From Botryllus schlosseri (Eukaryota), in contig CM119371.1 in the NCBI GenBank assembly GCA_051294905.1, positions 1,860,001-1,924,000 of the forward strand: DNA of 64,000 bases, given 5' to 3'. Below are positions 1-64,000 of the stretch, in pieces; the first letter of the stretch is position 1, and every line of letters starts with the position of its first letter. The notes under the pieces are model-generated. The model searched no databases. It saw only the letters and a list, made by a program, of their open reading frames with translations, and was not told where the DNA came from. Made by a program: the position numbers and the translations under genes.

Positions 1-345
1 TAAGCCCTGAGACCACGATTGGTCGCATAGCAGCATATGAAACATATTGGACAAAGCTATGAACGTATAACATATTTCCAAAGTCAGGATCATCCCACAA
101 CAATACCACAAACGGAACCGCAATGAAATCGGTATGTTCGAAATATACCGAAGTATCTTTAACGTGATTCATAACAACAGTCATTATATTATTTGTGGTG
201 GCATAAAAGGTACATATTTGAACTTTGACATATTACATTCTGTTATGACGTCATAAGAAGTGATACTCGAATATTGGACTCGACTCCAAGCTTAGTACGT
301 GATTCAGAATCGAATCACTCAAATACTCGATTCTGCCTAGCCCTA
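1..345. mobile_element. Right part of a TAGGGCTGGGCA-family hAT MITE (left end outside window)
   Basis: Closely matches 35800-36093; ends TGCCTAGCCCTA, a variant of the family TIR. Confidence 0.75.
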
Positions 346-816
346 TAGTTATGATCCGTGAGTATTTTCGCTATGCGATGTCAAAGTCATTTTGTTGGCC
401 TGAAAATCAGATACGCACTTTGTTGATTAGGAGTAGTAATATTCTGTTGCGCATTAATTCATGTCGACATGCACACTCCTGAATTTTGACTATGCTAGCA
501 ATTTTACTTGTTACTCATGCAGGGCATTCTGCAGCGGAACACAGAGTTTGATTACGTAAATGTAGCTAATTTGTCAGAATATCGATGGACAATTTGATCA
601 CCGCCAGACTGATTGATCACACCAATATAGAATTTTACTGCATTGCATTCATTTGATTCATTGCCAATTTACTAGAGAGCGGATTTTTGTTGACGCTACA
701 TAGTTAACTATTTCACTAAATTCGATTACATAGCTCGATATTAATGACACAGTGTGGATATTAAAACATCATATCAGTGGGTAAATACTGTACATCTTTG
801 GGATGAATGCAGAGTA

Positions 817-1665
817 GAGCCGTTCAAAATTTTTTTTCTTCAGATTCCACTGGCTATGTGATAAAATTGTCGGGTTGGTTAAAACAACGCTATAAACCAA
901 ATTTGGCTTAAGTCCAACCAGTAGAAGCGAGATACTTGCTATAGAAAGTTTTGACATTGTTATTAAAAAACACACAAAAAAAGCCAACATTTTTCTGTCA
1001 ACCCCATAAAATTGTTAGGCTATCAGTAGAGATGATGCATACCAAATTTGGCTCAATTCCAACCACTAGAAGCGAAGTTATTGCAGTAGAAAAATTTCCA
1101 ATTCCATTATTTTATAAGAAATAATTATAGCTTTCAATTCAACATCCATTGTAGTACAATATTTAAACTCAAATACTTTCCGGCAATTTAAAGGGATTTA
1201 AATGGATTTAAAAGCAAAACCAAATATGTTCAACTCCCTTCAGTGTGCCGTTAACTCTTGAAAGAGGCAACAAAAAAGTCTTTGAGTTTAATAAATATTC
1301 TACTACAATGGATTTTGTATTGAAAGCTATATTCAAGTTCTGTTTGAATAAATAAGTAAAGAGTTAGCTACCTTAAAACTTTTTATTCGAATCCAAATTT
1401 TTCTACCACAATAACTTCGCTTCTAGTGGTCGTAATTGAGCAATATTTGGTGTGCATCGTCTCTACTGACAGCCCAACAATTTTATGTTGTTGACAGGAA
1501 AATTTTAAAATTTAATTTTTTTCATGATAAATCCAAAATTTTATACTGCAAGAAAATCACTTCTAGTGGGTGCAATTGACCCAAATATGGTGTGCAGCGT
1601 TGTTTTCGCCAACCTAACAATTCTACAACATATCCGAAGAAATCTGAAGGTTTTTTGAACAGCCC
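817..1665. mobile_element. Foldback MITE, GGGCTGTTCAAAA family
   Basis: Two long arms are reverse complements (AAATTTGGCTCAATTCCAACC... motif); termini GAGCCGTTCAAAA / TTTTGAACAGCCC, flanked by TA at 815-816 and 1666-1667. Confidence 0.75.
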
Positions 1666-1801
1666 TAATGCAGAGAATGTATGTATAATGCTTTCTATCG
1701 CGACTATGGCGTCTCCAATCACGTGTGATTGTCACGTCACAAGTCTACGCAGACCCACAGTGGCTTGTTAGTACACAACGAAATCATATAATCGATCTCA
1801 C

Positions 1802-1906
1802 TTCCCAATCCAATTTTCCAGATAGCGATTCAATCCAACGATGTCCGAGAAGTGAGCGAAGTGCTGTTCCTGAGAAATTATTGAGACGTAAATTCACTTT
1901 CTTCAC
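1802..1906 (-). CDS. NLR exon 5, LRR (VKKVNLRLNNFSGTALRSLLGHRWIESLSGKLDWE)
   Basis: Acceptor CATTACAG, donor GAA|GTGAGA, 105 nt phase 0-0; LxxLxLxxN-like pattern; phase matches the exon 4 donor. Read-through would stop at 1784. Confidence 0.6.
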
Positions 1907-4900
1907 CTGTAATGATGAATGAAATATGAATACAATGTCTGCCAATATCATGTCAAACCAACACAACTTTGCACAGACTTATTCAGGGCATATTTTGGAA
2001 TCTGAGTATGTTCAACATCATTGCGATCCCCATAATAAAAGCAAACGACCCTAGGTTTAGAGCCACGGTCTTTTACTAATCCATTCAAACGGCTTCAATC
2101 AATTCTAGGAATACACCGTACTCTATAATTAAGATTACGATTTGATTTCAGTGAATCATGGCTAATTTTAGTAACTATAAATTTCTTTTTTGCGAGCAAG
2201 GCGGCAGCAGTAGGATTAACTGTAATTTGTAATTGAGCTGCATGTACTTACTTAATTTTTTTCATTTTATTTTAATTGTCATTGAAGCATTTCTATTCTG
2301 TGCATTGTAATTGTAATTTGTTAAAAATTATACTAATTACAATTTCAATAGCATTGTTATTGAAACCTGACAATCACAACATGAAATAATTAGCCCATTA
2401 ACATGGGTGTTCTATGCGTACCTTGTTAACTAATTCAGTCATAGTAAACTGTTTCCCATAGGCCAACTTCAGCTCGAACAGAAAACTTGGTGAATTACAA
2501 TATAGGCTATTGAACAAAATCCTACTATTTCATTATTGGACGAAAAGCAAATGAACTCTTCTGTAACCTGTGCTGAACCATTTCCTACACCACAGTCAGC
2601 GTTCTTTTAAATCTCTTTTAATCTCTTTAATCTCTCTGAGGCATACTGCAGCTATTGCAAAAAGATATTCAAGTTTTCAACCAAGACTTCATCACGCTAG
2701 ATAACACATTTGTAGAGATGTTATCCCAGTCTTATCTCCTATCTTAGCTTAATTTACTGGGGCCAGAACCTTTTTGCATCCTAATGTTCATCAAATGCAG
2801 TCGAACAGTTTGAGCAAGTGAAAATGTAACTGCGAACCAAAATTTTGTAAGTGGTACTTATGAGAAGCTTCTTTACTTTTGCATTCATTTTAATTTCACA
2901 CACCTTATCGGTATCATTCTTATTACCTTACTAATTACATTTCATTCACCTTACTCAGCTCTGAGTATTCGCTTGAGTACAATTCATTGACTGTCGTGTA
3001 TCCTATTCGCTATTAGTCGTTGCCAGTCACTCGAACTTTTGATTGTAAGTAGTCGCTTACAAAAATTTTCTTTTTTTATATATTTTTCAGAGCCAATGAC
3101 TAGGAATACTTTGAATACGTTCAAGTTTTTTTTTTATCAAAGGGTATTCTACGTAGTACGAATCATGAATGAAACATGAATAGCTTGAGATTGTTGCTAA
3201 ATATGTCGCTACAGTTGTCAAAGAGCACCTCTCTAGCAAATCAATCAGACTTTTACCAGTAATTGTAATTATAATTGTACTTACTTACATGTTTAACAGT
3301 AATTGTAATCGTAGTCAGGGTTCTAAAGACTCGAGTCACGATTTTCTGATGACTCGACTTGACTCGAGTCATTTTTGCAAAATTCCGAAATGACTCGACT
3401 CAACTCGAGTCAGTCAACCAAGTCATATGACTCGAGACTCAGACGGCCAAGATCGACATTTTATTGTAATCTCAAAGAATAGTGACCACGCTATTGGGAT
3501 TTCGTCTATTGGAAATGGTACTTCAAGATGTGACCAGAAACTGCTACAAGTGAGGAAAATTATTATATTATAAATGCAAACCATTCAATATCAACAAACT
3601 GGGTTATACGGTAATAAGTGGGTTACCAAGACTTTAACTGGAAGCTGAGGCGTCAACACAATGACTTGGACTCGAGTCAAAATGCCATGACTCGGACTCC
3701 ACCCTCTTATTGCTGACTTGAACTCGGTGTTGAGTTGAAAATGACTCGACCTGACTCGAGTCAAAACTATGAAAATGAGATTAACTTGTTACTCGGAGCC
3801 TTCGTGACTAGGTTACAACCCTGATTGTAGTTATAATTTTATATTTTTAGCATAGAGTAATCTTAATCATAATGTAATTAAAACATGCAATAAAGTAATT
3901 GTAATTGAATTGAATCAAAGTAATTGATTCAACTCTGTAGGTGGCCTAATATTCAAATTATTACACAGTGTACTAAGGAAAAAATTTCAGTAGCATAAAG
4001 CTGCTATTATTGTTTATGTTTATTTGGAAAAGATTTTGAGCGTACTTCAAGCCTTCAACATTGTGGACTTAGAGCCATATATTAGAATTTCCTTCCGGAC
4101 GCAACCTTAACAGTGAAGTTCCGAACATGTCCGGGAAAATCCGGACGTATGGCAATCCGAATGTATACCTCAATCCACAATCGCGGCAATACCCGTTCTA
4201 CTGTTCGGGAACATGTCCCGTATTCGAAATAACTTGAAAATTTCGGACAATCATCCATGCTCACTTTTTTCAACAAAAGCAATGTTATTGTGATGCAACG
4301 ATGCGTTCAGAAAATATCCCCACAGCACTGTGATGATCAAAATCAGTGGTGTCGAAGAAAACGAATGTTGAGTAATATTGATAGGCCAAATTATACCCAC
4401 TCTAGTGGCAAAATGTGCGCAGAGTCTACAGGTTTATGTAAAATGTATCGCTATGTAGTTCTTCATAGAAGCGAAAACGCAATGCAAAACTGTTATATTC
4501 AGGTCACACGGAGAATAAAAAGTGACAAAAAGTTTTGATATCTGTTTTTGCAGCGCTATGTCAGTTTTGGGTCAAACGGTCCCTGGCCCCCACAGAAACC
4601 TGAAATAGATTTGAATATTGTTGAACCAAATTCCAACGTCACCGTTTATAGTTAAATCTATCTTATTCCTCACAACATATAGTCACTACAGTTTTCACGA
4701 CTCCGACTACATCGCGAGAAAATTAGCCAAACTCCGACTCCGACTTCAAAGCCCTGGTTACAACCTGTCATAATCCCAACTCAAATTATCCCATAATCAA
4801 TTTTATATCGACTTTATTTTGATTACAGACATAGCATACAATTAACGTAGGCTAGCCAGGATGAACATATGAACACTAAACTAGCCTTCAAAGAAAAAAT

Positions 4901-7900
4901 GTTTAATTACAAATTCCAAGCAACTTTTCGCCGTCCGCATATTTCGCCTGCGGCCCTCAAATGCCAAGGTCTGCTCTAAGATAATTTACAAGCTTTGGGG
5001 GAACCCCTAATTTTCAGTCAGTCACTAAAACCAAACCAACCACATTACACAATCAATTACATTACTTACATTGTTAGTTGTGTTTTAGCTAGTTGCGGAT
5101 TTTTAAAGTTCATTAGTTCTCGTCGGGGTTGCATCTAAAACAAACAGTGTTTTAAAAAACATTGTCTAAAACAGAGGTCTCAAACTCAAATGCGTTCGCG
5201 GGCCAATTTCTTAGTTTTGATGACGCCGCGGGCCGCACCACCAAAATAGGGATATTCAACGCAGATTTTCCAAGAAGCCTTACTTGACGGGAGCTTGAAG
5301 ACTGGCATTCCAGAAACATCATTAATATGTATTTTGCTATTGTAATATTCTTGCTAAACACTGGAAAAAGTCATATTCTCAAATATTTGAATAAAGTTGA
5401 TTTTATGCCGGGCATGCGAGAGGATGCATCATGACCAATATTCCCTCTAAGTTGCGCACGTGCGCAAATGCTAAGTGCTGAAAAGGTCTCTGCGCACAGA
5501 AAATCCAAGTTGCGCATAAAAAATCCGAAGTTATGACCTTTTTTTTAGTCGTTACTTACTCTTGTCCAAGGGTCTGCGCAGTGAGTTGGTGAGTCTGGGC
5601 AGATGCGTCAAAAATTAGAGGGAGCATTGATCATGACACCGTCAAACTGTCGGGTTATAATATTGCAACTATAGTGGACCTTTGACGTGCCACAATTTTA
5701 TGTATAATATTTTAAAATCTACTGAAGATTGATATGATATCAGAGCATTTGAGCGGTGTAGCCGAATCCGGGTTATGATATAGTTGTAATAAGTAGGCTA
5801 TTGTTACTATGTCGTTGTCAAAGTCAAATTAAATCAGCGTTAGATTTTGCATTCGAATAATATTGTAAAATATCGATAACAACTTGAATATAATCATTAT
5901 TGAGACACAGTAATAGCATTGTTTCGTACCCTTAGCTATCGTACCCCTCGTGCTTCCAATAAGATTTCTCGTAGCCCCTGTTCATTTTCAACACAATTTC
6001 TGATTGTGCCTATATTAAAATTGGAAAGCCCATACACATAAAATCGCGCGTAGCGCGAAAACCATTTTCTAGTTGCGTAAATTGGCCAAGAAAGTATTCC
6101 CCAGAATATAGGCCTAATTCCACAATCCACAATGCATCTCGTACCTCATGATGTGGTGCTCCGTACCCCGAAGGCATCTACGGATCCTGCTTAAGAATAG
6201 AAATGTATACCTTAAGCAACACAAGCTACCACCATTTGATATATTACAATTTCTCATGACAGTTTCATAGATTGTTACGTCAGTAGGATTGCCTAGTCAC
6301 CTTTACGCGCCGAAAGTCCTTTCTAATTTTAACGTTTGACTCTATCGACTCAACTCGAGTCCTTTTTATTTAATTACCCAGTCAATCCGAAATCGAGTAA
6401 TTTTAGGTAAGATCGCACAAAACCAAATCAGAATATTTTCAGTCACGAATCATCAACGGGTCATGTTTTATGATTATGAACTAGACATGTGACGTACTAG
6501 CTGATCTTCTACAGCATGGTAGCTTTTAAAAGTGATGTGATAGTGTAGTTTGTTGAGATTTCAGTGTTTTTATAGACGCTTTAGGTTGAACTTCAAGTTC
6601 TTATATCTGATAAAGATATGTGGCACTGAAATATATTGTCGAATACTTCAAATTCCAAAATTCCGTCGCGGGCCGCACAAAATGATCTCGCAGGCCGCGT
6701 GTTTGAGACCTCTGGTCTAAAACATGTTTTAAACAGTGTTGTAAACAGAAGTCGTTAGAAATAAAATTGTGTAAAGTTATGCCATAGGTGCGTAAATACT
6801 TTCCAAAAAACATTGTATGGTATGAGCCAAAGAACAATTACGACCCAATATAACCGACGTACATCAATATTGGGTGGTTGGAACTCTAGAAATAGGCGGT
6901 TCAACAGTAATAGTACATATATTTCGTCAAAGGAACTATATTCATCCTATAGTTTCAATTATCGATGCCAATCCATTATGACGTCACAATTGGATATTCA
7001 TGAAGTCGTGACTTGAAAAAAAAATTTAAAAAACATGCTTTTAACAAGAGCTTTGTTCATATCATGTTTGGTTTAAATTGATTTTTGTTTTAAATGCAAC
7101 CCTAGTTTTAGTTATAGTTCTAGTTGTCGGATTTGAAAGTGAGTTGCCAGGATGAGTGAACGAATTTTTTAAACTTCAAAAATGATTATATTGGTATTTT
7201 CTGTCGATTCTCATGAAGATTTTGAACATTTTTACTCTCAAAATCACACAATATGAACAGTTATTGTTTGACAATAAAGCGTGGAATGAGAGGTAAGGCA
7301 CAGGACGGGCCAAGCCTCCTTTTTATTAGCGCAATATTTCATCGTAAATAGCTTTGAATCTATAACCGATGTTAATCGGATTAAATTGTCACACTGATTC
7401 CGAAAATCTAGATATTGATCGTCTTCTCAATTCTAAAAGTATTCGACGGTTTGTAAGTTGAATTTGTAAACGTGCATGTCACTTGCACGGCAGTTCATTT
7501 GTCGCAGCAGATCCAGACGGAAAGTAAATTGGGTCATTTTGATTCACAAATGATTTACGACATTACAGGAATTTCAAACTACGCTAAGATACTATATTTC
7601 ATAAGATTTGTTTGACAAACACTGCGCACTTCTGCGTTTTCGGTGTACGCAGATCGTGCAGCACGCGTGAAGATAGTTCTACTGGCAACCACCCGCAGTT
7701 CAAATCTATATATAGTTCCAAGCTTTCACCAAACCGGTATGATTACCTCTAGGGCTGGAAAATCTGTTTACTGATATAGTTTTATCAACTTTACTTCTCA
7801 ATTCTCAAATTGGCATGTAACAACGTTTTGCCACAAGCCCATATTTCAACGCCAGTGCAGGCACGTTATCTAACAGTCACAATATGGATGGCTAGTTCCT

Positions 7901-10900
7901 AATTCGGATTGGTCAACGTAAACATCACTTCCAAACGAGTTCATTTCTTTGTTGTGATAAGTACGATAATGAGGATTTGAAAATTGCATTATTACAGGGG
8001 CACCGCCATGTATGCTCTTCTCTGCGACGAATAAACATATTGTGCAAAACCTAATCCAGCCTTCAAAGCAATATGGCGTTGAAAGCGAACTACGGTTAGA
8101 TAATAATTGCCTGCATGACCGCAATTTTGATTTGTCAAATATACAAACTTCACATCGAACCCGATTTAGATTATTGATCGTTTGCTATAGACTAGAAGTA
8201 TTTTTCGTATAATTTCAAAATTTGACGAATCTCTCGCGGCACCCTCGCGAGACGTGAATGACACAAAAGTGTGCGGCAGTACACCGGTTGTAAACCACTG
8301 CCCTAGTCGTTCGTTTACTCTTTCAATCCAAACAACTAGGACGTCTAAATTCACTGTTGCAATTGTTATGCCACGTGGACCTGTATTGGATCACAAATTT
8401 GCTGTGAGTGCGACGTTACTAGTTCCTGAACATTCAGAAAACAATCTGGCTATCAGGTTGTGGGATAATTTTCCCCAATAGCAGGGCTCTAATGACAAGA
8501 GTCATTACTCGACTCGAATCACGATCAAGCCAATGTGACGTCTACTAGTGTCATATATTGCGCACAATTTGCCAATTTTTGCTGCCCAGCAATTAAATTA
8601 CGTCAATCGTCATACGCGCGATCGTTGATTGACTCTGGGTTAGTTTTTTGAGACAGCAGCTGACGTCTATTCTAATTTAGTATTTTGAGAATCTACGCTT
8701 CGAGGTACGGCAATACCTTCGGCCATCGCTTTCGGCTCGTGATATCGATGAAAATACTCATGATATACTTATTCTTATATATCATGTATGTTCATGTTCC
8801 TATAGTTCATTGAGCATGTTGCTACTATATCGTTCCCATCGAATATGATTTTTAAAATTGCTATCATTCCCGCAATAGGCCTAAGGGACGTGAAATTATG
8901 ACACCGAAGCGATTGCAACGAATAGTGTGTATAGCCGGGATAAGTTGCAAATATGCACCATATCTGAAGAGGATAGACTTCACAATAACATGAATTCCAG
9001 ATTAACACAAAATATGGTTTTCCTACGAAAAAAATCATTTAAAAAAGTATGACTCACTTGTATTCGATCTACCAGACACCTTGCAATGATGCCCAAAATC
9101 TCGTCGTCTATATCGCAGTTCAATAAATTCAAAGAACCGAGGCTTTGATTCCTTGCTGCAAGCGATCCAACTATATGAGCTTCATCACGATTCAATGAGA
9201 GGAATGATGCATCGATGACGGCAAGATCTTTCATAAGATTGTCGTCGCCCGATTCGTAGATTGCTGTATAGAGTTCCATGCGAACGTATCTGTCTTCGAA
9301 TTCAGTCTTATCGTGAAGTTGTGAACGGATCGATTGATATAAAGCTTGTTGCTTCTGTTTTGGATCCGAGACTGTCAAGCAATACACAATTCGTAATGTT
9401 TGCCTATTCGTTTACGTAACAATTGAATAATTCACGCGACTGTGATGAGACAGGGTTCAAATGGAGTCATTGAACTTTAATGTCTAGTTCACAATAACAA
9501 GATCATTTCATGCGCATCAATATCGCATGTTCGACTAAGATCGGCTCCAGAATTCATACTCAAGTGTTGGTGGTTTATTTAGGCTCACCCTACGGAAGCT
9601 GTATCTTTCAAAAAGCTTAGAAGTGGGCCGTGCTACAAGTCGGCGGATGCGGAAAAAATGCAAAAAATCGGCCTGGTGCAAATGACACCTTTAGTCGACA
9701 GACACCATAAATACCCGAAACAAACAATGTCACATAGTGATCATCGATGGGCCCTGGTAGCGCTCACGTTCAATAATCTGCGAACTTATGCAGATATTAG
9801 ATGTATAGGTTTTATTCAGCAGACTGCATGTAAAGACTTATTTACCAGACTTGTATGAATTTAAGATCTTTCGACTATTTCACCCCTTCGATTCTAACAA
9901 TACCATCAAAGTCATGATAAAACATAAGCGACCCATAATAATCAGTCGGTGCTGCGGCAGAATAGCCGCGCTAAACCACGACTACTTACCGCTGTGAAGA
10001 TCATTGTTAGATTTCATGTAAACGATGCCTGTAACGAATCTTCGAACCACGGACCATCGTTTCTCATGTAGATGTTGGACATCAAAGCGAATGAACATTT
10101 CGTGCTCCATTTCCGAGATAAAACTAGCTGCCAGAAATTCCTGCATGCTTTGATGACAGAAGAAGAATGTGAAGTCGCCTTCCATCAAGTGACGGCTGAG
10201 GATGTTGTTGTCAGGCACTTTAGTCATCAAATCATGTACTTCGTCCGTGGATAGTCCAAACCGATCCAAATCTGCTTTGTAGAACACGACTCGTCCCTCT
10301 TTCATGCCTTCAAACGCCATTGCCTTCAATTTGTTGATAATCGAGAAGATTTGCTTACGGTTCCGGATGTTTTCCACACTCCGTAAGACTAACATGATCC
10401 TGCTGTACAGTTCTGTCACAGTAGACGGAGGAGGTCTATCTGGATTAATTCCCATCACCACTGCTATCAATATCAGGAAAACCGGGACCGATACAAGTTG
10501 TAATAATCGCGGTGACATGATTTCAATCTTTTTCCAGAGACGCTGCCCGTTCTCACAGAGCAGAAAAGTAAACAGTTTATAAGCGTCTTGCAGTGTGAGA
10601 CCATTGAGTGTGATTATTTCTTCTGGACGTGCCTCTGCCGGTAACTCGGAGACTTTGAATTCACGTGACGCCACTATGATTTTGACATGGCGAAGGATTC
10701 TGCGTGATAGGATGTTGTACATGATGGTTGAGGTGCTCGCTTTATCAAAGGTTTCGATATTTCGTATGATAGACTCCTCAAAGTCCCACTTTACTTGATC
10801 AAGCCCGTCAAAAATGATAATTGCTTCGGATTGATTCTCCAGCAGCCATTTGAAAGATTCATCCTCTTCATACTCAGTTGCAAACAGACCGCCGAATAGA

Positions 10901-13900
10901 AATTTAGATGCTTTTATGGAGTTCTCTTCTTTCATGTTCTTCAATTCGACGTAATGTATCATTTTTCGCTTCGGTTTCGGTTCGGGAAAGATTCCGAGAG
11001 CCCTTCGGGCAACTCTATGGAATATATTGGATATCCTGAGCGGAACGGCTTCATCCTTTTCCTTTGCGGAGGGAATTTCGAGGGCTTTCCGTGCAATTCT
11101 ACGCACGAGAGTAGTTTTGCCCGATCCTGCAGAGGCGACAATTGCAGTGTAACCAACTTTATTGTCATGAGGTAATTTCTCGGACTTTGAAAGCCATTCC
11201 ATTATATCTTCCATTGTTATCGGTTTACCTTCATTTTCGGATTGACGGTAAAACCCGACTTCCTCTATCAACTGACTTCCAGATTCACGAACTGATTCGC
11301 CATTTGAAGATTTTTTTTCGCGAAGACGGCCTTTGTAGTATTCTTCAGCATTAGACTTTTTCATCTGTGGGAAAACTTCGAAATCAGGTTCGTGAAGAAA
11401 TTCATTCTTGAAGTCTTCGCGAATGCCATTTGCGGTTTCTTGTAGAGTATGGTCGTTTATAACCTTTATTAATTTCCAGTAACCTACGCCTGCAGAAAAA
11501 AAAATATTGTAACTTTTATGAAGTATTGCGCAAAATTTAAAGGAGTATTTTAAAAAATATGCTATAAAACTATTTCTGGTAACGTTCTCTTTCGGTTCGG
11601 TTTGTTAGCAATTCTGGTCAGCTCAATGCACCACAAAATTGTGATACAATGAAAAGATAGGAAGGTGTCGAAACCACATGGAGTAGTCTTCGGAATCAGA
11701 CACACACCTTGGCCTAGGCCAGGGATGGCTAACCTTTTCGGCTGAAGGGCCACATAAAATTTACGAAGCATTGCGCGGGCCACATGTTGATGTCCTTTTA
11801 GTCGTCTGATAAGAGCGAAACGGATTAGGTAAAGGTAAAAAGGAATTATATTACTATAAACAACAGAATCGATAATACTTATGTCACGAACATGAATTTT
11901 CTCAAAAGTAATGAAAGATAGATCAATAAAATAATTGTATATTGAAGATCTGTACCTCCAAGAAGCTCTTCAAAATAATGTTAGTTGCATATATTGTGGT
12001 GGGTCGTTCCTGTATACTGCTGGGCTCATTTAGCCAGGACATGATTAATCGGCGCTTGGACATATCAATATCGAGAGTTTCAGTGATCGTGCGTCCATCA
12101 CTTTGTGCAAAGTTTCATCGCCGACGATCTCTCCGAGAGCGCAGACGCCAAGTCGCATGTCGGACCACACCACACATTCTCGCATAATTTTCGATATAGT
12201 TACACTCAATTCCGTAAATAAGACGTATTTTGATTTCCATGATAAGGCCACAATACTAAAAGCAATAGATCGCACACAGTGGTGTAAAATATTAAGTCAA
12301 ATAAATCTGATAAATCTGAAATATTCTAGTTTATGGTCATATACGAAGATCTACGAAAATGTGGATGACCCCTGGCTACGCCAATACGTCGGAACTGATA
12401 CTTTAGTTATAAACGTCCCAATGTCCGCGGCCAGGCTAATCATATTTCCGGTTGCTCTTGCAAGTTCACTATAAATTACCTGGCTAATTCATTTTTTTAT
12501 ATTATAAGTAATTTCAAGAATTGCCTCGCGAGCCATTCAAAACCTTCACGCGGGTCACGGGTAGGTCGGCCCTGGCCTAGTCGATGTAAAGAGGAGGCAT
12601 GTACACTGAATGAGGAGCAAAAGTAGTACAGAAAAAAGTAAGCGAAAAAATGGAGTGGCATTTCACTGAAAACGAGATCGATAGTCAGTACCACCATCAG
12701 TTCTGCTCGAGTTGCTCAACAAATAGCTATGTGATGGATTAGCTGCATCCTAATGGTATCTATGGCACAACGGCTTGCAAGCAAGAAGTTCAAAAACCAC
12801 ATCCAGAGACGACAGTGCCTGATCTCTCTATATATATATACAATAAATCGCTTGATTTATTCACCTTCGTTTCAATCTTCGTTTCACTTCGGACGCTCAA
12901 GCGAGACCGCTGACAATGACACTTTCATTGGGTTACCATTTCAGGCTACTGATTTTGTTAAAGTTGTGAACACTACGTTTTGCTGCAATGCCTTCGGTCA
13001 AGTTTGCAGATCTAGGGGGTTTCAGGTGCGTGGTACTTGACTTGTCTTATGGTTATGCATGGATTTTCGCGGAAAATTACTTCCGCGTGTTGCGTTACTT
13101 TCTTGCTGCGTACCGGCAAAACATGTAAGTTTCAGCGGTCTAGCCAGGCCGTTCGTGAAATAAGAAAGTACCATATATGACAGCTCTGCGCGCATGAGGG
13201 GTCAGCGGAATGCTGTCTTGTAGTTTCAAATCCAAAGAACATAAAATTGTATTCATGATTGATTGAATAACGAAGAATGAAGCTAAAAAAAACAGACAAC
13301 CTGCAAATCTTAAACTTTCCGAGTATCTACTACCCTAATTCTAATATATCAAAAAATTATAAATGCAAATCTTTACTGCAACTTTCCAAATGCAACAAAA
13401 ACTTTCCATAGTAATAATCAAATTTTCTTATGTAGAGAGCAGGGGTTCTCAAAGGCTTGGCCAATGGCCATGGCCAACTGGTGGGCCACATTAGTAATGT
13501 AAGCAGAGGTGGTCAGTAACGAAGTACTTCTACTTTTTGAAGTACTTGAAGTAGATTTTTCCTACTCACACTACTTTTTAAGTAGTTATGATTTCAGACT
13601 ACTTCTACTTCTACTTGCCAATTTTCATTTTTTAGGCAAAAATAAACGTAGAATACCTACTTACTTACTTACTTGGTGAACCATAACGCCTACTTCTACT
13701 TGAGTAGTAATTCCGGCGTTACTTCTACTTCTACTTGAGTAGCGACGGTGACTACTTTGATCACCTCTGAATGTAACGTACCATGATTTTTATCGACAGC
13801 TATTACTTTGATGTCTTGAAATTGACACATGAATTTTGCTCCCAGTCACGAGTCAATCGGCATTTCTGATAAGCTGGGTCAAGTCATGTCAAGTCATTTT

Positions 13901-16091
13901 AGCAATGTGATTCGAACTCAAATCATACGAAAAATGTGACTAGAGTCTGACTTGGATCAAGTTATGACTCGAGTCATCCCAACACTGGAAATAGGCATAT
14001 CAGTAGCGGCTATTACCACACATTGAACAGGGCTATGACTCTAGGTAGGATAAGAGGTGGGCCATGGAACATTTTGAAACCCGAAAATGGGCCACAGTCA
14101 AAAGAAGGATGAGAATCTCTGATATAGAGGTTACCAGGGCTGAAACAACAGGGCTGACAAAATATAGATTACTTGGCAGTAAAGTGTAAAGAATTCCTGC
14201 AAATGGTAATATTTTTAATTAGGACCGTGTCATCAAACCTAATCTTGTTGCGCCTACAACAGTACGACGGCCAGAGATCAGGTGTTGCTCAATGTAACCT
14301 AAAACAATTACAATGTTTCTTCAATATATAATCCTGGTAACACTTCCGGACTATATTGCGCAAAATTCTCTTATAGATATCTTCTCACCCACCACTATAC
14401 TCCAATGAATATTTGCTATATACTGACTGCCATTACAAATATCTACCTATCCCTGAAGTAGCCAGTCTTCCTTACCGCGACATGGTTCCTGCTGCATGAT
14501 TAGGTAAGAATACTGAGTCTGAGTGACTGTCCGCCGTGTAGTTGTCGTTGTTGTTACCGACATGGTCGAGTTATCATATTGTGACGTTAGCGAAATGACA
14601 GCCGGCTTAACCTAAGGTTACGGAAAGGTAGTAGGACTACAGGGACGTTCATTCATTGCGTAACAATTGGTTTGTAAATCAACCTTTCTGCAGCCATGGA
14701 GCATTTGCCATTTCGTCAGAATCAAAAATTAAAATGCGAAAATGAATGCCGACATCGACTACTAATAAAACATGATGTGGTTCGTCAAGCTGATATTATA
14801 CAATTGTTGAAACAACAGAGTTGGAGGAACCGTTAGAGGATTGGCAATCCGAGACTGGATAAACTACTCCATGTATTAAGCAGCATTTGCAGGGGTTTTC
14901 TCTTCGCGATTCCGCCGATAGCCACAATTTATGTACTTTTGAGACAATCTATTGATGAAGATTGTTGGGAATACGGATGGTGTCCAGTATAGCTTCACTT
15001 ATTAATGCATGCATTGAAGATGAAGAGTAATAGCAGATCAAGGTGAGGATCTTTGCACATAAAAAACTGTCTCAGATTTCTACATGTCGTATAATCACTG
15101 ATGGCGTGTTGAATGGGAGACATTCACTTCACAACCATGGTCAGATCAGTAGAGGGACAGAAGTTCAATCTAATCGTACTTTATAACTATGATTGCGCAT
15201 CGTAGCCTATGGAACCTTATGGCAAAAACACGATAACGTGATCTCGAAACAAATATGATTATGAAAGGCGCAGCGGTAAATCATGGCTTCTCTAGGGTTA
15301 CAAAGTCCCATGCCGAAGTGCCCCATTTTGAATGTCTCCTACTACACGGTCGCTTGTAATTATACGACATGGTGAAGTGTCGGGCAATCTGCAGCTGAAT
15401 GAACAGCAGGTACATAGCCTACTCCCATTGTTCATGTGAAATACGCAGGTGGTTTGTGGATATCATTGCGCCTAATTTATGCATCAACATACTGATACCA
15501 CGGAAGCCATGACTTCATGACTTCTAGGCCTGAAAAAAATTCTTAACATATTTTGCAATTCATTGAAAAGGTGGTTTCAGCAGACCATTCTCCTAAATAT
15601 GCACAGTTGCACACCGCATTGTATGAAAGAGCATTATACTCACTTTTAATCCCGAAAGTTGTTTCTCGTTCAGCACTTGTAATATTGTAGACGATCTTGT
15701 TTGCATTGATTTGATCTCTGGCTACCACGTTAACAGAGCTCTTTGTGAACTTCAAATTGACATTTTCTCCTTCGGCCAAAGTGGCGGATCCTGAGAAAAA
15801 CACATTATTATTGTTCTGCGTGCCAGGTTCCATGCATAGCCTTATTAGAAAACAATACGAATTCTTTTATTTTCTTCGATATCCTTCGGAATATTATTCG
15901 CGCAACGAACAAAATGTACGGTATTTGAATACCTTCTAAAATGTTTTAGATGGATAATATAATCATGTATTTCAAGTAGTCTGAGCTCAAATACAACAGA
16001 CATTGCGCTACTCACCGCTTGTTTCGGGTGATATTGATGTAGGCTTGACATCAGCGACATCAGAATTGTTATATTTACCCCCTTCTGCCAT
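1802..16091 (-). CDS. NACHT-LRR (NLR-like) gene; CDS join(16091-16016,15790-15644,11489-9990,9371-9058,1906-1802), at least 714 codons, 3' end uncertain
   Basis: All reconstructed introns are GT-AG and phases chain 1-1-1-0 without a stop. NACHT motifs in exon 3, LRR-like segments in exons 4 and 5. Extra exons in the 4.2-kb and 7.2-kb introns are not excluded. Confidence 0.7.
3316..3823. mobile_element. GACTC-rich hAT MITE (CAGGGTT...TTACAACCCTG family)
   Basis: TIR CAGGGTT/AACCCTG; 8-bp flanks ATCGTAGT and ATTGTAGT; subterminal GACTCGAGTC arrays. Confidence 0.85.
5172..6714. mobile_element. Non-autonomous hAT (Buster-like), 1543 bp
   Basis: TIR CAGAGGTCTCAAAC/GTTTGAGACCTCTG; perfect TSD GTCTAAAA; GCGGGCCGCA subterminal motifs. 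Confidence 0.9.
5436..5629. mobile_element. 194-bp hAT MITE nested in the 5172-6714 element
   Basis: TIR CAATATTCCCTCTAA/TTAGAGGGAGCATTG; perfect TSD ATCATGAC; the paralogous copy near 20510 shows the empty site. Confidence 0.9.
9058..9371 (-). CDS. NLR exon 4, post-NACHT helical region plus first LRR
   Basis: Acceptor GACAG, donor CAA|GTGAGT, 314 nt phase 1-0; includes LGSLNLLNCDIDDEILGIIARCL. Confidence 0.8.
9990..11489 (-). CDS. NLR exon 3, NACHT NTPase domain (1500 nt)
   Basis: Walker A ASAGSGKT, Walker B IIIFDGLDQ, sensor-1 IIVASR, VPVFL, winged-helix FCHQSMQEFLAA; acceptor TTTTCTGCAG, donor G|GTAAGT. The frame is open 41 codons upstream of the listed ATG. Confidence 0.92.
11585..12800 (-). 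mobile_element. LINE (CR1/L2-like) 3' end, split by a hAT insertion
   Basis: Reverse complements of 11585-11719 and 12575-12700 join into the same 3' UTR seen at about 32290-32510 and 60440-60690; AAACCGAACCGAA tail. Confidence 0.65.
11720..12574. mobile_element. Non-autonomous hAT (Buster-like), 855 bp
   Basis: Termini CAGGGATGGCTAACC / GGTCGGCCCTG; flanks GCCTAGGC and GCCTAGTC. Confidence 0.85.
13504..13769. mobile_element. 266-bp hAT MITE with ACTTCTACT repeats
   Basis: TIR CAGAGGTGGTCA/TGATCACCTCTG; flanks AATGTAAG and AATGTAAC. Confidence 0.85.
13845..13987. mobile_element. GACTC-rich MITE right end (TCCCAACACTG family)
   Basis: Ends GACTCGAGTCATCCCAACACTG like the 44733 end; left end not found. 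Confidence 0.6.
15644..15790 (-). CDS. NLR exon 2, N/V/I-rich 49-codon segment
   Basis: Acceptor TTTTTCTCAG, donor AAA A|GTGAGT, 147 nt phase 1-1, open. Confidence 0.65.
16016..16091 (-). CDS. NLR first coding exon (MAEGGKYNNSDVADVKPTSISPETS)
   Basis: ATG at 16091, donor AGC G|GTGAGT (phase 1) joins exon 2 in frame; an upstream TTTTCAG acceptor implies a 5' UTR exon further upstream. Confidence 0.6.
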
Positions 16092-16479
16092 GGTCTTGAT
16101 AACGCGGTACAATTAGCTAGCGTATATGACAATACTGAAAATATATAATTACATTCTATGTTAGGGGCACCACACTTCCTCTTTTAAGAGTGTTTGTCCT
16201 CTTTTTTTAATTTTTTGAAAGTGTCCTCGGATGATGCCCCAATGTACTCTTTTTTTAGAATTTTGTTTCAATATATGCCAAAATTTGACTGAGATACAGT
16301 AAATCAGCATTGTAGTAACGAACGCTCCGGCGGCTATTTCGAGATATGAGCCGTAAAGTTGGCCTTATTTTAGTCAACCGAACACGAATTGAGAAAAATT
16401 TACCATTTTTTCAGGTAAAGGTCAGGTAAAATTGGTATGCCGAGAGTAAAACAGCAGACCACATCGATACCTGGTCATC

Positions 16480-16750
16480 CACAAAATGAATGAATCGAAA
16501 ACGAATGATCGTGCGAACTAAGCGGTTTAACGAGTCCGCTCGTATATGTCGTCACTAGCGATCTCGAACTTCAAGTCAAATCGAAGATGTTTCGAGGCCT
16601 AATGTTACCTCACGCGGTTCTGAATCCGTTTACAATTTGATGAGTGGCAAAGCCTTTATCACATTGCATCTTGAAATTAAGGTATAAAATCCTAATTTAC
16701 CTCGCGGACCGGCAAAAAAGTCGTCGCGGACCGGCGGTTGAGAACCACTG
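16480..16750. mobile_element. Right end of a CAGTGGTTCTCAACC-family hAT
   Basis: Homologous to 36180-36506; ends GGTTGAGAACCACTG. Confidence 0.7.
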
Positions 16751-17829
16751 GTCTAAATGACCGTAGTAGTCGACAAACACCATGGTTAATACAAAACAAA
16801 CAAAAAACTATATCAGCGGACGGGAACCTTGTTGATCATATTGACCTAAGGAGCCATACAACGATGTTAACTGCTTCGTTACAATTGACGATTCGTGACG
16901 TCATTGCAGTACGAAATCGAAGTTCACTACATCGGATTCGTCGCGCGCGCGAAGGTGGCTCACCTCAACAGCGGTACTGGGGAGAGTCATGCACGATTCC
17001 TTCCGCTTACCTAAACCTTGATAATGATAGTCGCAAACTGATATCATTTGATTAACTTTACAACTTATTCTCAAATTCTTCGGCGGTCACACAACGCTCC
17101 GCTACAAGCCTAAATTTTACCCGCATTGTTAAGAAGCAATATAACAACCGGGAATGATGATCGCTATTGGCTATGCTCGCAACTGAAATTGGGAATGTCA
17201 CTTTAAGTGGAGTTCATTTATCGTCATGATCAGAAATTAAATGTAGATTTTAAAACTGAATTATTATGTGCCATGAAGACGTCGCTATGTCCGCAATTCT
17301 TTCTCATTAATCAAATATTTGCGTAATCCAAACATCAAGGCGTGCAATGTCGGGTACGAGTGATTCTCGAGTGATATTGTTTGCCGACGTGATAGAAGGT
17401 AGAAGGTAGAAGGTATACAAACTTCGCATCGAACTGTGCGCTCTGGGTTTGTCCGATGTAGACCCCTAAATAACTGGAAGACGTCGCGTTTGCCCAATTA
17501 TGACAATAAACATTATATGGGGCTGATAAATGAGCATCGGGCGTTATGAGTAATTATTATTTTGCGTTATTTTACTTTTTTATTTTGAAATGGATTCGTC
17601 ATTGTTGTGACCTCACATAGACTTTGTCTTAGCTACCATAATAATAAATATTCTCAGCCGTTATGAAAACTTACATCTAAGTCAGGGGTGGCCAACCTGC
17701 GGCCGTAGCAAGAAATTTGTGCGGTCGTGGTCACATATTTCTATCATTACGTGTTGGCACTGCGTATTTGCACTGCGAGCGAAATACACTGTATTGAAAT
17801 TACTTTACAACTGTGTTATATGGAATCCA

Positions 17830-18040
17830 TATTATGGATAATACTGTCATGAATCCTCTTAATAAGTCTGTCATCAAATACGACAGACATTACTCATCGC
17901 TAATACCATGTGATAATGATGTAGCTTTGCCTCCAGAATTGTAATCTCGACCCCCTTCTGCCATGAGAATAATAACGTGGTATTAATTAGATAGCGTAGA
18001 TGGCAATACCGAAAATACAAATAATAAACACAATCTATGA
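17830..18040 (-). pseudogene. Duplicate of the NLR first coding exon (MAEGGRDYNSGGKATSLSHGIS) with dead splice sites
   Basis: About 210 bp homologous to 15940-16150; ATG at 17964; donor GTGAGT changed to ATGAGT, acceptor TTTTCAG changed to TTTTCGG. Confidence 0.7.
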
Positions 18041-18493
18041 TGAATCTTTTCTGAACAGCAGGGCGATATTATCAGTCCTGAACACTGAGCTATATAATAG
18101 ATTTATTGGTTATATTCCAGCAATAATAAATGCCAACAGCCACATCTTCACAATTTGGAATACGCTGGTACACTAGCGTTGGTTATTCTTAACACGGGTG
18201 TGAATACAACTCTTATCGCTAAAAGTGAGCGTTGCAAAAATGTCGCTTTCTGGCGGGATAGCAGCAGAGTCATCTTTTCTTGCATGGGATATTTGCAGAT
18301 TTCATGACCCGATGGATTTCATTCTGAATCGCGTAATAGGCCTCGACTGGTGGTTTAGTATTCAATTATTAGTAATCCCGGCCTTATAACGGTATAAATT
18401 ATGGTAAAAGTTCAAATATCTACGTACATTTTACGCGACCGAGAAGAATAGAATGTATAAGTTCAACGTCGCATTAAAGATTATTCTGTAGTA

Positions 18494-20321
18494 GGGGTCT
18501 TTAAAAATCACTTTTTTCTAAAATCATACTGGCTACCTGATAAAATTGTTAGGTTACCTAATTTAGTCTATACACCAAATTTGGTTCAATTCCAACCAGT
18601 GGAAGCGGAGTTATTGCCGTCGAAAAATTTGGATTTGAATACAATAGTATTTACGTTGGGCACCACTAGAATAAATAACTAAAGAATTGGTCACCGTAAA
18701 TACTATTTTATTCATAATCCAAATTTTTCGTCGGCAATAACTCGGCTTCCACTGGTTGGAGTTGAAACAAATTAGGCGGATATCTATCACTACTCGACTC
18801 GCATAATCGTTATTAATTCTGGATTCAGATTACAGTAATCGAATCATTGTGCTCAGCACTAGTCAACACTAATAAAGTTTGGCTCTAGATATCCTAGCTG
18901 AGGTAGTCCTTGCCAGCCCAGGGCTTTGGATCGTTAAGGCAACGAATTTTCCTTCTCAATGGTGGGTTCACGATGCGTTAACTTTCATATCCTATGCAAA
19001 ATCGTAAATGTGATAGCTTCAAGTAGTCAAATCCAGAGAGAACTATTCAGTAACCCTATTTCCATGACGCCAGTGTTGTATTATGACATAATGCTATTGT
19101 TTCGAACAAGCGATATCGTTATGGCTTGGGATTTGATACCGTTGCTGAGATTGATCATTTGATATTAGTTACCGGATGCGACTGAATAGAGATGGATATC
19201 CGTTCAGGATTTGATAAGTTTAGAAAAGAATTCCGCTTGGTTCTCTAGAGCAAGGGTTCTCAACCTTCTTCAATTCGCGGACCTGTAAAATTTCCAAAAA
19301 ATATTTGGCGGACCTGTAGACTTTTAAAAATTGATATGAAACCAAAATGTAAAATATATGTAACCGTTTTTCGCAAGTATGGTGCTAGAGAGTGACATTA
19401 TATATTATGGTTTTGATCGTAATTAACTATGTTAATGTTGACATCCATGTGATTTTACGATAGTAGTCTGCTGAGACGATGTAAAATTGCCTTGCCATAC
19501 AAACGTACTACCACCGAGAGTCGTTTACAATCTTTCTCGCCGACGGCCGTGAATTTAACCGACCACGTCAACTCGAATAATATTCTTCTCTGCGACAATG
19601 TCGAGAGACGAAGCGTTACGGAGTCGAAGCATTGCACGCTCATTGCCCCCTACCACCAGAAGTAGGCTACTCTGGCTACGACGAATAAATGCGCCGCATG
19701 AAAACGCTTGACAACAAATATACTGGTCATCCACAAAATCAGTGCCCAAAAAGCAATTCGTCAGCCCACCCGCAAAAACGTTGGTCTTCAACCACCACAG
19801 GGTGATAAGTCAAACTTCTCCCAGACCCCACGGTTGGATGGATGTTTTCACAAGTAGCATAATCGCGCGAAGAGCGAAAATTCTCTATAATTCATGACTG
19901 AATCGGTCATTAATAAAAGTAATTGCATATATATTGCTATAATTATTAAATTAAAAATTAATATAATTGTCTGTGGGCACAACTATAATAAATAAACAAA
20001 GAATCGGACACCGTCTAAACTATTTTATTCAAATCAATAATTTTTCAAAGGTAATAACTTCGCTTCCACTCGTTGGAATTGAACCAAATTTTATGAACAT
20101 CGTTCTTATAGACAACGAAAGACATTAATGGAGTGAACAGAAAATTTTCAATCTTTTTAATAATTATTTTTATATAATAAATTGAAACTTGCTTCTTCTG
20201 TAGCAATGCGAATACTGGCTGGAATTGAACCAAATTTGCTGTGTAGGCTTAAATTAGGTAACCTAACAATTTTATCAAGTAGCCAGTATGATTTGAGAAA
20301 AAAGTCATTTTTGAATACCCC
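18494..20321. mobile_element. Long-TIR foldback element with nested hAT fragment
   Basis: About 105-bp TIRs (GGGGTCTTTAAAAATCAC.../...GAATACCCC), TA on both sides; internal 200-nt hairpin at about 18575-18775. Confidence 0.75.
19251..19900. mobile_element. Left part of a CAGTGGTTCTCAACC-family hAT
   Basis: Colinear with 33326-34860 and lacks the 33537-34408 insertion (empty site). Confidence 0.75.
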
Positions 20322-21062
20322 TAATATTCAATGTATGATTTTCAAGTAGGCCTTATTTGAAGGGACGTTGCAGACAGGCATTCCACAAACATCGTGGAAA
20401 TGTAAGTTACTATTGCATTATGCACGCTTGACATAAATAATTTTTATTTTATTTTTTGCCGGGCATAATATTTTTAATTAACGAGTTATACACACCATGG
20501 AAGAGGATGCACCATGACATCGTAAAACTGTCGGGTTATAATATTGCAGCAAGTGGACATTCGACATGCCACAATTATATGTAGAATATTTTAAAATCTA
20601 CTGAACACTGATCTTATATCAGAGCATTTTAGCGGTGTAGTTTAATCCTGTTTTTGATATGGTCGTGATAAGTATAGGCTGTTGTTACTGTTATTGCCTA
20701 AGTCAAATTAAATCAGCATGAGATTTTGTGTTCGATTATCATCGGAACATAATAATAAAAACTTAAATATAATCATTATTGAGCCATAGTAATAGCATTG
20801 CTTCTTAACCTTTATAGCGATCGTGCCCCCTGTGCTTCCAATAAGATTTCTCGAAGCCCCTTTCCATTTTAACACAATTTCTGACGGTACTTGTATTAAA
20901 ATCAGAAAGCCCATTCACACGAAATCGCGCGTCGCGCGAAGACTATTTTCTAGTTGAATAAATTGGTCAGGAAAATAGTCCACAACATATAGCCTTATTT
21001 CTTAATGTTTCTCGTACACCCTATGTGGTGCTTCGTACTCCGATGGGGTCAACGGACCTCGG

Positions 21063-21274
21063 TTTAACGAAATATATTGGTATAACGCCATTTTAATAAT
21101 ATTCAATAAGGAGTTGGTAAACCTTACGTAATTCCCTGAACTGAGACCCGATAAGACTTTTGTGAGTCGTATATGTTGTCGTGCGAACGTAGATAACAAA
21201 ATATGAAATCGTACGATGTTTTGTGCATGAACTCTCTCTCTCGTGGCTATGAGAGATATGTGTACTGTGTAGGT
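21063..21274 (+). repeat. 5' LTR, truncated to about 210 bp
   Basis: Matches the start of the 3' LTR with 4 transitions and 2 small indels, then runs directly into pol. Confidence 0.85.
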
Positions 21275-21505
21275 AATGCCGCGGTATTTTCAACTTCGTT
21301 TCTGATTGCCTATCTCGTGTTAATGAATTTGTTGTGCCAGATGGCTTGAAACCTGATTTCATAAAGCGTATTGCAGTTGCACAGAGGCAAGACAAGGAAT
21401 TGGCAGGATTTCGTGAGCACTGAGCATACTCTGAGTGAGACTGGTTTGAAGTTAAGAGAGTGGAACTTTGTTGGGTGTGAGATGGGCGTGATTTGTCACG
21501 TCCCA
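21272..21505 (+). pseudogene. Gypsy pol fragment, RNase H end and linker
   Basis: RGIFNFVSDCLSR (NxVADxLSR motif), IAVAQRQDKEL, one frameshift; the last codons join in frame to 25410 once the Harbinger is removed. Confidence 0.75.
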
Positions 21506-21988
21506 GGGTGCGTTCATACATAATTTTCAGAACAAAATTTCCCAGAATAATCCTCAGAATGCCAGCAATGTGAACGCAGTCGGGAATCCCGAGGCTGGTC
21601 TGAACGACATAATTTCCAAAACTTCGGTTCCCAAAAATGTGGATTTGAACGCAGCCAGCCCCGCGTCGCCTGTCAATCATATTCGTGTTTTGGGAATAGG
21701 CGCGTTCAGATCGCGCGGGAAATTACCACTGCATCGTAGTCTGTGCAGTGTGCCCTGTAGTTGCGTTTCTCAAGGTGAATTTGGAAAGAGTTATAATCTG
21801 CAGTTTTATGGGGCCAAATTGGTATGTACGACGTATATCTAGACGTCTACTATGCCTTTTTAGTTGAAATATAGAAGATCGGAATAAGCAGGTGTCATTT
21901 TTACTTGTGTACCGTACAGCATCATATAAATATTTTTTACATTTCTTCTTGAATATAGATAGCTAGCATAATTTTGTGATAAACAAAC

Positions 21989-23030
21989 ATGTCGTCTCGA
22001 GGTATACTATGGTCTACAGAGGAAACCAAATTGCTCGTCGCTCTCTGGGCCGAGAAACAGATCCAAGAGAAAATATCAAAACGATGTATAAGTAATAGGG
22101 AAATCTACGGTAGCATATCTCAATCGCTGCAACTACGGGATCACGATAGCTGTTACAAGAGGATGCAAAGACTCATTCGTGATTACCGCAAGTTCAAGGA
22201 CGACTCGAAGAAAACTGGTGGAGGGGAATTGAGAATACCACCCTCAATTGCTGATGTGTATCCTGTTATCGATGCAACCCTGCAAGACAAGGCCTTGACA
22301 GACCCGATTCTTCTAAGCTCCATGGATGGTGAGTTTCAATGTCATTGGGAGTAAATCATTCTCCTATTATGTTAATTGCAGAGCCAGGCAGCAGTGATAC
22401 GTCTTTTGAAGCTGAGTCAAGTGGTGAGTTATCAATTGCTCCATCAAATTTCATAATTACATTATTTTCATCATTTCCTGTTTGTTTGTTTTTTTCAAGA
22501 AAAAATGTTACTGAAAAGGAAAGGTAACAACGGATTACCCGCCAGTAAGTTTTTTCGCTGTACATATGACTATCTGATAAACTGATGAACAGCTTTTTGT
22601 CTGTAGCCCCAGCTAAGAGAAGAAACAGTGACCTTTCACAAATAAGTGAGCAATATGAACAATATAGAAGATTTTAGACAATAGGATTGTTATTTTCATT
22701 TCAAGGAGAGTTAGTGGAATTGGGACAAGAGAGGTCAGACAAACGGATTGAGTCCATTCTTCAATACCAAGTAATGGCTTACAATTTTTTCATAACCGAG
22801 ACCTAGGATATATTATTTACAATTCAGAGAGAGGAAAGAGAAAAAGAAAGACATGAAAGGGAGCTAGAAAGAGAGCACGAGCTGAAGCTATTCGAGATGC
22901 TGACGAGGTTGGTAGTTTATTGAAAGATTGCTTTTGCTGAACATGCTACATAAAGCTTTTTGTTCTTAGGGCTCATGGAAACTATGTGATACTCCGGTAT
23001 GAGACTCAAGCTTGCTGTCAACTGTCTTAA
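21989..23030 (+). CDS. Harbinger Myb/SANT (trihelix-type) DNA-binding protein, 223 aa; join(21989-22328,22382-22423,22500-22544,22607-22645,22706-22770,22828-22907,22970-23030)
   Basis: WSTEETKLLVALW...CYKRMQRLIRDYRK Myb/SANT-like domain; six GT-AG introns of 53, 76, 62, 60, 57 and 62 nt give a 672-nt open frame with a PAKRR NLS-like motif and an EREKERHERELEREHELKLFEML coiled coil. The last exon is the least certain. Confidence 0.85.
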
Positions 23031-23182
23031 TACAATTCGAATGATTTTTAGGCCCGAGGAACAAAACCTGGAAAACCCAGGAGAGTTGCAGAATAACTGA
23101 TCGAGTGAGAAGTGAAGGCTCTTTCCTCCAAAACTGTTCTTGTTGATGTTTCGTTAAAATTGTGCCATGCACAATTACCAAT

Positions 23183-23202
23183 AATAAATGTGTTTTTTTA
23201 TT
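23183..23202. terminator. Candidate opposed poly(A) signals between the Harbinger genes
   Basis: AATAAA on + at 23183-23188 and on - at 23202-23197, between the two stop codons. Confidence 0.45.
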
Positions 23203-23265
23203 ATTCTGCGGCAATTTTTACTGTAGCAGTCCAGTTTGATATAACTACCACTAATGAACTCAGAA

Positions 23266-25039
23266 CTATGGTAGAGTTAAGAAATCTCTCAGAGCGTCTC
23301 GCACATTCGCTCCTGATACTTCGTCGTCCTCGTATGTCGGCACTGGCTCATCAAGTATTATATCATCGTCCATGTCGTCCCCTAAGGCGTCGCAGAAATT
23401 GTGAAGTATGATGCAAGACGCAATCATCATTCTAGCGTTCGTTGGGCAGGCGTCACAGGATTTGAATAGGCATCGCCATCGCATCTTCAGTTTACCAAAT
23501 GCTCTCTCCACTACCATCCTGGATTTGCTGAGTATATGATTAAAATGACTGCTGTCCCTATCATTTTGAGCATAGGGCTTCATTAGCCACGGTAGTAGAG
23601 GATATGCAGCATCACCAATGATGTAAAATGGTATATTTTGCCCACCAATTGAAAGTTCACTATGGGGAAAGAGAGCCCCACTCTGAGCTTTTGAGAATAG
23701 TTCAGATCTTCTCAGCACCCTTGCATCATGCACTTTGCCAGGCCAGCCAATAACAACATCGATAAACCTCCCCTTGTAGTCGACCACTGCTTGTATGTTT
23801 ATCGAATATTGACCTTTCCGATTCCAGTAATCTTCACCGTCTTCAACAGGCTTTGGAATCGGGATGTGACATCCGTCAATTGCTCCAATACAATTTGGCA
23901 GGCCATTTTTGACACTGAAATTGTGAGCGGCAAGGTGTATGTTCTCGGGTATTTTTACGTGCCTGGAAATACGGTTTGACAAGACTGAGCACACTTCCAT
24001 AGTGACCATGAAGACGGTAGATTTCCCCAAACCAAAGGTCTCTCCAATGTGGCGGTAGCAACTACCACCAGCAATTCTCCATAATGCGATAGCAATTCTG
24101 CAGTCCGGTGATATTGGCTCTTTGTATCTTGTAGTTTGTTTGATAACATCCTGACGCAAATCATCGCACAAGATATGAAAGGTGGACCTGGAGAAGGAAA
24201 TATGTAACATCACACAAAATATAATAGATGAATTTATAAGAGGTATGCCAACTTTTTCAGGAATGATCATATGATTGTTACTACTACTAGCACAGCAGTC
24301 ATTTATTAATTTTCACTGCAATATTTCTGTTTATCAGTAAGGCACTGTGATACTTTTTGAGCATGGAAAGTTTCTTATCCAGGCCTACTACCAATTAACT
24401 GCCCTGTGAAACTGAGCACTTGGATCTGCATGCAGAATCAGTACTAGCAATAGCAAGATAATTCAGGGCCGCCGTTAGTCAGCACTGCTAGTGCATTACG
24501 ATAACGACAGAAACTGTGATTTCGACTACATAACCCCCATTAATGCGTCATACAAATTGTTGTTCCAGCGACAGCTACGCTATAGAATGTAAGTAGAATG
24601 TATAGTTACGCTACCGGTACATTTTATGCAAGAAACGCGACTGGCTCACTATTATAGAACAGAGAATGACTGGGTCTTGCATGTGCGTACGACTAAACTA
24701 ATAACAATAGTACTGCAACACGTTTCAAGAACTTTCTGACCACAATAGCTTCTGGCTCACTTACCTATTTAGACGAAGATGCCTCTTGTAGTCAACCGAC
24801 GTCCAACATTGCAAGACCCTCTCCCAATAGTTTTTATTGGCCTTCAAAACGCTATAAACTCGTCGCGGAGTTGGAGTATGATTCCACAACCACCAAGTAC
24901 AAATCAAGTCAAGAAACTCAGGTTCATCGGCCAACACAGAAAGAAGATGAAGTTGTCGAGTTTTCATGGCCCTTCTACGTCGCCGTTTATTACGCACCAG
25001 CAATTTATATAGAGCAACGCTTATCAAGCTACCATCCAT
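23266..25039 (-). CDS. Harbinger DDE transposase (HARBI1-like), 398 aa; join(25039-24765,24187-23266)
   Basis: Splice AG|GTAAGT...CTCCAG|G gives KRHLRLNRSTFHILC; catalytic-region motifs GAIDGCHIPI, GKVHDARV, GDAAYPL and VVERAFGKLKMRWRCL; no stops. Confidence 0.92.
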
Positions 25040-25409
25040 CTGAGTTGAAAACAACTGTTGTTAATTCACTGCATCACTCATCGCAATCCTTATACTACTC
25101 CCGGCCTCCGGTGCCAATTTATTGGCCATTGTAACGCTCAGCCTTAACACAACGCAGTCTGTTATCAACGATGGGAACACCTCGGCGAGGTGATCTCATA
25201 ACTGCGCTACCTTACGAGGAACGTCGTTCAGACTTCACGATAATCCCGAGAAAAACCGACTAGTGTGAACGCACAATCGCGAAAATTGTGGACTGGTTTG
25301 AACGCTCACATTTCTGGGAAAATTCTGAGGATTTTTGTCCTGATATGAACGCAATAAGTTCTGAGAACATTTCTGGGAATATTATCAGAATTCATGTATG
25401 AACGCACCC

Positions 25410-26830
25410 CCAGATATCGGCGTTAAATCACAGAAGTCGTCTGTAATTCCACGAGTGTGGGTTCCACGTCATATGAGACGGGAGTTGTTTGAACATGTGC
25501 ATTCTTTGTCGCATCCCGGTATTCGGGCGACGTTGGCATTCGCTAAACGGCGTTACGTGTTCCCTGATATGGATCTTTGGTTACGAGAATTTGTGCGGGC
25601 TTGTCCTATGTGTAGCAAAAGCAAAATAATTCATCATGTGCGTTCCGCTTTAAAACATGTGCTGCGCCGTAGTGATCGTAATGCCGACATTTCAATTGAC
25701 ATTGCTGGTCCGCTTCGTGAAACGGAGGATGGTAATCGATATTTTCTTATCATTGTTGATCGTGTCACAAATTACACTAATGCAGTTCCCATGAAAGGAC
25801 AAGATACCGACACGGTGATCCGTGCTTTGATGGTTTTGTTAAAGATCGTGGATCACCTATGGTTATAATGTCAGACCGGGGCTCAGTGTTTACTTCGTAT
25901 AAACGGGAGAAGTTCATGTCGGTCCTTGAATGTAAACACTCATTTTTGTTGGCACTTTCGCCACAGCAGAATTCGATCTCCGAAACGGAGATTCGGCGGA
26001 TAAAGCGCGGTTTGGGGTGCGCTAATAATCCCGCGGCCTGGGATAGGCTATTGCCTTTTGTGATTTTGTCATTAAATGCCTCTGTGAAAGAGGGATATGA
26101 TTATTCCGCGGCGGAAATGACGTATGGGGAAAATGTGCGGTTGGCTGCAACCTATTTTGACCCGAATAAGTTCAAAAATAGTCAAGCGAAGGTACTGTGT
26201 GATGTACGGTAATTTTTCGAGAACTTGAATTTCAATAAGTCCAACATCCGAACAAATGTAAATGCATACGTTCCGCCAGATCTTATGGCTTGTTCACGTG
26301 TATATGTAAAAAACGAGAGAGGTAAGAAGACCGCGTTTGATTTCTGGTATGTGGGTCCGTACAAGGTGATCGAGAGATCGCAATCGGGCAAGGCCTTTAC
26401 CTTATTAATCAAGTGTAAGGAGAAGGTTGTGTCGATTGACAGACTGAAAGTTTGTTACTTTCCGCCATTGGATGTAGATAACGACATGTTCGATGATTTT
26501 GTGCAGCAGTTTCCGACCGTTGATGCGGACAATGTGGTACTAAACTCCGCGGTAACTCCGGGTGACGCGTGTGTTGTGTAGTTTCGTCTGGTAGTGATGG
26601 CAGCGAGAGCGACTGTCCGAGTAGTATCGGTAGCGCGTCCCGAGAGCGTATCCCTGAATGCTTACCTGTTGATGTCGATCGCGATAATCCTAGACATGAA
26701 TCCATTTTGCACGATAAAGCTAGGACCCAAAAATGTAATGAATGCAGAACTCTCAATGAATCAAGTCCAAAGTATACGTCCAGAGGGTGACGAATTGTTA
26801 GACCAAGACATTTGAATGATTATGTGTTGC
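25410..26830 (+). pseudogene. Gypsy integrase, frameshifted
   Basis: HHCC finger (HSLSHPG...CPMC), ISIDIAGPL, MSDRG...SE with exact D-X35-E spacing, GPY/F motif (GPYKV), C-terminal TSRG*RIVRPRHLNDYV; at least three frameshifts or stops. Confidence 0.9.
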
Positions 26831-27371
26831 ATTCAATCGCGTAGAATAAAGATATGCGTGATGAAAATTGTGCCTTGTGCATTAATATGTTGCGTAAATG
26901 CAGGATTGCTGCTTCATCGATTGTTGAATCGCGTAAAGTAAAGATAGGCGCGGTTAAATGGCGCTTTGTACAGTGATATGTTATGTAAATGCAGGATTGC
27001 TGCATCATGTTGTGACTCCCGTCGTAGAATGTAAGGTGAGGTCACCAAAGCTCGTTGCTAAAGTATGCGTTGTAATAATGAATGCGGACACCAAAACGTT
27101 AGGCTCGTGTAGGCCCGTTTATGCTGCACGTAACTGTGCGTCGTATTTGAGATGATCACGGCAGAATTGTTGAGTTGCCATAAGCCCTCTGTTGTTGCGA
27201 TCGGACAACACGGATTTGGTAGCAATGGTTGCTTTTCCCGGTGGACGGGTTAACAATAATGATGAGAAAGTAGAATAAGTATAAGTGAATGACAGTGAAT
27301 AGCATGTTCCGTGGGGTTTTGAAACATGACTGCTGGATGAATTATGGTGTTGAACTTGCATACACGTTGAT

Positions 27372-27825
27372 TAGGCTTACCATATTTTGAAAATGTAAAA
27401 AGAGGACACTTTATCAGAAATTTCAGACATGCAAAACTGGAGAAGAAACCTTAAAATTTTTCCCACTTCGTGATCGGTTGACTGAAAAAAAAGGGCATCA
27501 CTTCTGCTCAGAGCTCAAAATAACGTTTTTTCTTTCTACATAGCCAGGTGGATGACTAAAAAAAGGTCTTCTTTTCGCTCAGAGCTTAAATCACCACTTT
27601 TCCCTCCAAAATACCCACCGGAGCTTCACTTCTGCGCTAATTTACGGCATATCACTCGCGGTTGCCTCTAAATCTGACCTAAATTTTCAAAAAAGAGGAC
27701 AAAATCTCAAAAAAGAGGACAAAATCTCAAAAAAAGAGGACAAAAGGGCGTCCTCCGAGGACACTTTCAAAAAAAGTCAAAAAAAGAGGACAAATCCTCT
27801 TAAAAGAGGACGTATGGTAAGCCTA
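27372..27825. mobile_element. 454-bp hAT MITE inside the Gypsy 3' region
   Basis: TIR TAGGCTTACCATA/TATGGTAAGCCTA; perfect TSD ACGTTGAT; repeated AAGAGGAC subterminal motifs. A related fragment lies at about 16160-16300. Confidence 0.93.
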
Positions 27826-27929
27826 ACGTTGATGGATTTCGTCAGTGCATATAGACTGGTTTCGTCTATGAATTGCATTGTATTGTGTTTCATCTTGTTG
27901 CTCTTTATTATACACTTTCATTAACTTGT

Positions 27930-28180
27930 TGATTGCATGCGAAGTGATATTTAATGTCGCGGTTGTAACGCTTTTGGACTGTTTAATATTATAATTTTCA
28001 TAAGTCTTTGATGATAATATGTTATTGCATGCGAAGTGATCTTTAACGGCACTGTTAACCCGCTTTTGTGCTATTTAGTGATTAGTTATTCAATTGGTGT
28101 TTTATAATATTGTGTTTTTGCATGCGAAGTGACCTTGAATGTCGCTGTTGTAACGCTTCTGTGCTTGTTAAATTATGTCT
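27930..28180. repeat. Three tandem units of 92-93 bp
   Basis: TTGCATGCGAAGTGA at 27933, 28025 and 28118 with similar downstream sequence. Confidence 0.8.
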
Positions 28181-28487
28181 TTTATTTCTTGGTTGCGTTT
28201 GGACGCTAACTATTGTTGATCTGAGTTTCAGTTGCCAGTAGGACGAAACGATGATATTGCGAGTCGTTCCAAGGTGGTAATGACAAATAGGGTTTCCGAA
28301 TGCCACGCTAGGGTGGTATTTCGTTTTAATAGTTTACTTTTGCCCCTGTATATAAAATCGTTTCCTGTCTCCAATCCCGAGGATTAGCTTCAGTCCCTAT
28401 GATTAGCCCCAGTCCATATGTTGTATGACTCTAGGTATGAGATATTAACCAATATATTCGTTTTGTTTTACACCAAGTTCTTTTGGT

Positions 28488-28499
28488 AGGAAGGGGGAA
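28488..28499 (+). other. Polypurine tract
   Basis: AGGAAGGGGGAA, 2 nt upstream of the 3' LTR start. Confidence 0.8.
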
Positions 28500-28501
28500 C
28501 T

Positions 28502-28983
28502 TTTAACGAAATATATTGGTATAACGCCATTTTAATAATATTCAATGAGGAGTTGGTAAACCTTACGTAATTCCCTGAACTGAGACCCGATAAGACCTTT
28601 GTGAGTCGTACATGTTGTCGTGCGAACGTAGATAACAAAATATGAAATCGTACGATGTTTTGTGCATGAACTCTCTCTCGTGGCTATGAGAGATATGTGT
28701 AGGTAATGCCACGGGGAGATATTTATTCATTCTATTCATAATTATTCGCTGATTCGGAAGTCCATTGCATTGCCGTACGTGATTCAATAAAGTCGTGGAG
28801 ACGGAAACAAAATATATTCGTCAGTGTGATCCATCGAATACGTAGACAGGTCGTGGTACGTCAGCCAAAAAAGGCCGCACGGTGCGGTTACGCCGGTCCG
28901 TCAAAAGAAGAAACACGCAGCGAATTGTAAACGCAACCTTCTGGAGTCAATTATACAACTACAAACATTCGCTCTGCGTTATA
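28502..28983 (+). repeat. 3' LTR, about 482 bp
   Basis: Starts TTTAACG after the PPT, contains AATAAA near 28784, ends CGTTATA where host sequence resumes. Confidence 0.75.
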
Positions 28984-30256
28984 TCCGGTTAAGAACCCCT
29001 GGGATAGAAATGGCTAATCGGCGAGGATTTCATTGGTGTTACAGCCAGCTATATAGCGTACTACTACCGTGCTCGCCACCGATAATAACATGGACAAAGA
29101 GAACAAACAACACTCAGCAAGAAACCAACCATACGTCACGGGGGTCACAGAATACCAATGATTGCCATGCTGGCTTTATTAGATGGCTATATACCCCACG
29201 CAGCGCAAGTTACGAACTTTCGATATATTACTATTACCCGTATGACAGTTTCTAGAATCTAGATTGTTGCGTCCCTAGGATTACCAAGCCACCGCTCCGA
29301 GTCGCATGTTCTCATCCGATTTTAAGGGTCAACCCAATCAACTTGAGTCATTTTATTTAATCACACAGTCAATCCCAAAACGAGTAATTTTACGAGAAGG
29401 TCGCACCAAAACAAATCACAATTTTCAGTCACGAGTCATATCATCATGCACTAGAAATGTGACGTAATAGCTTATTATCTTCTACCACCAGGTAGCATTT
29501 AAAAGTGATGTGATGGTGAAGTTGTTAAGATTTCAGTAGTTTTTATAGTAGTTTTAGCTTGAACGTAAAGTTCTTATAAAGCACTAGTCAATAATTGCGT
29601 GATTAAGTATTTGTAAGACGTGGACGCTTTATGAATAGTTACTATAGTGAGCTCCACGCATTTTGTGCGTATCGCCTAGGATTCTGTCTATACAACCGCA
29701 CAACACTCTTTATATAGTGGACTTGCACATGAAGAAAACATACTTTAGGAAGTTTGTCATTGGGAATTGATCGCACTAATATCACCCATTAAAGTTTGAT
29801 CCTGTAACGCTCACAGTTCAGGCAAAAAGACAATGAGCTAACCTCAATTTTGTAATCTTACATCAATCGACAGGAATTGCTTTCATCAGTCTCTGTTGTG
29901 ATAGTTGACACCAATGAGTATAAAGTATTATTTAACTATGACACGTCGGGCCCGGTCCGTGAATCTACTACATTGTTTCGTTGCTTTCACCAACAAGGGG
30001 TTACTAATCTGCAAGCTAATCTGCGAACCACGACGCTTATATTCATTAAACTAAAATCTTATATATTACGCACCTAACTACAGATTTGATACATATCGGA
30101 TAAAAGTATAGGTTCACATCGTCACGATAACAAATCTACTGTAACGTCACATTGTGCAATTATTGACGTCATGAGATCATATTTCGGTGTGCATCAATGA
30201 TGTTGTTATAACATACTTACTTTATGTCACATTTTATAGAAAAAAATACAGTAGTG

Positions 30257-31439
30257 CAGGGGTTCTCAACTTCCCTCGTATAACGGGCCGCATTTTAACA
30301 GCAAAAGACGCTGCGGACCACAGAACATTATCACCATGTATATTTGTCGGCTACTATTAAATTTAGGGTATTGGAGCCTATACCAGTCTTATACGGGTAT
30401 TTCGTACATTTTAATGTATTCTAGAGCAGGGGTGGCCAACCTCTTCGGCCAAATTGCCACATGACATTTAAAAACGTTTGCGCGGGCCACTTGAATGTTG
30501 ATGACCTATTTTTAGTCGTCCGATAGGAGCGAACTGAATTAGGTAACGTTGAAAACAAGACTTATATTACCACGCTTTAAAATGCACCTGGATAATTAGC
30601 TAGAAAATGTGTTTGAAGTAGGTGGATTCCTCCAATGATAGGCTAAAGTGGTCTAGGTGGCAACGTGTTTAAGAACATGCGATAAAAATTCGACTGACAT
30701 TGAACTTCCTGGTGACTGTTCAATTAGACAATTGTAGCTTCGAACTTTGTCAGCAGATGTTGGTCTTGCTGTTTAATTCCGGAAACAGCAAACATACGCA
30801 CAGTACCTTAAAGTTATATTGAAGTTGTTATGTTCTTGATCTTGTTTGAACAATAACTCAATACGACGAGGTTGCAATACGGAATCAGTATATTATACAG
30901 CAGAATAACTTTAAGACAGGCGACACGATCCAGAGTTCAGTTAAATGAAAAAGACCACGAGACAACAGAACACAGGGTATAAATACAACGCAAGGCACAC
31001 GAGGAAATAATGATTGGCGCTTATTACTAGTCCTAAACAGGATAGAGTCAAACGATACCAACGTAAATACACGAACATAACAGAAGTCACATGTTTTCTA
31101 GTATATTCTTGGGTTTAGCGATATTCCAAGAAATTTTGAATACGTCTGTATCGTCGTCGACAATTTTAACAATTCCTCAAAATGTGGCTGCTGGGCATGA
31201 CATCTAACTAGCAACGTTTTCTTGAACATCAGGAGATATGTATAACTCCAGAAGAAACTATCACGGTATCATTTTAAACTTATAAGCTTCGTTACAACAA
31301 CTGTTCTTCGACAAATATGACACATCGGCCTTCCATAACAATAATGTGCCAGTAGTAATTGCGTTCCTAATGAAAGATGTCGTGGGTCGCAAAATAACTG
31401 TCTGCGCGTCGCATGCGGCCCGCGGGTTGACAACCTCTA
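30257..31439. mobile_element. Internally deleted Buster-like hAT with a second hAT left end nested at 30427
   Basis: TIR CAGGGGTTCTCAAC/GTTGACAACCTCTA; flanks CAGTAGTG and CTGTAGTG; minus-strand remnant FSLSLEEST at about 30630-30650 resembles the Buster FSLxLDEST motif. Confidence 0.75.
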
Positions 31440-32149
31440 CTGTAGTGGAATGATAAATGAGTTATTCTAGTCAATATTTAACACCAATGCATAGGATTTA
31501 AAAGGGGAGCCCTATGAAATATGAATATATGCCACTTTCTTGACCTCACAACAACTTGTTTCAGCTATCGCAAAAATAATGATTCAGGCCATTATGGAAG
31601 TTTGCAAATAAGTCACTCTATATTACTAATAAATATCCATATTCGCCGAATTAAAAATTCGTCGGAAAGGCAGTATCGTATCTCCAAAAGAGTCATATTG
31701 GCTAGTAAACGATAGACTAGCGACACCTCGTCTATTGTGAACGGGCTCATGATTCGAAACCCAAAATTTATTTGCGGAACACGGCAAGGCTTGCGCCCTG
31801 AAAATAACCGTTCGCGCTTCCTCCTTGGGACGGGACCTCAGGTTAAGAATCGCACTAAGTTTATCTCTGAACTCTGATGCTAATTCGATCACTTCCAGCA
31901 TGAAGGAATATTGTCACTACAGTAACTGCGGTGTAAAGACTATACATGTAATTCAGCTAAATGATATCACACCCGAACAATGTTGAGAATTCGATCATTG
32001 TTCTAATCGAGCGAGCGTGTTTTGAATTAGATCTTTATGTCGACGCCTGAATAGAGATATCCGTTACGTAGCTATGGTTGCAACAATACCGCGCGCCTGA
32101 CACAATTCAAATCGTACATCGCTTGGTTTGGTCATTGTTACAAAATAGT

Positions 32150-32510
32150 CACCGGTAAATATCTTTAAATTTCCTTTGTCCTGGAGGAATAGTCGTAATA
32201 TATACAATTGATAGGTTCATAATCAAATTCCGACGAATAGTTTACTGCAATTACTACTAAATAAATACAGTCCATCCTCAAGATTACCGGACCACGACTG
32301 ACTTATCGAATCGATCTCGCTTCCCATGCCATGCCGCCTTATTTATTGTCGCTTTCATTCCTATGCATGCATCCTCTTTACATCGCCTAGGCCAAGGTGG
32401 GTAGCTGATTCCATAGACTACTCCAAGTCGCTTCGACATCTTCCTGTCTTTTCATTGTATCGCATTTTTTGTGATGTATTGAACTGATAAAATTGCTAAT
32501 AAACCAATGA
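32150..32510 (+). mobile_element. LINE (CR1/L2-like) 3' end
   Basis: Shares its 3' UTR with 60440-60690; LLNKY-like ORF2 end; ends AATAAACC. Confidence 0.6.
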
Positions 32511-33536
32511 CGATGCTTACTCCTTTAAAATGCAGAACAGCATGGTATGGCATAACGCACTCATTAAACACGGTGATGACTGGCGCATTCAAGTACGAAC
32601 GTACATGCTATATAGCAGGGAAGTCGCCGAATTTAGACTATTCGATCGCTTACATCCTGGTCCAGTCGAATGATGCAGACATATTATCTCAAAATCAATA
32701 CCTGCTTTTGTTGTATAAGTAGTAGCCTATTCTCCAGTGGATGCATACCATATATGCTGTATACATCATTTGCTATTAGGGATCTATTTTAGCAACCTGT
32801 TTCCACGCAAAATGGAATTGGTAAAATTGCATTCATCAGCCGATTAAATATAGTAACGATCAATCGCATATCTCAATGCTTTATCTCTGCCATTAGTAAT
32901 GCTGTGTTATTAGCCCGCACTTGTGTCCTAGCTCAATACAGAAACCTTGAATTCTTGCAATATCACCAGCACGATTGGATCATATGGTTCACCTTTGATA
33001 TATTGTGCTTTCTTATAGCTTGGTCAGACAATAAGGATGTACGTGTAACCCTGATACAGATGTGCCACTGCAATATGTTTACGTCGGACAGCAGGCATTC
33101 AAAACAGTAAAAGATCATAACAATTTCCCTGGAAACCTTGACATAGTCAGATATGGGCAAAGAGAAAATGCCACACAAAATCTGACGATGATGGGGGCAA
33201 GATACTAGAGTAGATTGAAGCTTACATATGTTAGCTGACTATTGCTCAAGTATCAAACTGGACAACCTACCGAATTATGGGTTATTAGCGTCAATTTGGA
33301 CCTTGAAACTCGCACTTTATTTGACCAGTGGTTCTCAACCTTTTCCACCTCGCGGACCGGTAAAATTTCAAAATATGTCTGGCGGACCGGTGAACTTCAA
33401 AAATTGAAATGAAGGCAAAATGTAAAGCATGCAACAGTTTTTTGAAATTATATGGTGCTAGAGAGTAATATTTAGAACGTTTTGTTTGTAATTAATTATC
33501 TTCATGATGCCATCCATGTGATGTTATGGTAGTTAT

Positions 33537-34408
33537 TAGGGATGGTGTGAACGTGAGGTTCACGTTCGCGTTCTGGGTGTGAACCTCCGAAATTTAGAGG
33601 TTCACGTTCACAAACGAACCTTGGTAGGTTCTGCACTGTGAACCTTTTTCATATATTACAATTTTTACTTCATTATACCATCTTTGGTTGACATTTATTG
33701 CATTTCAACTGTGGGCCACTCTATGCATGGCGTTGGCAGCATTAAAAAACCAACACTATACGAGCATGCACCTTGGCAATACCAGAAATTATAGTTGCTT
33801 TGTTACAAAAGTTGGCTCGAAATATATACGGGATCAATCTTGATTTCATTATGTTTATTGTATCACAAAACCCAAATCCATTCGATTGCGGTGTTGGCTA
33901 CTGCTGTATAGCTTGTTAATAGGATATTATCGGTATAGCGAGTATAGAAACCCGTTTTACACTCCGCTCAATATCAACGTCGCCGGGGCCTGCGATACTC
34001 GTATGCTCCGACTTAGCAGTACTCAGATGCCGAATACATTGTCCAGTCTGGCCTATACACCGTTTGTGCGTAAGCTTATATTCCCTTGCAAATCCACGTC
34101 GGAATTGCTGGCAAAGCGACGGAAGATCTTGATTTTATGGGATTATTATATCATGTGATTGCCCAAGTTGATACATTTGACGACGTTTAAAACGTCAATA
34201 TGTACTTCAGCATTGTGGCATTATGCGTGGCGAGTCGTGGAAAGGTATAGTGAAGAAATAGGCTATCACTTCACTGAAATGTAGGGTTAGAATTAGCAAT
34301 TTAACGTCACATGACGTCATGAGGTTCACGTTCGCGTTCACACAGAACCTTTCAAAAAGGTTCGCGTTCACACGAACCTGAACCTTTCAGAGGTTCACAC
34401 CATCCCTA
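33537..34408. mobile_element. 872-bp hAT MITE with GTTCACG/GAACCT repeats
   Basis: TIR TAGGGATGGTGTGAAC/GTTCACACCATCCCTA; perfect TSD GTAGTTAT; empty site in the 19251 copy. Confidence 0.93.
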
Positions 34409-35107
34409 GTAGTTATAGTCTGCTGAGTCGATGTGAAATTGCCTTGTCCAGATGAACGTGCTACCGTCGAGAGTCGATTACAGTATTTCGCGTGGGTTTA
34501 ACCGACCACGCTAACTCGAATTATATTCTTCTCTTTGACAATATCGAGACAAGTAGCGTTTCCGAGTCGAAACAAGCACCTTGTCGCGCTACCTTGCTCC
34601 TTGCCCACTTCCACCGGACGCATAGGCTACTCTAGCAACTACGAATACAATGCATGACGCAAGGAAACACCATACAGCAACTATACCGGCCATATCTACC
34701 GGAAAAGCACTTCGTAAGCCCAGCCCCAAAAGCGTTGGGCGGTATTTTTCACCATTACTTGTGAGCACATTCATTGTACTAAGTGTATGCAAAGAGTTTG
34801 AGTAGCTTAATCGCGCAAATAGCGAAAATTTTCCATAATTCATGGCTCAAACGGTTTTCTCGCTGCCGGATTTTTGGCACGCCTTTCTAGTCCCATGTTA
34901 GCCTATAATCTTCATTATTATGTGTTGGTACGTCATTGCGCGGCAATGGCTGACGTCCAAATGCCTTTTTCTATAAATCATGCGTATTTCTTCGGAAATG
35001 GCACCTAAGAGGAAATACATTTAGTGACACTAAACCGTGCAAAACACGAAAATAAATTGAAAAATGTTTGAAAAAGTTTCAAAAAATTACGCTATGATTA
35101 TGTTCTT

Positions 35108-36105
35108 CAGGGTTGTATTGACTCGAGTCATTTCAAAAAAAATTAAAAATGACTCGTCTCGAATCGAGTCAATTTGTACATTGACTCGACTGATACTCGA
35201 GTCATTGCGTATGACTCGGACCAAGTAATCTGACTCGAGACTGGGTCTACCAAGACAGGCATTTCATTGTAATTTCGAAGAATAGTAAAATTATCACAGT
35301 GATATTATTTCGTCTATCAGTACTGGTACTTGAAAATGCTACCAGAAACTGTCGAAAGTGAAGAAAATTAGGATATTATGAATGAGAAGCATTCAATATC
35401 ACCGAGTAGAGTTGTGAAAAGTGGGTTTCACATGACATCAACTCGAAACTGAACAGTCCACCCAATGACTTGGACTCGGACTTGACACGGTGGTGAATTG
35501 AAAATGACTATAATTGACTCGAGTCAAAGCTATAAAAGTGAGATTGACTTGCGACTCGGAACCTTACTTAGTTACAACTAGGGCTGGGCACAATGATTCG
35601 AGTACTCGAATCTGAATCGAGTGTTAACTTTAATGATTCGAGTCGAGTAGTAAAAGACGATTTTTTCGAGTACTGAAAGTATACGCTCCTCGCAACTTAA
35701 AATTAATTTACTAACGATAATTATAGTTTTGATACTATTTTCCAATGAGGAAACCTTGAAACCTTGATTGGCCGTGTCGCAGCATAAGAGACATAGTACA
35801 AAGCTACGAACGTTACTGGAAATAATACATTTCCGAAATCATGATCATCCCATAACATCGCCAAGAAGTGTAATGAAATCGGTATAGTAGAAAAAATACC
35901 AAAACATCTTTAAAGTGACGGATAACAGGCATTATGTTTTTCGTGGTGGCATAAAAGGTACATATTTGAACTTTGACATAGTATATTCTGTTGTGACGTC
36001 ATAATGAGAGATACTCGAATACTCGACTCGACTCGAAGCATTTTACGTGATTCAGAATCGAATCACTCGGGTACTCGATTTTGCCCAGCCCTAGTTACAA
36101 CCCTG
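35108..36105. mobile_element. GACTC-rich hAT MITE carrying a nested MITE
   Basis: TIR CAGGGTTGTA/TACAACCCTG; flanks ATGTTCTT and ATGTTCAT. Confidence 0.88.
35579..36093. mobile_element. 515-bp TAGGGCTGGGCA-family hAT MITE
   Basis: TIR TAGGGCTGGGCA/TGCCCAGCCCTA; perfect TSD GTTACAAC. Confidence 0.93.
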
Positions 36106-36839
36106 ATGTTCATTTGCAAAATAATTCCGGGTTATTTTTAAGTTCAGCCCCTCTCCAATCGGGCGGTTTTGGATGCCCCGTCTATGGTCCTGCACGAAAT
36201 GAGCGAATCGAAGACGAATGCTCGCGCGAACTGTGCTGTTTAGCGACGAGTCAGCTTATACCTGTTCTGTACCTGTGTCGCTCGCATGTCGTCAAATGAC
36301 ACGTCTTGAACTTTAAGTCAAATCGAACATGTTTCCAGCTCTAATGTTACCTCACGAAGTTCTGAATCAGTTTAAAATATGATGTTTTATTTATTTTATC
36401 AACGGATAAGCTTTTATCATTCCATCTTGAATTTAAGATATAAAATTGTAATATACTCGGCGGGCCTGCAGGAATGTCGTCGCGGACCGGCGGCTGAGAA
36501 CCACTGCTGTAGGTGCAATATCAGTTTAAATTAACCAAATAAAGCAGTGCAAATGTTTATTTGAAGTCATTGATTCACTTTCGACAGCTTGTGGTTTTTG
36601 AAACGTTTTATAGAATAAACACAAAATAATAAAACTAGTGCAATTATGTGGGTTATGAGACAATGTGGTAGGTGCCTAACGCAAAAACTTGACGTGATAG
36701 AGAAAAAATGGAAGTCATTTCCAAATTCAGCGTCCAAAAGTGAAAATCAATTGTCAGATAAAAGTCAACAAAAATTCTGTTGACCAGTGTACGCAACCAA
36801 ACGTGACTAGCAATATATGGTAGCTTCGTAAATGGATGT

Positions 36840-37110
36840 GGTAGGATTGAAATGACTAGATTTGACTCGAGATTTTTTCTGCATGGAATATGACTCGACT
36901 TGTACTCGAGTCACTGTACATGACTCAACCAAGCCTAAAACTTGAGACTCGGACGGCTGAGACAAGCATATCATTGTACTTCAGAAAAATAGTAATCTAC
37001 CACACAATGTAAGGTATTAAATCTCAACAAAACAGAGTTGTAAAAACGTTCCAACCATGAAAGTAGAAATGACGTGTGACTCGAGACCGAGAGACTTGAT
37101 TACAACCCTG
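36840..37110. mobile_element. GACTC-rich MITE, partial
   Basis: GACTC arrays, ends TTACAACCCTG; an inverted partial copy follows at about 37290-37455. Confidence 0.65.
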
Positions 37111-38552
37111 GGATATGGTAATGTTTTAATGCTTGGACCCGAGTGCAAAATTTATTAAAAGCAACCTTGAAAGCTGCTGCCACGCTGATTTCGAAAATAT
37201 GCATAATAATCTGGTCAGGGCACTGCAACTCACACCAAATTACCCTTACATTTTATAAATCGACATGGTTTAGCACCAATAAGCCCGAATTACAGGGTAA
37301 CAAAGTCACAAGCTTAGGCCTACGTGTCACGTGTCAACCTTACTTTTTTGTTTTTACTCGAGTCAAGTTGATTCATCCCCGAGTCAAGTACGGGTCCAAG
37401 TCGTGGTGTGGAGGGAGTAGTCGAAGTCATTGTGTTAAGTGATTGGCATCGAGTTCTAGTCAGGATAAACCAGGGTTGGCAAACTTTTGAGCTCGCGTAT
37501 TCAACATCTGAATCCATTCGCGGGCCGCACTATATGAAATTAGGATTATAAACCAAAACGCAATATTTATATTTGATTATATAGTGAGGCCATAGAGATA
37601 ATATATGTGCTTATTTAAAACAAGCCAAACATTGCTTTGATGATATCGTACACGCATCAGAAAGATATGGTGGCGAGATTTCATAGGCTGGCGGACCTCA
37701 ATAACCAATTTGTCAAAACTATAGCGATGAAAGTCGGTTTGACCGATTCATAGAACAGGATTGAAATTTAAATCTGAGAGAGTGATCTGTACATAGATTT
37801 ACTAATTCCACTTTTCGTTCAGTTCCAGGACACACAATGCTGACAGCATCATAACCATGTTAGCTTCAAACATGCTTCTACTATGTGCAGATAACATATA
37901 AATACCCCAATTCTACGCATACAGACAACGAATCTACCTAAGACACGCCCGAATCGTTTTCATAAGCACAACACTGAAATAATGAAAAATGGAGTGGCTG
38001 ATCTGAAGTCCAACCCGTGATCCAAATTATGTCAATTTCGTTGCAGCTATTTCGCTGTGATATTAAGTATTTACCTTATATCAGTGGCTCTCCCTATGAC
38101 GGTGAAATTATCGCGCCCCCTAATCGTCATATCACAAAACGCACCCAGGATGCTAAGCAACCTAACAGATAGTTTGATGACATGGAAGGTTACGACTGTG
38201 GATGAAAGATTTTGAAATATTTAATTCAGACTAAATACAGAGCAATAACTTTGAATCAGATGTAAATCACGAGGAGCGCGAAATATTTTTTCAGTTGAGC
38301 TTAGCTTTGCGCCCCCCTTCAGATGCTTTCACGCCCCCAAGGGGAACGCGCCCACCAGTTTGAGAACCACATACTGTCTTAGAATTATCATGGTGAAATA
38401 TACTACGAAAATGTCCCGGCATTAATTCGATTTTTAGTGCGCATTTTAAAATATTTAAGTTTCTTCTTTTGGGCCTCTACCCTGAAGCCTGTATTTGTTG
38501 TCCACCTTTTGCTATCGATGCTTTCGTGTGACTTTCCGCTGCTCGGACTCAC

Positions 38553-38934
38553 TTTTGAGTATCCTGTGCTGGCGAGTTCGCTGCAAAATCTTGCCCCGGT
38601 CTCCCGGACGGATGTTTGGATAATGGCAGTTTATTACGACTAACTGTGGTACAGTCGCTACCTACTAACGGAAGTCTTGTTGGATTTGATGAATCAGCAG
38701 ATCGAGTCGTTTTCTTGACCGGCATTCCAGAGTTGTGTAACATTTTCAGTCTTTTGTCTTGAGCGATCGAGTCTTCCGACGACTTTCTCTTGCAATGTTA
38801 TCGGTTTGGGTTCGATTCAGGATCTACATCATTTGACGAACCGATCTCCTCTTTAGCTTCTGCTTCGGGCGAAAATCTGCTTCACGCTGTTCGTTGATTT
38901 CGAGTACTTTCCTCGAATGTAGGAATCGGTTGAT
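38553..38934 (-). pseudogene. Decayed exon encoding a low-complexity, charged linker
   Basis: Acceptor CTCGCTCAG, donor GTGAGT; one frame of about 125 codons with two in-frame stops. Confidence 0.4.
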
Positions 38935-39598
38935 CTGAGCGAGAAAAATCGTCATTGTATCGCGTTAAATTGATATATTTCGAAAAATAGTATAGGCTAA
39001 GTATTAGTAGGGCTTGACACAATGATTTGAGTTCTTGAATCGGCATCGAGAATTGATTCCAAAGATTGGAATCGAAGAATGACACCTACTTCAAAGAATA
39101 GGCTACTCTGAAAACCAGAGTTGCTCAATAACGTAGTACTTCTACTTGTCGTAGCAATTAGATTAATTCGATTTTTCCTACTTGTACTACTTACTGAAGT
39201 GGTTATGATTTTAGACTACTTCTATTTGACAGTTTTCAGTTTGTTAGGCAAAGCTGGGCCTAGAACACTTACTCTTTCACCTACTTGTAAGTCGCAATTT
39301 CTACCGTACTTCTATATATGAGTACCGACCGTGACTAGTTTGACCTGTGCCTGGAACACATTTTTTCACAGCAAATATATCTTGTCCGCGATATACTGAT
39401 GTTTTGCACCGGACTGTTATAAAATGCAGCCAGATTTCAACTATTTGGCCATGAAAACAGCCAAATGACATCGGCTATATTTAGCAGTAGCCCCGACAAT
39501 TACATCTTAAAGCTGCCTTTCATGGAACATAATTTACCATTAATAATATTGAATGACCTGAACAATTCCCCAAAATAGTGCAGACTGCTACTAATGAA

Positions 39599-40124
39599 TA
39601 GGGCTGGGCACAATGAACAGACTACTTGAATCCGAATCATGTATGAATTTTAATGATTCGAGTCGAGTAGTGAAATTATGCAAGCCTTGCCAATAGGGCT
39701 GTAGAAAATCAAGTACCTGAGTCTTCGAGTCGAGTATTCGATTATCACTTATTACGACAAAATAATAGTAAGTAAGATATATACCCTTCACGCTATTACA
39801 AAGAATATAATGCCTGTACCTTGGTCTTTTTACGACAACACCTATCTCATTGCACTTTGTGACAATGCTGTGAGTTGATCATGACTTCAGCAATATGTTT
39901 ATCCCAATAACATTTGTAGATTTGTACTACATGTTCCGTATGACGCGACACCGCCAACCAATGCTTCCAAATACCATCGTAACTATAATTCTCGTTACTA
40001 AATTAACTTTCATTGACAAGGAGCTTATATTATCAGTACTCCATAAATTGCTGAACTTGACTCGAATCGTTAGATTCAATGATCGAAGCAAATTTGAGTA
40101 TTCGAATCATTGCGTCTATCCCTA
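39599..40124. mobile_element. TAGGGCTGGGCA-family MITE, diverged
   Basis: Both termini recognisable, interior similar to 35579-36093; no clear TSD. Confidence 0.7.
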
Positions 40125-41223
40125 CTCACCAACAAGTGTTAATTGTGAACCGAAATGGTGGTTACGATCGCATTGTCCATTGTGGTATCTTTGGAACTCT
40201 ATTGGTCATATTACAGCTTACGAAAGCTGATGTAACAAAACAGTGTTAGCGTAAATAGCATATCTGTAAAGTCGTGATCGAACCACAGAATTTGCGTTGG
40301 AGTAGGTCAACAAAATACCTAATTAAATTTAATGTGACGTTGACGGGCAATAGTTTCTTTCTGGTTGCATGGAATGTTGATATTTGCACTTATCACATTT
40401 TCCATACTGTTTTATCGACAATAGACAGCGCATGTAATACGCAATCTAGTTGGTTAGTTGTAAATCTTTCATGGCTGTAGTCATATTTCTAGTTACGCAT
40501 CTCGAAAACCCAGCCGTTTGTGCAAGTTCGTTGGTATGCGTTGGCATCCGCGGATCCAATTAAAATTTTTAATTTATTAGGAAAAATTGAAAAGAAAATC
40601 ATATTTTTCTGTCGACCCCATGAAATTGTTGGGTTGTCTTCAAAGACTATGCAAAACAAATTTGACTCAATTCCAACTAGTAGAAGCAGAGTTATTTCAG
40701 TTTTTTATTGATAAATCTCGGATTATCCTTGAATTGTGTAGGTAGATTCAACTCTAATCTTTAATTTGAGAAAAAGTCCAGTATAATTCTAAACCCAGCA
40801 TAATTTTCAAAAAATATGTAGCTTTCAGCTATCATCTAATTCCAATCTAATTTGGATGAGTTGAAAATGATCTAATTGTCCAAATCTGGCTGAGAGAACC
40901 CCTGGACTGACCGTGCGAATCCTGGTTGGGAACCACTGCTTCAAGATAGTCTAATTAGAAAGCATGATAATAGCTGTGATTAGGACATACCTTCAACTTT
41001 TTGACACTTCTAGGCAGATCGTCATTACAAAGTCGATTTGTGCGTGTGCATTTATCAGTTTGGCCCGTTTAGGATTTTCAATCGCCGCACGTTTCTTCCA
41101 TTCTATTGCGTGAGACCTTCTGTGGCTTGAGTTCCTACACAAAATCACAGGTGGTCATGTGGTCAGCATTGTAATTTTCTACAAGTGTCAACCATGGGTG
41201 GCGACTTTCAAATTAGCTTCACG

Positions 41224-41560
41224 CAGGGTTGTTATGACTCGATTTTCTGTTGACTTGACATGACTCGAGTCATTTTATCAAATGACTCGACAAGAGTCAA
41301 TTTTTGTAAGACTCGAATGACTCGAACCAAGTCACATGACTCAAGACTAGGACTTCCAAGACAGACATTTCATTGTAACTTCGAAGAAAAGTGAAGTCAC
41401 TGCATTATTGGTATGACGTCTATCAGTCCTGATACTTGGAAAATGTGGCCAGGAACTGTTAAGACTGAAGAAAAGTGAGATATTCTATATCACTCAAGCA
41501 GAGTTGAAAAAAGTGGGTTGAATCGGATTGAACTCAAAACTGAACATTGAACACAATTAC
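41224..41560. mobile_element. GACTC-rich MITE, left part
   Basis: Starts CAGGGTTGTTATGACTCG; same insertion point as the copy at 52618. Confidence 0.7.
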
Positions 41561-42012
41561 TGTGTTTCCACGCAGCGCCGACGGACGACCAAAAGGCCAT
41601 GACGCATGCATTGTGCATGTCGGCCGTGTTTCCATGACCAGACCTAATCCAACCGTGTCTTAGCCGAACAAGGCTGACATGTGCGTTTTTATCTTACTTA
41701 TTCACTATAAACTTCACCACATCACAAGACTGCAATAAAATGACTCGGTAGGAAGGAGCAGATACGAATTGACTTTGACCTGGAATATGTAGGTAGGCCG
41801 AAAATGGACATATAAAGATAGCCCTGGGAATGAGTTTTGGAAGTTGCAACACCTTGAATTCAAGCTCGAAAGCCCGTCTTTTTGAAATGCCGATTCTATC
41901 TCCTATCTCCTCATTTGCAATTCAGTAGTTCGTAACACAGTATTATCAGTTGTTAGTTCATTGTGTTTGAGTTAGTGAGGCATCTGATTTTCACAAGTCG
42001 TTAGTTCCAGAT

Positions 42013-43012
42013 CAGTGATTCTGAAACGAGGGGGCGTGAAAGCATCTGAAGGAGGCGCGAAGCTGCAGTCAAATGAAAAAAATGCTCGCACTCTACGCGG
42101 TTTACCTCCAATTCATAATTATTGCTCTGTGTATAGGTCCGAATTTCATAGTAGAGGATTCTCACATCAACAGTCATGATCAGGGCAATTATTTTTTGAC
42201 ATGTCAAAAAAACTCAAAATTAGGTCAAAATTGTCGCGTTAGGTCCAAAAATGTCACAATTTGTTTACAAAGTTTATAACTTTTTGCAACCTGCATTACG
42301 TTCATATTGTAGATTTCGCACTGTCAATAAATTTTCCATATGACATTTTACCGCTTGTAGCCCACTTTATAGGTCTACCGTTGTAGAATGCCCATTGTCC
42401 AGTCATTGTGAATAATAAACATTCAATTGAAACAAATAGGTAGACATGATGTTATGCTCAACGTGCCGCAATATCCTAACTTAAGCAAGACTGCGTGGGC
42501 ATTGCATGGTTCTTATATCAAGAAGGGTTGCACTACTACACATTTTAGTTATTTCTACCATAATGCGTAATGTAACTACTGCAATTCTTCATAGGGCCGG
42601 ATTTCGGTCAAATGAATTTTTCACGTAAAAATTTGTGAGTTATTGAGGCGGAAAAGTATTTTCAGGCCAAACTACTCGGTCATGACAGACAGTTCCAACC
42701 AGAAGTGAAGATAAGTAGTAGCCCACAGTTGTCATGTTATGTGGGAAAACACCTAATTTGCATATGTTACGTCGAATTTGATCGAAATTAATATTTTTAG
42801 GTCCAAAAATACCAAATTTTTTATTTTTTAGGTCAAAATCTTTCATTTTTTAGGTACAAAAAATCAACCTAGTCAAAACCATACATGACATCAAACTCTC
42901 CGTTGGGATTGCAACATTCTGATTGAATTTGTGATATGACGATAAGGGGGGGGGGCGTGACATTTTTCACTATCAAAAGGGGGGCGTCTCAAAAAAACTT
43001 TTAGAACAGCCG
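42013..43012. mobile_element. 1-kb non-autonomous hAT
   Basis: Termini CAGTGATTCTGAAAC / TTTAGAACAGCCG; flanks TTCCAGAT and TTCTCGAT. Interior shared with 52810-53470; a family end is also seen inverted at about 38270-38370. Confidence 0.7.
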
Positions 43013-43849
43013 TTCTCGATCTAATTGAAGTTGCAAATTTTGCAAAACGAGTACAGATTTTGGAAATCCAGTAGTTTGTTAAAGTCCGGTTACGGTGCCG
43101 GAATAGTGATTTGAAATTATGTTAGACATGAACGAGTCTACCAACATTTTCCTTACCATTCAGTAAGTCGATACAATTGGCCACTTTGTCGAAGGCGAGG
43201 TCTTGGATTGGACGAGAGCATGTCCAATGTCGATGGTGGAATCGATGGCGATCTGAATAGAAGATGTCAAAAATGTGATAGCAACGTATTGAAATATATG
43301 AATACGTGTCGGAAAATCATTTACAATTGTACATAGTACAATGTACATGCATCTGAGATATGATGATATCAAAAAAGAAGCATCATGTTTCTCATTCAAT
43401 TCAGCTTTTTGATATTTGCTTTCAACTTCCCCACACTTGCAACAAACAAATTTTTAGTTCAGTTCAGTGGTCAGTAACCTCTGGGGTCATAATCCCAAGC
43501 AGGGTCGTCATAAATGTTCCAGGCGTCGCCATGACTCAACATATCTATCACTGTTTCAATTCAATAGTGAAAATCGGCTAATAGTTTAATGTTCTTGTTC
43601 TATGCTTAGTTTAGTTTCAGTAAGTGGGCGTGCGGTACTAGCACTCAATAGACGATGTTTAGTCAGGTGGATTTCTGCCTGAAGCAATCTCAAAATGGCC
43701 TTCACTTTATCATATTTGTTAGTTGGTCGGACTGATACTGAGATGCCAACTGTTGAATATTGAGGCAAATCTATCCATAGCGGTCAGTCTCAAGCCGTGG
43801 TATACAAGCGTGTTTGTGAAAGAACAGCCGGTCGTAGTGGCCTGGCGGA

Positions 43850-44733
43850 CAATGTTGAGATGACTCGAGTCATGACTTGAGTCGAGTCATACTTGAGTCA
43901 CTTTTTTCGTACGACTTGACTCACTTTGCAAAAATGACTTGACTTGACTCGGTGTTTCAGAAATGCAGATTGACTCGTGACTCGAAGCAAAATTGACGAG
44001 TCAATTTCAAGTCATCAAGAAATGGATGTCGCTAAAAATCACTGTATACTAAAAAAATGTTTCTGATTGTTGTCGCTACGCTTCATTAAAGGATTTTGCG
44101 TCTTACTGAACGTCCGTTATTTTATTACAAATACATTGACCGCTTACCGCCTAACAGCGCACGTTGTCGGGTCGCTTTAGTGAAGTAATATATTAACAAG
44201 GTATCTATCTCTGTTCTATAGACTGGTCATTGGTGCTAGGTGCTCACCTTAACCAAATCTGTTGTATGATCTAATATTCTAAATCGAATTCGAATATAGT
44301 TCACAAGTTTATATTACTAGTCAAGCATTGGCGTAGGTTAACTTTGTATTTCATGGATATGTTATTAGGTAACGTATCATATCAATTCGCTTCCGGTATC
44401 TCAGGTTTTGTGTTCTATTCTCTAATTTGGCTGATAAATTAAAGACTGCGAATATAGAACAGTTACATATTTTACCAGTACTGTGCATTCGGGAGCTATA
44501 CAACACATTTTTGCATGTATATTTATCTCTATATTCATCCCTCGATTTAAAACTAATGGCAACTCAATCTGAATTTCGAACAGCTAGCAAAATGCAATGT
44601 GATGCCCTGTACTCCGAAAAGACAACTGGACTTGAATTGTGACTTAACTCGTGACTTAACTTGACTCGAGTGAAAATGTGCAATGAATCAAGATTACTTG
44701 TGACTTGAAGGTAGTGACTCGATCCCAACACTG
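43850..44733. mobile_element. 884-bp GACTC-rich hAT MITE (CAGTGTTGGGA family)
   Basis: TIR CAATGTTGAGA/TCCCAACACTG; perfect TSD CTGGCGGA; empty site in the paralog at about 54860. Confidence 0.92.
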
Positions 44734-45049
44734 CTGGCGGAAGAGACCGACATGACATATTTCGCATCATTCGGATCATCATCATCATCACGGATGTCTT
44801 TTCCACTTGTTTTGATCTTAACAAGGGCCTATGGTGGAGTGTGGATGAAGACATCGCCAGTAAACGAATAAAAGATATGACACGGATTAGCTGGAAGTTA
44901 GTCCAACTTCATTGAAATAGACACGTTTAAACGACGGTGAGATGATTGTCAAATAGAGTAGGACTACTTTGTGCGCTGAAATTAAATGACCTGACGATTT
45001 GACAACCAAGTCGATTAAATTTGGAAAATTTTTTTTTTTTGAACACCCC

Positions 45050-45487
45050 GATCTTGCAGCCAATGCTAGCTCAGAATCATGACTACTGACAGCCTGAGGA
45101 TGGCTTTTGAGCGTCAGAACGCCTATTTCAAGCTCGAAGCCGATTCTATCTCCAGTACTTCTTAGTTAATTCGTGATTCAGTAGTTTGTATTATCATCAG
45201 TTTATTAGTTAGTTGTGTTTTAGTTGGTACGGCATCGTATTTTCAAACGTAGTTAGTTCTAGATCTGATTAAAGTTACAAGTTTTGTGGAGTGAGTGCAA
45301 ATCCAGTAGTTTTACAAGTCTGGTTACGGCGCCGGAATAGTGGTTTAAAAGTAAGCATGGGCGTATCTACACACGTTTTTCTAACCATTCAGCGAGTCGA
45401 TACAATTTGTCACTTCTTCAAAAGTGAAGTCTTGAATTGGACGAGAGCACATCCCTTGAACATGCCAATGGTAGAATTGATGGAGAC
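45050..45487 (-). pseudogene. SAM-like cassette 2: exon A 45487-45386 (open), exon B about 45260-45050 (stops)
   Basis: Exon A is 102 nt, LHQFYHWHVQGMCSRPIQDFTFEEVTNCIDSLN; exon B is homologous to the other copies. Confidence 0.55.
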
Positions 45488-45729
45488 CTGAACACCAGAT
45501 GTCAAAGTGACAGCAACATATTAAAATATACGAAAACGTGCTAGAAAACAATGAACATGTATCTGATCACCATACGTACAATGCATCTAATATCATAAAG
45601 GAAGCATCAAGTTTCTCATTAAATTCGACTTTTATAATTGCTTTCGACTTCCACGCACTTGCCGTTTACACACATTGATTTCATTTTAATTTTTGGATGA
45701 CGATTTTGATTCACATAATTGAAATTTTT

Positions 45730-45979
45730 TGTCAACTTGACTTGAGTCGAGCAATTTTCTTGAAAAATGGAAATGGAAAATCACTCGAGTCAACTTGAGA
45801 CACTTTATGTGTGGTGTCAACTTGTAGGCCTACTACAGTCATTGCGCAAGTCTCAATGAAGTCATATGACTCAAACATCATATACAACTTGATTGAAGTC
45901 TCGTGTATCAGGATCAATACTTGACTCTGCGACTCGAGTCAAGACGAGTGAAGTCATGACTCGATTTATTACAAGCCTG
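45730..45979. mobile_element. GACTC-rich MITE, partial
   Basis: GACTC arrays ending TTACAAGCCTG. Confidence 0.6.
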
Positions 45980-46590
45980 AATGTAGCCACGGTATTGCCA
46001 TAAAAGGATATTGTTACGAAAATCTTGTCTATCCGCGTCTCTGTTGCTCATTATTAGTTAATCAAAAAGATGATTCTTGCCCTTTTAAAAGCTAGTACTG
46101 GGAAATTATTACCAAAAGCCTGCGTCTCATTCAGACAATCAATTTGGTAAAACAACTTATACTCAAGTACTCATCAGAACTTCTACTTTTGAATATTACT
46201 TCAAGTAGTTGTAACAAGTCTCAAATCACCCATAATTGATGAGAAATTAAGAGGTCGACTTCAGACTTCCTACAAAGTGTCGGAGATTTATCTAGGCTCC
46301 CCCTTGTCATATCATCTGTGTAAGCAGTGTCTTATAAAAGCCCAGACGCGGGCCGTGCTACAAGTCGGCAGCTAAAGGATAGAAATGAAGAAAATTGGCC
46401 CGGTTTTAATGACCATGGTAGTCAACAAACACCATGAACACCACAAACAACAACATAATTACTTCTACTTCAACCACAAGATAGTGCAAGGCTAGAGCTA
46501 GAGCTAGAAACTGTGTTTACCTGTAGTCATACACATGTTAGGAGTGAAAAGAATGAGTATATCATGGTTTTTACCGGTGCTGCCAACAAC

Positions 46591-47130
46591 CAGTGTTGGG
46601 ATGACTCGAGTCACTTCTTTCGTATGACTTGACTTGGCGTGTCAGAAATGTGGTTTGACTCGTGACTCGGAGACAAGGTTTCGAGTCAATTTCAAGTCAT
46701 CAAGTGACAGTGTCGATAAAAATGGCTGATCTTGCATATATTCGAATTGTTCTCGATACGCTGGTGTGACATGTAAGAGTGAGCAATCACTATTTTGAAT
46801 GATAATTATAGATTGAGGCTATACGGTTATTTGAGTACTTTATCAGTTCTACCAATGTGTGGGCGATACGAAGCCTTTTTTTACATGTATTTTAAACTAG
46901 GTATAGTCGTCCCACGGTTCCAAACTAACGGCAACTTCCAAACAGCTACCGGTATCAAAATGCGATGACGCAATTATGCTTCGTACTTCAAAAAATCAAC
47001 TTGAATTGAACTATAACTTGACTCGTGACTTGACTTAACTTGAGCCACATTTGAAAATAGGATGATTTGACTCGACTCGAGTCAAATGTCAATGACTTGA
47101 AATGACTCGTGACTCAAAGGTGGCGACACG
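46591..47130. mobile_element. CAGTGTTGGGA-family GACTC MITE, right end decayed
   Basis: Starts CAGTGTTGGGATGACTCGAGTC; colinear with 43850-44733. Confidence 0.7.
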
Positions 47131-47964
47131 CCACTATTCGGATCTGAAATCATGAATTTGCCAAAATCATGTAATTTATAATTTACTCACTTTTCACCTC
47201 CTCGTGTGTCAGTCGGACATTGATGTTTGTCAGATTCCGACTGAACGGTTGAGATTGTCATGCAAGCGTCTTTCACGAAAGAAATTTAGATGTATCGGAG
47301 GAACAGCCTCTCAAATGAGATGTTATGTACGATGATATTCTGATGGCAATCCACTGTAATGAAAGCAAGAGTTGTTGTGTAAAGTAGATTCAGTAAATGT
47401 ATCTATCTATTGAAAGCGCAGCAGCCGACCATATTCATCTATATTCTATAGTCACAGGTTGAAATGGTCAGGCTTTCCTCAGTGCTACTCAGGTAGAAGT
47501 AACATACGTTTCTACTCAAGTGCAATTTACAAGTAACTTGAAAGACAAATGCCAGTTTTGCCAGAAAAATGAAATCTGTTCATGTAGAAGTATAAGTAGT
47601 CCTAAATCATAACAACTCGAGTACGGTAATTAGTACTAGTATGCAAAACTTATTTGAGATTTAAAGTCTTTAAAAAAAAATTAAATGACTTCATTACTGA
47701 CCACCACTGCTTGCAGAGGACCTGATTTGGTTATCTAGTTTATTTCACGCCCAAGCTTAGCAATGGATGTGTGTGCTCGAAGCGAGATGAAATATATTTT
47801 GAGCATCGGCGGCTACATCGGAATGATCAGCAAAGGTTTAGTTATCGGTTTGATGGGTAGTTCATGAGATATCCGGTAATAGCCAGGCTCTAGTTCAACA
47901 CACAATGGCAGGGGGCAGACTAGTACACCACACTCAACCAACCATTGGACCGGGAATTACTTAA

Positions 47965-48290
47965 TTTTTAAAACAAGCAGCTATAACTACTTATTTTCAA
48001 AACTAGTAACTAGAATTACTCATTTTTCAAAATTCGCTACTAGAAATAGAAATTTAATTACTCAATTTTTAACAATTAGCAACTTGAGTTGGAACTACGC
48101 TATTTTAAAAATCCGTCACTAGAACTAGAACTACTTATTTTTCAAAACTAGCAATTAGAAATTGGAACTACTCAAGTTTTCAAAACAAGTATCTAGAAAT
48201 AGAAGTATAATCACTCAATATTTGAAAATTAGCGACTCGAGTTAAAACCGGAACTATGATCTTTTCAAATTCCGTAGCTAGAACTAGGAA
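47965..48290. repeat. Degenerate minisatellite, units of about 35-45 bp (TTTTCAAAA...ACTAGAA...ACTACT)
   Basis: Recurring TTTT(C)AAAA and CTAGAA cores; related motifs inverted at about 49350 and 55700. Confidence 0.6.
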
Positions 48291-48439
48291 TGGCTACCAG
48301 GGTGGAGTGAAAAATGGAAAATTTTGAATTTTATAACGGACACTTGATATGTGGTGCCAAATTTAAAAAAAAAATTCTATAATAATTTTGGGCTCGTGCA
48401 CCCTCTAGTTGTCGAAATTGACTAGACTTTACTATAGTC

Positions 48440-48900
48440 AATCTGTATAATGACTCAGTTTGAACGCGAGTCATTGCGCATGACTCTGACCACGTGATAT
48501 GACTCGAGTCTGAAACAGCCAAGACCAATATACCATTGCAATTTCGAAGAATAGTGAAGTAACCACAGTATTGGTATTTCGTCAATTGCTACTGCTACTT
48601 GAAAATGCAATCTGAAACCGTTCAAAATGCGAAAATCAGTTTATATGTTTTAAATGTTAACCATTCAATATCGCCAGATATCGTTATAAAAAGTAGTTTT
48701 AACAAGACTAAATCGAAACTGAGCAGTCAACGCAATGACTTCGACTCGGACTCGAGTCATAATATCATGACTTGGACTTGACCCTCTGCTTGCTGACTTG
48801 GACTCGGAATGACTCGATGGTGAATTAAAAATGACTCGACTTGACTCGAGTTGAAACTATAAAAGTAAGATTGACTTGTGACTCGGAGCCTGTATGGTTG
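48440..48900. mobile_element. GACTC-rich MITE, both ends truncated
   Basis: Interior colinear with 3400-3800. Confidence 0.7.
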
Positions 48901-49499
48901 TCACTAAATGATTAAGAACTTCAACGTCACAAGATTTGAAAATAATAGGTTCTGTTTTGGAATGACCGCAAGATCAGACTACAGCTTCAATGACTACATC
49001 TACTTACTCAACCTTGTACATTGTGAATTTAACACTCACACACATACCTACACACAATCCCGAAGCCTGTACAATACATAAACAGAGCACGTCAGAACCA
49101 CAATACCGACAAGTTTGTGCTGAATATGGAATATTGGCTCTCACATACCTGTTCATAGGAGGTCGAGACACAAATTACTCTTGTCCTACTTTTGATTCTT
49201 TAGTTTCTTCTGTTGAAGCACATTGATAGCTTTGAATCTCACTCCCGTTCATGATCTTGCCCTGAAACAATACCCAAACACACAGTTACAGCCAGATTTA
49301 TACATACTACGAATCTAGTCAGTCAACGGTCATTAACTACTGGTTATCCCGTAGTTCTAGTTCTAGTCACAATATTTTTAATGCGATTAGTTCTAGTTGC
49401 ATTACGGAATAAGTTGGTTGCGAAACTATAAAACACGTGTCACCGTTCTGTGAATCGTGATATCGGTGTTCTATTGTGTGTTGTTCTTGCATTTCTAGC

Positions 49500-50352
49500 T
49501 AAGATTCATCACTACTAACAGTGGTTATGCCCGGTGGTGGGTTTTGATTCACGGAACCCCTTTCATCGCAAGCTCCATATCCTGGCCTTTTGTAGTGCCG
49601 AATCTATCTCCAATATTTCTTAGGTTGTTTGTGATTCAGTAATTCGTATTATCCATTATTAGTCAGCTCTGATTTAGTTAGTTGGTTTCAACTTATCAAA
49701 GATAGTTAGTTCTATAAAATATAGTCTAGTTGTGGTTGCGAATTTTGGAAAATGAGTACCGTACAGATTTTGCAAATCCAATAGTTAGTAAAGGTCTTGT
49801 TGCAGCGCCGTAACAGTGGATTGAAAGTACCACTTAGCACGGACGCATATACATTAGTGCGGAGCATGGACCGGAGCCGAGTTGGATATCTGGCCGGATT
49901 TTTTCAAATTTTGGATGGACCGTATAGGAGCCGGATCAGTACTTCTTTGATAAGGCCAGAATCTCTATGGATAAGCATGACGTTTGTAACTAAATAACTA
50001 CCGACCAACAACACGCAAGTAACCGCCAAGCCAGTGCGAAAAGAAACGAGCTATATTTTTAAATTCATGGAACCACCGTACCGTGTTAGGTCGGATTTCC
50101 AGCAGGACTTTTTAATTTTTGGCCGGAGCCGGATCAGTACTTTTTCCTGATACGGCCGGAGCCGGACCAGAGAATTGACAAACCGGATCGAAGCCGAACC
50201 AGAGAATGTGTCGATCCGCTCCTCACTAATATACATACGTTTAATCGCCATTCAGCTCGCCGATACAATTTGTCGTTTCTTCCGGGGTCTTGGATTGGAC
50301 GTAAGCACATCTCTTGGACTGGCTGATGGGCTATGGCAGAATTGCTGACGAA
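49500..50352 (-). pseudogene. SAM-like cassette 3: exon A 50352-50249 (frameshifted, donor lost), exon B about 49720-49500 (stops)
   Basis: Homologous to cassettes 1, 2 and 4; the 104-nt exon A is out of phase. Confidence 0.55.
49855..50228. mobile_element. 374-bp hAT MITE with CCGGAGCCGGA repeats
   Basis: TIR TAGTGCGGAGC/GCTCCTCACTA; perfect TSD ATATACAT; sits in the intron after exon A. Confidence 0.9.
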
Positions 50353-50627
50353 CTAAACAATATATATTGAAAATGTGACAGCGACGTATTCAAATACACA
50401 AATACATGCAGAAAAACACGAGTTATACAGCGTATAAGGAGTCATAAATTTTTTTTTTTCAAATTCAACTGACTACATGATAAAGTTGTTAGTTTGGCTA
50501 TAAAAACTCACTACACCAAACTTGGTTTAATACCAATCAGTAGCCGCGTTGCTACAAGAGATGAAAAATTTGGATACAGCCTAATATATATAAATTAAAT
50601 AATTTTTTTTCAATACCTTCTGATCAC

Positions 50628-51194
50628 CAGGGTTGTAACCGAGTCACAAGGCTCAGAATCACAAGTCAATCTCACTTTTATAGTTTTGACTCGAGTCAAG
50701 TCGACTCATTTCAATTCACCACCGAGTCAAGTCCGAGTCCAAGTCAGCGAGCAGAGTGCCGAGTCCGAGTCATGGAATTATGACTCGAGTCCTAGTCCAA
50801 GTCATTGTGTTGACTGCTCAGTTTCCAGTTGAAGTCTTGGTAAACCCACTTTTTATAGCTCTGTTTGGTGATATCGAAAGGTTCGCATTTATAATATGCC
50901 AATTTTCGTCACTTTCAGCAGTTTATGGTCGCATTTTGAAGTACCAGTACCAACAGACGAAATCCCAATAGTGTGCTGGGTTCAGAATTACAATGAAATG
51001 TCGGTCTTGGCTTGGTTAGTCTCGAGTCAATGACTTGGTTCGAGTCATGCGCAATGACTCGAGTCCAAGTCGAGTCAGTACACAGAATGACTCGAGTCGA
51101 GTCGAGTCATTTCAGTATTTTGAATAAATGACACGAGTCAAGTCGAGTCATCAGAAAATCGTGAGTCGAGTCGGACTCGAGTCATTACAACTCT
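50628..51194. mobile_element. GACTC-rich MITE in inverted orientation
   Basis: Reverse complement of 3316-3823; termini CAGGGTTGTAA and TTACAACTCT. Confidence 0.8.
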
Positions 51195-52388
51195 TCGACA
51201 GAAACGCTGCCAAACAAATTTGGTCAATTCCAACCAATGGAAGCGGAGTTATTGTAGTCGAAAAATTAGGATATGAAAAAATTAATAACCTGCCCACCGT
51301 GAATACGACAACAATTATTCATATCCAAATTTCCGACTGCAATAACTCTGCTTCCACTGGTTGGAATTGAGCTAAATGTAGGATTGATGTTGAAACTTCT
51401 CAAAGCTTCAAAAGCGTGTTCGACTTTTCATGCTTGAAATCTATGAATGCGTATCAGAGCTATCTTCGAACTTCTAATATTTACGCAGGGATTTATCAGA
51501 TCTCGTATCACTCGAGATTCAGTGATAACTACACCGCGTCGATATTTGTATTGGAACAGGAGAAGTTGCTGAAATAGGATGGCATCATTTTATCAAAGAA
51601 CTCATAGAGTAAACATGTTAGCCGATTCCAAAGAAGAGCAACACATTCGACTCCGCTGTTTTGGACAGTGTTGTTCTGCTCCCTTTTGGCCTAATTAAGT
51701 CGAGACACTGCTTTGTTCAAGTTAACCGGAAATTTAATTGCTCCTTCATGGCTGTGCATTACTGTATTAGGACTGTTCAAGAATAAGCTTTTTTCTGGAT
51801 TCCAGCCATTCGGTGAATAAATAGTCAGGTTACCCTAAAAAACGCTGCACACCAAATTTGGTTCAATTCTGACAAGTATAAGGCTCCGCAGATCCAATTA
51901 AAATTTTCAATTTGCTAGGGAAGATATAAAAAAACAATCAAGGATAATAATCAGAGAATTATCAACGAAAAACTCGAATAACTCCTCTTATACTAGTTGG
52001 AATTGACTAAAATTTGGTTTGCATCGTTTTTGAAGACAGCTCAACAATATCATGGGGTTGACAGTCAAAATTTGAATTTTTCCCCAATTTGACCTAATAA
52101 ATTAAATATTTGAATCTAATTTTGAAAAATTGTGTAGCTTTAACTGTGATTCTGATCTAATTTGAAAAAAAAACAGTCTAATTATAATTCTAAATGTAGT
52201 ACAATTTGTACAAAAAAAACGGTAGCTTTCAGCTATCATTCTAATTCCAATCTAATTTGAATTTGAAAATGATCTAGTTGTCCCAATCTGGCTGCGAAAA
52301 CCCAGTTATCGTGTGAATCCCGGTTAGAAACCCCTGCTGCAAGTTAGCTTGATTAGAAAGTATGCTAATAGTTGTGGTTATGACATAC

Positions 52389-53585
52389 CTTCAGCTTTTG
52401 ACACTTCTAGTAAGATTGTCAGCACATAATCGAGTTGTACGTCTGCATTTTTCAGTTTGGCCCGATTTGCATTTTCAATCTTCACACGTTTCTTCCATTC
52501 TGTTGCGTTGAGACCTTCAGGGCCTTGCGTTTCTGCACGGAAAAATCACAGGTGGTCATGTAGTCTGCATCGCACTTTTCTACAAGTGTTAATCGGTGGT
52601 GGCTACCTAGCTTCACGCTGGGTTGCTATGACTCGATTTACCGGTTACTCAACTTGACTCGAGTAATTTTTTAAATGACTCTACTCGAATAAAGTGATGT
52701 GTTGAATCAACTTGGCTCGAGAAATTTCTTCAATAGACTTGACTTTAGGATTACCATATTCTGGAATCGGGAAAGGGGGACACTTTTTCAAAATATTTAA
52801 ACTTGGAGAAGTCAAAATTATGTCAAAATCGTAGCGTTAGGCCAAAAATTGTCTGAATTGTTTACAAAGTAATAACTTTTTTGCAACCTGCGTTTCGTTC
52901 ATTTTGTATATTTTGCAGTGTCTGTGAACTTGTCATTTGACATTTCACCGCTTGCAGCCTACTTTATAGGGCTGCAGTTGTAGACGGCCCATGGTCTGCT
53001 TATTGTGAATCGTAAACATTCAAATGAAACAAATAGGTCAACATGGTGCTCAACGTACCGCAATATCCCAACTGAAGCTACACTGCGTGGACATTGCAAG
53101 GTCCTTATATCAAGAAGTGTTGTGCTACTAAACATTTTAATTATCTCTACCATAATCTGTGGTGTAACTTCTGCAATTCTACATAGGGACAGATTTTCTC
53201 AAAATAAAGTTAGAAAAATTTTCAGTTATCGATGCAAAAAAGTTTTTTTTCAGGCCATACCACTTCGCAATGAAAGACAGTTCCAACCGGAAATGAAGAC
53301 ATTTCTAACGTTATGTGGGAAAACACCTCATTTGTATACATTATTTTTTTAAATCGGTCAAAAATGTCAAAATATTGATATTTACGTCAAAATCGTTCAT
53401 TTTTAGGTTAAAAATAAGCCTAGTCAAAACCATACACGTCATCAAATTCTCCGTTGGGATTGCCAGCATTCTGATTGCATTTGCATTTTCCTTACCATTC
53501 AGTGAGTCGATACAATTTGAAACTTTGTCGAAGGTGAGGTCTTGAATCGGACGAGAGCACATCGCTTGGGCATGCCAATGGCGAT
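52389..53585 (-). pseudogene. SAM-like/CARD-like cassette 4: exon A 53585-53496 and exon C 52532-52389 both open, exon B deleted (may still be expressed)
   Basis: Exon A is 90 nt (MCSRPIQDLTFDKVSNCIDSLN); exon C is 144 nt (EWKKRVKIENANRAKLKNADVQLDYVLTILLEVSKAE). Both are phase 1-1 with canonical AG/GT sites. Confidence 0.6.
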
Positions 53586-54238
53586 CTGAATAGAAGATGT
53601 CATAAATGTGACAGCAACGTATTGAATTTGAAACATATGAATACAAGCAGGAAAATAATGTTCACGCATCTGAGATCTTATGATCATACATACAACACAC
53701 TTGATATCAAAAAGAAACCATCAAGTTTCGCATTAAATTCAAATTTCTGATTTTTATTTATTTATTTGACATTTTTGATATTTGGTATCGCCATGACCCG
53801 AAATATCCATCACTGTTTCAATTCAATAGTGAAAATCGCCTAATAGTTTTATGGTCTTGTTCTACGTTCACTTTAGTTACAGCAAGTAGTAGAGTTGGAC
53901 AGATATCGACCTAGCCGATGATCGAGGCCAATGTTTGGAACATCGCTCCGAGTTCTCAGTCTCAGGAAATCGACGACACAAAGGGGGCTGCGTGACAGAT
54001 TGCCCTTGCAGGACAAGTTGAACTGGGTGAGCATGCAGTGAAACTATGCTTCCCGCATCACAGCCTACCTCTACTGGACTGATCTGTGATTCTGCATCAT
54101 CTTTTGCTCTTTGGGATATCCCACATTTCAATGAATGTGCACAATTAAGCAATAATTGTTTTCTAGTTTATTGATCAGCTTTCTGTGGCATGAACAAGAG
54201 ACAACTACCCTAATCGAACAGAACAGAATAGATCAGAA

Positions 54239-54835
54239 GGGCTGTTAGAAAAAATCTTTTTTTTTTCTTAATCTTGTTGGCTGCATCATTAAATCATTAG
54301 TTTGGCTCAAAAAACGATGCACACGAAATTGGAATTCATTCCAACCGATAAGCGCGGACTTTGTACAGTTTGAAAATTTTGAATATACCCCAAAATGCAA
54401 AAAAAAATTCAAATTTTTTGTCACCCCAAGAAATTGTTACGCTGTCTTCAAAAACGATCCAAAACAAATTTGACTCAATTCCAACCAGTAAAAGCGGCGA
54501 CATTTGAGTTTTTCTTTGATAATTCTGGGATTATCCTTGATCGGTGGATAATCCAAGAATTATCAACGAAAAACTCGAATAACTCTGCTTCTACTAGTTG
54601 GAATCGAGTCAAATTTGTTTTGGATCGTTTTTGAAGACAGCGCAACAATTTCCCGAGGTTGACAGAAAAATTTGAAAATAATTTTTTATGGCATTTTTAG
54701 GTAAATTCTGAATTTTCAAACTGTACGAATTCCGTCCTTACCGGTTGGAATGAATTCATCGATTTTTTAAGGCAACCTAATGATTTAATCACGTAGCTAA
54801 CAAGGTTCAGGAAAAAAAGTTTTTTTGAACAGCCC
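54239..54835. mobile_element. Foldback MITE, about 600-bp palindrome
   Basis: Arms pair around GATTATCC...GGATAATC near 54545; termini GGGCTGTT / AACAGCCC. Confidence 0.85.
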
Positions 54836-55498
54836 TACTGCACAGCCTGTCGTAGTGGTCTGGCGGAAGAGATGGACATGGCCTATTTTGCACCATTCAC
54901 CCATGATTCAGCAACTACATGATACTGCACTATAGTTGTTCCAGACGCAGATGGATAGCTTTGCACAGCATAGAGGCCACTAGAGTGGAACATGGCGTTA
55001 CTAAAAAATCATGACTTTGCAGTTCCAATACAGCAGTTTTCTGAAGAAATTAGCTACGCTCAAAAAAATTCGTGATTTTATCTTTAATTTGATATCATTT
55101 CATTTTTGGAGCGAAGTGACCCTTGAAAACAATAATTTTTGAATATTTTTGTACAACAACATTTTTCAACAACTGATGCTTCAGCAATACCTAAACATGT
55201 TTTACATATTGGAAAACAAAATGCATGTAAAAGCTGGTTTTATTTTCGTTTTAATTGGGATCACCTCTAAAGAGGTTGCCGACCGCAAACTTTGACAACT
55301 CTATAATTCCAGTTGCCTAATTTCACTAAATTAGATAGAAATGCCAGTAATCTAACTCTTATCTAATTTTGAAAAGTCCAAGATTTTCTAGTTTTTCAAG
55401 TTTAGGCGACCGGTGGTCTAGAGTAGGTTGGCCGTACAATACTGACGATTTTTTTGCTGAATATTAGACCGCACATACCTGGTCTTAAGAGACCTTAC

Positions 55499-55601
55499 CT
55501 GCCGAGATACAAATCCCTCTTGCTATCATTCTCATTCCTTCATTTCTTTGTCTGCTCACAGCTTGATCAACCCGAATCTCATTCCCTTCCAGGCTGTTGC
55601 C
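55499..55601 (-). pseudogene. Isolated exon resembling an RRM C-terminus (GNSLEGNEIRVDQA)
   Basis: Acceptor CTGCAG, donor G|GTAAGG, open 103 nt; the rest of the gene was not reconstructed. Confidence 0.3.
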
Positions 55602-58532
55602 CTGCAGCGGTAGTCATGAAGTCACACATATGTTGACAGACAGATTTGTACAAACTATCATCCACTTAGTGGGTGATCAACTAACCACTGATTATTTAGT
55701 AGTTCTGGTTCTAGTTTCGGAAAGTGGAGAGTTTCAGTTGCGCGTTTCAGACAATAATTTGTGGTACAATGATTTGCGTACCGGTACTCAAGTTTGACTC
55801 AAGTACCGTAACTGTAATGATTCGAGTCGATCAGTGAAAGACGATTTTTTGGACTAATGAAACTTTACGCCCATTTCCATCGAGAAGTTATAATTGCATC
55901 ATTTTTCCGAAACATCGATTAGTTGTATCCCAACATACGAAACATATTGTACAAAGCTATGCACGTTAGCGTCAATGACATTTCTGTGTAGCTGTGATCG
56001 CAAAGCCGAATGAAGTATTTTCAAAAAATACCAAATCATCATCATGTGGTGGCATTATGTTTCGTAGATACATGAAAAGTAGGTTACATATTCAAGCTTT
56101 TGGGTCTCCCATATACTTATATCGTCATCATGAGTAATTATAATCACATTATCATATATCAAATACTCGACGTGAAGCCTAATTCAGAATAGAATCACTC
56201 ATGCACTATGTATTCACTCATGTAAGTCTAGTAATTACGAGCAAACCTTTTTCCTGCATGATTTTGCCTCCAGCATCATCGTCCATCGGTAATTCCATTT
56301 CAAGTCAACAACACAGTGACCCACTAAGTCTCACATTTTCATGTCATTTTAGGAGTGAATCTGGTATCTAGCACTAAGTGCAGAAAACATGATTTTTTCA
56401 ATATTCATACACTGAAACCATTTTGTGCTCACTCAACGATGAAGTTTAATTACGGTAGTTTCACATTCCCTGTTACAGTACGGTCATAAAACAGCGTATT
56501 GAAGTAGTTAAGAGCTGATGATGGCGTTTAATAACGGAATACACGAAACTCTTGATACTGAAGGGAAAATTTTCAACAAACAAATGGAGTTAGGGGTCAA
56601 TATTAGTCCTAATAGCCTACCCCTTTCAATATCCATCATGCGTGACACAAACTTGGAACATTTTAAGCGCTATTCTGTCTCCATAAAAATTGGAAACAAC
56701 TTGTTATATGAAAGCTGGTTTGGGAGAGAAATGTGACTTACATGTTTTGCCTAATAATATGTAATTGGTAGGCTATTAGACCTAGTCTAAATCAACTTCA
56801 TACATAGATATTTCCGACTCCAATCTGTAATTCAATTTCAGATCAAACAAAAATTAGATTGGGTATCAATAAAGTTTCAGATTTTGCAAATATTTGGATC
56901 AAGACATTATGAAGTATGAGTTGATATGATTGAAAAGCAATTTATTTTAACGGAATACCGGTAGGCCAACATGAGCGTTATCAGGTTATCCCATCAAAAA
57001 AAAGCTTTTTCTGCTTATTTAACCTTGAAATGAAAGTTTTTCAAGCTGATTTGAAACTGTCTGTAAATGAGATACTTTGGCAATAAATAGTTGTTCTTGC
57101 TGTTATATTACATAATATGATTGTTTTTATCATGCAAGAGTTGAGGTAATAATTTAAGTTGCACAGCCCCTAATGTCTCCCTCTCATTTCTGTCTATATC
57201 GTAGGCCTACTTCAAAAGTTTTGTGAAGGTTGTCACATGAATTCTGTTGCAACATGGAGCATATACTTAAGTAATAAGTTAGATGCCAAAATTCTGTAAC
57301 TAGACTATGGAGCATAATTTTCAGCTAAATCATCACATTTTTATAATCTGAAATATTTCTTGTAGTTCAAGTTCGTAAGCAAATATTACATAAAAACTCC
57401 TTTGCTAAAGATTCTATGCGTCAGGTATTATACGACACTATTTACCAAAATATTCAGGCAAACAGAAATGATAGGGAGAGTTATGAAATATTTTTACACG
57501 CAGCGATTTCAATGGGCTTCACCTTCAGCTACATTCTTGGCTGGGCACCAAAGATGAATATTTTCTCACTGGCTTGCTGAATTTATCAATTTATACAACA
57601 TGACAACATTCTCAGGTATAAGTAGCTCATTTATAGAGACACAAGTTCAGATCTGCATAAAAATAGCACTTGGATTTCACGGTTAAATGAGCAGAAAGCT
57701 TGTTTTATCACACGATAACTTGAAAACTTCATTCAAAATGGATACCGGTAGCTCAGCTATAGCATTTTACAAGGTGATGAATCAAATTTCAGCAAAATCT
57801 GCAACTTGATGGAGACCGAATTTCTCTTTGGTTCATTTCACATTGAATTACCTATATACAGCAGTCACAAACAATCCAGTTAGCTGGCTTGATTATGGCT
57901 TAAGGTTGAACTTAATCAAACTTGCAGCATCATTTTACATTCAGTAATTGCATTCTCAAGTGAGACAGGAACGAACGAATGATCGATAGATACTCCATGG
58001 AAACTCGCAAATCATGTTTAATAGAAGCTGTAAGCCAATATGTCATCGGTGTCTCGTATGGACTAAAGACTCTACTGAATACACACAGGTGTGAAGCAAG
58101 ACGCTGAGAACCGTCTTGGCACACCAAACATATTACTCTAAACGTATCAGGATTCCATTTTCGGGCATAAACACTTCTTCCTTGGCGAGAGCGATTTTCA
58201 GAGTCCGGGGTTACCGGTATTGACTATCAAGCCATGTTACCATTTCAAAAGATTTCACATCACACCAAACCTTTCGTAACAAACAGATGCAGCCAGAGGC
58301 CATCACAATTTCGAGTTGGTAACCTGTAACCTCTATTCCTATCGATATACGAAGACTGTACTATTGTATGTGAGCATAGTAGAAGCGCGAAACGGTATGC
58401 CAATAAAGCACTGGCCTACAACTACAATCAATCAACGCTTTACCGAGTAATATAAGTGAATCAGCCTGTACTCTGAAACATATTAGCTATATCTCCAACG
58501 TCCGATCGAATTAAAACTGATATTAGTACACT

Positions 58533-59844
58533 CAGGGCCGAGACCAATTTCTCTACTGAGTAGCGATTCTCTACTCAGCAGCGAATTTTTTACTCAACTC
58601 ACGCCAAAAAGTATACTCACACTCAAATGCGTTCGAATCGGCACTCAAATCTAAGTCAGCGGACCACCAGACTTAAGTGTCAATTTTTGCGGTCGAGCAG
58701 CCAACTGTAGGCATTTTAGGCAACAGTCGCTGCGGGGTTCGCCAAATACCGGACACCGGTACGGTACTCTATTGCTTTCTGCTGAACGGATGAAATCAGT
58801 GTCGCCTGCTCTACCATTTCGGCTTCTTGTACGGTATCTCGATTTACCGGAATGGTAACTTCTGCTGTATGAATTCGTTAGCGTCAAGTTCCGTTGAGTG
58901 AATGAGTGCGCTTTGGTGGATTATTGTTCCATAAAATTTTATTATACATACCGTAAGGCATATGTCAACTGCCATTTGAAATATATAGATACAGAAATGG
59001 CGACAAAGGTTGATCGTCAAGCAAAACCGACAAGTTTTGGGCTGCTGCTAGCGATTGAATTTAACGCTGCCGGCACTTTACGAATGCTCCTCTCACAATT
59101 AAGAGCAGCATTTTGAACCTGAACTGATAGAATTCTTGGTGATATCCGTGTTGGGATGGAGTCACTATACCTTCAGGCCTTTCAAAATTCAGACGAGACT
59201 CCCCGTCAACAGACCAGCAATAAGCTTTTGGAAACAAAAAATGCTGAATATATCAGGGAGAAAATGTAGAGTGGATATGGCAAAGTTTAATGGTAGAGGA
59301 GCTAAGTGATTCGTGCATGGACGATCTACGATTGGAAAGAAATCCTGAAGAAATGTCAACTTTCAATTTATTTACACGATATCGACGCATTTTGTTCTTA
59401 GAGGCCTTCACTTACGTTATTGTGGCCTGTTGTGAAACTTTAACTTGATAGATTTCGAATGGGTTTGTGGCATCTTGCGAATATACTTCTGTGGGGCAAT
59501 GGAACGTTGTGGGTATCTTCAAGGACTTCTAATATTTCTAATGGGCCATCTTCAAAGGGTATTGATAAGGTAAATCAGTGAGATCGACGTATACGTAAGT
59601 AAGTTTTGTGACGAAATAACGAGGAAAGCGTCTCGTTGTCATGACAAAATCGTTCACGCGTGTCTGGTTCAAGGCTAAAAAAATCTGGCAACACAACTTC
59701 GGAAAATGACGCCTGGAAATCGATACTCAACTGAGTTGAGAGAATTGGCGCGCACTCAACGCTGAGTATCGATCGATACTTAGTTGAGTGGAGATACGCA
59801 TTTAAGCATTACTTAGTTGAGGAGAAGAATTGGGCTCCACCCTC
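58533..59844. mobile_element. Diverged TIR element with ACTCA subterminal repeats
   Basis: CAGGGCCGAGACCAATT at the left versus AATTGGGCTCCACCCTC at the right; TSD not convincing. Confidence 0.55.
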
Positions 59845-60249
59845 AATCAGCTGATTTCATTCCATGTTTTGACTCAGAGCCATTCATGCACGTGACATAT
59901 TAGCTCCACCACGCGGAAGAACGAAAGGCGTTAAATCGATAACATCATGCAGTTCGATATTGCATTTCCTTCATAACGGGAACCTATTTGGTTTTGTCAT
60001 CTCTCCTAATTTTATTCTCCTGTACATGTCGTTATCATCGGATAAGTCGATAAAGCGCACACTCGAATAGGGTACGTATTATAAGCATTTAAAATAACTA
60101 TATTGCTAGAAAAGTTAGGAGCCATCGATGCATGACGTCCTTGGAAGCCAAGGAGACCGCTTGCCTAGTAACCACTGTATATATCGTTTTGCACTTGCCC
60201 TAAGCCGGGGGCGGGCAACTTGTCCGGTCAGTGAGCCGCATATGGGAAA

Positions 60250-60690
60250 ATTAGGCACTTGGCGGGCCAGATTACAGAATATATACAATTATATATTATA
60301 CCTTAATCGCGTATTTATCCACCGCTACAAGGAATCAATTGTGTTTAATACCAGCTATCCGACAGTCGTCGAGCATGTCCGCATTCAAGTCGAAATACAA
60401 GCAATTTCTCCTAAATCAATACTAGCCAGTCTTCGGGATTACCGGACCACGACCTAACATCGACCTCGCCCTTCGCCACATGCCACCTCATTTTGTCGCT
60501 TGCGTCTTATATTCTCTGCATTACTTTTCAGTCAGTATGTCCATTCCTCTTATTTACTTCGCCTAGGCTAAGGTTGGTGTCTGATCTTAATGGCTGCTTC
60601 AAGTTGTTTCGACACCTTCCTATCTTCGCATTGTATCGCAGTCTTGTGATGTTTTAAAACGATGAAAATATTAATAAACCTGATTGATTT
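60250..60690 (+). mobile_element. LINE (CR1/L2-like) 3' end
   Basis: AIRQSSSMSAFKSKYKQFLLNQY* resembles the CR1/L2-type ORF2 C-terminus; about 250-nt UTR ending AATAAACCTGATTGATT. Confidence 0.7.
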
Positions 60691-60859
60691 ATGTAAACTT
60701 CAAGTTTGAAGCATAGAGATCAAAAAGAGTATTTCATGAATCTATTTACAACAGCTATTGAAGTCAATTAGACATCTATGGTCACTCAATACTAGATTTT
60801 TGAACTCTGATTGCATGTCATATGCAAATACCCTTAGTGAAGACTGCTAATGTTCGTGG

Positions 60860-61000
60860 CAGTGTTGGGATTTAGTCACAGCCTTCGAATCACAAGTCAT
60901 CTCGAATCATTGCACATTTTGACTCGAGTCAAGTCAAGTCACTCGATTTTTGGAGGTGACCCGAGTCAAGTCAAGTCAAGTCACGAGTCATTCAAGTTGA
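60860..61000. mobile_element. CAGTGTTGGGA-family GACTC MITE fragment
   Basis: Starts CAGTGTTGGGA, followed by GAGTCAAGTCAAGTCA arrays. Confidence 0.65.
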
Positions 61001-61244
61001 AATTTCAAAGTACTAGATATGATTCAAATTCATTACTAGGGCGATTTTTTTGACACTTCAAAAAAAGTTAAAATTTCACATAATGAGTTTGATTTATTTA
61101 GCTGTTCTTGTGTAAATCACACTAGCATGTAACTATAGCGTGTTGCTCTGTCGTTGGCGCGCGTTCTTCTTGGTCCGCGGCTCGATAAATCAAGGTAGAC
61201 AAGTCAGCATTGCTCTTTTAATAAAACAACTAAAACATGACGAT

Positions 61245-61360
61245 GCTCGTCCGACGGAGACTAACAGACGACTGCCTCGGACGGTGACTAAAAGCGAATG
61301 CACCTCCGACAGTGACTAAAGGCCGACTGAGCCTCGGACGGTGACAAAATGCGACTGCAC
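61245..61360. repeat. Four tandem units of about 28 bp
   Basis: CCTC(G/C)GAC(G/A)GTGAC(T/A)AA...GACTG repeated. Confidence 0.7.
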
Positions 61361-64000
61361 AACATAGGTTCGCAAACAGCAACAAATAGCAGCATGATTG
61401 ATGATCAGTGCGGTCGATAATCGACGTAATCAGGGAGCGGTTACGCTACATAACTTAGTTACTCCCGCCATTTACCGGCTTCAAAAATCTAGCGTTTTTC
61501 GGTTATAACTCGTTTTTTGTTCACAATAGGGAAAACTTTGTTCTTAAGACTGATAGACACATGATGTTTTGGCAGCTTTCATGACCCCCTGACTAGTGGT
61601 TGCCGAGATGGGCAATTTCACCCCCTCTCGCACAGACAATACCGGCTGGAAAATGGAGGCAGTCCCTTAAAACCAATTTTAATTGAAGTTTCAAGTCATT
61701 TTTCGGGACTTGAAAACCCCCTTTTTAGGATTTGAAAAAAGTCATCTTCACTCCACCCTACAACGCATGCCTAATTGCCTATTAACATTCCAACATTTAA
61801 CGACAAATGACGAAACATATTCTTACATCTTCACCAAGTCTACCTACCTCTCATTCGAATTAAGTTCTGACACACGAAACAATTGTCTGGCATATATCCA
61901 GATTGCTATACAATCGTTTGTCAAATTGTTCGCGTCAAATAAACCAAAGAAAAAGCAAGGCTCAAATAACTGATTAATATTTATTTCAAATCGATTCTAT
62001 ACATTTCATAACAAGAAAACGCAGCCCAATACAACATAAAATCACGGAAATTTCAGCCACTACTCTCTAAGTCTAAGATGCAGATACTGATTAGCAGTCA
62101 TTAACAATACTCTTGAGTTATAATGAGTTGCGGATAATGTCAGTATAATTGCAAATTAGTCACAATGGACGGTAAGCGTAATTTATAGAATGTCAAGTAG
62201 CAAATCAAAATATCTCAGTAAAAAGGGTACATTGAATCACATCCATAAGATTATCTGAAATTTCGATTGTTATGGATTAACAATTTGCCTCTTTTTCTGT
62301 TAACTATGGTGTATAAGTCATTTAGAAGGAATTAATCACATATCAATAATAAACGAGGTCATCAAGAGAAATGAGCCAATTATATTATGCTCGAAGCATT
62401 TAGAATCACAAAGGTAGCAGAAAACTTGGTTATTGGTCATAAAAGCCAGAATAATCGTTGGCTCGAAGTATACAGCGACCGTCATTCTACAGAATAATAT
62501 CAAGGCCTTGAAATATTTTGGTAATGAAAGTTTTAAACTCGGTAAGTATACCTTTCAAGACACTCCAGAAGTCAACTGTACTAAAGATATAGAGAAAGAT
62601 CACTAGATCATGATGGAACATGGAGAATCCTACATAATTGACATTACAATGGATTTCATATACTACACTACATTCATTTTCAACAAAATTTTTAATTGTT
62701 TATTTTTTGGGGGTTTTGTGAAGTATTAAATTTCTATCATAATCCATCACACAAAACGTAAAGACAGTACACAGTACACACTCCACAGTACACATCAAAC
62801 AATATAACACTTTAATCATTTTTCCATATATATGATTTTTATGTAATTTTTATCATAATCAATTATTTTATGGGTGTAGGACGATGGTATATATTTATTT
62901 TATTCCGCGAGTCGATCCCAACCTGCGAGTAAATCCTTATAATAGCAGACAATTCAACAGGATGACGGCTTGAACTCTACTGTGGTCAAACAACCTCCGC
63001 ATTCAAATCCATTCAACCAGTAATTTGTGCCGCAGACCTTTCCTCTACGGAAATATATAGGTTCGACGTGACATTTATGGCATTACCATTGTTTTCGTCG
63101 ATTTGTGAATGTTTATGCAACTGTTTTAGTTACTCAATTGTAAAATGCATATTAGAAATAGTTTCGTGAAATTGCATCGAATGAACATCAAATAGTCCGT
63201 TTGAATTCTAAAACGAATAGCAGTAATTCTGCTCTGCATGTCTCGATTTTGTTGATGACGATTGGCTCTTGTACACGAGTAACAATGTTGCATCTAATGC
63301 CTTTTCCAATACTCCCTGAAAAACAAATACCTCTGAATAAATCAATATCCCAGTTATTCAATTACGTCAGCAAACTATTCGGACTATGAGAAGAAAATTA
63401 ACTGTTCGCACGGGTAGGCTATGTCATAGCAATGCACACTATAGAATTCGACTTGCTGTAGAGGACCTGGGATCAGAGTCGGATGAATCGTAGGGATTGA
63501 ATCTACAGGACGATTCGTCATTTAAATTTTCGCGAGACGATTCTCACGTATCGTTGGCACACAATCCAATATACGGTAACATATTTAGTCAGTACACGAA
63601 TTTCATGAAAATAACCCTGCAGACAACACATCGTATCGCGGGAGCGGTATTGGCTGGGACGGTGTACTTGTTAGAGGACTTTGTTGACAGTTAATATTTC
63701 GATTAGAGAAATTGCGGTGATGTTGACAATATCGAGTATCAATGACACTCAAAAAGTAGCTATCGACTTGTTTTATGGCATGCCTAAAATATTGGTGACG
63801 TTAAGCGTAATTCTGTCAGAATTGGATAATTAGGTAATTCTAGTTGTCTAATTAGACTAATTAGAACAAATGCCGGTAATGTAACTTGAATCTGTTTTGA
63901 GAAATGATTCTCTGCACTAATTTCAATCTAATTGGTAAATAATTTATATTTCCACATTTTAATTCAAACCCTAACTCTGGTTTTCCTGTAAATATTACTG

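Follow-up and report, generated by a model that had tools for sequence, protein, structure and literature searches.

The window analyzed here, a 64,000-nucleotide stretch of Botryllus schlosseri contig CM119371.1, harbors at positions 21506-25409 a PIF/Harbinger element of 3,904 bp, which we interpret, with a probability of about 0.8, as an autonomous-type PIF/Harbinger (PHIS) DNA transposon with a NuwaII-like target habit that inserted recently into the remnant of a dead retroelement. The combination that marks a PHIS element is present, namely a DDE_Tnp_4/IS5-like transposase with intact D, D, and E residues and a separate Myb_DNA-bind_4 gene, and so are the short terminal inverted repeats (TIRs) and target-site duplication (TSD) of 3 bp that belong to the Harbinger type. 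Two traits that at first sight look unusual, a CCA target and many small introns, are ordinary for the lineage.

Both ends of the element read GGGTGCGTTCATACAT, in inverted orientation, and the TIRs are identical at 16 of 16 positions (90% over 21 nt). The insertion site can be compared with its uninterrupted form, as nine paralogs of the host retroelement (84-93% identical) read through it as ...gtcacgtcCCAgatatcg... with one CCA, and the matches of the left and right flanks to these paralogous copies overlap by exactly 3 bp. The filled site lies at C1:1,881,506, and the corresponding empty-site form is ...GTCCCAGATATC.... Since nine empty sites carry a single CCA where the window carries two, the element boundaries and the 3-bp duplication are exact and do not reflect chance. 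The host sequence is a pol remnant in one broken reading frame that continues from 21371-21505 across the insertion, and on the right flank it retains short open frames only.

The transposase gene lies on the minus strand and consists of two exons that encode 398 aa free of stops (Table 1). Pfam and homologue searches were carried out exon by exon, and the spliced joins were checked for frame, length, and substitutions only. Exon 2 aligns with the Pfam model DDE_Tnp_4 along its entire length (1-158/158) at 8e-34 and has 1562 homologues, the best of which share 45-48% identity and the named ones of which are HARBI1 or ALP1-like. The catalytic residues D104, D192, and E227, in the numbering of the exon-2 piece, occupy invariant columns in an 11-protein alignment and correspond approximately, by position, to D196, D284, and E319 of the full 398-aa model. 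This gene is transcribed and correctly spliced in the species: a splice joint 24185>24763 with CT..AC ends, which is the transposase intron, is found in contigs from three runs and three studies, and one spliced contig of 1,309 nt spans 25096-23211, the whole transposase coding region, with four substitutions, none of which makes a stop, and no gap. A contig search returned no record of contigs encoding a 334-aa ORF. The second gene, on the plus strand, is modeled from an ATG at 21989 as seven exons of 340/42/45/39/65/80/61 nt separated by six GT..AG introns of 53/76/62/60/57/62 nt, and encodes an open frame of 223 aa. Its first exon matches Pfam Myb_DNA-bind_4 at 5e-8, above the curated cut-off; a word search with this exon gave no matches within the length range searched, with longer relatives falling outside that range. 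An Rfam scan of the element gave no match anywhere in it.

Table 1. Features of the PIF/Harbinger element and its insertion site (window coordinates; the exons and intron of the minus-strand gene are given from high to low position).
Feature	Position	Strand	Evidence
Left TSD copy, CCA	21503..21505	.	Single CCA in nine paralogous empty sites
Left TIR	21506..21526	+	16 nt identical to right TIR, 21 nt at 90%
Left subterminal region, three extra TIR-core copies TGAACGC/GCGTTCA at 21571, 21646, 21702	21571..21708	.	
Myb exon 1, DNA-binding domain	21989..22328	+	Pfam; intron 1 RNA joint; 11/12 substitutions vs C5 synonymous
Myb exon 2, 42 nt	22382..22423	+	Gene model; left boundary is an RNA joint
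Myb exon 3, 45 nt, basic KRK stretch	22500..22544	+	Gene model; copy comparison
Myb exon 4, 39 nt, AKRR basic stretch	22607..22645	+	Right boundary is an RNA joint; similar 39-nt exon in sister family L070
Myb exon 5, 65 nt	22706..22770	+	Left boundary is an RNA joint; exon end matches sister family L076
Myb exon 6, 80 nt, charged helical REEREKERHERELE stretch	22828..22907	+	Gene model; copy and sister-family comparison
Myb exon 7 with stop	22970..23030	+	Gene model
Spacer between convergent genes, 3' ends of both	23031..23265	.	No Rfam match
Transposase exon 2, including the stop, a helix-turn-helix region, and the DDE catalytic domain	24187-23266	-	Pfam DDE_Tnp_4
Transposase intron, 577 nt, GT..AG	24764-24188	-	RNA joint in contigs of three runs/three studies
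Transposase exon 1, ATG at 25039, basic RNKRRRRR stretch	25039-24765	-	Covered by 1309-nt spliced contig
Right subterminal region, three extra TGAACGC copies at 25266, 25299, 25346	25266..25352	.	
Right TIR	25389..25409	-	Inverted match to left TIR
Right TSD copy, CCA, followed by G	25410..25412	.	Duplication and paralogous empty sites
Host of insertion: decayed pol remnant of an LTR retroelement, with the zinc finger and core of the integrase in short broken frames	25398..26756	+	Pfam Integrase_H2C2 1e-14

The structural claims of the earlier note, which was made from the letters of the window alone, are thus upheld. It had described identical 16-bp TIRs, a CCA present on both sides, and an uninterrupted, spliced 398-aa DDE transposase, each of which is confirmed by the comparisons above, and a 223-aa Myb/SANT gene with six introns of 53-76 nt and exons down to 39-45 nt, which was reproduced exactly as a model.

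To place the window copy among its relatives, we consider the whole family in the assembly. The 16-nt TIR pattern has 19 matches in the 495-Mb assembly, compared with one for a control pattern. Three of these (L049-L051) belong to a different repeat, having one identical flank in common and no other likeness to the element, and were dropped, which leaves 16 TIR ends of the family; a DNA search of the assembly places the family at only about 10 elements. The window copy (C1), taken as reference, is free of internal deletions, its ends are perfect, and its two genes are open; it is the sole copy that combines all three. The C7 copy (99.5% identity) also keeps both genes open and has a 110-bp deletion within the transposase intron and a G>T change of the first TIR base, while the C15 copy (98.8%) has a +2 frameshift in the transposase and a nested 1,356-bp hAT-like element. 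The C5 copy (94%) has both genes open with a 6-bp in-frame deletion, four other copies (92-94%) are truncated or frameshifted, the C14 copy (78-85%) is a relic, and three short copies are internally deleted derivatives. The near-identical copies on which the earlier note made its reading depend therefore exist; they are few, lie at other loci, and have different duplications. Duplication in the assembly is ruled out, as the copies differ in both flanks and duplications. Private substitutions, counted over 3,781 comparable sites, number 9 in the window copy, 14 in C7, and 21 in C15, which are the three young copies of the family, and the window copy, with the fewest, is thus the youngest. One of its private changes is D18A in the Myb domain, at a position occupied by T, E, I, and Q in sister families. 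Across the family copies exons are less diverged than introns, and comparison with the 94% C5 copy yields a dN/dS of 0.10 for the transposase (22 synonymous:8 non-synonymous) and of 0.02 for the Myb gene, whose 14 exon substitutions include 13 synonymous ones (p=2e-8). Judged by these substitution patterns, purifying selection is shown to have acted on both genes over the history of the family.

The complete copies also define the target-site preference. Besides the CCA of the window copy, four copies have matching 3-bp duplications (TCA, TAA, CAA, and ATA) and one is mismatched (TAG/TAA), so that the TWA (TTA/TAA) of canonical PIF/Harbinger elements accounts for only part of this set. Of the six complete pairs, only three begin the duplication with T; the third base is A in 18 of 23 listed ends (three false ends included), and 14 of 20 family ends carry C outside the duplication, at position -4 when read inward (p=2e-6). 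The window copy target is C|CCA|G, and that of the family, as read from these ends, is C|NNA|G. The CCA of the window copy can also be read as a 5-bp CCCAG; beside GGTGCG, 19 of 20 ends carry G, compared with 14 of 20 that carry C at -4 (p=0.09), and the 3-bp reading is mildly favored over the 5-bp one. A CCA target, which the earlier note had regarded as atypical, is therefore unexceptional here, given that the C outside the duplication points to a NuwaII-like target.

From its sequence, the window copy looks coding-competent. The transcript contigs carry the ancestral base at the private sites of the window copy, together with variants (24155T, 24879C, and several intronic ones) that are found in no assembled copy, and one Myb contig matches the C5-type subfamily; the source of these transcripts is thus another copy or allele and not demonstrably the window copy. 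These contigs indicate that the family is expressed and that further copies or alleles exist in the population. The core of the earlier reading, an intact two-gene and potentially active Harbinger, holds up on two counts, the near-identical copies with different duplications and the spliced transcripts. We consider the chances that the window copy is still moving today to be nearly even. It is quite possible, if at odds plainly below even, that the element is instead a young but already immobile relic of a family inactivated by host silencing, by insufficient Myb protein, or by subtle defects such as D18A. The very low copy number and the lack of a burst of short derivatives or of any MITE amplification count against activity, every other copy has a visible defect (frameshift and hAT in C15, first TIR base in C7, truncations elsewhere), and the nine private substitutions indicate that the window copy is not brand new. 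Perfect ends and two open genes weigh against such a relic, as does the intact transposase mRNA present in animals of three studies; the variants absent from the assembly, in turn, suggest additional copies or alleles in the population. Finally, the convergent arrangement of the genes and the unspliced contigs across Myb could mean antisense read-through, which would again be compatible with immobility.

Splicing of the Myb gene is documented in RNA in part. Contig joints are available for introns 1 and 4 only, and four of the six introns are seen in the retained form only, in short, low-depth, and strandless contigs; of the junctions that the earlier note expected for all seven introns of the element, those of the transposase intron and of Myb introns 1 and 4 are present, and the other Myb introns appear only as retained sequence. 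Beyond introns 1 and 4, the proposed Myb model rests on evolutionary evidence. C5, C7, C15, and C11 retain every one of the six GT..AG pairs (in the broken 92% C1 copy, the acceptor of intron 4 reads AA), indels relative to the intact 94% C5 copy are confined within the Myb gene to introns, the small exons 2-7 diverge by 0.9% compared with 4.9% for the introns (p=0.003), and exons 4, 5, and 6 are recognizable in sister families. Each of these observations argues against a Myb model that is partly wrong, an alternative that we regard as unlikely but still deserving of weight, in which the gene ends in an eighth exon or intron retention gives a truncated, DNA-binding-only product. A donor at 22996 and an acceptor at 23051 (intron 22997-23051, eighth exon 23052-23100) leave an equally open frame of 228 aa, and the RNA contigs favor neither exon 7 nor this variant. 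Intron retention would lead to a stop at 22525-22527, and run X14 covers Myb introns 2, 3, 4, and 5 at a depth like that of spliced contigs, with zero depth in the transposase intron; because the contigs are strandless, however, retained introns may represent antisense RNA or pre-mRNA.

Sister families in the same genome, which are 43-59% identical in Myb exon 1, place this gene structure in the context of its lineage. Among sister families at 43-52% protein identity, the position and phase of intron 1 are common, the 39-nt exon 4 with its flanking introns is also found in family L070, and the intron 5 position is also found in family L076, from which it follows that the intron-rich Myb structure is old in this clade. 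The comparison of intron positions with other Harbinger Myb genes that the earlier note had in mind thus yields matches, and the intron density that it singled out as odd for a mobile gene turns out to be a trait of the lineage. A further reading, which we consider improbable, would have a mobile Harbinger throttled at Myb mRNA processing, with the six tiny introns spliced inefficiently or in a tissue-restricted manner. Most Myb transcripts would then give a truncated, DNA-binding-only protein or would form pairs with antisense RNA arising by read-through of the convergent transposase gene, a brake comparable to the third intron of the P element; if this were true, the relaxed C|NNA|G target would offer a gene-transfer tool less site-biased than TWA-bound Harbingers.

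The ends of the element further suggest how the two proteins may act together. The TIR core TGAACGC is present in four copies per end, which account for 8 of the 12 matches in the 64-kb window, and in the 92-94% copies its positions are unchanged at 167 of 168 sites compared with 980 of 1032 elsewhere in the ends (p=0.004). In Ping/Pong and Harbinger3_DR, transposition requires both element proteins, and the Myb-like protein binds the TIRs (PMC2836001). By analogy, the TGAACGC repeats are likely candidates for binding sites of the Myb-like protein, which, once bound, would recruit the DDE transposase and possibly aid its import; the transposase would then cut the GGG...CCC termini and reinsert the element via staggered cuts 3 bp apart.

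Host genes with homologous domains, HARBI1/NAIF1 and the plant ALP1/HDP1-HDP2, supply names among the database matches, but they are single-copy genes without TIRs or duplications, whereas the window element is bounded and of a mobile type. That the window holds, in place of a transposon, a domesticated gene pair like HARBI1/NAIF1 has virtually no probability left, because, although both genes are transcribed and under strong purifying selection, the perfect TIRs, the proven TSD and its empty sites, the several copies at unrelated loci with a TSD of their own, the insertion within a dead retroelement, and the decayed copies of the family refute it. Among animals, it is uncommon for a two-gene Harbinger to be naturally intact. 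The zebrafish Harbinger tool element reportedly had to be reconstructed. A naturally active animal Harbinger was first reported in 2026, from a nematode (PMC13668399). Its perfect ends, its two open genes, and the presence of transcripts in the species make the window element a reasonable candidate for an excision assay, and it offers a clean case for the choice of C|NNA|G targets, the reader of the TGAACGC repeats, and the retention of Myb micro-exons; it is otherwise ordinary genome content and leaves knowledge of the superfamily unchanged.

The closest known systems are those of the NuwaII group, with likeness judged here by target, TIRs, and domains as described in PMC4482050. NuwaII elements have a C|TNA|G target, TIRs that start with GG, and DDE_Tnp_4 and Myb_DNA-bind_4 genes (Han et al. 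2015, PMC4482050); one family of the group is from a tunicate and one is of the C NNN G type, and its members include NuwaII_CSav of Ciona savignyi and, in amphioxus, NuwaII-1/2_BFlo (= Harbinger-2/3_BF) (PMC4482050). The window element shares with them the two genes, a length of about 4 kb, TIRs of 13-46 bp starting with GG (here GGGTGCG; cf. Table S7, PMC4482050), a duplication of 3 bp with C on one side and G on the other, and even the uncertainty as to whether the duplication is to be read as 3 bp or 5 bp. It differs in that the first duplication base is not fixed as T and in its much lower copy number. With the canonical PIF/Harbinger group (maize PIF, rice Ping/Pong and mPing, zebrafish Harbinger3_DR, and C. 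inopinata Harbinger-1M_cIno), it has in common two proteins, short TIRs, a 3-bp duplication, a DDE_Tnp_4 catalytic core, and repeated subterminal motifs. That group, however, is defined by a TWA (TTA/TAA) duplication (PMC4482050), and several of its members have large MITE families, whereas the family described here has a relaxed C|NNA|G target, almost no short derivatives, and, in the window element, a Myb gene in seven exons.

Of the 31-mers of the Harbinger element, 80-82% are present in the sequencing runs X5 and X6, which are labelled as two other organisms, and both runs therefore include near-identical Harbinger copies. The two organism labels may denote the host itself under other names, or species closely related to it; alternatively, this 31-mer content may hint at sharing of the Harbinger between species. 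In run X14, the first record is a 1,216-nt contig (depth 50) that enters the left 275 nt of the element (window 21506-21780) from outside and shows seven differences from it. A left-end copy or short derivative seems to sit within a well-expressed transcript elsewhere.

Two other genomic copies are disrupted. The 98.8% identical copy on contig C15 is interrupted at Harbinger position ~335 by a non-autonomous, hAT-like element, and a second copy, 92-94% identical, lies in two parts (L005 and L011) that are ~50 kb apart yet have a CAA duplication in common; this copy was broken apart by large later insertions or by rearrangement. Around the insertion in the window, the first 180 nt of the left flank used as query corresponds to a separate high-copy repeat, which occurs again 7.4 kb downstream.

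Positions of repeats, disrupted Harbinger copies (assembly G000) and basic stretches
Feature	Position	Details
High-copy repeat	window 21106-21285 and 28545-28714	91-94% identical at many loci
Three tandem ~92-nt units	window 27912-28170	common core TTGCATGCGAAGTGA; downstream of retroelement remnant
Nested element, 1,356 bp	L002 5065-6420 (G000:C15)	inverted ends CAGTGGTTCCCAAC; 8-bp duplication GTCTAGAC
Split copy, left 3.3 kb	L005, G000:C1:24254268-24257535	
Split copy, right 0.6 kb	L011, G000:C1:24308300-24308930	
Myb basic stretch	window 22500-22645	KRKGNNGLPATPAKRR; spans exons 3-4
Transposase basic stretch	window 24960-25000	RNKRRRRR; near N-terminus

Each of the two Harbinger proteins harbors a basic stretch, and both stretches look like nuclear localisation signals. 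In Harbinger3_DR, nuclear import of the transposase reportedly relies on the Myb-like protein.
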